A DNA stretch of 63,958 nucleotides, the filler included, from Reticulomyxa filosa (Eukaryota > Protista > Foraminifera): the NCBI GenBank assembly GCA_000512085.1. It is 18 parts of 18 records of this genome, joined end to end, with 100 filler letters (N's around TTAATTAATTAA, not from the genome) between each part and the next. Parts side by side here need not be neighbours in the genome. Positions count along the whole stretch, not along the records: positions 1 to 4,825 come from ASPP01016477.1; 17 more parts are not named here. The stretch is one strand, 5' to 3'. This document shows, in pieces, positions 1-63,958 of the stretch. The notes under the pieces were generated by a model. It was not told the DNA's origin, did not search any database, and saw only the letters and a program-made list of their open reading frames with translations. Within the stretch, counting starts at the first letter, position 1. Every line of letters begins with the position of its first letter. The translations under genes and the position numbers were made by a program.

Positions 1-89
1 TTTTTTTTTTTTTTTTTTGTGTGTGTGTTTTTTTTTTTTTTTTTATAACTTCCTATTCAAAGAAATGAATGTTACCAATAAGCCAAAAC

Positions 90-516
90 AAACTTTAGAT
101 TTTTTTGTTTGTTTATTTGTTTGCATACGTTTTTGGTAACGCGAATTATTCGATTGCTGATTTCGATTCGATTTTGTCCCACCGCTGTTGTTGCGATTTC
201 CGTGTTGCTCTGCTTTAGTACCGCTTTTCTTTTTTTTTTTTTTTTGAAATGACAAAAAACACAAAATGTGGCCATCCTTTTCCTCTTCTTCTTATAAGGT
301 GCGTTATTTATACGTAACTTCTACAGCAGATACGTTGCTATTTTTTGCTGCAAAAGTGTTTTGCTTGGAACTTGCGTTGTTGTTTTGTTCTTCCACATTT
401 TGTAGTTGGTCGTCATTTACATTAAATGTATTGGTATTGGTGTTTTTGGGGCGATAGGAACGCTTGTTCTTATTATGATTCCCTGCACTTGAATAATTGC
501 GATTTGTAGTAGTCAT
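90..516 (-). CDS. N-terminal exons of an Asn/Gln-rich hypothetical protein (partial)
   Basis: ATG at 516 (MTTTNRNYSSAGNHNKNKRSYRPK...). A second N/Q/S-rich segment (SGTKAEQHGNRNNSGG...) follows a short intron-like stretch. No recognisable domain. Confidence 0.4.
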
Positions 517-1274
517 AGGACAAAAAGCACTGCTGGACGTTCTTCAAGTTTTTTTTGTTCGTTCACAAATTTTTTAACACAACGACAGAACAAACAAAGA
601 CTCTTTTAATTATTTGCAAAAAAAGATCAAAAGAAAAATGAAAACAATTATTAATTTAAATAGCTTACAATTATTGTTCAAGAACTAAGAAAAATTTGTG
701 CTTTAAGCCTATGGACCTCCAAATAATCGCAAAAAAAGATTCTTGCTGTGAACCCTTTTCAAACGACTTGTTTTTCGTCGGCCTTGTTTAGGAAAATTTT
801 GTTGATGAGAAACAATATAATGAAGATATTCACTTCTTTTTTTTCGATCCATTGCACAAAAACGAGCTTTGAATAATAAATCAATGTAAATTATTATCTT
901 TTATTCTTTTTTGGCGACTTATTGTTGCAATTTAGTTTAGTATGAGCCACAATCGTTTCAGATATGTATGTTATGTGATTGTGATATGATAAAGTGCTGT
1001 TAAAAATAGGTATAGTGTATGTTGACTTAAGTTACTTTAGGACATAAATCAGAAGCAAAAAGATATTAAGTTTTATCAAATAGTATGTAATATGTATGAA
1101 TTAGTAAATAGTCATTGATTAGCTAATTCTTTATAAACAATAGAATAACTTTGGTTTTGAATTAAGTGATATTACAATCGTTGAACGTTTCTTGACAAAA
1201 TATTACTGTATCGTGAATTATATTACAGTATAGTCAAACCATCCAAATAATTTTTTTATTGTTGAAAAACGATA

Positions 1275-2626
1275 TTATCCCAAATACGAATTGGACCACG
1301 GCTTGAACCATAATACAAATTAATATAATAACCAAGGCCATTGTTGCTTTTTTGTTATTTTTCGATTGTAGGAGTTTAAGACAATATATTCCATAATCTT
1401 CTTTTTCATCTCCATTGATTAAATACAATTCATTCTAATTTGATCGAATATCTCAAAATTGAATTGTATTATTTTTGGTCCAGAACATATCACATTTGAA
1501 CAATTACCAATTTTAGTATTGTTTACTACAAATGATGAATATTCGACAGAATAGATCCAATCTCTATGCCCATTGAATACTTAAATTTGTTTCTAAGATC
1601 GAATATGATGATCCAGATAATACTGTATTTGCATCATTAATATTTCCTAATCAATGTAATCCATATTTTAGGCTTTTCACAAGACCCTTATGTCTTCGAA
1701 TACAATCAATGGTTTGGCTGTTTCAATATCCCATGTACGAATGGTACGATCGAGAGATCTAGAACAAATTGTATATCAATTACTGTCAATCACGCCAACA
1801 CTATTGACTTTCTTGTCATTGTTAATGCTTTGCGTTGATGAAATATCCACACACCAAACAGCGTCTTTATGTCATCAAAAATATACAATTATTTGGATGT
1901 TTCGATATCACATAAACAAACAGTATTGTTACGATATCCAGAATACATATCGGCCACAATTAAATTGTGAAAATTCAATGCTACAAACACCATTGATCGA
2001 ATACTTGCAATTGTCGATTATATTTGAAATCCCAAAAATAAATAGTTTTGTCTTTTGCTGAAGAGTAAATGACATTGAGATTATTGTTATAATAATGATA
2101 TGTCGAAAATTTCACACAATACACAAAACCTGAATGTCCATAGAATGATTGAATTTGATTGTTTGTCCCAATATCTCATACACAAACTGTGCTATCAGCT
2201 AATCCAGAACAAGTTAGTTATTTACCATCAAATGCTGAATAATCAATGCAGTATAATTTCATCTTGTGTCCATTGAATTTTTTGAGTAATTTAGATTATT
2301 AGCAAAATATATCAGGGACGAAGATTGTAGACGCTTGTGTAAGTTATGATCACATATTGATGCTATTTGGACGAAAACAAATTAACAGAAAAACATAATT
2401 GACAACAATTTTATCAAAGTCATGGACCCATACTAATTTAATATCTAACATTCGAAGTCAACATTGAATAATTATTTGAATATCTTCTTCTGACTTCTTC
2501 AGTTGCAAATCACATACAATGAATAACAGATAACAAAACTTAAAGACAGCAAACTTTCTTAAAGACGAATAAAGCTTACCACGCTTGCTGTGTTGTAATT
2601 TGTTTTTCATTGACATGCGTTGTCAT
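1275..2626 (-). pseudogene. WD40-repeat family pseudogene (Reticulomyxa-type expanded family)
   Basis: Starts MTTHVNEKQITTQQA. Has an N-terminal module exon (SEEDIQIIIQC*LRMLDIKLVWVHDFDKIVVNY), WD-like segments (TVCVWDIG, IYFWDFK, AVWCVDIS, TIRTWDIETAK) and a C-terminal GPIRIW, with many stops and frameshifts. Confidence 0.9.
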
Positions 2627-2934
2627 TTTTTCAAGTAATAAACAGATAAAACATTACTTGAAAGAAATTAATCAAAAACTTTCAAAAGATTCTCTTTTTC
2701 CAAAGTAAACATTATTTTTGTCATTATGATCATTTTAGAAAATAAAAAGAATACAAACAATACTTAATAAAAGCTACAAATATAAAAAAAAATCAATAAT
2801 AAAAAATAGAACGCATGAAACAGTCAACAAAAATAGTAAAAATTTCAAAACTTCAAAAAGCTTAAAATTTAAGCAGTTCCTATAAAACTAAAACTTCTGT
2901 CAAAAAAAATGATTTAATTTTCAAACAATTGTTA

Positions 2935-3093
2935 AAAACTTAATAAAAACCAAAATCATATTTAAAAACTACAATATTTATATATATTTTTTTAAGATGA
3001 AAATTATGTCTAAATTTTATTTCTTGTGAAGAAAATCGATCATTTGTGTAAGATGTCGTTTTACGTGTCAACTTTCTTTTGCATTCTACTATA
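2935..3093. mobile_element. Degenerate end of Tc1/mariner-pogo-like DNA transposon (family A, copy 1)
   Basis: ...gtcgttttacgtgtcaactttcttttgcattctacta|ta aligns with the copies at 8387-8428 (reverse), 10838-11024 and 24480-24603. Confidence 0.65.
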
Positions 3094-3705
3094 TAAGAAT
3101 ACTGTGGATGCAATAAATGTGAATTGGACAACATAAATCAGCATCTTCAGAAAATGTTTTTATTAAATTAGATTCTTTTCTTGATCAATTAGATTCTTAC
3201 TATTTCAACAGGTGTCCCTTTTTGAACGCCAAACACTGGCTTCATACTCGAGTAAAGTTCTTCTGATCGTGACTTCCACATTTTCCGCAATACTTATTCA
3301 TCGTTTTTTTTGTGTTTTGTATTAGTGTTGTCTCAATATTCCTAGTTTTCTGGTATTAAGTTTTCCGAACGTCTTTCTCCTTTTTTGACAGAGTTTCGTT
3401 TGTACAAATGTTCAAGGTTTATTGATTTTTTTGGTGATACAAATTGTAAATAAGAATTACATTGTAGTATGCGTGTAATGGGCGAACAAAGCGTTCTTAA
3501 CATTTGTATATTTTTCTTTTAAAACGTGTAAATATTTATAAACGTGCAATTTTCACGAGAAACGGTTGCTCTGACCAAATATGAGAGAATTAATCGAGTA
3601 TTCATATCTTCCGCTGGTAGTGTACAGTTTTTTTTTTGTGCTCACTTTTTAGTGCATCTCTCCAGTTTTTTAAGTATTACTCGCTTTACTTAAATAGTAT
3701 ACAAG

Positions 3706-4825
3706 ATGTCCTTACAACCTGGAGAAGACCATTCGATATTTGTTGTTGCAAACGAAGAAATCTCTGACCAAGAAGCAGAAAGCGGCAAACGTTACAAGGT
3801 TTTGCTTGACACATGGGGACTGGGAGAATACATTAATACTTTCGAAAAAGGTAGGCAATATATGTCAAAAGGAGAAAGCCGGAAAAAAGCATGGTCAATT
3901 TTGGTCACTATGTTAACTACATGTAACAAAAAACAAAGAAAGCTGGACGGATCCCTTGGATTGGAATGTATTTTTAGACAAGGATGATGAGGACTATCAG
4001 GGAATATTGGAAAGTCTCATTTTTAAAGTTGGTATGTGAGAGCAAGAATATTTCAAAGACATAAAAAAATGCACTCCGAGGATCTGTTCAAATTGTTGTT
4101 TTTTTTGTTTTTGCTTTGTTTGTGTATTTATTTATTTTTGTGTGTAGATATACGTATCCACTAATAAATAGCAATAGTACAAAAGCAATTTAAAAAAAAA
4201 GCACATAGAGTGAAGTTTCGGAGACTAGTAAAAGATTGGCTCAAAGTTCAAGAAAAAAAATCAAAGGATAAACTCTTGTCAGAAGAGAAAGAAGAAGAAG
4301 AAAAGAAAGAAGAGAAAGAGAATGAAACGGGAGAAATGGGAGAAACACAAGAAATTGAAGGAACAGAAGAAGTTATATCGGTCCCCGCTTTGATAGCAGC
4401 AACAGACGTGAAAAAATTGGAGCCGAAAATAACTCATTCATTTGTTGGAGGCCCGTATTTTGCCATAAAAGAGGACAATAAAAATTTTTTAAGTGGTTTG
4501 TTTTATTATTATTATTATTTTTCAGAGATTACGTCTCAGAAATTTTTTCGCTCTAATTTTTGCAATTTGGGCTGTCTAAAAAAAAAGATTGATACGTCCA
4601 AATAGCATACGTAAAATAAAATATACGGAAAAAAAAAAAAAAAAAAAAAAAAAGAAAAATGAAGACGAAATAATGCAATCGGACTTTGAAGACGAGGAAA
4701 GCGAACAGGTTACTTTGGAGCCAAAGGTGGATGAATCAGAATGCTATCATGTGAAATGTGTTTCCTCGGGACGATATTGGGAGTGCAAAGAAATAGAAAA
4801 TGGACGGATCATGATCTACACACAG
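3706..4825 (+). CDS. SAM-domain protein (partial, multi-exon)
   Basis: Removing GT-AG introns 3851-3938 and 4032-4177 gives, in frame, LLDTWGLGEYINTFEKESWTDPLDW...FKKKAHRVKFRRLV, which fits the SAM pattern LGLxxYxxxF...HRxK. An acidic linker and a beta-rich segment follow. Confidence 0.65.
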
Positions 4826-4925
4826 NNNNNNNNNNNNNNNNNNNNNNNNNNNNNNNNNNNNNNNNNNNNTTAATTAATTAANNNNNNNNNNNNNNNNNNN
4901 NNNNNNNNNNNNNNNNNNNNNNNNN
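4826..4925. other. Artificial contig-joining spacer (N44-TTAATTAATTAA-N44); first of 17
   Basis: Identical 100-nt spacers, with stops in all six frames, start at 4826, 7001, 8429, 10738, 12569, 19684, 24317, 26821, 28745, 30328, 31749, 45474, 49750, 51254, 53469, 54589 and 62151. Confidence 0.99.
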
Positions 4926-6299
4926 ATGTATATTCCTGGACAACTTCCCTTGTGACATCATTTTGTCGTTATTCAAATTGAAAACAGAGAATGGCAAAGA
5001 AATTAACAAACATCAATCAAAGGCGAAGGAAGGCAACTCGATTTGAAGGTTAGTGTGGATATATGTGATTGTGGTATGTCTCCAACAAAGCAGTGCGAAC
5101 ATACGTCCTTTCATTGCGAAGTACTTTACTTTTAGGCTTGGAGTGAGAGAAAGAGAAAATTAAGTGAAGTGAAGAAGAAGAAGAAAAAAAAAATGCAAGA
5201 TCCGGATCAATAGTATCAAAGACATATTGACTGTTTCGAATAATACGAATGACCAAAGACTACGATGCCACGTATGGAAATGAAACACAAGTGAAAATGG
5301 AGTGTTATGTGTTGCAATTACATAACGACATTCAGCTCAAAACATACTCAATTCACCCCCAAGTCATCAATGGATATACGTTTGGCCAAATATCCGTGGT
5401 TACATTTTCATGTATTTATACGTATGTGGTGTGTGTGTGGCTCACAATGTCATACACCAAGAGACGTGTAAAAACACTTCCAAGATGCAAACTAGTGTGA
5501 ATTCGAGTTGGTTTAGTGGATAATATAAAATTGTGATTTATTGCGATTCGATTGATATGCAATTACAAGCAACTGTTTTGTCTTTATTTTTTAATTTATC
5601 ATAAATACTTTTTTAAATAAATATTTTGTTTGTGTGGTATGAAAATCGATGAATAGCAAAAAATTTGCTCAAAACCATTGAAGTTAAAAAACATTTATTA
5701 TTTTTGTCTTTCTTTCTAAGTAATTTCAATTAATTTGCTTTTTGTTTTTTTCTCTCTCCTCTCTCTCAGGTAATATGCTAAGGCCACAAGTGAAGATGTA
5801 GCGAACCAGGCAATGGAACCACAAATGAAAAAAAAGAAGAAGAGCATGTACAAAAATGTTGGATTGAATCCAATACTGCAGCCTCGCTTAATGAACAAAG
5901 GGAATCGAGTTGCGCTTGGTCATGTGGCATTGTATGTATGACGAAACCATTTTTTTTTACACTGGACTCGGTCAAGATAGAAAGCTCTTTTTATATTCAT
6001 TCACATATGATCGCAATCATTAGTTGCAAAAAAGGTAGCAAAAGATTACTTTTATAGATTGATGAAACAAGAAGAAGGAAAAAGAAAAGCAAATCACAGT
6101 AGTATACATATCCAGTAACGTATACTTATAAAAAATTTGAAATGAAAGCAGCGATGACAACACGAAGGGCGTGTATCGACGAAAAGTAACAAAGAAAACA
6201 GAGAATAATAAAATTCAAATCTAGATTGCGACGCAGGATCATTTGTAATTATAAACAAGACTAGGTGGAATCGAAGCGGGCCTAGTTGAAACATAATCG

Positions 6300-6735
6300 A
6301 CGATGATGGTGTCGAGCTACTTGCATTTTAGTTTTGCATTCCCATCCATTCAACCGAAAACGACAAGTTAGTGATCACGAGAATCGTTGCCACAATCAAG
6401 TACAAATTGAAATTGTGTAATATCAAGTAGAAATTGCACGTGCAGCTGCAAGAAGTCTGCTGTTTAAAGCCTTGTACAACTTTGTCCCGTCTATTGGTAT
6501 TTATCTGCTGTTGGAATACGCATCCAAAGACTAGATACAGTACGGCGATAAAACTGACTATTTCTTTCAAGAAAGCGACTATCCAACTGCTAATGACAAA
6601 CACAATGCGCGTCGTTTTGCACTTGCGATCGTATACAGTGCCAAGGACAATATCGACCACGTCTTGTTTGGTCTCTTTTGATGTTTATCCAATTTTTGCT
6701 TTTTTATCGAGCCAGGTGAAGATAACTGCTTAAAC
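6300..6735 (+). pseudogene. Degenerate coding fragment, unknown family
   Basis: Protein-like segments (EIARAAARSLLFKALYNFVPSIG; QYGDKTDYFFQESDYPTANDKHNARRFALAIVYSAKDNIDHVLFG) broken by stops and frameshifts. Confidence 0.3.
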
Positions 6736-7102
6736 ACCAAAATCCACGACTATAAATTAAAATGATGTTGAAATCGGGTAACGTTTTGTTCTGGCTTCAG
6801 CGTAGACTTGTGACTGTGAAGAATTTGAATTAATGGTTTTAAAAAATTGCCTTTACAAAAACTAAATGAAAAAGCTTAAAACTTTTAATTTTTGATTGTA
6901 AGAATGGAGAAATAAATTTTTAATATATCTCATTGTTCAGTTTTTTTTTAGAAGTCTGTAGTTTTTAAATATTGTTTGGTTTTTTATTCTTTCGAAATTT
7001 NNNNNNNNNNNNNNNNNNNNNNNNNNNNNNNNNNNNNNNNNNNNTTAATTAATTAANNNNNNNNNNNNNNNNNNNNNNNNNNNNNNNNNNNNNNNNNNNN
7101 CA

Positions 7103-7384
7103 AGTACTGTGTATGCTGTTGAATATTCACCATTTGTAATAAAGAATGGTATTGGTAATGCGAATGTGATATGTTCTGGATCATTGGATAATACAATTCG
7201 TTTTTGGGATATTCGGTCAAATAATAAAGAATTGTCTATGATCAAAGGAAATAATAAAGAAGACAATGGAATATATTGTTTTAAATTTATTGGATTGAAA
7301 AAGAAAAAGGAGACAAAGAATATCGCACATGATTTGAATTTGTGTTATGGTTCACATAAAGGTCCCATTCGTATTTGGGTATAA
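7103..7384 (+). CDS. WD40-repeat family protein, C-terminal fragment
   Basis: VYAVEYSPF...VICSGSLDNTIRFWDIRSN...LCYGSHKGPIRIWV*; paralog of the 1275-2626 pseudogene. Confidence 0.9.
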   Translation, partial: STVYAVEYSPFVIKNGIGNANVICSGSLDNTIRFWDIRSNNKELSMIKGNNKEDNGIYCFKFIGLKKKKETKNIAHDLNLCYGSHKGPIRIWV

Positions 7385-8386
7385 TTTACTTTTTTGTCGA
7401 ATAAGAAATGATAGTGTGTTTTTTTTTTGAAACGTTGATTAAAGTAAAGTAATGTGATGTTAAACTTGCTTGATTTGATTGAATACAAGCACTGAAGGAT
7501 GTGTTTTATTTTACTTTGTTGTTTAAAAAAAATTGAAACAGTTGCATTCAATGTTTTTTAAAGATTTGAAAAGCATAATTAATGAAAATGATATCTAAAT
7601 ATCAAAATAAATACAAGATATTTTAAGTGTTGTATTTTTTATATAATCGAGCAAGATTGTTTTTGTATTAATTCATGATAGAATTCTTTTCTGTTTAGAA
7701 GAACACGGGATATTATTTAAAACTTGAAATATTATTGCTGCCATTGAACCTTTTTGGAGAATGTAGTGATGAATATAAAAAAGGCAAACCAATAGTGAAT
7801 CATTTTAAATGATGCATCAATCAAAACACAATAAGAGAATGGAATATGATCATGGATTAATTGTGGCTACAAGAAAAGCATTATAGATGGACTATACAAA
7901 ATAGAAGTGTTTGCTTGTATCAAGTATATTGGAGAATATCATAATTACAAAACAAAGGGTTTTTTAATTCCAGAACCATAAAATAAGCAAATTATGAATT
8001 GTGCAAAACATCAAGTTAACTCTCAAAAATCTGGTTTACTTGTGTAATCTGTTGATCGTTTGTGCAAAGAGATTGACTGTTTAAAATAATTCCAATTTCT
8101 TGATTATTACAACTGGTTTTAGATAGAAAGCATTGAATAAGAAACCAATTTGGAATCTGGTTTCTTATGTTCTCATTAGACAATTTTGTCAACACAAGAC
8201 ATATCGAACCGCATTGCATGCACAACATCAAAATACTCAAAACAAGAAAATGTTAAAGTGACAACAAGGTGTATTATTAAGAACAATGTCTTCTCCTGAG
8301 TCAAAATATAGACAATTAGTAATTCAAAAAATTGCAATGATTAAATATCTCATGAATAGTTTATGTTTAGATAATTCAATGAATTA

Positions 8387-8428
8387 TACAGTAGAATGCA
8401 AAGTAAAGTTGATACCTAAAACGGCACC
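8387..8428. mobile_element. TIR of family A transposon (copy 2), truncated by contig end
   Basis: TA|CAGTAGAATGCAAAAGTAAAGTTGATACCTAAAACGGCACC, near-identical to the reverse complement of 24562-24603. Confidence 0.75.
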
Positions 8429-8528
8429 NNNNNNNNNNNNNNNNNNNNNNNNNNNNNNNNNNNNNNNNNNNNTTAATTAATTAANNNNNNNNNNNNNNNN
8501 NNNNNNNNNNNNNNNNNNNNNNNNNNNN

Positions 8529-10070
8529 CGAAATCAGAATCAAAACACAAAGAAATTGTATTTGGAAATGTTAGCAGGACAGCAAGACGACCTCCAATGA
8601 ACAAGAAAAATTTGCAGTTGTGGAAATTGGTACTAGTTTATGGATTGCTCACTTTTGCTGGACTGTCTCCGGAATCAGCGACCTGCATTTTGTTGTTCTT
8701 CAAGTGCTGGATAATGTAGCGGATACAAGCATCGCGTCGTATCCAACAAGTCGTCTGTCAGCACATAGATATTTGTACGCATTTGTGTTGGGTTCGAATC
8801 GGAGTGAATTTTGCATTGTAATGCAGTTGAATCATGGCAAGAAAGGCGAAGCCAATGCAAAAAGAACAAAAAATAATAGAATAGGTCCAAGACTGAAGAA
8901 GAAGAAGAGTAGAATAATGATATCCTCCCCCTCCTTGGATCGCCAGTCCAAACGTCGGACATGTTCGTTATTGCAAATGCTCTCGTCACAAGGGCGACTA
9001 GGACAGATGGGCTTCGTATTTTGAAAGAATCAAATCGTGATATGACATTATAACAGTTGGATAAGATTCTATCAAATAAATCAAGGACAATATTGATTTT
9101 GCAGACCAAGATCCAGTTTCCAAGATAAAAGAAAAGGATATCGCGCAAGTATAACGATATGAATATTACGGCATCGCAGCGACGGGATTTACTGAAGAAG
9201 TAGAAAAATATGAAGAAAATGAAATGAAAGTTGTTACATTTGGCGGTCGAGCAAACCGCAACATCGGAAGAGGACGAGAAAGAGAAGAAAGAGTTCCAAG
9301 ACTCCGGTAAGGACTATACAGCATTGGATTTTTTTTTTTTTAAATAAAAAAAAAATATTGTCGGCTTTGCTGCGTTTAGCTATGAAATGGTTCTTTATGC
9401 AAGTGAGCGGCGACTTTGCGCATTCTCGGGCATATACTGGCCTGTCATAGTGTGTCACAATGGAAGCTGATGGAAGAGTGTGAAAATGGAAATGATGACA
9501 ATGACGAAATTCAGCACATGTTCTTCATTGTCAATTGTTGCAATATATTGGACTGGTGTTGTGTGTATGCCAATATTTGCACGCCATTTCTGTATTCAAT
9601 AGACTTTGGCTCGGTGTGCGCGGAAGAGCTAATCTTGCTGTGTCATTGATTACGAAAAGCATCACGCCGTGATAACCGACAATTCGATCAGCTATTCACA
9701 ATGCAATGAACCGCTTCAATGTGTTAGAGGGGGGAGCTGAGTCCTGCTATGTGAATAAGTGGGCAAGGTCAGTGTTAGTAATCGATTGTATCATACTCAC
9801 TCCATCCTCCTCCTGAAGACGTCATTGTTATGGATACGAATTATTTGATTACCAAAAAACAGAACTACTCGGATTCGAGAAATGGAAGAATTTGTTATTG
9901 ACAAGGCCACCACTCAAGAAATGATAGCGCTATAGTGGACGAGCCTTTCAATATCAACTTCCCTCGAGTCCGTTTAATCGTCCAAAATGGATACTTGATG
10001 GGGCATTGCCATAACATTCGAAAGAACTCAATTTACGACATCACACAGACTTGTTGTTATGGTTAGTCAT
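8529..10070 (+). pseudogene. Degenerate coding region, unknown family
   Basis: Higher GC and fragmentary protein-like frames (e.g. VDEPFNINFPRVRLIVQNGYLMGHCHNIRKN) interrupted by stops. Confidence 0.3.
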
Positions 10071-10837
10071 TTATGTGCGCTGGCCACTTTCATGTTATAC
10101 TGGACATTATAAATCGTATTTGGGTCCATTGCTTAAAAAAGTTTTTATGTGTACATATATATATTTTTTTTTAGTACACATCTAATAACTATTATACGTA
10201 TATTGATTATATATTTATATGTGTTGCTTCAAATTTTTGAATAGATATTTCAAAGTGTACAAACGAAGATGGAGGTACACTACACGAAGTTTTGGAATGC
10301 AGATGGACACGCTGTTGCTACTTTTATTGTCATTGGTGCTGCAGATAGTCACCAGCGACAACAGCAATAGTGACAGAAGTGGCAACAATAGCAGCAGTAT
10401 CGATGGTTATTGCAGTACATAAACATAAAAGAAGTGGGGCAATATCATAGTCAAACTGTTGCTGATGGAGATCTAATATGTCAAATTATAGAGCCACACT
10501 ACAACACATGCAGCTGTCATTTCTCCAATGAAATTCATTTTGTTCATCATTGAACAAAAATCTATTTTAGTGACGGCGTGCATCTAGTATGGATCATGGT
10601 ATTGCACTTTGAATGACGTATAATTTTATTTTTTAAAAAAGGTCCATATCAAACGTAATGTGGTGCATGATGAATTGAATAATTTAAAAGTTGGTGAGCT
10701 GATTATATGCAATCTATATTCCAAGTTATAATGTTTTNNNNNNNNNNNNNNNNNNNNNNNNNNNNNNNNNNNNNNNNNNNNTTAATTAATTAANNNNNNN
10801 NNNNNNNNNNNNNNNNNNNNNNNNNNNNNNNNNNNNN

Positions 10838-11024
10838 AAGAATGTTGATTTCATCCAACAAAAAAAAAAATTATTAAAAAATCAATATCATATTTAAAAA
10901 CTACAAGACTTGTAGATATTTTTTTTAAAAAAAAGTAGGTCTAAATGTTGATTTTTCATTGATAAAATCAATTATCATCATAAGATATGTTTTAGACGTT
11001 CAGTTTTCTTTGCAACCTACTGTA
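10838..11024. mobile_element. End of family A transposon (copy 3) inserted at a TA in a Kelch gene
   Basis: ...ttttagacgttcagttttctttgcaacctactg|ta directly abuts Kelch coding sequence. The subterminal region matches 2935-3091 and 24480-24601. Confidence 0.7.
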
Positions 11025-11503
11025 CAAGTGATAAATAATAAAAGATTGCTTCTACCAATCACCGCACGTGATCCAATAGAACAGTGATATCTTATCTTTC
11101 AATGATAATTGGATGATTGTGATTGTTTGTGAAAGGAGCTCATTTTTGTAATTGTTTAATTCATTTGATTTTTTTCATATTACTCCAAACACTTCATATT
11201 TCGTTATCAATGTATGTTTATTTCCTCCATTCCAATCATATCCAAAAACAACAAAGTGACTTGATTGCCGTCTTTGTGCAGTGAAACTGTAGACAACAGC
11301 AGCAATAACAACATTGTCCTTCTAAATAAATGTCACTTGGATACTCACAGATAAACTTGTATTCATTTTTAAGTTTATCATAAGAATAACAAACTTTTTT
11401 AAATTGACCTCTACAAACGGGGAGTTCGTGTTTGTATATACACATTGAGATTTAAAAAATCGATTGCGCAACTCTTCAAAGTTTGAAAGATTTGATTGCT
11501 CAT
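11025..11503 (-). pseudogene. Kelch-repeat family pseudogene, N-terminal part
   Basis: MSNQIFQTLK...HELPVCRGQFKKVCYSYDKLKNEYKFICEYPSDIYLEGQC...KSNELNNY...LLFIT, with frameshifts; truncated by the transposon. Confidence 0.85.
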
Positions 11504-12668
11504 GTTGTTAATGCTAAGAAATTACGAAATAATTTAAATTTTTTAACATGGAAAAAGTCGTCCGAAAGTAAAAAAAGTGTATGAGTTGACTATGAATACA
11601 AAAATTATGGTCTTCAAATAAGATTACAGCATTGATTATAGTTGACAAGACTATTTTCAAAAGTACAGAATGTCTTTATACTATAAAGAAATCTTTGGAA
11701 TATTGAAATTTGACTATTTGTTATAATATATTCTGAGACATATACTTGTTATCTTCTATTCTTTTTCCAAAAACAAAGCAAGATGCCTAAAAATCACTTG
11801 CTTAAGTTCGGAGAGGAAAAAACCTATTGTGTTAGATTTAACAAAAAAGTTATTGATTGTTTTGATTTTTTTCATTTTTTTCTGTTGGACTATTCTTTTA
11901 TTTTAACTCCTTTTCATTTTTTAGTGTGACTGACATTATCGATTCTATAGCGTTCGATATCTTGCATCGCTCCAATTTGAAATGCCTATTCATTTCAAAT
12001 CACAGCGAAACAATTTATTTCCTATGATGACATCTGCTGAACAATGAGATGACTAAGTGTAATACGAAAGGAACTTAGTTTCAAAAAGCAACTTCAGTAA
12101 AAGGAAATTAAATTAACAAAAATAATTTTAACACAAGAAAGGAAAACAATTAAAGAAAACACAAAAGTGAGTTTTGAAGAAGGTTTTAACCCACCGGTGG
12201 TCCCACCGTTCCATTAGTATTTGACTTGTATATCTTTATTGAAAAAGCTAAAGTAAAAATAATTTTGTAAATATATCAAACAAATCACAGACTATCCTCT
12301 ATGTTGTGCTATATTATCTCTTGCATTTATTTGAAAGGTTATATATTCAATTTTTTTAGATTGTTTTTACATTGTGCCTTTTTTATTAAATCTATATCAA
12401 ACTAAAGAAAAAATAATCCATTTAACAAACGTTTACACTTGTGTTTAAAATAAGCTTTTATGTGACGCAAGTGTGTGGAGTCTACTGTGAAGAGCTACAC
12501 TAAATGTAATACGAAAAGGTTTTACTCGAATGAGATTGACTTTCAATAAAACAAAGTAAATTAAATAANNNNNNNNNNNNNNNNNNNNNNNNNNNNNNNN
12601 NNNNNNNNNNNNTTAATTAATTAANNNNNNNNNNNNNNNNNNNNNNNNNNNNNNNNNNNNNNNNNNNN

Positions 12669-14340
12669 GAATCACCCAACAATTTTGGAATGGAGCGATC
12701 CTTTGTTTTCGTGACAATAACCGAACATAATTGGAGTTTTGTCTTCTCGACCCTGATCAGTTTCGTCGCGAAAGTTGAAGTGCAGCATATTAAAGACGAT
12801 GGCCCTTCGTGAGAATTTAAGTAAATGCCAGTTGAGTCCAGTACATCACGTCGGAATGCAACAACGCAAACGCCTTCATTCCCTTCGTGTTGTCCTTCAA
12901 GAAACTGGACAGAATTTTTTCCATGTGCAACACAAAATGATGCTGTCGCGGATTGCATTTTGAAGTGGAAAATGTCGAGGGTTCATCTTCACTAATCTGG
13001 CGAAGACAACGATCAAGGAATTTGGTTGGATATTGAACACGACCTTTTTTATCGTATAAATTTTATTATTATTACATTAGCATATATACACACATATGTT
13101 TATATCATCAAATTAGAAAATCGACACAAATAACATCAATTGTACAATACAAAACTAGCACTTGCTTTTTCTTTTCAGCTTGCTTAGGATTGGCCTGATG
13201 TTGAATGGAGTCTTTTGCCTTCGCGCCATTGTTTCGTTCCAGCAATTTTGCATACATCTCCGAATATTGACCGACCTGCGTCCCCACAGTACTGCGTGTC
13301 TTTGCGTCCTCCGTACACACACATAATACAAACATGATCTTGGCACAAGGAAGTATTGCATCTTTTGTCGGATGGCACTTTTGGGCGCATTTGTGGCCGC
13401 AAGGCAGTAGGCCACATTTGCTACTGGCCTTCACTGGCCATTGTGTGTGCTTCCAAGTCGTCGACACAGTTGCCCGAGTGGCATTAGCGTTGGCACGTGT
13501 GGACATTGCAAGGCAGCAATTGTTCGCACATATTTCCACAAAATAATGCTTTCGTCCAACAAGGGATACTGTGTACTAATATGTTATGAGTTTTACAATG
13601 GATCGATACATGTTCTGTAAATCTGTTGCAAGGACCTTATTTGCATCCTCACCCCCATTATATATTCAATGCTTTTTTTTTTAATCAAATTAGAAAATTT
13701 TTTTTAAAAAAAATTGAAACATACCAAAGTAACAATATTCACTGTATCGATTGCCACAGTCCAACACTGATGCAGCGTCACGGTTCCACAAAGGATTGAG
13801 CTTGAATGCGCTGATGCAACAAGCACAGGACAGACCATCTCGAAGGGTAAATCCACACGACTGGCAAGGCCCACTGTAACAAAGACTAGAACAGCTATGA
13901 CATCACATCGCAATGGCTTGTTGCAGATCTCACGACACTGTTGTCCTGGGAAAAACCAGTCCTTGTCACTGTTTACAAGTCATCACAAGTCTTTGCATTT
14001 GTGCATTCCACAGGTCAAAATGCGATGATATTTTTTATTACAACTGATACGTCATTGACAATTGTCATCGAGTGTTTCTTGCTTCTTCTTCATATCTGCT
14101 GACATTAGATGACCTTCATTTCGCTGCCGCAACGACATTGCTTCTTGACCAAAATTGCGCAAAGCGCGCAAGGTGGAGACATGGCATCGCTAAATACAAA
14201 AATTCTATCTGCACGCCAACATACGGTCGTAAGCGCTGCCACAAGTGGCAAAGGGTCTATTCTCCAAAGGTGTATCTGTCAATGCAAGGATTAGTAATAG
14301 TAACAACGCATTGTGTTGTCAAAGTTGATGCCATCTGAAA
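12669..14340 (-). pseudogene. NFX1: NF-X1-type zinc-finger + R3H protein pseudogene (C-terminal half)
   Basis: NF-X1-like repeats (LTCGMHKC, CHSCSSLCYSGPCQSC, LPCGHKCAQKCHP, KKQCRCG) and a C-terminal R3H-like segment (HFVLHMEKILSSFL...SVIVTKTKDRSIPKLL), with many indels. Confidence 0.75.
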
Positions 14341-14449
14341 CATTCGCCCCATGTTGCATCACCGTTTTCTTTTTCCGTATTTCACCTTTCAACACAATTG
14401 TTGAATCTGGACTCACTAGGCAACATTCAAATTTTCAAAATGCTAGTAA

Positions 14450-17400
14450 TTGGAATACACAACAGCATATATGTTGTGTCTTGAGGAATTGACAGCAGGT
14501 GTGTGTTTGACTGATGTTCGCAATCCATCAGAGACTAATGGTAACGTCAGCCAATTGAGCAGGTAAATCGTCATAGTTGCATGATTGGTTAAAATCTCTG
14601 ATTGTGTTCACTCGCCAGATAATCGTAGTATTATCATAAGTGGCTAATACCACGACTATACATATTCAATTCACCATTCAGTGTGGTCAACTGAGCCATA
14701 AGTATCTTCACACATGATATCCAAATACAAAGATTCACTGTTGTCACATTCGGAATCATCGCTTGACGATTAATCTAATGATGATGTATTTCCTCGCAAA
14801 CATCGATGATCAATATTGTATCGTTCACTATCTTGAATGCCTTGCAATTCGTATAATCCTTGTCTCAAAGTATTGACACTTGCCAGTAGTAACTTCGACT
14901 TCCCAGACCCATCCCCTCGGTCTAATTCAGTTGTAAATCCATCATATCTTTGGTCATCAAGTCAATGCACAAGTCAGTCGCAAGGAATTTGTAAAAATAA
15001 TTTCTCCAATGGCACTGGAACTTGTGTTGGATTGTTGTTCAAATACCGACTTCTCGCATACACACAACTTAGTATTGGATATACGTACTATCTTTGGAAG
15101 CTTTAAACAGTCGATAACTCCAATGTCCATCAGCTTCGTCCTTATTCCAGTGCATGCGGGCCGAAACGTATGAGGATAGTAGCAAATTGTAGCGTTGGAC
15201 TTTCCGTTGTGCGAAGGCAGTGCTACTTATTGGATGACAGGTTGGTTTGCTTGTGGATTTTGTGTTGGTCTCGAAGTAGGAGTTGTTGAGTTGAATGTTG
15301 GACTATTGTTTGGGTGTATGTTGTGGAATCTGTAGGATTGTTTGTTGGACTGTATGTCAGACTATTAGTTAGACTATAAGTCGGGCTGTACGAGGACTGA
15401 ATGGTGCTATATGTTGGACTGTTGGTATGAGCATTGGCTGGCTTTGAGTTGGATTGTAAGTCGTAGTATTTGTTGGACTTCCCGTTGAGCTGTATGTTGG
15501 TGAATCGTTGGTCGAATGTTGGTGCATTTGTTGTACTGCCGTTGGTGCGCTTGTCTGACTAAAATTGGACTTTCCGTTGTATTATTGTTTGGGCTGAAAG
15601 TCGGACTATAAATAGGACTGTGCGTATGATTATTGGTTGACTATAATTCGGGTTCGATATCAGTGAATATGTCGGCGAATACGTCGGACTGTGTAGGAGC
15701 GTTCGTTGGACTTGGCGTTGGACTGTAAACATGAATTGGTTGGCTTGGTATTGACTTTACGTATGTCCACTGCAATAGGTGCGTTCGTTGGACTGAAAGT
15801 GGATGCATTCGTCAGGCTATATTTTGGATTGGCTGTTGGACTAATGTTGGCGCATTTGTTGGGCTAAGTAGGAGCGTTTGTCGAGCTGGAGTTGGTGCAT
15901 TTGTTGGATTTGGTGTTGGGCTCTCCGTTGTGTTGTAGGTGGTGCACCTATTGGAGTGTAAGTTGGAGCATTTGTTGACTATAAGTGGACTGCATGTTGG
16001 CGCATTGGTTGGATTTGGAGTCGACTGTTTGTTGGACATAAGCCCTCTCCGTTGGCCATACGTTGGAGCGTTTGTTGCGCTCTTCTTTGAGCTGTATGTC
16101 GGCTGTCGCTTGAAGAGTAAGTTGGAGACCAGTTGGTGATTATGTGAGGAATGTGTTGGAAAATATTTGGACATTCGTTGGTGATGGAGCTAAGTCAGTT
16201 GAATATGTTGGCGAGGAAGTTGTTGAGTGTTGGAGCATTTGTTGGACTGTGCGTTGGGGCGCCAGTTGGTGAAAAAGGAAAGTTAGACTGCCTGGTGAAT
16301 GTAAGTTGGACTATAAGTCGCATTGTCCATGGGAATATTGGCCGTTGGTTGGATAGTACGTTGGACTGTATGTTGAGCGCCAGGGTGAATACGTTGTGGT
16401 GTAAGTCGGATTGTTTGTTGCAGCACCAGTTGGGGAATATATTGGATTGAATGTTAAAGCGCCTTTGAGAATAATTTGAGCTGTCCGTTAGCGAGTATGT
16501 CTTGCTCCGTTGGCAAAGCAGTCAGGAGTACGTTGGATGTTATCGTCCGTTAGAGGAAATGTTGGAGCATCAGTCGGTGACTGGTCGGGCATTTGTTAGA
16601 TAATACGTTGAAGCGTCTGTTGGGGAATTAGTTAGAACGTTGGTGAGTTGTTGATATCTCGTTGGCAAATACGTCGGTCAAGTTGGAGAAAATGCTAGTA
16701 CGTCCGTTGGTGGGAAGTACGTGAATACGTTGGTGACTGTGTTGACGCGTTAGTTGGTGACTACGTTGTTCTGTATGTTGGAGCGCTCGTTGAGGATACG
16801 TTGGTGAAATGTTGGAGAAAATGTTGGTTATGTCTAACGCAATTGACAACAAATTATTCGGATTGTCCGTTGGCGATAAGTGTGGCTGAATGTTGATGCC
16901 AGTTGGCGAATATGTCGAGCCATTGGTGAATAAGTTGGGGAAAATGTTGGCGCACCATTTGCGAAAAAGCTGGCGACTGCGTATTGCACCGGTCGTTGAC
17001 TCCGTTGGCGAATATTGGACTAAATGTCGGCCCCGTTGGAAAATAAGTTGTGCAGAATCAGCGATCCGTTGAAGTATTTGTTGGACCAAAGTCGGACTGT
17101 ATGTTGGCGCATTGTTTGGATTTGGAGTCCGACTGTTTGTTGAGCTAAAATCTGGCTCTCCGTTGGGCTATATGTCGGCTATTGTCGGACTGTCGGTTGG
17201 AGAGAAGTTGGATCACCAGTTGGCGAGTATGTTGGGAAATGTTGGAGAATAGGTCAGTCTTTCGTTGGTGATGGAGTCAGAGTCAGTTGAACACCAGCAT
17301 GATATATGTCGGTGAGTACGTTGGAGCACCGTTTGCGAGTAAGTTGAGGAATGTTGACGAGTTGGTTGGAGAGACTTTGGACTGTACGTTGGAGCGCCAG

Positions 17401-19300
17401 TTGGTGAATACGTTGGTGTAAGTCAGTCTGTTGGATTGTGTCTGAGTGCTTGTTGGATGTTGGGGACATGTTGGGCTGAATGTTGTAGCGCCTGTTAGAG
17501 ATAAATTGTGGAATACTGGTGACTATTGGCGAAGCAGCTGTGAGACGTTGGACTTGATGTTAGAGCATCCGTTGGAGAAAATGGTAGCACCCGTTGGTGA
17601 ATAAGTTGGTGAATGGTTGGAGCATGTCGGTGACTTGTCGGAGCATTTGTTGAGAATACGTTGAAGCGCTTGTTGGAGCGTCAGTTGGAGCGTCAGTTGG
17701 AGAAAGGTTGGATGTCGGAGAGCCTTTGGGGAATATGTATGATACGTTAATTAGTATGTTGGTATCCGTTGGAACACCTGTTGGCAAATATGTTGATAAT
17801 AAGTTGGCGACTGCGTTGGTGCGCCCGTTGGAGACTCCGTTGGCGTATTTGTTGGCTCATCTGTTGAATTCGTTGGCGAATAAATTGGACTGATGTTGGT
17901 GCGCAGTTGGTGAATACGTTGGAGAAAATGTCGTCTTTGTTAGTGCATTCGTTGGCAAAAAAGTTGGCGAATGCGTAGATGCATTGATCAGTGATTCCGT
18001 ATGCATTTGTTGGTGAATTTGGAATACGTTGGCAACTTGTTGGCGCATTCCTTGATGAATAAGTTGGTGAGCCATGGTACTAAATGTTGGTGCACCTGCT
18101 GGAGAATAGATTGGACAGAATGTAAGCGCATCCGTTGTGACATTTTTGTAGAGTAAGTTCGACGAACGTTGGCGCATCAGTCGGTGAATGTTGGAGCTCC
18201 TGTTGAGACGAAGTTGGGCTCAAGTTGGATGTCTTGTTGGTGCTTTGATGGATGTCTGGCTGTGTCTTGTTTGGCTTTTTGTGTGATACTTGGTTGAGGT
18301 TTTGTTGGGGGTTTCGTTGGTTGCTTGGTGATAGTCTGTTGTAAGTCAAAATGTATATTGTATTATTTTATTCAAAAATGCTATTAGTCACACAAAAAAC
18401 AAAACTTGGTTTGGCACATAAGACACTGCAAAGATCGCCAATCCTTCAAGGTGATGACTTGGTTGGCAGTGACAACACGTTGAGTTGAAGGTTTCAACAA
18501 GCAGGAAAACAAATCTTTGTACGTGATCTCTTTAACAGGAACCCACCAAAAGTTAATCAATTTTTTTTGAAATTTCATTCCATGTTGACAAGTTCATTGG
18601 CATCCAATATGAAAATATCACGATTCCTGCCTAAAACATTAACGATCTAGAAATCCTTGTGCCGCCATAGCGCATTCATTCGATGCCCCTTTTAATTCTC
18701 GCAAATAATTGTACCCACATTTTCTCCAGTTGGAAACTGTCGTCCGAAATTGACTTGTACGTTCCACGATCCAAAGTCCATGCTGCCCGTTTGACAAGGA
18801 GTCCCATAAAAGTTGAGAAGTGGTAATAATTTGATGGTTGGCGCCACAGTCGAAATAAATGGAGTTTGAAGGCATGTTGGTGGTTTGTTGCACCAGTGGT
18901 TGTGTGACGGCTGGCAATACATTTGAATAAACGATACTGGTGAATTAGCAAAGTTTGTTGGTTCAATATACCAAATTTTGCCTGGTCTTCGCTGGTTGAT
19001 GCGATCCATGTGAAGCACGTCGTTTTTGAGAACTCGACTGAAAGCATTTGGAAGTGTGGAATAAAAGAATGACGACTCCAATCTGTTTCCGTTTGGATTT
19101 GTCCATTTTCTGAACCAACAGCCATAAACATAAGGAACTTTTGCATGCCCAAGTCGATCAACTGTCCGGTAATGTAGCTGTATACGTCGCTTGCGATACC
19201 ACAACCAATTCCATGCTGCAGTTAAATGTGTGCGTCAGTTGCAAGCCCACTTTGTCTGATTTGGGAAGTCGATACTCTTCCCGCCGTTGTCCACTCAATG
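14450..19300 (-). pseudogene. Mucin/extensin-like extracellular protein pseudogene (globular N-terminus, PT stalk, C-terminal domain)
   Basis: N-terminal fragments LIDLGMQK...VEFSKTTCFTW (F5/8 type C-like) and YFDCGANHQII...SNECAMAAQGF, then the PT array, then degenerate globular sequence. Domain identities are tentative. Confidence 0.55.
15190..18340 (-). repeat. Degenerate Pro/Thr/Ser-rich repeat array (PTxxPT; SPTNAPT/SPTDAPT)
   Basis: About 3 kb dominated by gttgg on + (CCAAC on -). Translated fragments include PTPNPTNAPT, SPTDAPTDAPT and FSPTYSPT, with constant frame switching. Confidence 0.9.
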
Positions 19301-19880
19301 ACGAATCATGAAAAATTTTTGCTTTGAAAAATGCCCAACTGGATCCTGGGTCTTGGTCCGTATCACCAGTATCTATTTAATGTTTTTAATTTTTTTTTGT
19401 TCACCAAAAAGATTACACGTGTATAAATATAATTTTACTATATACAAATGCTTTAAAAAAATTTATCCCCTTTTTTTTCATTGTACGTTTTTTTTTTTGC
19501 TACCCTTTTGCTTGCAATTTTTTGAGGACATGAAATGAACACTTTCATTAACTTTGTGAATTACAAGTCGTTGATAATTGTGAACCGGCGCCTAATATTG
19601 TTATTCCATGTGCTACTATGAGTTTCTGTGCAAAACCTATTTTTTTTAAACACAAAAACAACCAATTTTTATGTGAAAGCTTTNNNNNNNNNNNNNNNNN
19701 NNNNNNNNNNNNNNNNNNNNNNNNNNNTTAATTAATTAANNNNNNNNNNNNNNNNNNNNNNNNNNNNNNNNNNNNNNNNNNNNATACATATATGTATATT
19801 ATGTATATATAATATGCACCAAACTATACATATGTAATGGAATATACTTTTTTAACAGACAAACAAACAAATATATTCAC

Positions 19881-20157
19881 CGTGATCGACATCTGTGATC
19901 AGATCTAATGCATGTTCATAGTAAGGCACTTGGTTGACCAAACCCGTGAGGTTAAAGTTGTCAGTTATGTACTCGTCATCAATTTGACAAAAGAATTCGT
20001 TGCCTTTCAATGTTAAAAAATAACTCACCCAACCAAAATCCTCGTCGCTTTCAAGGGAACTGCTCAACTCGTCACCCGAGTTGTTCTCCCCTGTCCCTTT
20101 TTCTGCACGACGTGCCTCTGTGAGTTGTTGTGTCAGTTTTTGCGATATTTTTGCTAC
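19881..20157 (-). CDS. CSNK2B: Casein kinase II regulatory (beta) subunit, N-terminal exon (partial)
   Basis: [45 protein letters not shown] is the CK2-beta N-terminal signature; the exon is flanked by AG and GT. Confidence 0.95.
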
Positions 20158-20727
20158 CTTACGAAAAAGAAAAGCGAGAAAAAAAATATATTAAAAATAA
20201 GCAATTTGGTTATTGTGCTGACCCCTTTTTTTTTTTCCAAAAAAAATTAAAGTACCTACAGACGTAAGAAACACTTTGAGTCAAAATGAAAACTTGCACA
20301 TGTGTTAGGGAATAAAAAATAAATATTGTCGGCTTCCTTTTCCAAACTCTTTTGAACCTCTTGGCTTATTTGATAGGAATATAAAATGCAATACATTTCT
20401 GGAATGTCTGTCACTGTTTTGTCATTCCCTAAACTGTTCTTTTTTTCTTCCTAAAAAAAAAAGCGTCATTGAAAAAGAGGTCCATTTAAATAAACCAAAT
20501 AAATAAGCCGATGCATTATACGAAGGAATGCTAAACTTGAGGGATTATGACTGTTGTTAGATAAAATATTTGGCTGTCATATTGTTGAACTAGCGGATCC
20601 AGCAAGTTTTTTTGTTTAATAAGAATTACGCTCGATAATAATACTCGTCGTTTGCAAAATAAATAAGCAAAGGAAGGACACAAAAGAAGGCTCCAGCTTG
20701 TGAAAGAAAAACAAGAAGAAGATCAAG

Positions 20728-23004
20728 ATGGATCTCGAAAATAGCGAAAGTGGAGATATGGGCTTTCGTGACGAACCAGAGTGCTCTGGTGAAAGAAATA
20801 ACAAACAAATCAATCTTCTGCCTCTCTCTTCAAAACATTGGTGAGAAAAACACAATCATTGTCCCGCAATGTTTTGACTTTGGCACATGCCCCACCAATC
20901 CAAAACAAATTTAAAATCATTTTTTTTTTTTTTACAAAAAAAAAAAAAGCCCAGCAACAGCGTTTTTCCGTTTGTTAAAAAAAAAAAAAAAAAAGCAAAT
21001 TAAAGTCGGTATATATTCATTTGTGACAAAATGGATATGTGTGCCTGAAACAGATTACGAATTGGACAGCCTGAGCGAAAAGGAGCGAGAGCGCTTGTTG
21101 GACCCAGCGAACGGGTCGAAAGCAACGGAGCTGATGGAATTATGGGACCCGAAAACATTTTCGATAAAAGCAAATGACTTGGAGAAAGCGTTGAAGCAAG
21201 TGACCTCACGTATCGATAAAGAGTACGAAGTGACCATCATGCAGGGCAATTTGGAGAGAAAGACCTCCCAACAAGTCTTTGGCAAGAAGTTGTGGGAGCA
21301 GCGTTATTTCAAATTGACCACCCATCATTTGAGTGCTTTTCGAAATGAAACCGACACTGAGCCTGAACGTTCAGTCAAACTTTTTTTTTTTTTAAACAAA
21401 AAAAAAAAAAAAGAATTTGAAATTTTTTTTTTTTAACAAACCAAACAAACAAAAAAAAAAAAGTGTTTTGAATTTTTTTTTTTTTTTTGAATTGGTTGAA
21501 AATGTTGATGAAGAACGATGGAGATTGTCCAGTGTATGTTGGGTATATTTGTGCGTGGAAAAAACCAACGGCATGCGGTTTAATGTGTATTTTGACAATG
21601 ACACACTGCAAATGCGCGGCCAAAGTCTGGCGCTGTGCGAACATTGGGTGACAAAATTGGGCGATGCCAAAAAGCGTCATCGCAATGCGTTGCGCGAAAA
21701 TTTGCAACAGTTGGCGGTGTTTGAGAAACAAATGGACACGTATCGCGTTCAATTGCAAATGAAACGAAAGGCGGAGAAGGTGGAAGAAGAGGAAGAAGAA
21801 GCAGCTAAGAAAACTGAGCACGACAAAGAGAAGGAAGCGATAAAAGAGAACAATGACAAAGAAAATGACAATGAAAATGAAAATGATAATGATAATGAAA
21901 ATAATAAAGACAAGGACAAAGACAAGGATAAAGAAAATGAACAGACAAAGGAAACGGACCACGAAAAAGAACATGACAAAGACAAAACCAAAACCAAAAC
22001 CAAAACCAAAACAAAAAAAAGCGCGAGTGCAAATGAAAAGAGACTGGAATTACGCGCTTGGGCAATTGGGTCAGACGATTTTGTTTCTGAAACCTCTTTG
22101 TCGCAATCCGTCACTTTGGGAGAAAAACTACCTTTGTACGTATGTGTATATGTGTTTGAATTGATTCATTGCGACGGAAAAGATTGAAATTTTTTGAACA
22201 GAATACTTTTTGTTTTTCCTCCCTATCATGTTATCTCTTGTTCATAAAAAAAAATACATAAATAAACAAATAAAATGCAAATGTACGCATACGACTTGGT
22301 GGGCCAGATTGGAGGAAGACGACAAAAGAGATGACGGACAATCCGATAAGATCAAACGCTCGATTCAACCGCATTTGACACGCACTGTTTCTTTTGCCGG
22401 GTTTTTAGTGTTTGCCCGTGAGAGTGTCGAAAAAAATGCCGCGGTGGTCAAAAAGAAAAAGGAATATTACTTCACATTGGAGGGCGATGTGTTGGAATAC
22501 AAAAATACTCCCAATGACAGCGTCAGCATTGGAATGCTGTCTTTGGATCGCATTGAGTCAGTGTATCGTGATAATGACAACAACAAAAACGAATGGCACG
22601 TCACTTTTGTAAATAATGCAATCATGAAATGGCTGTTTGAGTCACCATTCAATTCTTCACAGTCAAGTAAAAAATGGATTGGTGTCATGAAACGTGGAAG
22701 TAAAGAGGCACGTGCTGTCAAATGGACGATCATTTTTGAATACAAACTTGTCAATGCTTTTCTCAAAGGCATCGGTAATGGAACCATCCGAACGGACAAA
22801 ATGGAACAGAGGTTAGCTGAACAAAAATCAAAGTGCGTCAAAAAACTCATGGACTGTTTCATGCCAGAAAAGTGGGATAAGACTGAGGGTGTTAAAACCC
22901 CAATTGACAGTGAAGACAGTGTCAATGATGATGAATTGGGATTTACTGTCAAAGATGTCAATGAAAGAGGGAATCAAAACTGCTGCCATTGTAACGTAAT
23001 GTAA
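20728..23004 (+). CDS. Dual PH-domain protein with C-terminal CaaX motif (multi-exon)
   Basis: PH1: MQGNLERKTS..GKKLWEQRYFKLT...LCEHWVTKL. Then an E/N/D/K linker. PH2: FAGFL...KEYYFTLEGDVLEYK...SKKWIGVM. Ends NCCHCNVM*. Start codon tentative. Confidence 0.75.
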
Positions 23005-23502
23005 ACTGTTGTCAACAAAATTTAAAAACGCAATTCATTCAATTGAACAGAAATAGTAAAAGAAATCGGCCTTGTTGCATTAAGTTTTATGGAGGTAAGA
23101 ATGAAGGAGAGAAGGAAGGGAAGGAAATAAAAAGAGAGGTAATTAAAAAGGTAGGTTCTTGTGGCGTGTTTCTTTTTTTTAACCTCGCTTTTTTTATAGT
23201 CAATAGCCCAGATGAGGCTTATGAAACCTTTTTCACTATTATATTGTGTTGAGTCAATCTCCTTTCCAAGACAAGAGGAAGGGTCTACAAAATCTCTCAA
23301 TTTTCTTGAACCACAATTATAGCACCAATAAATTTAATCTTTTTAAAAAAGAAGCCTTAAAAGTTGACTTTCTTTGTATTGTTTTTGAGGCATACGAGAG
23401 CACAGACAAAAACGAAATGCAAAAAAACGTCACATCATCCAAACTTTTTAAAAAATTTTTGTATGCAGCAAAATGGTCCAAGAAAAAAAACCAAAAAAAA
23501 AG

Positions 23503-24226
23503 TTATGCACCGTCCCACGATATTTTATTGTCATAATGATCAAGCATGTAATTCATACGATGTTGTGTATTGTCAGACTCGGGTTGTTGCAAAACCAAAG
23601 AGTACTGTGGAATCCATTCTTTTGGACAGTATTTGACTCTGTAGTTGAGAACAGCTTGATTGATGGATTTGTAAATATGAAATAGTATCCACACGTGCCT
23701 GTTTTCTTTGGAATTGTCTCGACTTCGGAACATGTCCACAGCACTCACAACAGAGCGAAGCCCTTCTTCCAAAAGAGTTTCCTTATTTTCATTATTTGTT
23801 TCGCGGTTATTGTCCCACCATTTTTGTATTTGTTGTGTGATGACATCATCAGCAGCTTGTTTATTATTTTGATAAGGAGAGGCCAATGGGACGATAAATG
23901 AATTGGCTTCATCTAGTTCGTACGCATAGTGCAGAGGAAGTTCCACCAACAAAGGGATATCACAGTTGTATAGAAAGTCATGAGGTACATGTCCTTTGTG
24001 GAAATTCCAACCGCCCAAGCGAATGGTGCCAAAGTTACGGTTTTCGCCAAGCCAAAACCCTTGGCACATGTGAATGATATGGATTTTGAAATTGTTCGGA
24101 TCAAACACAAATGGCGCTTTCTTATTAAATATATGGTCCCAAGTGAGCGCATCCCAATTTTCACTCCAAACTGATGCTCCAGGGTCCGATATCATACTCA
24201 ACAAATATTCATGTGGCAAGTCATGG
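23503..24226 (-). CDS. Peptidyl-serine alpha-galactosyltransferase-like glycosyltransferase (SERGT1/GT96 or HPAT-related), last exon
   Basis: HDLPH..MISD...ENW...IIHMCQ...GGWNFHKGHVPHDFLYNCDIPLLVELP...SINQAVLNYRVKYC resembles the HYCQ..GxWxFxK..PxD..CxxPLLxEPP...N.A...Y...C signature recalled for this family. Confidence 0.7.
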
Positions 24227-24479
24227 CTAAGAACAAAACAAAACAAAATAAATGTAGGAGAGGGGAGGGATATATGCATATATATGTATATGCATATATA
24301 ATATATATATATATATNNNNNNNNNNNNNNNNNNNNNNNNNNNNNNNNNNNNNNNNNNNNTTAATTAATTAANNNNNNNNNNNNNNNNNNNNNNNNNNNN
24401 NNNNNNNNNNNNNNNNTAAACAGGTCTTAACACTCCAAAGCAAGACCACACAATTATGCTCCCACTATCAATTTGATAT

Positions 24480-24603
24480 TTCTATGATATTTTTTTTAAA
24501 ATTAAAAAAAAATTAGGTCTGAATGTTGTTTTTTCATGAAGAAAATCAATCATCTCTATAAGGTGCCGTTTTAGGTGTCAACTTTATTTTGCATTCTACT
24601 GTA
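24480..24603. mobile_element. End of family A transposon (copy 4)
   Basis: ...aggtgccgttttaggtgtcaactttattttgcattctactg|ta, close to the contig start. Confidence 0.75.
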
Positions 24604-25729
24604 GCTGTTAAATCTTACACATTTGTCTATTCTTTATCACTTCATGGAACAATTTCTGCAATGAATTGTTTCTTGTGAATTTTACATACATTGTATCTTA
24701 GATAATTTAGTGTTTGTACAAATCACATTCATACAATGATGAATTGAATGTAGTTTTTGATTTCCCAATGTATTTAAATAATTGGATAAATAGGAAAATA
24801 TTTATAAATATCACGTAGTAATATCTCTTTATTAATATTTTTGTAATATTTCTGGGTTAGCAATTGGCATACACTCAATTAAACATCACTTTCGGATTGA
24901 TTTTGATTAGTAATACAAGTACTATTTTACCTTTTCCCATGTGAGTGGAGTCGTTTCGTCATGATTTCCAGTTGTTCGTACAATTGCAAAATTAGTTTTT
25001 GAACTTCTGGATTTTGGGATAGCCTTTGTGTCAATGTCTATTGAGTGATTTTCTTGTTCGAATACTATCGTTTTAAACAATGCTTTACATTGATCTTTTA
25101 TCGTCTTCCGTTTCATTTGCATTATTCTGTTCGGTTGTGTCTTTCTTTTGTTTCGCTTGGCCACTCTTTGGTTATAACTGCTATTTTTAGACTTACAATG
25201 GACTCCACATATATTTTTCATCCTCTTTTTTTCGATCTGGTTTGCCAATGTATTGGTTGGAAGGCAATATCTCTGTCGCTGCCTTTATCGGCTCGGAGAC
25301 TACCGATTGTTAAGTTGGCTCTGTGACTGGAGCAGCAGTTGTTTCCTGTGGTGCAGAGGCTTGTCCAGATTTTGAAGGAACTGGTTGTTGCTGTTGTTGG
25401 GATGATACGTTTTCAGACTCTGTTTTGACATCGACACTTGTCACATGGGATGGTTGGAAAATGTCCAGGAGCAGCTCCACTGGGATAGTCTTCACCGGAA
25501 GCAATGATTCATCTTGGCAAAGCCAGATTGTCCTTTTCAGGCTCCAAAAATCACTGTTCACATCCGCTGGGCGCTTTTACGGTCGTACCGCTAATGGACA
25601 GCAATGCTTGCGCCACTTTTTTGGCTACGTTGCTTACTTCGACAATTGCAAGTCGATTAGTCAATTCATCTTTGGTGGAGGCAATTTTGAAGTTGAATGT
25701 CTTCGGTGGCTGTGAAAGTCGACAGCGCA

Positions 25730-26820
25730 TGAGCACTGCCATCTTGGCATCTTTACAATCTCCAATTGCGTAATGCATCGCGGCCACTGTATGAATAATG
25801 TCACAATTTGTAATAAGGAGGGCAGATCCGTCTTTCGCCAAAGTCGATAACCACATAACTATCGGATTTTGACTTGATGGCGCAGCGAATGTCAGGTTTG
25901 CTATTGGGAGCTAATGTCTTCATTCGAACATGCGCTAATCACTCATCCATTGGATTCTTTCAAGTGCATGCCTTTCCATTGGTCGCCAAATAATGTATGA
26001 TTCCCTTTTTGCCCATTTCTTTGATGTTAATTCCCGGATGAAATATCTTGCAAATGAATGTGCGTTCCTGGTGACCGGCTTAACTGGAGTTGTCCTCCTT
26101 CGGGAGATGTCGTCTCTCGTGATCGTTTAGTTCGATTGGCTCCCTTGCGACATTCGTGTTATTTTTGTATCACTTAACATATCCAAAAACAACGTGTTCA
26201 TTTGATCATGAAACTTTTCCGATGGGCTATAAAGCAGCAAGTTTTAATTGTCAAATATTACTGTTAGAACTGCAAAGAGTAAATTAAACACAAATGTATA
26301 TATAAGATATATGTATACGTATTTTTTTTAAATAATTGGAAAGTACCTTTGACAAACAAAAACTTAATTCTTTCAAGCCAATTTGACCTAGGCACAAAGT
26401 ATATTCTCAGTTCCTTTTTTTTTTTTTAGATTGCAACTGGTCAACTTTAAAAAAAAAGGGTGCGTGAGTATAAAGAAATAGACTTGATGTGATTGTTCGT
26501 GTTTTTCATCCGTCTAGTGTTCTTGAGAATTGGTGAAAGTGTTGACATGGTCGTCGACGTTGCTTAAGAAGTCGTTGGCCAGAACAGTGAGTCCATTGCT
26601 TTGACGAGAATAGCTCTTGCATCAACTCTTATGTACTGATAATCAGACTTGGTCACCAACTTGGCGGCCAATACGTCCCCACTGATAAAATCCGTTAGAA
26701 CTACATCCTTTGTGGGTCCTCTACTAACAGCATCTCTATATTCGATCGACAACAGATAAACAACTGAAACGTCATGTGCTGACTTTGGTTTTTTTTCTCA
26801 CGGCTTCCGCTTTCGTCATG
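25730..26820 (-). pseudogene. BTB/BACK + HECTD1-type galactose-binding (SUN/F5-8-like) domain pseudogene
   Basis: GIIHYLATNG..*KNP...YVVIDFGERRICPPYYKL*HYSYSGRDALRNWRL..QDG resembles the HECTD1 motif GIIYWIGTN..WVNP..IDLG..IPSAYTLRH..ALRNW..SKDG; stops are present. The BTB/BACK part is tentative. Confidence 0.65.
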
Positions 26821-26920
26821 NNNNNNNNNNNNNNNNNNNNNNNNNNNNNNNNNNNNNNNNNNNNTTAATTAATTAANNNNNNNNNNNNNNNNNNNNNNNN
26901 NNNNNNNNNNNNNNNNNNNN

Positions 26921-27176
26921 TCATCGTAGCCAGTTTACTGCCGGGCTCCAGGAGCTCGGCAGCGGGCACGGAAGCCTCTTCTTTTCCCTGCATTTTCTCC
27001 AGATTGCTGAACGGCGTGGAGGAACGGTTCAGGTACATGGTCATGCCCACGGCAACGCCAACCCCCACGATCAGGCCAACCAACACGCCGGTCATTAGGC
27101 CGCCACCGCCACGCTTGCTGGCTGGTGCACTCCGGTTGCCACTACGGGAAACATGCTTCAAATCTTTGTTACTCAT
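26921..27176 (-). CDS. Bacterial SPOR-domain/FtsN-like membrane-anchored protein, N-terminal fragment
   Basis: Basic N-tail, single TM helix (GVLVGLIVGVGVAVGMTMYL) and an STPF motif. The position directly after comM matches a common betaproteobacterial gene order. The SPOR domain itself lies beyond the contig end. Confidence 0.7.
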
Positions 27177-27214
27177 AAGCCCATCAAATCTTTCGGTTGT
27201 GCCAACCTTGTTAT

Positions 27215-28726
27215 CTATTTTCCACCCAGCCCTGCCAGGCCACGTCTAAACTGCACCGCCTGCATGACATGCTGCTGCATCACGCCGATGCTACCGTCCA
27301 GATCCGCCAATGTCCTCGCCACACGCAACACCCGGTGATAAGCACGGGCCGACAAATCCAGCCGTTCAAGCGCGACGGTCAACTGTTGCTGCAAGGCTGG
27401 GGACAATTGGCAGTAAGCTGCCAAGTCGACAGTACCAAGGTCGCTATTGCGTTTGCCTTGCCGCTGCCATTGCCGTTCCCTGGCATCGCAAACGCGGCTG
27501 CGCACCTGCTCGCTAGTTTCAGCCAGAGGCAAAGACTGCAGCTCGGCCAAGGGCATGGCGCCAACCTCAACCATCAGGTCGAAACGATCCAGCAAGGGGC
27601 CGGACAGTTTACCGCGATAGCGGCTCACCTGCTCGGGCGTACAGCGGCACGCCCGCCTGGGATGGCCGAAGTAGCCGCACGGGCAAGGGTTCATCGCTGC
27701 CAGCAACTGAAAGCGTGCCGGGTAACATACCTGCCTGGCGGCGCGGGAGATATGAATCTCCCCAGTCTCCAGAGGTTCCCGCAATACCTCGAGCACCTTG
27801 CGATCAAACTCGGGTAATTCATCCAGAAACAACACACCATGGTGGGCCAGGGTGATCTCGCCCGGTCTGGGGTCCGACCCGCCGCCAACCAGCGCAGCAG
27901 CCGACGCCGTGTGGTGCGGATGCCGATAGGGTCGAACGCACCACAATCGGACATCAAAACCCTGTGCACCCAGTGATTGCACCGCAGCACTTTCCAGCGC
28001 TTCTTTCTGGTTCATTGGCGGCATGATGCCGGGAAAGCGTGCCGCCAGCATGGACTTGCCGGTTCCAGGGGGCCCCTGCAGCAACAGGTTGTGGCCGCCA
28101 GCCGCGGCCACTTCCAGCGCCAGCTTGGCTAGCCCCTGCCCCCTCACCTCGGCCATATCAGGATAGGCATTCGGCTGCCCAGCAGCGTTAACCACCTGCT
28201 GTACCGGCAATGGCTGCAAACCCGCCAAGTGTGCACACACCTGGCCCAGATTGTCGGCCGCCAGAATGGTCACTCCCTGCACCAAAGCCGCTTCGCACGC
28301 ACTCAAACGGGGCAGTACGAAACACCGCCCGCTACCCGCTGCGGCCGCGACCATGGCCAGTGCACCACGCACAGGTCGTAATTCGCCGCCCAAGCCAAGC
28401 TCACCGGCCAGCTCGAGACCGGCAAGCGCGTCGCCAGGGATCTGTCCGTCCGCAGCCAGTAAAGCGACTGCGATCGGCAAATCGAAGCGCCCTGACTCCT
28501 TGGGTAACTCTGCAGGTGCCAGATTGACCGTAATACGTCGCGCCGGGAAGTCAAACCCGGACTGCACAATGGCCGCCCTGACCCGCTCCTTGCTTTCCTT
28601 GACTTCGGTATCAGGCAAGCCCACCAGGGTAAACGCAGGCAGACCGTTAGCCAGATGCACTTCCACAGTCACTTCCGGTGCACTCACCCCGGCAAGCGCC
28701 CGGCTGATGCACACCGCAAGCGACAT
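27215..28726 (-). CDS. comM: Bacterial YifB/ComM Mg-chelatase-like AAA+ ATPase
   Basis: 503-aa intact ORF with GLPAFTLVGLPDTEVKESKERVR, NLAPAELPKESGRFDLPIA, Walker A GPPGTGKS, Walker B VLFLDE, AAMNPCPCGY and LSARAYHRVLRVARTLADL. Confidence 0.97.
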   Translation of the reverse strand: MSLAVCISRALAGVSAPEVTVEVHLANGLPAFTLVGLPDTEVKESKERVRAAIVQSGFDFPARRITVNLAPAELPKESGRFDLPIAVALLAADGQIPGDALAGLELAGELGLGGELRPVRGALAMVAAAAGSGRCFVLPRLSACEAALVQGVTILAADNLGQVCAHLAGLQPLPVQQVVNAAGQPNAYPDMAEVRGQGLAKLALEVAAAGGHNLLLQGPPGTGKSMLAARFPGIMPPMNQKEALESAAVQSLGAQGFDVRLWCVRPYRHPHHTASAAALVGGGSDPRPGEITLAHHGVLFLDELPEFDRKVLEVLREPLETGEIHISRAARQVCYPARFQLLAAMNPCPCGYFGHPRRACRCTPEQVSRYRGKLSGPLLDRFDLMVEVGAMPLAELQSLPLAETSEQVRSRVCDARERQWQRQGKRNSDLGTVDLAAYCQLSPALQQQLTVALERLDLSARAYHRVLRVARTLADLDGSIGVMQQHVMQAVQFRRGLAGLGGK

Positions 28727-29230
28727 ACCGCCTTACTCCGTCGCNNNNNNNNNNNNNNNNNNNNNNNNNNNNNNNNNNNNNNNNNNNNTTAATTAATTAA
28801 NNNNNNNNNNNNNNNNNNNNNNNNNNNNNNNNNNNNNNNNNNNNTTGAACTTTCTCGCATTTTGAACTCGTTTACGCAATCCAGGATACATTTTCATTTT
28901 TCTGCGCAAGGCTTTTTTGATTCTCCTTTCACGAACATTAATAGGTAATTTAGCAAATACTTTTTTAAATTCCAGTTGATTGTTTTGGAGGTTTTAATTG
29001 TGTGTCTGAAATTAAATATGATGTCACATGACTCAAATAAGGTTTTACCATTTCTGCATGTTGTAACATTTTTTTGTTGTAACACAAAAACAATAAAATG
29101 CTCAAAATTTCAAATATGTACATATAAAGGTATTTGTAATTTATTTTTTTAAAAAAAGATAACTTTATCATGTATCAACAGTTCATATTCTCTTTTGGTG
29201 GACAATGGCAACTTTTGAATGATTTGAACA

Positions 29231-30130
29231 TCACTGGAATTGTCTGGCTGTTCGGCCAATGCGATGAATATACTTTTTGAGTGTGAGTGGACAGCTAAAA
29301 TTGATCACTGCAGTAACTCCTCGAAAATCGATGCCACGATGAGGCATTACTTCGTTGTTGCTCGCCATGTTAATTGTGTGGTCGTGAGCTGTCTTACTTT
29401 TTGTCGATGGGTTGTCCACATCCGCACCCGTTTTGATTGTCAAATGCATATCCGCCAATGCCTTTGTTTCTTTTTCAATCTCTTTCAACAATGTATCATC
29501 TGTTTCATTGATATCATATTCCTCTCCGACATTCTCCTTCTCTTCTTCCTGCGTCAGTGATATATCGTCATGTTCGTCAATTGCATCTGTTGTTAGCAAA
29601 TATTCTTTACTGTTAGTAATGTAAATAATGTTGTTTGTTATTGTTTATCCTCTGATACAATATTTTTATTTTTATTTTATTATTTTAAATTTCTCTTTCC
29701 TCATCATTTTTCATTGCAAACTGTCAACAAATATTACCATAACACTGGAAATTGCAATTTTTTTAAAAAAATTTCTTCACAACGTGAAATGAATAAAAAT
29801 TAAAACACTACTAAATAATAATAATAATAATAAAGATCAAAACTGAATAAACCACTGTTAAATTTTTCAAGAACCGATTGTCTGGAATTGTAAGGTAAAT
29901 TAGGGTTCAAACAGCGGTAGGGACTAGAAAAATTTCCAAAAATAATTTCAAACGATAACACAAATCAATACTGTGAAGAAATATAATACTCTTGCATTCG
30001 ATAATTCCCAATTTGAGTAATGCATACATCACAAGAAATTTTTCATTAGCATCATTTACTTCGAGGTAGTTACTCACTCAATTTACTTTCATCAAATCCG
30101 GTCTATTGTGGATCGTTGCTTAAGTTCTTA
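29231..30130 (-). pseudogene. DBP9: DEAD-box RNA helicase DBP9/DDX56 pseudogene fragment
   Basis: KFLVMYALLKLGIIECKSIIFLHSIDLCYRLKLFLE (DDX56/Dbp9 signature), LLTTD, RGIDF (motif V) and YIHRIGRTAR (motif VI), with premature stops and frameshifts. Confidence 0.85.
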
Positions 30131-30691
30131 CATTTGCTTGTAAAGATATAAGTGCTTATAATACGTATAACTTTTCCCCCCTTTTTTTGTGTGTCAATTA
30201 TTTATTTTTGCAAACGAAACTTGATCGATTTGAATAAGTTTGATGATGCATCAAAAAGTGCTTTTGAAGCTCAGTGGTGTGAGGATTCAATGTGGCGAAT
30301 ATTTGAGGTTTTCGGGACGAAAACAAGNNNNNNNNNNNNNNNNNNNNNNNNNNNNNNNNNNNNNNNNNNNNTTAATTAATTAANNNNNNNNNNNNNNNNN
30401 NNNNNNNNNNNNNNNNNNNNNNNNNNNAAATATTTTTTTTATTTTATTTCAATGAATAATCTTTTCAAATCTTCTCTACTATCATCAACAGACAAGACAG
30501 AATGAATGTATTATCTTTTTGTTTAATCCTTTATTCTGATATATTGAAAAAAAAATGTCAAATCATTGTCAATTTATCATTTCACCAACTTCTTTTACAT
30601 AATAATTGTACATGCATAGAACAATATGTCAGAGATTAACATCAATTTATTATAAGCATTGAAATTATCTGATTGTAAAAATTTGGAAAAA

Positions 30692-30895
30692 AAAAAGTGT
30701 GATTCATGTAAAATAAAAATGGTATAAATGTTCAATATTTATTTATACTGTTCATTATAATAAATGAAAAAAAAAAATAAACATATATGCTAGATGCCCT
30801 TGACCTGGGCAACAATTGATCGCATTTTCATGCGTTAAAATAAATTTTCAAATTAAATTATATGTCCTATTTTAATAACATGCAATACACTTTTT
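30692..30895. mobile_element. MITE family B, copy 1 (~204 bp, imperfect TIRs)
   Basis: aaaaagtgtgattcatgtaaaataaaaatggtataaat ... attatatgtcctattttaataacatgcaatacacttttt; similar along its length to 47877-48084. Confidence 0.6.
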
Positions 30896-31905
30896 ATAAA
30901 ATTATTTTTAAAGAATATCAATTTTTGTAATTCAAAACATAAATGAAAGAGAATATTTAAAACAACTTGTAATTTTCTTTTTATAAATGAAATAGTCATT
31001 CTTCTGTTAATGAAAAAAAACAAAAGAAAACTAAGCAAAAAAAATTAAATAGTAAAGGCAAATTCTCTATATTTTGAAGCGATTTGTCACCATAGTACTG
31101 ACAGTAAATCAATTCCCTCAAAATATATGAAACTATACAAAGCGAAGATTGTATAGTATTTATGATATTGATGATCAAACAGTGAAAGCTTCTAGCGTAA
31201 ATGTATTAAATAGATGCTTTATCTGCATCATACAAAAATATTTTAATTCATATTTCTTAGGAAAAAAACTGTTTGAGCACGCCAGTATCGATTCAATATA
31301 AAATTTATCCAAAACCAAAGAGAAAGTTATGTTTACTATTGTACTTTCAAAATGATATAATTAAAAGTGCAATTTTTGTAAGATCTATTTATAATTTAAA
31401 TTTGACCATTTATTGTTTAATGAAAAAACTTTCACTTGCATAATGATTCGGAGAGAAAGATATTAGATTTAATGCCAAAAGGAAATATAGCGACAAAATA
31501 TGTTGTTTGGGTTTGTGTTAATTGACATTTCAATCAATTTTTACTTTATAGAAATGTCTCTTTATTGTAAATTGTTATAGTATTTTTTTAGAACAAACAA
31601 TTCAATTAATTATTTCATATCTTCATTATTCTGCCAAAAGATCATTTTTTGCAAAGGAAAACAATAAGTTTTGTGTTCAGAAAACTTGTGCTACATTTGA
31701 ATTTGGTTGAGAGTGTATATCTCCAAATAAGTTGCAGGACATTATCATNNNNNNNNNNNNNNNNNNNNNNNNNNNNNNNNNNNNNNNNNNNNTTAATTAA
31801 TTAANNNNNNNNNNNNNNNNNNNNNNNNNNNNNNNNNNNNNNNNNNNNCTTATTACATATACATTTATATATGATGTTGTTTTTTATTATTATTATTATA
31901 TTAAG

Positions 31906-32171
31906 CATTAACATAACCATTGACAAACTCTTTGCCTTGTTTGTGTGACCATACTCCATCAAAGGATCAACAAGAATGTGGTAACGTTTGCTTAGAATGG
32001 ATTAATGTTTTGATAGATTTTGTTGAAACGAATGAAATCACTATCCAAAAAATACAATCTATTCACACTCTGGCCTTGAAAGCCCCCAATCTAAATCAAA
32101 CCTTTTTGCAAAATACTTTGTCTCACATTCGCTCAAAAAATGAGGCGCTATACTTAAATTTGGCTGCTTAA
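31906..32171 (+). CDS. Terminal exon of unknown helical protein (partial)
   Basis: Open frame after an AG at the contig start (...CGNVCLEWINVLIDFVETNE...LYLNLAA*). Confidence 0.4.
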
Positions 32172-32789
32172 AAACATATTTTACAACAATTAATTATTGA
32201 AAACTTTTTTTGTTTTTTTTTTCGTCCCTCTCCTCCTTTTAACAAAGGTGTGACGGCTCTTGTATTTTGTTTTCTTTTTTTTAAACATTTTTTGACATAT
32301 CTTTCAGCTGTGTCATGGTTTATCGGTTGCAATTACTCCTTTTTTTTTATTGCTGTTTGAAACTCAAAAAGAGAAATAATAAAATAGGAGTTCATTTACG
32401 AAATATTCAAATGTCAAACATCAATCAAACCCAAGTGTCAATTAGATTTTTTATCAGTTTTGAGAAATGATATTATCGTAAATTCAAAATTTTAAATAAA
32501 AGAAAAAATTTTTTAATATATATTTTTTTATTGATATGAAAACACAATATTAATATGGGTCATGTGTCAATTTAATTTTTGTTCATTATCATCAAAGCAA
32601 GCAATTAAAATGCTTTTTAAAGCACGTTGTCAACAAAGAAAGAAGAAAAGCAAATATAAATCCAAAAAAAATGGAGACAAGCACAAAGTAAAAACTGGAG
32701 CAACACGCAGAAAATCCGACGTCATTCAAAAAAACTCATTGCAAAAAAAAAAAAAAAAAAAAACTAAAAAAGCGGTGTATCGATGAAAG

Positions 32790-35627
32790 ATGGGGCAAGA
32801 CTGTGCAGTTTGTCAGCAGCCACCAGCATCAGGGAATGATTCACCCCCTTTGGATGAAGACGAAATAGACACGACTTCGGTGCAGTCTCGTCGGGTGACA
32901 AGTGACGCTAGCTATGGACGTCCAATAAAGCAGACACAAGACGCAGAAAGTATGAAGAAGCTGCCACCACCACTAATATTACCACTGCGACATTCATCTC
33001 AGACGTCACTTGTTCACCGAAGGATAAGTCGAAGTAGGAGCACGCACGGGCAAGCAAAGAACGAGCATAGTGACAAGCGAGTACACATGCAGCAGGAGGA
33101 TTCTTCTAGATACAGTCATCACAGCAAGCACAAAGAAGGTGAGGAACGCAAGCATAGTCACAGTCACAATAACAATAACAATAACAATAACAATAACAAG
33201 CACAAGCATAAGCACAGTAACGATCACAAATACAATGCGATCGCCAATAGCAATAAGAGTAGCAATGACAATGAAAGTTCAAAGCTGAGGAACAGAATGC
33301 AGAACAAATCGGAAGATGAAGACAGCTACAAGCACGGATCAAAATACTCACATAGCCATACACGCAAGCACAAGCACAAGCACAAGCACAAGCACAGACA
33401 TAAACATAAGTACACTCGCTATACGGACAAGCACACCGGACAAGAATATGTGCAGTGCAGCAAAGAGAGTTGTCGGAACGTGATATCGATTGACGACTTC
33501 GAAGAGCTTTGGCGAAGGAAAAGCAAACAAAGAGGAGTCCAGAAACAGATGAACAGCAGTGCTTATGATCTGACACGAAGCGCAGATCCAAAAGAGGAAA
33601 CAGTTATCAGTCGTACAAAAAGTATTCGAGAAACAGGCCGAAGGAGTAGTAGAGCAAGTAGTCGATATAAACATAACAATTGTAATAATGGCAATGACAA
33701 TGGCAATGACAATCACGCAAATAATAGTAATAGCAATAGCAATAGCAATAACAATAATAATGTCAATAGCAATATAAATAACAGCAAAGCCAAAATTAAA
33801 CTCAAAAACAATAATCCGAAAAAAAAAAGCCAAATCAACAAAGTTCGAAAATTGAAGAAATGGTATTTGGACATGTTGACCCAATTGGATGAATTGAATT
33901 GTATTATGCGCAATCAATATTCAAATTCAAATATTCATAGCAACAGCAATAACAATAACAATAACAATAGTAATAGCAATGACAATGGTAATGGCAATGG
34001 TAATGGCAATGGTAATGGTAATGGTAATGATGACAATACTAATAACAATAGCAATCGTAATAACAACGAGAACAATACCAAATATGGAGATACCAATGCC
34101 AATAAATACTTTGAGTGTCCATTGTTGCTACTCCCTTGTGCCAATGGCAATCAGTATGCTACTAATCTTGACAATAAATGTGGTATCCCAAACCCACACG
34201 AACAACCCCATCTTAACAACGACGTTATTAAAACCATTATCCGTTCTTTGCTCAAAAAAAAACCTCAACATATGCCTCAGTTTCATTTGTTTGTTTGCTT
34301 ATTTATATGTATTTTTTTTTGGTTTGCTTCTTGACACATAGCAAAAAAAAAAAAAAAAACAAACTCAATACACATATATAGTTTAGACAGCTGGCGAGAA
34401 TTTTTATTGTTCTATGTCGTCTCTTTCGAGGCGATTCCTGGTCGCAGTCTGTGGTGTATGTTGTTTGTCTCCTTTTTTTTTCTTTATTCATTGCAATAAC
34501 AATGGCAATAACATTTGCACATGTAAAAAAAAAAACTGCTGTATTATTGCAAAGCTACGGCGAAAAAGAAACGATCATTCGAGAAAGCAATGTGCGCAAA
34601 TGGATAAAGGAATTGCTACAAGCAGTGTTTTTTTTGCACAGTCACAATATCGCTCATTTGGATATTTCACCGGAATCCATTGCCATCAGCTATGCCAATG
34701 AAGTGTTTTTGTGCCATTTCCAATGTTGCTATGGCTGTCGAAGAAATGACCACTTATCCTGTCAACGTCAATTGTTTTGTTCTATTATATATGTATATAT
34801 ATATATATTTTTTTTTTTTTTTCTACATTATGCATGGATTGATGACACACACACCTGGGGGGGAAAAAAAAAACGTACCCGAATTTTAGTAATGAGCAAC
34901 ACGTGGCAGCCACCAGCAAGCATTCGCCACCAAAGTGCGTACACTGGCTTTGAGCTGAAAGCGTTTGATATGCGTTCCATTGGCATTTTGACCTTTTTAT
35001 TATTAACCGCCAACTATCCCTTTTACAAAGACAAGAATTCTCAACCCATTCCTGAAAACGAGTTTCTATTTTATTTTATTCGTGTTGCATTTATTCTATT
35101 GTTACATATACAATATATGCATATATATATATATATATATGTACATATACATATATGTGTATATGTATAATAAATCGACATTGCAACATGTTAACATCGA
35201 ATTCATCAAGATATGTTCGACAAGTTCGAATAATCTCTTCTGACGCACGCAGTTTTGTGGCACAGTTATTGGAACCTCAAATCCACAATCGATTGACAGC
35301 ACAGCAAGCCTTGTTGCATCCATGGATACAATCACAAGTTTGTTGTTGTTGTGTCCTTTTTTTTTTTTAAAAAAAAAAGACCTTACAAACATAAACAGAT
35401 AAATAACCAAAAAAAAAAAAAAAAAAGAAAGATATGTTAGTAAAAGTGGATGGGCAAATCTATCGATCAATGTACAACTACCATCTGCCGAAATTGCTGA
35501 AGAAGCAGCAGTATCTCAGTGCAGAGAGCGAAAAGTTGTTTCAATCGACGAAAACGCTGATTTTGTCTCGTTTGACCAAGTTGAATGAAGTCCTGAAAGA
35601 AGAGGATGCATTGCTATCATCCCCTTC

Positions 35628-35658
<31 letters not shown>

Positions 35659-36168
35659 CTTTCTCCTTCTCCTTCTTCGGCATCGTCTTCTCACTCGTCA
35701 TTATCATCACTCTCAAAATCTCATGCCTCGTCATCACCATCATTGGTGTCATTGTCGTCATCAACCTCCTCAGCCTCAGCCTCAGCATCGGCATCAGCCT
35801 CAGACTCAGCCTCCGCCTCTTCTTCTTCATTGTCCTCCTCGTTTTCCGCGTCGCGATCATCGTTCTCGTCGACATCGCTATCTACCTTGTCCGGCGACGA
35901 CAAGTCGCGTTCAGCGAAGACGAGCACAAGCACCATAGCTCCGAGCCATGGCAAGAAGAAGAAGAAGAAGAGGCGCAACAAGCAAACCAAAGCGAACAAG
36001 CGAAAAATAAAAACAAACAAAAGCACTTGAAAAGAGACAAGTCTCATCGGTTGGTAGCGGGTGTAACTGAGACTGGCAAACAAAAGCAGGATGAACATGA
36101 CCACCCACCACACTCTGTTGCAAATGCCTTAACAAACATTGACTCGGTATTATCGAATTATCCAATCC

Positions 36169-36205
<37 letters not shown>

Positions 36206-38804
36206 TCATTCACATCGTCATCATCGTATAATAATAATAATAAGAATAAGAATTATAATAATCATCAGCAACGTCGTCATCACAATCATAGCAAGGACCC
36301 CAGCGAGGGCCACTACACAAAGAGCCATGCCAGCAAAAACAGTCGACACTCGCGCAAGAAACACAAACACCGAACGAACAAAGAGCGCTCCTTTGCGCGT
36401 CCCAATCCATGCGAGGACCATCATGGCCACATCGCCACCGTCGCTGCTGGCGCAGCTGCTCAGTTTCGAAACTCGAATGTTCCAACGCGGCTTACTATTG
36501 TTCATTCGCGCCAAACAAAGGTTGGAACAACACATCCCTCTCAATGCCAAAATCGAGTGTGTGACGCAACTCACTCCGAAACAGGTACGTAGATTGCCTC
36601 TTATATATATATGTATATATACAAATACATATATGTGTATGATATATTTACAACAAAGTGATAACCAAAAAAAATGATAGAATGTTTGGACAATGAAAAC
36701 ATCAAACGAAGACGACGATGATGATGATGAAGAAGAAGAATAAACGCGACTGTGAGCATATACAGACGCAGTCCGTGAAAAGTGACGACGGCCAGCATCG
36801 ACATCACAACGGCTCGCATCTTCCTCAACAGCTTTGCCACGAATTTTCGAGAAAGTTCAAGTCGACAAGCCTGCCGTTGTACAGCAAATACAGTGCGGTG
36901 GAAGAGAATATTCAACTCCACCACAACAACTCTAACACGACAACAGCATCTGCAACAGCAATTGCAGCCACGACAGATAATCTGGCGAGCACAAACGACC
37001 GTAAACGCAAACAGACATTCGAGGACACTTGCACAGAGCCTGGAATATCGGTAGGAAAGAGGAGGGTTCAAAGGCAGCCCCCTGCACAAAGTAAAACTCG
37101 ATTGCATGAAACGTCGTTCAAAAACAACAATAACAACAACAATAAGCACGAGCACTATGACAGAGGCCAGCGGCGGACATTGCCACTACTGTCCAATGAA
37201 CACATTGTCCAGAGTGCCCATCAACACAAGCCGACCATTATTCTTCCTGTTCCACATTCGAGTCATAAGGCTGTGACTAATAACAATGGTAATATTGAAA
37301 ATGGTGATGATGACGATGATGATGACGATGATGATGATGATGATGATGATGATGAAGATGACGATAGAAATGACGGAAATGAAAAAAAGGAACTGTTTTC
37401 TTCTTCGACTACAAATGCCAAAGTTCCTTCGCAATCAAAGTTACGCGAAACAAATAACTTGCCAGCCAGCAAAACACAACAACATCAACAAGATAATGAC
37501 AAATCCAGTGACATTAGTAACACCACCAACAGCCTACAGCACTCCAACCATTACAAACGGCAAGTGTTTCAAAGAAATGTCGAAAAACAAACTACCCAAT
37601 CCAATTTAAAGTCGATTCATATCTCTTCTGACAATGAAACTCTAGTTTTGTGCAAAAAAAAAAACAAAAAACAAAACATGCTCTGCAATGTATATGCATG
37701 TATACGTATCGCATGCAATATTCAGCATATAGTTTGTTTTTTTTTTTTTTTGTGGGAGGGCGGGAAAAAAAAAGGAGAAAAAGGGCCCCGTGGCAACAAG
37801 AATAAGCAGGAAAACAGAACCATCGAGATCGGTATCGTTGATAAAAAGAGCAGACAAAAGTGCGATTCCTCTAACCAAAATTGTGACTCCAGACTTGATG
37901 CCTTCGCTTGTGCACGACAATACACTTGACGAAAAGACAGGTTTTTTGGAAAGTACCCAACATATTGGTGACAGGTATGGCATTCAAGACTTTGGCCAAG
38001 GGAATGATGACAAGAACGCAGATGTAGATGTGCACTCGCATCGTACAACTAGTCGGCATTATCGCCTTTCTCCCCTCGACTCTGCGCTGCATGCTACCGC
38101 AGTGCCTCCGTCTCTCAAAATCTCAGACAATAATGCAAATAAAGGTCACTCCCAAACTCGCGAAAAAAATGGAGTGATTGTGTCTCACAATTCATTTCAA
38201 AATAAACATGGCAGTCATAGTAACCTCCTCCACGTCCGTGACACCTTCCAATCTCATTTGCTTGCCACTGCTCCTCCTTCCAAAGAAAAACAAACATCTG
38301 ATAAACAGACCATCGCAAATGCTCCCGATTCTTCACATCAGCAATTCCACGAAGATATTGTTGAAACAACTGCTCCACATCTTCGACAATTGAGCACTAG
38401 TGAGAGTGTCGAGGCCTTGCTTGTGCAAGAAGGACTAGGTTTATTTGCGTGCGTGCGTGTGTGTGTTTGTTTGTTTTCTCCTTTTTTCCTCCTTCTCCTC
38501 CTCCTTATCTCCAAAATATCATCAAAAAGGAAAACCCGAGGATCGAATGCAAGAGCTTGAAAAATGGCATGGAAAAGCATTTATACAAGAAAAGTTGGAG
38601 GGTGATGCATCTATTCTTTTATATGATAGAAACAGTCGTGCAAGAAGTCTTCAAAATGTTTCTAATAGATATAAGCCTCCACTATATCCAAAAGAACAGA
38701 GACATTCTAACACGCTGCCAAATCAAAATACTGAATATTCTGAACAACAAGACAGTGATGACGAACACACATCAAAGCATGATCAGATGACAGATATTGA
38801 TTAA
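32790..38804 (+). CDS. Large low-complexity CAMK/CDPK-derived pseudokinase (multi-exon, some frameshifts)
   Basis: MGQDCAVC N-terminus; kinase-fold exons FYVVSFEAIPGRSL, KELLQAVFFLHSHNIAHLDISPES..LCHFQ, DMRSIGILTFLLLTANYPF and ISSDARSFVAQLL..RLTAQQALLHPWI; HK, NS, NG, poly-S, poly-Q and poly-D tracts. The 3' extent is uncertain. Confidence 0.7.
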
Positions 38805-41133
38805 AAATCAGTGTTATTTTTTTTTTAATCTCAAATTTTCTCAATCTCAATCAAATTTTTTCTTTGACAAACTCGACTCAAATAATCAATAAAAATTAAA
38901 CAAACAACATCCAAGAGGTGTTATGTTGGATTTTTTGTATAATGAAATTTTTTACACATTGCTACTAACATATTAACGTATGAACAACAATAATAACAAT
39001 ATTGCTGCGTGGCTTCTTTTTCTTCGGTTGTTTGTTATCATTTGTTTATTTGGTACCTAATTATCAAAAAATTAGTCATCAACTCTGACTATGCGTACTC
39101 CAAATGGAAATCAAAATTTGACATTCAAAATAGAATTCACAACAAACTTGCTAATCTACAATTTTTGTTCGAAAATTTCGACATCGTGAGCAAAAAAACA
39201 AGGAGCAAAACTAAGTGGGCTGGTAACAATCTTTACCAAAAAAATTCAACAAATGTTCTTTGATTGTCTTTTTGTTTGATGGATCTGATGTTAATTTCTT
39301 CTTTTTTCTTATTCGCACTCGATAATTTTTTGACGCTGACGACCTACAAAAAGAAACTTGCGCAACAAGTCGAATATTATTTGGGCATTTGAAAATCATC
39401 AATATATCTGTATCAAATGTAAACTCCAATATGTTTCAAAAGTGCTACATCATCAATACACTTCCGCAACCACTACCTTCTATTGACTCTATCATGTGGC
39501 ACAGATCCAAAAATCGGTGTACACTCAGTCCTACCACACACTAGTCCATCCGATACCATCCTACAACTCCTTACACAATCACAACACCATGTACCACATT
39601 AGCGCACTCTACACCATCATATACCAACATACTACACTTTATTCCACTATGCCCATTCAATGAGCAAACAGACGATGCTAACAACAGAGTCAATCTTGCT
39701 TAACCCAAAAGACACATAAGATGGACACCACAATCAGTGTAATATCGCACTTGTGTCAAAGTGCAATTCCAAATTGCACAAACGGGTTCATAACATGCGC
39801 TAAAAAAAGTTTAGTATTTATTTCTCCAATCAAAACTTTTAAAAAATGTTATTGTTTTACAAGTGCCAGAGAACAAACACCAGCTAACAAAAACAATGAC
39901 TCAAGTTCGTCAAAAAAAAAGAATTTTTATTTTATTTTATTGAATCGGATAGTGTGATTTTAATTGTTGTACAGAACATGGACTACAAAACCACACTGGT
40001 AAGCAGCCACGGGTCCACATACGCACAAAAAAAAGTTTCGCTTTGTTATTGTTATTATTATACATTATTGTTATAACATAGGTTTTATTGTTTTTAAGCA
40101 TCCAAACATCACAGTCTGCAAGCATTAACTGGTTCACAACGAATGCTCACAAAAAAAAATTTTGCTTTGTTGTTATTATTTTTATATTATCATTATATGA
40201 TTTTATCGTTTATAGAACGCATGCTTCCGAACACGCTTCAGCACGTGACCACGGTTCCCAGCTAGTGTTCTAAAAAAAAAGATGTGTTGTTTTTTAAAAA
40301 AATAGTAGCATAACTTTGTCAATGGAATGAAAGATGCAAATATGTATACGTAGTAATGTTATATACACAATATTGTCGTCTATAAAAAAATGATTGAAAA
40401 TATTTTGTTAAAAAAAGAAAACGGGTATATGTGTGCTGTTTATATTTGAATTGAAATAACACAAGCTGCAATGATCAATAAATAACACAGATTTTAGATT
40501 GAACATTTAAGTACAAAATGCTGAAGCGCATTAAAATAATATGAATGAAGCATTTGACTTGCAACATTTATATACTGGCAAACACAAGATATTGCTAGGT
40601 AACTTGTGGATTATAACTTGACATAAGCACAGAACAAATTTTCAAGAAATATTCTTTTTATTTACAATGACAAATATCATACAACACAGCACTAGCGCAC
40701 ATAATAATAAACACACCACATCTACTACCACACATAAAATCACAAAACAATATCTAACAAATCAAAACTACAAACAACAACAATTTAACACACTCCAACA
40801 TAATCCATCTAACAAACACATCACACAACATTATAAATCAACAAATACCAACATAACAAATCACACTAGTACCAAATAAAGATTTTATTATAAATTTGAA
40901 TGCTTTTTATAAATTGTAGAACAATAACAAAATTAATATATATTTTTCTCGATAAATGGAAAGCCATTGTAGAAGCTATTATTATTGCTTCATTAATATA
41001 AAATGTAAATAAACATAAATTAAAGATACAATAACATGTTTTACGTGTTGTTTGTGTTTTTCTGCAAAAGGGGCTGCAACGTTAATTTTTTTTTTGAAAA
41101 AGACAAGTTTAAATACCTAAACCGAGTGTGAAA

Positions 41134-44100
41134 ATGTCATCTATGGACCAAGGAAAACCAGAATTTATGAAAGATTTTGCCAAATTTATTATGCAAGATA
41201 AAGTTGGAGAATTTGTGATTTTTTTTTTGTCTCTCTGCCAGACTACTAATTTTTTCAACAAAATTGTATTTTGCTTATTTGTGACTTGAATAATTGATAT
41301 TTCACCTACATTTAGGAAAATGGAGCCCAAAAACTTAATGATCAACAACTAGATGAAAATGAAACAAATGACAACATATCAACGACATCAGACGACAACA
41401 CGTTAACGACACCAGACGACGATCCCAAATTACATCCCGAATACAATAATAAGGTAGATTGTATGTTTGTGGGTGGTTGTCTTACACTGCAACACAACAA
41501 TAACAAAAACAACAACAAAAACAACAACAAAAACAACAACAAAAACAACAACAAAAACAATAAAACAGACAGAGCGTAGTACCGTCATCTCAAATGAATC
41601 GGTACGTATACTCTTTATCCTTCAAATTTTTTAGGTTACCTATTGATAAGTATACGTATTGTGAGCTCTTTCGAAGAACAGCCTTGAAGATCGAATAAAA
41701 AATTGTGTATATGGAAAATGAAAGGGACAAACCAAAATTACGGATGGAAGACAAGGAAGTGTTAACAAAGATGAAATTAACTTATTTTTCAAATCCTCAA
41801 CTAATGGAATTCAGGACAATAAATCAGGTATAAAATCGCATCACCACAAATTTTTTCAGAAGGGAGAATTTTTTTTTTTTTTTGAAAAAGTACGTAATCC
41901 AACCAAACGTGAAACAAAAAGGTTTACGGTTTTTTGTTTTTTTGTGCAAAAGTTGCCTCAGAAGTGTATGAAAATTCTCAAGGTATGTTATCACAACTCT
42001 GTAAATATTCTGCTTACACTAGAAAAGTGAAAATGCAAGCCACTTTAGAAGATTGCTTTCCAGATTATTTTAAAAGTTGCCTTAAAGATCTGCGTGAGAA
42101 ATTAGATGGATTAATTCAAAAAGTTGTGTTGTTTTTAAAAAAAAAAAAAAAAAAAGTAAAAAACGCCAATTTTTTTAAAATTAGGATTCACAACCATCTG
42201 ACGAGGATCCCAATTATATCGTGCTATGTGGCCCACGCGGAGCAGGCAAGTCAGAGGTACTCACCCGTGGCTCGGATACGTATATACCAAAAAACAATAA
42301 GTCGCTGTTGCGCATGTCAATTAGTTTTACGGGCGACACTCCATTACTGTTATCGACCGAGTGGAGCCAGAGAGAATGTGAACTCAATTCATTGGTCAAC
42401 ATTTTCGAATTCGAGTCATTGGTGAGAATTTGCTTTGAATATTTTTTAGAAAAGGAAGAAAAGGAAGAAAAAAAGGAAGAATACATACCCAAGCAGCACA
42501 TATCAAGAAAAGCACTATTTCATAGATTTTACGGCGCTTTTTTTTCCTGGTTTGACGGATTGTCTGACAAACCCAAGACCAAAGTTGTTCTGAACTGTAT
42601 ACTACAAAAGGAAAATAAAGATATGTTATTGCTTTGTTGTGATGATATTGACCAATGGGGAAAACATCAGGTATGTGTTTTGTTTTGTTTTTTTTTTTTT
42701 TTTATACATAACAAAAAGGTCAAATAAATAAAAAAAATGAAATTAGGGGAAGTACTGTGAGCACATGATGAATTGTGGAGACAAAATTCTAATGGTTCAT
42801 ACCAGTACATCAAGTTCCAACTTCTGCGAACGCAACAATTCCAATGTAATATGTATAGACCACATTAACTGGAAAAATGAAATAAAGAAAGAATGGTCAA
42901 ACAGTGGCTCGGAACACATTATAGATACGCTATGCAATTTGTGTGAGATTCACACACCGTCGTATGCCGTCCTTACCCGTGCCTTGCAGGAACAAAGCTC
43001 GCTCTTTAGAAGGCATTTGGCAAAAGGCAAGTTGAGTGAATGCATCAGCGCCTTGGAGAATGAATCGCTACAAAATCCTACCATGCAAAATTTGCATCAA
43101 CTGTTTGTGAAGCATCACGATGTCATTTGGCATCATTACCTTTTCCAAAGGGAATCGGATTGGAAAAATGCATCGTGGGTTCATTTCGCTGAAATGGGGA
43201 TTATTCAAAAGCTTGAATACGAAATGAAGTCCAATGTCACACAATCAAAAATATCAGCTGAAGGAGATGACGATATGATTGAAGAAAAAAAAGAAAATGA
43301 AAATGAAAATAAAAATACATCCAAGTGTTCAATACGTATTCGCATCCCTCCAATATTTTTGTTGTTGCTGAAAGAGGGACAGGCTCCACAAAACAGTGTG
43401 TTTGTAAATGGAATGGTGGAGATTACGAAAGCGTTGAAAACTCCTAGTTCTTCAACCTTTGAAGGTTTCTGCGCGGCGATCATTTTGTTAAAATTGGGGG
43501 CACTTTGGAAAAAATATGGCAATGACTACAGGGTACGTTTGGCCGAGTTCATCCCTGTCATAAATGCAGATGACAAATTTAATGACATAGAGATTGAAGT
43601 GATAGAATGTACAAAAGTGACATCTATTGGAGAACAATTTGTGCACGTCAAACATAAACTTGACGATCGATTGGGTGTCATCACATTTCACCAATGTAAT
43701 CGAGGGTTTGACATATTGGTCCGGTTGAACGGTTATTACAAAGGAGAGAGCAGAGTTGTGTGGATAACCATTGAAGTTAAAAACAATAAATTAGACAAAG
43801 ACTCAACTGAATATAAAAAAGATACAACTGAATATGAAAAAGATACAACTGAAAAATCCAAAACACCTAAATGGGATATAGTGGTACGTAATGGACTTAT
43901 ATCAGATACAACAACTTCTTCTGCAAATGAAACGACAGATTCCACAAACTGTTTGTTTGTGAAAAGCAACAAAGAAAACAAAAAACAAAACAAAAAATAA
44001 AACAAAAGAACAAACAAAAAAACCGACAACTTCCACAAACGAAGCGACAGCTTCTACAAAACCGGACATCGTCGATGACAGATTGCAGGAGCAACAAGCA

Positions 44101-44319
44101 ATGACAAGCGAAGACTGTAAATCCATTGACGGTAAAAATGTCATGGTGTACATTGCCATCCTACGAAACATAAAAGACTTCAACTACTCTGTTTATGTAT
44201 ACGACTTGTATGCCGATTTCTGCGATGAATTTAAAGAGTTTGCCAACATGATTATGAATGGAGTCGAGAGGCAATGGAAAAATGATAGTGCTGTTCTTGC
44301 TTCTTCTTCTAACAAATAA
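41134..44319 (+). CDS. Crinkler/RHS (CR)-type P-loop NTPase + PD-(D/E)xK nuclease protein (multi-exon)
   Basis: Walker A GPRGAGKS (42230-42253), ISFTGDTP, Walker B LLLCCDDID, then STFEGF...NRGFDILV...ITIEVKN. Introns 42123-42184 and 42671-42746 keep the frame. The 5' exon structure is tentative. Confidence 0.7.
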
Positions 44320-44969
44320 AAACTTTTCAGTACTAAAACATCTTGTTTATTGTTAGTGTTTTCACGTTATTATATTTGCCATATTATTTTGGTGTATTGT
44401 CTTATTTGTTTGCGTTTTGACTCTTTTCTTGTCCATTCCAATTCCTTTTTTTTTAAACTGTATTGTGTAAAGAATGCTTCATTTATGAAAAAGAACACAC
44501 CACATGATCAATTCGGCTAGATTGAAAACGAATAATGCCCATTCTATTTCATATTCTTTTCATGGCTTTTTTTGAACCAAAGATATCGAAAGAAAGGATA
44601 ATTCTGTGTATGTAAATACAAATTTACAGGTGTGGAAAAAGTCCTAACACATTATGAAGATGATCGATTTTCTAAGTCAAAAATTAACATTTTTCAAAAA
44701 ATATCTAATCTTCAAGCGTTTCAAAACTCATTTCAATTTTTTGTCAATTACAAACATTAGTATTTGCTTATTGTTTTTTCTTGCCAAAAGATAGATGAGA
44801 TTAGACTAAGTTTACAATTAATAAGAGTAAAGAAAACTTTCAATTAGAAATTTTTTCATTTATAATTGCAATTTTATCCTAAGAGAAAATTGGTAAATTT
44901 CATAATTATGAAATAAAAATAAAAATTAAAAACCATGTTTATTTTAATTTTGCTTCTTCAAAATGTATT

Positions 44970-45473
44970 TCATCTACTGTATCTCGTGATAACTTTATCA
45001 AAGTCATTGATCCATCCAAATTTTATATTTGAAATTCGAATCCAACGCTGAGTAATACATTTGATCTCATTTTTTGACTGTTTGTTATTTATAATTAGTT
45101 TCAAACAATACAATTTATTCAAATAAATAAATAAATAATTACCAAATGTGAAGAATCCCATACACGCATTTTAGTCTTTATGTGAGTTGATACTATTGTA
45201 TTTTTATCACCTTCTCCTCCAATTATATGAATGTGATTATCTTCTTCACTTAATATTGCAGCACATCCACATAATGGACTGGGTAACGTGTTTTGAAATG
45301 TCATCCATTTATTTTCTCGAATTAAATACTTGTGTGTCGCTTTTGAAATACTCGATTTATTACTAATACATCCACCAAAGAACAAGATAGCATTATTAGT
45401 ACTCACATATGCATATTGATGGAATAGTGCAATATCATTACAAACAGGTAGTTGATGAAATTGAAAAGTGTTG
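44970..45473 (-). CDS. Kelch-repeat family protein, C-terminal fragment (exons 45473-45143 and 45077-44970)
   Basis: ILFFGG..HKYLIRENKWMTFQNTLPSPL..HIHIIGG..STHIKTKMRVW, then last exon SKNEIKCITQRWIRISNIKFGWINDFDKVITRYSR*. Confidence 0.9.
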
Positions 45474-45573
45474 NNNNNNNNNNNNNNNNNNNNNNNNNNN
45501 NNNNNNNNNNNNNNNNNTTAATTAATTAANNNNNNNNNNNNNNNNNNNNNNNNNNNNNNNNNNNNNNNNNNNN

Positions 45574-46106
45574 ATGTCCCGTACGCCGTCTGCGATCCCA
45601 ACGTACAAAACACACCTATCGATGCCACATACTGGCCTGGAAATGCCCCTGGAAATTGTAAGACCTCGTCACCTGGGAGACACCACAAGCACAATTGAAA
45701 AGGATTGAAAAAAAAAAAAAAAAAAAAAAAAAATTTAATTTGTAGAAATATATTATTTGGACCACTTTTAAAAAGCCATATAAAAAGTTATATTGTTCTT
45801 TTCGGAAACGTATTTATGTTTATGTTTTTGTTGTTAAATACTGGCTAGTGTTGTTACTCCTGATGTTGTAATCAATTCCTTCCTCACACTGTTGACCAGG
45901 TCATTGTCTACTCCTAATGCCTTTCCTCCCAATATCCATGAACCTTGCCCAACATTTGACACGCAAGTACTTGCTGTTTTCAACTTTATTGTCTGCGTCG
46001 TCCAATTCAAAGGAAAGGTCAATATGCCCGATATGTCGCTGAGACTTGCTGCTCGTAACAAGGAGGGAAGAAAAAATGACACAAGTAAAACGAACAACTT
46101 TTGCAT
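45574..46106 (-). CDS. Secreted hypothetical protein, N-terminal exons (partial)
   Basis: Signal-peptide-like MQKLFVLLVSFFLPSLLRAA. A second exon (DEVLQFPGAFPGQYVASIGVFC) runs off the contig. Confidence 0.55.
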
Positions 46107-47876
46107 GATTTTTTCTTGAATGAGATGGAAATTGTTTCTTCAAGCAAATGCAAGCAAAAATGATGGAAGTAACAAATAAAACAATTTACCAGTCCTTTTC
46201 CTTTTTTGTCTAACCTTTTCACTTTGTTTTTCGAATCAGTATTACAATTGCTTTCATCAAATCTATAATATTTTGCAATAAATATTACAACGTATCAAAA
46301 TGACAAAAATATACTCGATTTTTTTAGTTTTTTGCAGAGTACTTGCAAAGAAACTAATTTTTTAAAAAATGCAAAATTCGAATGTTGCGTTTAACACATC
46401 AAAAAATTGTTAACTTAAAAAAAAGTGTAAATTAAGTGCAATATATTAATATAATGAAAGAGTTTAAAAATATGCTTAAGTTAAGATATCACAATAATTG
46501 TTGATGTTTGTTTAAAATAATCAATACAAAAATTTTGCAATAAATCAATTGAATGTTTTGAATAAAATGCAAGGCTAAAATATATGGCAATATCTTCACC
46601 GCTTATTCAACAATTGTCCTAACTTCTTTATATTTTTTTTAAAAAATTATTGTCGTATATTATTCATACATCATTATTTATTAAGTGTTAGATGCAACGT
46701 TTGTTAACAATAAGATATTTAAGGATCACTTCCTTCAATACGCTTATGAAGAGGTATTTTCTCAAAAATCAGCGTCATTTGTTTCTTGAGTTGTTATACT
46801 CGGCGAAGAAAAAATTGCCTTCTCTTTTGTTGACAAAGATTCAGACGAAAAAATCTGTAGTTCATACTATTAAACAACTTTTATGCAGTTTTTCCATTTA
46901 TTAACTTTTCAGACTGTTTAGAAGGATCAGTACAAAAACTCGGACGAGTGTAAAAGTACTAATTTTTTAAAGTGTCCCACCGTTTAATGCTTGGATTGCT
47001 ACTTATCTAAAAAACCTTTGAATTCTTCAGTTTGTAAGGTTGTCATTATCTTACAAAAATCCTTTTGGACCAGTACATAACATGAACGCAATTAAACCAA
47101 CGTTTTTTGTGTCGTGGTATGTGTTTACAAACAAAAGTAACCAGCTGTGATAAAAAAAGAGCGAGCAACTATAACAGAATTTCCATGCTCAAGACAAAAA
47201 ATGTATCACACCATAAAGTGTTTAAAGCTAAGCAATAGCATTATGGATGCATTTTCAGCATTGAAAGGGTATTACCTATTATACCAAAAGTACCCAGTAA
47301 AGCTATTGTTGGAATCTGACGAGCATAAAGCTACCAATTATGTCGTATTGTGCAAGTTGACAATATAAATTTATACAGATATTTTTTATGTTGACTCCAA
47401 CGTAACAAAGCAAAGCCTGTATGTGATTTATGGCATTGACTAAGTGATGAAAGCTTCTGTATTAAATAGTGCTCCATCTGCACTGTCCAAAATAATTTTT
47501 TCTTTTAATTACCTATTTTGTCAGGAAAAAAACTTTTTGAAGATATTTCTAGCATGTAAAAATCAATGAGTAAATTTTGCAAAAATTAATGAATGATATG
47601 AATTTGACACTACAACATAATACGAGAGTGAATGTATTATAACAACAAAAGAAATTTTTTTCAGTGAACAATAAATCATCAAAAGGAAAATAAAGCTACA
47701 AAATGTATTTGGTTGACATTTGCATCAATTGATATTGAAAATAGTTTTTTATGATAATATCAAAAAACTTACTTGACAAAAATATTTATGTATTAAAAAA
47801 TTATTGTTTAAATCTTAAATTGCCATTATTTCGTCATACAAATGAAAAAAAAGAAATTTTATTTTATTTTTAAAAA

Positions 47877-48084
47877 AAGAAGTGTTATTCATGTAAAATA
47901 AAAATGGTATAAATACATAATAATTTCATTTGACTGGTCATCGTTAAAAACTTTAAAAAATATCATCAATATATAAATTTAATGCACTTGACTTAAGTAA
48001 TATTTGAGTTTATTTCCAGTATGTAAAAATGACTTTAAATTTGTATTTATATGTCCGGTTTGTATCACATGAATGACACTTCTT
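47877..48084. mobile_element. MITE family B, copy 2 (208 bp)
   Basis: Left end AAGAAGTGTTATTCATGT and right end ACATGAATGACACTTCTT match 17/18 as inverted repeats, extending imperfectly to ~40 bp; no ORF. Confidence 0.7.
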
Positions 48085-49716
48085 ATTATTATTTTTTTTA
48101 ATAAATAATATTGATAAATATTTGTAATGAAATTTATGTTAAAAATTGAGTTTATCAAATTAATAATTGAAAAAGAATTACTTTTGTTGTATTAATTCAA
48201 TAACAATTGTTGAGTGGATCTATTTACAAGAATAAACAGTGTTTGCAAAACAATTATTCTTCTTTTCAGATTAGTTCGTTTACTGTCATACATAGATTAA
48301 ATAAACAAAATCTGAAATCGATTTCACAATTATTTTTTTTACATTGACTGTAACAATTTTCTTTTTTTTAAAAAAAAATATTAGAAAACTTTTTACTGCA
48401 ATAATATCATCGTTAAAAATTTAAGATTGTCCAAATTAAAATCTTCAAAAAGAAATTTGATTCAACATTTTTATTTTTTCAATCAAAAGAAATAATAATT
48501 CAAAGTGAATATTGATCAAATTATTCATAATAAAGATTATCTATCTTTCAAAATGCAATAAACATTTTGCTTAAATTGATATATTACAATACAATATTTT
48601 TTTATTCTTTCATCACTTCAAAAATCAAATAAGTGGTAATAATTTATTCAACTCTTTCATTATTTATCTTTAAGTCATAGTGAAACAATCATTTGTTGCC
48701 ATTTATTGGTCTTTGATTGTGGTATGCTCAGAATTTGAATGATATTGTCAACATTTTGAAGCTTTCATATTGAATAGAAAAAAAGTGAGACAATAAAAAA
48801 ATAATTTCACATAACTAATATTGTACATATGGAAAGAAAGTTGATGTAACGAATAAAATTCAGCATATTTATCATCTTTCTATTTATTCCTTCATTCAAA
48901 AAATGATCATACGATCTGACGACAAATCTTTGTATTACAATCATTCATTTGTCAATCTATCATTTAAGTAACTTTTTTCTTTTCTGAATATTCTAAATTA
49001 TTTTTGATAATAATTATGTCAAAACTTGACTCACTTACATCTGTTCATCACAAGTTTTGAAGTTATATTATTTGTTTGCTATGCAATAACTTTGATAATT
49101 TGTTACAAAGATCTATCATTGTGTTATTATCTGTCGTACAAAATATGTTTTGTATAATGTCTTAGTTCATGTCAAAAAAAATCTCACTTTAAACAAATGC
49201 AGAAACTTGCTTATCATTACCAAAAGCATCTGCGTGTGTATGTATGATACCCACTGTCGAGTAATGAAGCAATACTTGATATAAATTTGACACCATAATA
49301 TGATATCCTTATCTCAAAAATCATATTTAATTGACAAAAAAAAAGACTAAACAAAGCATTATGGTAATTTAAAAAATTACAAAATGTGTTATTCACATTT
49401 ACATCAATTGATATTGAAAACATTTGTTTGTTACAGAACAAAAAAAAGTATATCAAAAATTTATTTACATTTTTGCAAAATAAATAACTTCAAGAAATGA
49501 TTTTAGATTACCATTATTCTATTAAAATAATTTTTTTGATTTCAAATATGGGAAGTTGCTAACTTTATGTCACATTGTACAAATTGAAAATGTTATTTAT
49601 ATTTTTCTTCTTGATCCAAAACCGATATCAATTGCAGAAGCGTTTGTCATATCATGTTATTTCAGTAATATTACTCGGAAATGCAAAACCTTAAAGCAAA
49701 TACATTTTTTTTTTAA

Positions 49717-49749
49717 AAGAAGTGTCACTCATGTAAAATGGAAATGGTA
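49717..49749. mobile_element. MITE family B, copy 3 (left TIR, truncated by contig end)
   Basis: aagaagtgtcactcatgtaaaatggaaatggta. Confidence 0.6.
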
Positions 49750-49865
49750 NNNNNNNNNNNNNNNNNNNNNNNNNNNNNNNNNNNNNNNNNNNNTTAATTA
49801 ATTAANNNNNNNNNNNNNNNNNNNNNNNNNNNNNNNNNNNNNNNNNNNNTGGGAAGGGATCTCAC

Positions 49866-50362
49866 CTGTCGTAAAGTTTGCGCTTTGTCTGGGTCATTGA
49901 GGACTTCATAGGCTTCTTGTAACTCTTGAAATAAAGCCTTTTTTGTTTAGTAATAGTTTGGTTTGGCTTTTTTTTTTTAAAAAAAAGGGAAGTTCAAAGG
50001 GTACTCCAGACAGATAGAGTTTTTTTTTTTTTTTTTTGAAGGAACTTGATATTTCTCCTTTTCGTCAGGGTGTTTGTCTGGATGCAGTTGCAACGCTTTT
50101 TTACGATATGCCTTGGTTATTTCTTGTTGTGTCGCATTTTTTTGGACTCCGATTAGTTCATAATATTTTGTACTGTTCGTTGAAGCGCTCCCCTATCAAA
50201 TTATCCCCCCCCACGTTCGTTCATTAACAATCTTACCAAAAAAAAAAGTTCACGCCAAAACCGAAAAGCAAAACTCTAAAACAAGAAGACAACCTCGTCA
50301 CTCATATTTGCATCTTCAGCCTCTCCAAATCCACCCATGCCCGGGAACCCATTGAAAAACAT
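49866..50362 (-). CDS. DNAJA: DnaJ/Hsp40 (probably type I, DnaJA/Ydj1-like) N-terminal J-domain (partial, multi-exon)
   Basis: [12 protein letters not shown]; [33 protein letters not shown]; [16 protein letters not shown](RKLYD after removing one extra A). Confidence 0.9.
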
Positions 50363-50964
50363 GTTTTCTCTTATGTGAAGGAATCCTTACGACACTTAAT
50401 TGCAAAATAAGGTCACCCCCCACACTTGTTAAAACTTTTTGAGAAAACTCGAAACATTTTTTTTTTGCGCATAAGTGTATTAGAATAAAATCAAGGTCTT
50501 TGTAAATACTCTGGAACTCTGACTTTTTATAGCATTTTTAATTGCGCTGTATTTTTTATAAAGATTTATGTGGAGTAAATAAAACGTTTGTAAATCTCAT
50601 ATATTTTCTCTAGATTGATGTAATTGATTATTTTGGAAAAAATTGCAAAGTGAAGCAAATAGTCTACTTAATGTATATGCCGTGGATATAAACACAAATT
50701 GATTTGACTATTTTTGTATCATCAGTCAGTTGTGTATATAGCTTACACTTTCGAACACCGATCCGGTATCAGCACATAGAGCTGACTCACTTTTCCTTTG
50801 TTCTTGCACATTGCAAAACTAAAAGCGTAAAAATACCAAGTATGAAAAGATGATTGTATGTTGAATGCTAACATTTTTTCTGATGTTTATCTCAAGCATC
50901 GAAAGCGTAAGTTTTGTTAAAGAACCTTCCCCGGTGAGCTGAATAAAAACAAAAGATAAATTTG

Positions 50965-51253
50965 ATGTCAAGCCCTGCATTTGACTACTCTAAACTTGCC
51001 TCTCTAACTTTGGATGATACATCAGGGAAAGATCCTCTAGAATGTGGAACAAGTTCTCCATGTTCCCAGAAGCGAAACTTGTCAGAACTGAACGCATCCG
51101 GCGACGTTCCGGTTCCCCCATCGAAAAGGTACAAATTTATATATGACTACCCAGGATATCCAAATCTTCCACCAATGGTGATGGGTTTTTCATCCGATGA
51201 AGAAGAAGAAGAAGAAGAAGAAAAAGAAGAAGGAAGAGGAGAAGAGAAAGGGC
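50965..51253 (+). CDS. Hypothetical protein N-terminus, divergent from DnaJ (partial)
   Basis: Open from ATG to contig end; NLS-like PPSKRYK and an acidic tract. Confidence 0.5.
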
Positions 51254-52169
51254 NNNNNNNNNNNNNNNNNNNNNNNNNNNNNNNNNNNNNNNNNNNNTTA
51301 ATTAATTAANNNNNNNNNNNNNNNNNNNNNNNNNNNNNNNNNNNNNNNNNNNNAATAATGAATGAAGATAATGTTTAATATTGAAAAAATGAATTTCAAC
51401 AATGTAGTTGTAATTTTACAAAATTCTCTCCTGTGAAATTAATATCACATATATGTTCACATTTTGTAATAAATTTGTTAAATTTATCAATTGATACAAT
51501 TATTTAAACAAGACAAATGATGCATGTTGTGAATATTTCTTTCGACAATTCATGAAATCTTTACATTCGATTTTTACGTAAAAGATATGAATGTAAATAT
51601 TGAAGCATTAATTTTATTTAATTATAATTTCTTTTGAAACATTGAAATAAAAAGACAGCTGTATAATCAGTTCCATGTTTTGTGTAAAGGTAATTATTGT
51701 ATTAATTAAACTTTTGAAAAGTTTTAAAGAAGTAAATTTGAACAACACAATAGTGCTCGTTACCTGTTGCAAATTAAACAAATGAAATGGTAATTGTCTT
51801 CATGATAGATTATATATAAATTAAAAATGAAAATTATAAAGTATGATGTTGCAAATGGTAAATTATTATAATTACTCTTAAAAATGCAACTAAATCGAGA
51901 GCATGTAATGGCAAAGAGAGTATGAAATATTTGTGTTGTAGTGATAATAATAAATCATTTTTTCCTCCTTGTAAGAATAGTAAAGAATGTTATTTGCGTT
52001 GCTCTTCCTGTGGCAGGTTTCTATTTTGGGGAAAAGTGCAGCACTATGTAATTATGCTGTTGTGTTTGGGTAAGTGAAAGAGGTGCTCGAAACTTACAAG
52101 CAAGCTTATAGTATACTTTGTGAGTGTTTGTATTAAGGAGAAGGGATTGTTTAAAAAAAAAAAAGAGAA

Positions 52170-53450
52170 TCTGTGGCCACGAACCGATGTATGAGTCGAA
52201 TACTTCCGTTGCGTTCAAACATTTACCAACTATCGTGGAGGGCTACTTGTTTAAACAATAGAAAGGCGGAACTTCAGTACTTTTCCAATTGGAATTGTAG
52301 TGGATCGCCATGGAACAACACTCAGTTTGAGGCATTATTTTTTTCGCTTGTAGTTAAGGAAAACTTTTTTAAAAAAAAAAAGATTGAAAATGCCCGTTGC
52401 AATGGAACAGAAGACTACTATGTATCAAGAACAACCTATTTTGACGATAATTATTTTTCTGCCAATGTGCCTTGTGGAATGAACAGTCTGTACTATACGT
52501 ATGATGTGTTGTCCGCTAATGGCGAATGTCTTGTCGATGAAGAGTTCATTTTTTTTTTTACGTATATATAAAGACGCAAAAGCAAGACCTTTATATATAT
52601 GTATATGTCCATATAATGATGAATCAAGGTATAATCAAACTCGGAAATGGAATTGCGAAAACAATGCGCTGGTAGCAGCAAGGTATATTGTATAGTATAT
52701 TGTTGTCAAAAACTTGCACATCCTCTTTTTTTTTGCAAAGGACAAAATGATAAAAGTCTATGCTTTTGTGTATGTACGACCAGCTATAAAGACAAAATCT
52801 GCAAAAAAGTAAAGCTACCAGGAATATATTATAGCGACAAGTGCAAGCAAGGAAAGGCTAAGACGATGTTCACAATCAACTGCAATGCTACAAACGAACC
52901 ATTACTGCCCTGCTATCGTCAGAACAATGCTTCTTCTTGTGCTTACGCTTTATGGTTTGCTATATCTTTTTTTTTGTTTGTTTCATTTGCTTTCAATTTT
53001 ATTTATTTATTTTTTTTAAAAAAAAGGGACAATAAATCAATTGCACCGAATGAATGCATGACGGAAAGTCGCAGTTCGTCGATGATGTTTAAATGCAGCG
53101 ATGATAACAGTAGTGTCAATCGACTGATATTTGCAACACCAAGTTTATGTTGTTGTTTTTTTTTTTTTAAGAAAACAAAAATGTAAGAATTATTTTTTTT
53201 CCAAAAAAAAAAAAAAAAGATTGCACGGGTCCAAATACCTCGTATGCACACGAAGACTACTTCAATTGTGCAGGGAAAAAGTCATGCTTTTCAGAGTATG
53301 TGACATATGAAAATCCTCAACCCAACGATTCCACGTGTTCACAATCAACCAATATACCCATCTCACGCTGGGTTTATGCCACGTGTGTCACTGACTTGTC
53401 CGGATCTGTCAAAACCACTTGCGGAGATAATACCATCTCACTCAACAAGT
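52170..53450 (+). CDS. Cysteine-rich repeat extracellular protein (multi-exon, partial)
   Basis: Repeated Y..x.C.G / C motifs (QYFSNWNCSGSP, YYSDKCKQG, IFATPNCTGP, YFNCAGKKSC) and many NxS/T sites, split by short introns. Confidence 0.55.
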
Positions 53451-53569
53451 TGCGTAAAAAAAAAAAAANNNNNNNNNNNNNNNNNNNNNNNNNNNNNNNN
53501 NNNNNNNNNNNNTTAATTAATTAANNNNNNNNNNNNNNNNNNNNNNNNNNNNNNNNNNNNNNNNNNNNA

Positions 53570-54588
53570 CGTTGAGGACGTGCACAAAGTGACGCTGTTT
53601 ATAGCGGAGACGCCAAGTGAGAATCAAGTCGAGTTTGAGTTATATCTCATGTCACTGGGACGACGTAAGACGCAGCGGGAAGAGTTTCGGTTACGATATT
53701 TCGACAGTGCAGGGAAAAACGCTTCGCGACACAGCAAACCGAGTGTAATTCGAAGTGGGTATTAAACACAAAGCGAGCAAAAAAGGATGCAAGCTTCGTC
53801 AAGTGTTTTTTTTAAAAAAATTTTTAAAATTTTGATGACAATGCAAAGTTTTTTTTTTACGTTTTTATAAAAAAAAATGTTTTGTGTTTTTTTTAAATGG
53901 GATTGTGTATATACAGACAAAAAAGCAATTGATCCAAGCAAAGTCGTGCAAAGTTTTTATGGCAATGAATACTTTAATTTCCATGACGCGTCTTGTAGCG
54001 ATGCACTGTTTACAATTCGACTGGACCAGTTGGCATTGGCATTGAAAAAGAAGACGCCAATGTCCAAAGACAAGCTGTTGACATGTGTGAATTGGAAAAG
54101 ACAATGGGCTCGTGGAAACACTTTCACATGTTGCTTGTGAATCGATATCCCATTGGCAACTACAGCATGATATTGGTACCCGACTTTTGGGAAAATGAGC
54201 AACAAGTGATGACCTTCCGGTTGCTGTCGTTAGGTTTCCAGTTCTTGTCCTTGTTCCCTGTCAATGGAAGAAGTGAGTCGCAAGCATCTTTCAAGCTTGG
54301 CTTCAACTCGTTGGGCGCATTTGTGTCGGCAACCAATTTCATTATCAATTGTGGAGATACGCAAATGCGCTTCTGCCCATCGAACAAGCGCAAACACAAA
54401 GCATCGTTCAAAGCTTCCAAAATGTGAACATTTTTGAAATGGTGGGACCCCTTTTCCCTTTTCACGCATTGTTGTATGAACTCAATCTTGTTGAGAATGA
54501 TGTGCAACAACAACTTTATTGGACTGATGTCTTGAACTTGAGCAAAATGATCTTTTATTACATTGATTACTTGCAGTCGGCCAATATC
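53570..54588 (+). CDS. GDP-D-glucose/GDP-L-galactose phosphorylase family (GDPGP1/VTC2-like), partial, two frameshifts
   Basis: FNF motif, LLVNRYPIGNYSMILVP...Q, LGFNSLGAFVS followed after a 1-nt shift by NQFHYQ (family motif GFNSLGAFASVNHLHFQ), then LPIE. Confidence 0.75.
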
Positions 54589-54721
54589 NNNNNNNNNNNN
54601 NNNNNNNNNNNNNNNNNNNNNNNNNNNNNNNNTTAATTAATTAANNNNNNNNNNNNNNNNNNNNNNNNNNNNNNNNNNNNNNNNNNNNTTTTTTTTTGGA
54701 ATATAACAGAGCAGTATCAAT

Positions 54722-57700
54722 TTGTTATGTGACTTTGTGGAAAAAGAAATGGGATTGCTTTCGGACGAGGAGTTGAAAAATGAAAAGGTAAACTTGAAGC
54801 GCATCCAAACGGAGTTGCGATCGTATCGCGAGGCGATCCGAAGTTTGTCGATAACATTGAATCGTACATTGGATGCATTGAATCAAGAGATAATATCAGC
54901 GTATGGAAGTGGAATGGGTGTAATGGAAAAAAGGAAGCCCGCAGGGGCTGTTTCCTCCTCCTCGTCAATGGCAGCAATCCCTGAGATAGCGCTCGAGACA
55001 AAGAAGAGAGCGTCAGTGACACGAGAGCCACCACGACGAGCCGCGTCGACCACAGACTTTAAGTTGACCAAAACGAAGAGCTTCACACTCGGACGCAGAG
55101 AGTTGCCCGACCCGAGCATGGGCGCAGGACGAGGACGAGGACGTGGCACAGGAGGCGTAGGGACGACGAGCGGCGTCGGCGGCGCCAAACAAGGATTCCG
55201 TCTGAGCGTGTCGGCAGTGCCAGGCAAGAGCAGCGCGTCGAATGACAAGAATCCACATTTGAGCTTGGAACTGCTTCGCGAAAGAGATCGTCCGTCGGGC
55301 GACCGCGACTCGGAGAGCGTGTGTTCGGAGGACAAGGAGTGGCGCATGAGCATGAGTGATTATAGCAGTGTGCCGGGGTCGCCCATTGGTAGTATTGCGA
55401 GTGCAATGACGACCAACACGGCCGAAAAGGGCTTCAAAAAAAAGTATGAGGCGTTGAAGGAAGATATGAAAACCAAAGACGTGATGATTCGCAATTTGAA
55501 GAGTGAGAACAAAAAGTATCGCGAAGAGAAGATGGCGGCGGTCAACGAACTCAAAATGTTGCATGGCAAACTGGACGTTGGCGACGCGAGCAAGAAAAAA
55601 AAGAAACCCGGTGCCATGACTGCACTGAATGAAAACGAACCGCAAATGACAGAAGAGGAAATGTATACCATGCTGCAACGCTTGAAAAAGGAAAACAAAG
55701 AGTTACGAAAGTCGCGCAACACTTTGCAAAGCGATCATTTATTGCTTGGCAAAGTCGAAAGCAAGTTGAGATACAAAATGGAAATTTTGATGAAAAAGTT
55801 GAGTCACATGCAAGCCGATTTGCCGCCCACCATTCAAAAGAAACTCGCCCCTGTGACCAATGGGTCGAGCAATCTTGAAGAAACCTTTGATGCACTCGTC
55901 GAACATCTCACTTGGCTCAGCGATCGCTACATAGCATTGGAAAATGAACTCAAGTCTAAAAACGAAAGCAGTGGTGTCCGACAACTATGTCAAGATTTGA
56001 AACAGTTTGCGTTGGAAAATGAACTCATTCGAAAGCCATTGAAAGATGATGATTGGATGCCAAGCGAGTCCGCTAATGCCAATAATCAATCGTGGCAAAC
56101 TTTGTTCAAACATATGAGTGCCACGCTACAACACGACAAGGAAGCACGCAAAGAAGGCATGGAATGGGTCCGCTCAAACACTACCATTAGCTATTCCGGT
56201 AGTTCCAACAACAACAGCAGTAGCGACGCTTTTGTTGATTGCTTCAAGAGCGCGGTGAAGACGCTGCAGAATGACCAGGCCAAACTGCAATCGATAAACG
56301 CACGAATGGAAAAGGAACAACAGAAATTGGAATCGGATCTAAAAGAACTCCGCAATTCCTTATCAAAGGAAGGCGAGACGAAACACGAGTTTGCCACGCA
56401 AATCCAAAAAATCAAAAAAGAGGAAGAAAAAGCGAAACAAGAGTTTGAAACGCAAATACAACAAATCAAAAAAGAAAAAGAAGAGGTGAAACAAGAGTTT
56501 GAAATGCAAGTCCAAAAGATCAAAAAAGAAGAAGAAGGAGTGAAACAAGAGTTTGAAATGCAGATTCAAAAGATCAAAAAAGAAAACGAGGAAGTGAAAC
56601 ACGAGTTTGAGACGCAAGTGCAACAAATCAAAAAAGAGAAAGAAGAGGAGAAACACGAGTTTGAAACGCAAATTCAAAAGATCAAAAAAGAGGAAGAAGG
56701 AGTGAAACAAGAATTTGAAATGCAGATTCAAAAAATCAAAAAAGAGAAAGAAGAAGTGAAGCAAGAGTTTGAAATGCAAATCCAAAAGATTAAAAAGAGA
56801 AGAAGGAGTGAAACAAGAGTTTGAAACGCAAATTCAAAAGATTAAAAAAGAGAAAGAGGAAGTGAAGCAAGAGTTTGAAACGCAAGTCCAAAAGATTAAA
56901 AAGAGGAGGAAAAAGTGAAGCAAGAGTTTGAAACGCAAGTGCAGCAAATGAAAAAAGAGAAAGAAGAGGCGAAGCATGAGTTTGAGACGCAAGTGCAACA
57001 AATCAAAAAAGACCATCAAACACAAGTCAATCAAATGGAGTCACAGATGACCACATTGCGACGAGAGCAGCAAGAGGTGGCAGACACATTGACACAAACC
57101 AAAGAACAGCTCGAACTGACCAATTCCAAGACAGCACTTATTGTCAAAGAGCATGAAGTCGCAGTGCAGAACTTGCGTGGAGAAGGCGACAAATTGAAGA
57201 GTGAAATCGCCAACATGACCGCGGAGAATGCCAAGTTCAAAGACGAAATCAAAATGATGGGAAAAGAGAAGGAAAGCATGGAGGAGACGCTGCGAAGTTT
57301 GACAGTGGAAAGAGAAGAGTTGAAAGAAGAGCTGCTATTGTTGCGACAAGAAAGGGAAGAGTTGAAACAGGAATTGGGCAAAGCGGCTATGATTCATACC
57401 ACTTCGATTGCAGTTCAAACCGATCCAATGGACTTGAATGGAATGATTCAGGAAGAATTTGTCAATCAACTGAAATGCTTGACGGAAGAAAACGCAGAGT
57501 TGTTGAACGAAATCAATCGATTGGTCCAAGAAAAGTCACGCTTGAACGAGTGCAATGAGTCTCACAAAGGAGAAGTTCTTTGCATGGTTACTTCTCCAAA
57601 CGATTACTTGGCGTGCACTGGAGGTATCGATTACACGGTGCGATTGTGGAAAGCCAGTACGTCGAGTGTTTCCAACGGGTCACCTTCATTCGAGCCTATT

Positions 57701-58380
57701 GCCAGTGCCCTCGTCGAAGGCAAGATCTTGTCATTAGCAATCACGCGCGACGGCCGAAGGATTGCTTGTGGCTGTTCTGTCCGTGACACACCCAACGGTT
57801 ACGTGGTTGTGTGGGACATTGCCAGTCGAGAGGTGATGTGCAACTTGAGAAGTCGTCCGACCCAACGATTTGGTAAAGTGTCTGCCATCGCCTTTGGAAA
57901 TGACGCATGGATTTTTGCTGGAGACATTACAGGACAAATTTACGTATACGATGTAGCCACACAACAGCAATTGGCACACATTCATGGACACACAGACGTC
58001 ATCCACCAACTGCGAGTCTTGCCCAACAATATTATGATCAGTGTGTCGCATGATCAATGGCTCGGACAATTTGACTTGAATCAGTTGAATTCGATTTTGA
58101 TGGTCCCGGCACTCAAGTCGGCCAACAGTGGTATCAATGTCAAAAAACCTCGCACTCTCGAAAGCAAGAGAACTTCAGTTTCTTCTGTGAATACGAAAGC
58201 TACAGACAAAACTGCTGCCAAAAATGCCGCCACTTCCTACACTGATATCAAACATTTCCAAATCGAGTACTTGTTCAAAGACGAAAAGTACCCATTACTT
58301 ACTACCGACTATTTCGATCCCAAACATATTATCACTGGCTCTCGTAAACTCATCTTGGTTCCTTTACTACAAAAACAGAC

Positions 58381-58411
<31 letters not shown>

Positions 58412-58711
58412 GACGACGAAAAAACCAACTCCAAAGGAAAGGAAACCAACACTGAATCTTTCGGAACTGACAAAGATCTGGACACCATTCATCACTTGTC
58501 TGCATACCACAACAAATATATTATGGTTCACAGAAATAAACTGGACTATGTCAAAGTCTTCAATGTTGATGGCTCCCTCGTTTGCAAATGCGATGTCAAG
58601 CAAAACAACATTGCTGCCATTGGTTATTCCCATGATGGTAAATTTGCAATTGTTTGCTTATCAAATAAATCTTCTGCTATTGGCGCGTTGCCTACTTTTC
58701 CCATTTCCTAA
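54722..58711 (+). CDS. Long coiled-coil + C-terminal WD40 protein (5' partial; one gene split by compensating -2/-1 indels)
   Basis: ORFs 54722-56824 and 56915-58711 are in the same frame. WD40 segments: HKGEVLCM..LACTGGIDYTVRLW, VVVWD, HGHTDVIHQL..ISVSHDQWL. Confidence 0.85.
56381..57010 (+). repeat. 54-bp (18-aa) tandem repeat, 12 copies, K(Q/H)EFE(T/M)Q(I/V)Q(K/Q)IKKE(K/E)EE(V/A)
   Basis: Units start at 56381, 56435, 56489, 56543, 56597, 56651, 56705, 56759, 56811, 56865, 56918 and 56972. Confidence 0.95.
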
Positions 58712-59536
58712 GATTTGATTTTTTTTGTGTGACCATGAAGCCTTTTTTTTTTTTTTGCTCCTTTTTTTTCTCGTTTTTTTTTGATCTTGTAGTTTCTTTT
58801 TTATTCTCTCCTTTTTTTTGTTTGTTGGAGCTTATGGTGGGTTTGTTTCATGGATGGTCATTGTTTTGGGGGGTGGGAGGGGAGAATTTTTCATCAAGTG
58901 ATTTGTGGAAACACAATAACACTTGATTTTCTGCCCAAAACAATGAAATGTTGTTGCATTTTTGGTGAATGTATCTTTTGGGATGGTCCACAAGTATCAA
59001 ACCAAAGTGTCTGGCGAATAAAAAAAATATTTCCTTTTTTTTTTTGTATTTTGTGTTCAACTCTTCACATATTCACACCTGGACAAATATTGTTAATCAA
59101 ATCTCCACTTCACTAACTTTATCTTCAACGCATCTTTTTTTGTTAAAGTCATCATCTTATTCCCGATTGAAGTTTTAAAAACTTTTTTAGTTTTTGCAGC
59201 TTAATTTTGTATTGTACCCTTTCAAGTTTTTGTTGGACTTATTTGTTTCAAATTTAATACATTCCAATTAGCTACTTTTCGGTCAATCTTTCATTTTTTT
59301 TATTGCAGAAAGTTGAAAACAAGTTTTAGAAAAGAACGCCTATCAATAGCAATATTGACATCTGTTGTGACTGAATATTCAGAATAGTAATCTAAAAGAT
59401 AGTGAACTAGAGATTACCTAAGTTTTAGTTTAACAAGGTGGTCACACACACGTTCATAATCAGGATTTTTTTTTTTGTGGCTTTCGTACATATAATTTTG
59501 TTTTGTGCCTCTTCCGTTGCTTCAATTTGTTTAACA

Positions 59537-60430
59537 ATGACACGCCTGCCAAGTTATGGGCTGGATGAAGCAGGGACAAGATATGAAGATTCAGAAGAAT
59601 ATTGGTCTTTGGTAGACGAAAGAGAGTGGTACAAAAAGAACCGAGAGTATTGGGACTCAAAAGAATGCAACATGAACGACATGATGGGTGGATTTCAAGA
59701 TTTGTGTCACAAGGCAGATATTTCAACAAGTCTTGACATACTAAAGCAGTACTTCCCAGTCAAAGATGATAAAAAGCCGCGAAAGCAATTATTGCGAGCA
59801 TTGGATTGCGGGTTAAGTCAAAAACTTTAAAATGAATAAACGAACGATAAATAAATAAGCAAATAGATAAATGAAAAAAAAATGAAATCGATTAAAAAAC
59901 AATTCAATTTGTCAATATGCTTAAATAGTGCTGGAATTGGAAGAGTAACCGAATATGTGTTATCCACAACATTTGATTGCATTGATAGCTTAGAATTAAA
60001 CAAACAATTCTGTGAGACCTATCGAAAAAAATTTCAAAATGAAAAGTTTTTTGGCCAGGTTTTTAATAACTCATTGCATGAATTTGAATTCACTGGCAAA
60101 GAAAAGTACCACTGCATGTGGTTTCAATATGTGTTAGAGCATTTGACAGATACTGATCTGATCGCTTTTTTAAAAAAATGCAAGAAAAATCTTGCACGGA
60201 AAAGTTCTAAAAATGACGACAGCCAAACTGGTTATCTCATAATCAAAGAAAACACCATCTTGAAACACAAGAAGTCCTTTCTGGCTGATAAGAAAGATAG
60301 CTCCATGATCCGACACAAGCGAGTTTTGGACGAGATTTTTGAAAAATGTGGTTTTGAAATTGTCCAGTCTTTTCAACAACCCCATTTTCCAGAGGAATTT
60401 CATCCCACTTATATTTGGATTCTCTCATAA
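59537..60430 (+). CDS. NTMT1: Alpha-N-terminal protein methyltransferase (NTMT1/Tae1); intron 59812-59928
   Basis: WY...YW...MMGGF, spliced ALDCGAGIGRVT, WFQYVLEHLTD, IIKEN, DKKDSS and FPEEFHP. Confidence 0.95.
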
Positions 60431-60792
60431 CAATTGAAACTTTTTTCAATACTTGTTTTTTTTTTTTTTTTTTGTTAAGTCTAACACTCACCTTCTTTTT
60501 TTCAAATTTCAACTTATCTTTGTCATTTCTTTCGATCCGAGATTATTTCTCATTCTTCACGTAATATTTCTTTCCCAATACATAATAAAACATTTTCTGA
60601 ATTAAATGCGGTTAAGTTCAAGATTTTGGACAGTGAACAAGAAATAGGACTATTGTTGCAGTGAAATTTCATTTTAAGAACCTGTTTTAAACGGCAAAGT
60701 TGTGTGTTGTTTTTTTTTTTGGCAAAAAAGGTGCTCCCACTTAAAATTCTGCTTATAATTTTTTAAAATAGTATTTGCTAATAATCTAAGTG

Positions 60793-62100
60793 ATGTCACA
60801 ACTGACTGTAGCGAAGCGCTATGATCTTCTCTCATCGCAAAAAGGTCATAAAAGAAAGAAAATGTGTTGACTCTGTTTTTTTTGAAAAAAGTATTTTGAG
60901 TAAAAAAAAGTCATAAAAAAAAAACACAAAAGAGCAGCTGAAATGCATGTTTTACTTACAATGTGATGTCGGAGTGATGAACCAAATGGGAAAGAACCTG
61001 TCAGGATTGGCATCATTGGACGATCAAATAAACGAAAATCCATGGAAGATAATGATATTTGACAAGCCTTGTCAGGAGATAATTGCCCCATTATTCAGCG
61101 TTCAAAGCTTACAAAAAATGGGGATTACTTTGCATTTGTAAGTTTACGATAGATCTTTCCACACACACACAAACAAATATGCATATGCGTATAATCATAT
61201 GAAATTGGGGGGGGGTGGGGGGTGGGGTGTGGGATGGATGGGTGAAACAAAGGTTAATAAATTCATCGAGACAAAAGGTCCCAAATGTGCCAGCAATATA
61301 CTTTATCGAGCCAACGCAGGAAAACATCAACCAAGTGGTGAGAGATGTGACCTCGGGATTATATGATAGGGTGTATTTAAACTTTAGTTCCGGAATTGAA
61401 AGAACGGCTTTGGAGTATTTGGTGAACCAATTAATTCCTACTCACTCGTATACTCGCATTGCCAAAGTTGTGTGTTAATTGTGTATAAATGTAATATGAT
61501 GTATACGTTATATATATATATATATAAGTACATGCGAATATGCGTAGTGTTCTATTTATTTGCACAACACCAGATGTACGATCAATACGTAAACTTTATA
61601 TCGCTGTCGCCCAATCTGTTTTCGTTCAATATCAAAAACTGTTATTTGGAATTACATAACCCCAAACAAACAGATGAAAAATTGAACGAGCTAACGGACC
61701 GCATTGTCAATCAATTGTTTTGCGTGCTTGTGACGCTGCAAAAGATTCCAATCATTCGAGCATTGCGAAACGGCCCGGCGGAAATCATTGCGATGAAACT
61801 GTCCATTAAACTGTGCAATCACTTGCAAAGTCGCAACAACTTGTTTTCACAATCGGGCGTGGCCGCATTCCAAAATCGGCCTTTGTTGTTGCTATTCGAC
61901 CGCTCCTTCGATTTCGCGCAGCCTTTGCATCATTCCCCCATTTACCAATCCATGTTGCAAGACTTGTTGGGACTGACCAACAATCAGTTGATGATCGCAA
62001 ATCCAGAAAATCCTTCAGAAAAGAAATTGATCATGTTGGATTGTGAGTTGGACGACTTTTGGAAAGAAAATGCATTAAAGCCTTTTCCAACTGTTCATGG
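60793..62100 (+). CDS. SLY1: Sec1/Munc18 family protein Sly1 (SCFD1), 5' part, multi-exon
   Basis: WKIMIFD..QEIIAPLFSV..L..MGITLHL, VPAIYFIEPTQENI, LYDRVYLNF, MYDQYVNFISL, RPLLLLFDRSFD..PLHH and DDFWKEN..PFPTV. Confidence 0.95.
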
Positions 62101-62116
62101 TACGACTCATAAATAC

Positions 62117-62150
<34 letters not shown>

Positions 62151-62299
62151 NNNNNNNNNNNNNNNNNNNNNNNNNNNNNNNNNNNNNNNNNNNNTTAATT
62201 AATTAANNNNNNNNNNNNNNNNNNNNNNNNNNNNNNNNNNNNNNNNNNNNTTTTTTTTTTCAAAGTCGCCGAAGGAATCGAAGTCCAACAGCTTCGGAG

Positions 62300-63349
62300 A
62301 ATCCTAGATATACGATTGCACCGGATATGAAACGGCTGATGGTGACCCAATTGGAAAATGGACAATGGGGATTTGACGTTGGCCAAAGACAACGAGTGAC
62401 CGAAGACTTAGTCCGTCGAAGACATTCCACTACTGTCATGACACATGTCAGAAACTTGATCTTCCCAATCATCATCCCCCATCATGACCCGCTCGGCTTT
62501 AAAAAAATCAAAATGCCGAAAGGTCTTCATCGGCGATTGATGGTGTGTGTGTTTTTCTGCTTTTTATTTTTGTTTTATGTAAATTTTTGATTAAGGAAGG
62601 GAGAGGAAGATTAGAATGATCACGAAACTAAATTTTTTTTTTTTTTTGCACGGGACTAAAAAAAAAAAAAAAAAAAAAATTGGAAACTTGTGCAGAACTT
62701 TTACCGAAATTATTATGATCAAAGAGTCGCGGAAAATTGGGAGGATGAGGGCACACAATTAAACTACTTTGATGTGAAGTCGCACATAATCAGCTTGGAT
62801 AACCAATGGGAAGAACGTGATGCCATTGCCAACGATGTCGTAAAACCGATTTTGGCGGAATGGTCTGGTGGTGAGGAGCTGGAATTCACTGCTTTCTACG
62901 GAATTAGAGAATATGCTAGAAATGCTCTTTTACGGAATCACGTTGATCGGAGCGAAACACACGTTTTCAGTGCAATCTTGCAGATTTCACAGGTTTTTTT
63001 TGTTTCTAATGTTTGCTTTTCCATAGTAAAAAAAAATACGTTGCCAGAATGACGCTTTTGTTTTTTGTTCGAATAGACGGATGTCCAATCTCCATGGGAA
63101 CTGGAAGTCATTGGTTTTGACGGCAAAAGATATTTGGTTGAACTAGAACCTGGTGAAATGGTGTTGTATGAAGGTCACACACTAATCCACGGACGTCCTC
63201 ATCCGCTCAATGGCACTTTGTATTCCAATGCTTTTTGTCATTTTAAACCAAAATCGTGGTCATGGTCAACCGGCTCAGTGTGGAAACATCCTGATGGAAA
63301 AGCAGCTTTGAGTAAACTGCGTGTCACCTTGAATGACATCTACCGCTAA
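62300..63349 (+). CDS. 2OG-Fe(II) dioxygenase (prolyl-hydroxylase-like), 3' part, multi-exon
   Basis: FYGIREY..LRNHVDR (HxD), VELEPGEMVLYEGHTLIHGRP (distal His) and YSNAFCHFKP. Confidence 0.8.
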
Positions 63350-63901
63350 ACATACTCTTTTTATCTTTTTTCGCTTTTCTGTTGCGTCGTAGTTCTCGCA
63401 AAATCGTTTTTTTCGTTTTTTTGGTGATGTAGTTGATACATATTTTTTTTCTTAGAATTCCTCTCTCAACTTATATTTTACAATTTGTCCGACAAATTCA
63501 AACACTGCAAAAAAGTTCAATCTAAATCTCACGTATCCAACACGATCCCGAATGAAACTCCTTAATTCTGATAGTTTAAATTAACCACATTTTGCAATTT
63601 CCTGAAAAGTTTTGGCTGTCTTGTATAAATTTGTCTTTTTATCATTTTTTGAAGATAAATTAAGCAAAAAATTTAAACGTTCGCAAATTTCTCCATATTT
63701 GCCGATTTTAATTACAAAATGGATTTGGATGATACTCCAAACACAGAGAAAGAAAGACACAGATATAAAATATAAAATATTGTTTAATAAAAAATGCCAA
63801 TGTAAAATATTTTTATTTTCTCAAAAAGGTCATGTCACAAACCTTTTTTTTTTATTAAAAAAAAAATTAAACTTAAAAAAAACTTCCTAAACATTAACAA
63901 C

Positions 63902-63958
63902 ATGGACAGTCAAACTACAACACAAAACTCTACTGAAATGGAAACTGAACAAAGTCGA
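63902..63958 (+). CDS. Probable N-terminus of another Kelch-family gene (partial)
   Basis: MDSQTTTQNSTEMETEQSR is preceded by cattaacaacATG, the same context as the Kelch ATG at 11503. Confidence 0.45.
   Translation, partial: MDSQTTTQNSTEMETEQSR

What the first reader, a model, noticed from the sequence alone, without database searches (positions are those of the whole stretch)
2395..2493. One ~33-aa exon-encoded module is shared by the WD40 family (N-terminal) and the Kelch family (C-terminal): candidate lineage-specific adaptor box
Seen: the WD40 pseudogene encodes SEEDIQIIIQC*LRMLDIKLVWVHDFDKIVVNY (2493-2395, ending at a GT donor). The Kelch gene's last exon (45077-44970, starting at an AG acceptor) encodes SKNEIKCITQRWIRISNIKFGWINDFDKVITRY. 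The two align without gaps (I..I.Q.W.R...IK..W..DFDK....Y), yet sit at opposite ends of two unrelated beta-propeller families. Established: F-box, SOCS/BC-box and BTB motifs are short portable helical modules that link variable WD40/Kelch propellers to cullin E3 ligases. Inference: this is a portable, exon-shuffled docking module defining a large, fast-turnover repertoire of substrate receptors, possibly a ubiquitin-based defence or quality-control system. This window alone holds about five family members, two of them dead.
Basis: partly seen in the sequence, partly recalled or inferred. Interest (0 to 1): 0.8.

Follow-up and report, generated by a model that had tools for sequence, protein, structure and literature searches.

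The report
Foraminiferan two-helix box linking propeller families
A short two-helix motif with no Pfam match is attached to at least 70 Kelch and WD40 proteins of the foraminiferan Reticulomyxa filosa (the copy here is dead), and it probably docks them onto shared machinery such as a ubiquitin ligase, though its partner is unproven.

Summary
The window is Reticulomyxa filosa contig ASPP01016477.1. It holds a dead WD40 gene whose second exon (2493-2395, minus strand, phase 0-0) encodes a 31-33 aa box. The sharing claim was confirmed on other contigs. An HMM built only from WD40-linked copies finds the box in 56 of 120 R. filosa Kelch models, mostly at the C-terminus (shuffled maximum 9 bits). 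New here: four contigs carry Kelch-box-WD40 genes with the same intron phases, so the box is the junction between the families; fusion or fission there explains the sharing as well as free exon shuffling does. The box is under purifying selection (dN/dS 0.26-0.41), lies outside both propellers, folds as two helices in the AlphaFold2 model, and recurs in a 33%-identical metagenomic Kelch protein. It matches no Pfam, NCBIfam or PDB sequence, and 0 of 70 copies fit strict BC-box, Cul2, Cul5 or F-box patterns. Best reading (0.5): a divergent cullin-RING adaptor box; it sits where KLHDC2/10 carry their BC/Cul2 box. Rivals are a lineage-specific docking motif (0.25) and LisH-like dimerisation (0.2). 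No partner has been shown.

The parts
2580..2626 (-). Exon 1 of the WD40 pseudogene (short leader, ATG at 2626); 47 nt, so out of phase with exon 2
   Evidence: aligns with exon 1 of the paralogue in L002
2494..2579 (-). Intron 1 (GT 2579-2578, AG 2495-2494); the phase-0 intron found before the box in WD40, Kelch and Kelch-box-WD40 genes
2395..2493 (-). Box exon, 33 codons, phase 0-0. Dead copy: invariant Trp is a stop (2460-2458) and the 99%-conserved Gly is Val
   Evidence: 36 bits to the family HMM; column frequencies
2335..2394 (-). Intron 2 (GT 2394-2393); the acceptor reads AA at 2336-2335 where paralogues have AG
1280..2334 (-). Exon 3: degraded WD40 propeller (subfamily A) with many stops and 11 frameshifting indels; NCBI model RFI_19810 (160 aa) stitches pieces of it and omits the box

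Best explanation
The box is a divergent adaptor motif of the BC-box/cullin-box (SOCS/VHL-like) or F-box kind. It docks a large, fast-turning-over set of Kelch and WD40 propellers onto one shared cullin-RING ligase core. Helix 1 would pack on an Elongin C/Skp1-type adaptor, helix 2 would act like a cullin box or F-box helix 1, and the propeller would choose the substrate. Shown: the module, its exon structure, purifying selection, and (in a predicted model) two helices outside the propeller. Inferred: the partner and any role in ubiquitylation. The window copy is a pseudogene and does nothing.
For: The AF2 model of Kelch-box protein P0160 has a closed propeller (63-367) followed by helices 375-394 and 399-412. 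Its top Foldseek hit is KLHDC10-EloB/C (9d8p_A, E 1e-14). VIA aligns model 59-392 to KLHDC10 41-433 (Z 26.6, rmsd 4.7) and 68-413 to KLHDC2 27-395 (Z 24.9, rmsd 7.0); KLHDC10's BC and Cul2 boxes are 402-414 and 415-442 (PMC10591846). KLHDC10 is the second-best PDB sequence hit of the family profile (E 2e-5), and KLHDC3/10 occur in SAR lineages (PMC10591846). Helix 2 keeps the register of F-box helix 1 (acidic at +3, hydrophobic at +4 and +8, Tyr at +11) in 83% of copies and the Cul2-box spacing in 100%, with Ile in place of Pro. The same WD40-A propeller also occurs behind a TRAF zinc finger with a weak RING-like hit and no box. dN/dS is 0.26-0.41.
Against: Strict BC-box and Cul2-box patterns (PMC4878042), Cul5 LPxP and F-box LPxE all match 0 of 70 copies, and no copy has any Pro. 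No Pfam F-box, SOCS, VHL or BTB hit among 61 members. The relaxed patterns were fitted after the fact, and a relaxed LisH pattern fits too. The structural extension has high rmsd and covers a region of pLDDT 58-71; only chains with helices after a Kelch domain could align there. Cul2/Cul5-Elongin complexes were judged animal-specific (PMC2785787). R. filosa Elongin C, Skp1 and cullins were not examined.
Confidence: 0.5

Rival explanations
1. A lineage-specific docking motif unrelated to known boxes that recruits another shared partner, such as a signalling or defence effector. The propellers act as interchangeable sensors carrying the box, a TRAF finger or a caspase-like domain.
For: No match in Pfam, NCBIfam or PDB sequences, and no usable Atlas feature hit. 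The near-invariant Trp, Arg, Gly-Trp-Ile and Phe are not part of any CRL-box consensus. A box-less Kelch gene appears to run into a caspase domain (PF00656 E 1.3e-16) next to a NACHT-HEAT gene.
Against: Position and helix spacing match the KLHDC box. Short boxes diverge beyond HMM detection, so blanks are weak. The Kelch-caspase join is one unconfirmed locus.
Confidence: 0.25
2. A divergent LisH-like dimerisation motif: two boxes form a four-helix bundle and pair propellers, including Kelch with WD40.
For: LisH is about 34 aa and mediates dimerisation (PMC12648486); it occurs in LIS1 and in the Kelch protein muskelin (PMC2518711). Helix 1 spacing plus Gly-aromatic fits a relaxed LisH pattern in 67% of copies (pattern from memory).
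Against: The strict recalled LisH pattern matches 0 of 70. It needs a 4-residue insertion and a large Phe at a small-residue position. No Pfam LisH hit. An extreme C-terminal position is unusual for LisH (own knowledge).
Confidence: 0.2
3. A structural cap or closing element of the propeller, or a neutral piece carried along by recent duplication.
For: The family is young in parts and rich in pseudogenes; AF2 confidence in the box is modest.
Against: The Kelch propeller closes without it. WD40 PDB matches start after it, at profile position 39 or later. It sits on opposite ends of unrelated propellers, some family members lack it, dN/dS is about 0.3, and box identity to L008 (47%) exceeds whole-protein identity (33%).
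Confidence: 0.05

Closest known systems
KLHDC2/3/10 (CRL2 substrate receptors: Kelch propeller plus C-terminal BC-box and Cul2-box)
   Same: Six-bladed Kelch propeller running straight into a roughly 40-aa helical tail; best structural hit, with alignments that extend into the tail.
   Different: Two main helices rather than three; no S/T/P-Leu or C/S/A of the BC-box and no Cul2-box Pro; the box is also used before WD40 and between two propellers; at least 56 Kelch copies rather than a handful.
F-box/WD40 and F-box/Kelch proteins (SCF)
   Same: A short helical box N-terminal to WD40; large birth-and-death family; helix 2 keeps F-box helix-1 spacing.
   Different: No LPxE; nothing resembling F-box helices 2-3 follows; C-terminal in Kelch genes; no Pfam F-box hit.
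SOCS-box proteins such as WSB1/2 (Cul5)
   Same: A portable helical box shared by unrelated repeat domains.
   Different: No LPxP Cul5 motif (0 of 70); N-terminal on WD40 rather than C-terminal.
LisH motif (LIS1, muskelin)
   Same: Same length, two helices, Gly-aromatic turn, found with both WD40 and Kelch.
   Different: Longer linker, different helix 2, no Pfam hit, no CTLH domain seen.

Membership tests
VHL-box / Cul2 receptors | BC-box (S,T,P)LxxxC/S/Axxx-hydrophobic (PMC4878042) | tested here: not met
   0 of 70; the relaxed form fits 67% and is not clearly above column shuffles, p about 0.06
VHL-box / Cul2 receptors | Cul2-box: hydrophobic-P-x-x-hydrophobic-x-x-x-hydrophobic (PMC4878042) | tested here: not met
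   0 of 70 with Pro; the spacing is kept with Ile in its place
VHL-box / Cul2 receptors | Helical box placed directly after the last Kelch blade, as in KLHDC2/10 | tested here: met
   Predicted model only; rmsd 4.7-7.0
VHL-box / Cul2 receptors | Binds Elongin B/C and a cullin | not testable with these tools
   No multimer prediction or assay available
SOCS box (Cul5) | LPxP cullin-5 box and Pfam SOCS_box match | tested here: not met
   0 of 70; no Pfam hit
F-box | LPxE-I helix 1 (pattern from own knowledge) and Pfam F-box match | tested here: not met
   Strict 0 of 70; relaxed helix-1 register 83%; no Pfam hit
F-box | Binds Skp1 | not testable with these tools
   No multimer prediction or assay available
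LisH | Pfam LisH match or LisH consensus (recalled) | tested here: not met
   No Pfam hit; strict pattern 0 of 70, relaxed 67%
LisH | Two-helix hairpin that homodimerises | tested here: inconclusive
   Two helices in the full model but one long helix when folded alone; dimer not testable
WD40 repeat (pseudogene body) | PF00400 repeats | tested here: met
   E 4.5e-8, above the gathering score

The most novel reading that the evidence does not exclude
The box is a new class of adaptor motif with its own foraminiferan partner, at the centre of a combinatorial receptor system in which Kelch and WD40 propellers are swapped between box, TRAF-finger and caspase-like outputs: an innate-immune-like repertoire in a giant single-celled protist.
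Probability: 0.22. Interest if true: 0.78.

Novelty: new variant of a known kind. Interest (0 to 1): 0.52.

Why it matters
It names an uncatalogued motif that ties together two of the large gene families of a foraminiferan genome and gives a small, testable handle on what they do. If it recruits a cullin ligase, a rhizarian has independently built a large substrate-receptor repertoire with a non-canonical box, which bears on how CRL adaptor boxes evolve outside animals and plants. If it binds something else, it is a new docking class.

Tried and rejected
The genome search 'own' held no genome, so no genome-wide census was possible and all counts are lower bounds. No sequencing runs were listed, so expression and splicing were not checked by reads. 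The box folded alone gave one long helix and only generic helix matches, Z at most 5. Metagenome loci L005-L007 are 57-60% GC genes with no propeller, picked by the search pattern, and are treated as chance. The box tree (31 columns) is mostly unresolved and cannot give direction. No paper mentioning both R. filosa and Kelch is held and the genome paper is not held, so prior description cannot be excluded.

Full report
Source and observation. The window's annotated fragment (P0049, RFI_19810) maps to a 4825-bp contig of Reticulomyxa filosa, ASPP01016477.1, so the piece is a whole contig. They form exon 2 of a three-exon WD40 gene: leader 2626-2580, box 2493-2395, propeller 2334 to about 1280. 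The gene is dead. Exon 1 is 47 nt, the box's invariant Trp is a stop, the exon-3 acceptor reads AA, and exon 3 has many stops and 11 frameshifting indels against an intact paralogue exon (some indels may be alignment or homopolymer artefacts, the substitution stops are not).

Is the module shared? Fifteen of the 150 relatives of a WD40 piece carry the box in front of a WD40 propeller. An HMM built from WD40-linked copies alone hits 56 of 120 R. filosa Kelch-family models, most at 40-57 bits and most within a few residues of the C-terminus; the best of 1200 shuffled proteins scored 9.0. Of the 64 models without it, 17 end by reading into the intron just before the box position, and in the one checked (L011) the box exon follows in the DNA. 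The consensus is NEIKxIIQYWIRxLxIKLGWIxDFDKIIxKY, with Trp10 at 100%, Gly19 and Trp20 at 99%, Ile21 and Phe24 at 97%, Arg12 and Tyr31 at 91%. Mean identity between WD40 and Kelch copies is 56%.

How it is shared. There are four box architectures: box-WD40-A (this window), box-WD40-B (L004), Kelch-box, and Kelch-box-WD40-B on four contigs (L002, L009, L012, L013), where GT-AG phase-0 introns flank the box exon. WD40-A and WD40-B are only about 25-43% identical. The upstream intron is phase 0 in every intron-bearing copy examined, and the donor after Tyr31 is shared by box-WD40 and two of the three-part genes. Members of all types lie side by side on L002 and L010. A symmetric exon allows shuffling, but a three-part gene that splits, or recombination between the 3' box of a Kelch gene and the 5' box of a WD40 gene, gives the same pattern (inference). 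The tree separates WD40 copies (87/75) and one three-part group (98/95) but cannot give direction. The three-part genes seen are partly broken or cut by contig ends, and no transcript was available.

It is functional and separate from the propellers. Among intact copies dN/dS is 0.26-0.41 (small sample), and exons are more alike than the adjacent introns (72% against 48% between families). A JGI metagenome contig (L008, 38% GC, organism unknown) holds an intact, intronless Kelch-box frame 33% identical to the R. filosa family overall but 47% in the box, so Kelch-box is older than the R. filosa expansion. In the AF2 model the Kelch propeller closes at residue 367 and the box forms helices 375-394 and 399-412 at pLDDT 58-71. 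WD40 matches in the PDB begin only after the box. This removes the 'closing element' reading.

What it does. No library names it: Pfam, NCBIfam, PDB sequences and Atlas features are blank. The best lead is architectural. The Kelch-box model's top Foldseek hit is KLHDC10-EloB/C, and VIA alignments run into the BC/Cul2 box of KLHDC10 and KLHDC2, though at rmsd 4.7-7.0 (domain limits from PMC10591846). Against membership, the published BC-box and Cul2-box patterns (PMC4878042), LPxP and LPxE match none of 70 copies. Relaxed BC+Cul2, F-box helix-1 and LisH patterns all fit (66%, 83%, 67%), but I fitted them after seeing the box, so they do not discriminate. Context favours a sensor-plus-output design: the WD40-A propeller also occurs behind a TRAF zinc finger with no box, and one box-less Kelch gene appears to continue into a caspase domain. 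I put a cullin-RING adaptor role at 0.5, a lineage-specific docking role at 0.25, LisH-like dimerisation at 0.2 and a structural or neutral role at 0.05. It works like a CRL box by position and shape; it is not a member of any named box family by the tests run.

Limits and verdict. New variant of a known kind, interest 0.52.

Noticed in passing
L014:9301-12321 (ASPP01012889.1): A box-less Kelch gene (P0256) appears to continue through a phase-0 intron into a coil and a caspase domain (PF00656 E 1.3e-16, His-Gly and Cys present); a NACHT-HEAT gene lies next to it at 13021-18408 (-).
   Followed up: partly
P0003, P0004, P0007, P0014, P0057, P0092: The same WD40-A propeller occurs behind a TRAF zinc finger and a long linker (TRAF7-like layout; RING hits weak, E 0.01-0.9) without the box. 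Only P0003 was confirmed by name as R. filosa.
   Followed up: partly
L008:52-1206 (Ga0181507_1197393): Intact intronless Kelch-box frame, 33% identical to the R. filosa family, from an unknown organism; its box has Pro after Trp-Ile. Possibly a transcript or another foraminiferan.
   Followed up: partly
L015:5360-6472: Kelch-box gene P0187 lacks the intron before the box, and the first box residues differ, suggesting an imprecise intron loss.
   Followed up: no
L010 (minus strand, near the WD40 model at 5520-6385) and L014:7368-7460: Further decayed box copies with frameshifts or stops; dead members are common.
   Followed up: no
window 3706-4759 (+): NCBI model of 273 aa with no Pfam hit; the first exon ends in a stretch that resembles the start of a SAM domain (resemblance from memory, not confirmed), followed by a Glu/Lys-rich region.
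   Followed up: partly
window 94-516 (-): NCBI model of 125 aa, Asn/Gln/Thr-rich low-complexity, no convincing Pfam hit.
   Followed up: partly
P0154: A 519-aa model with two Kelch-family units in tandem.
   Followed up: no
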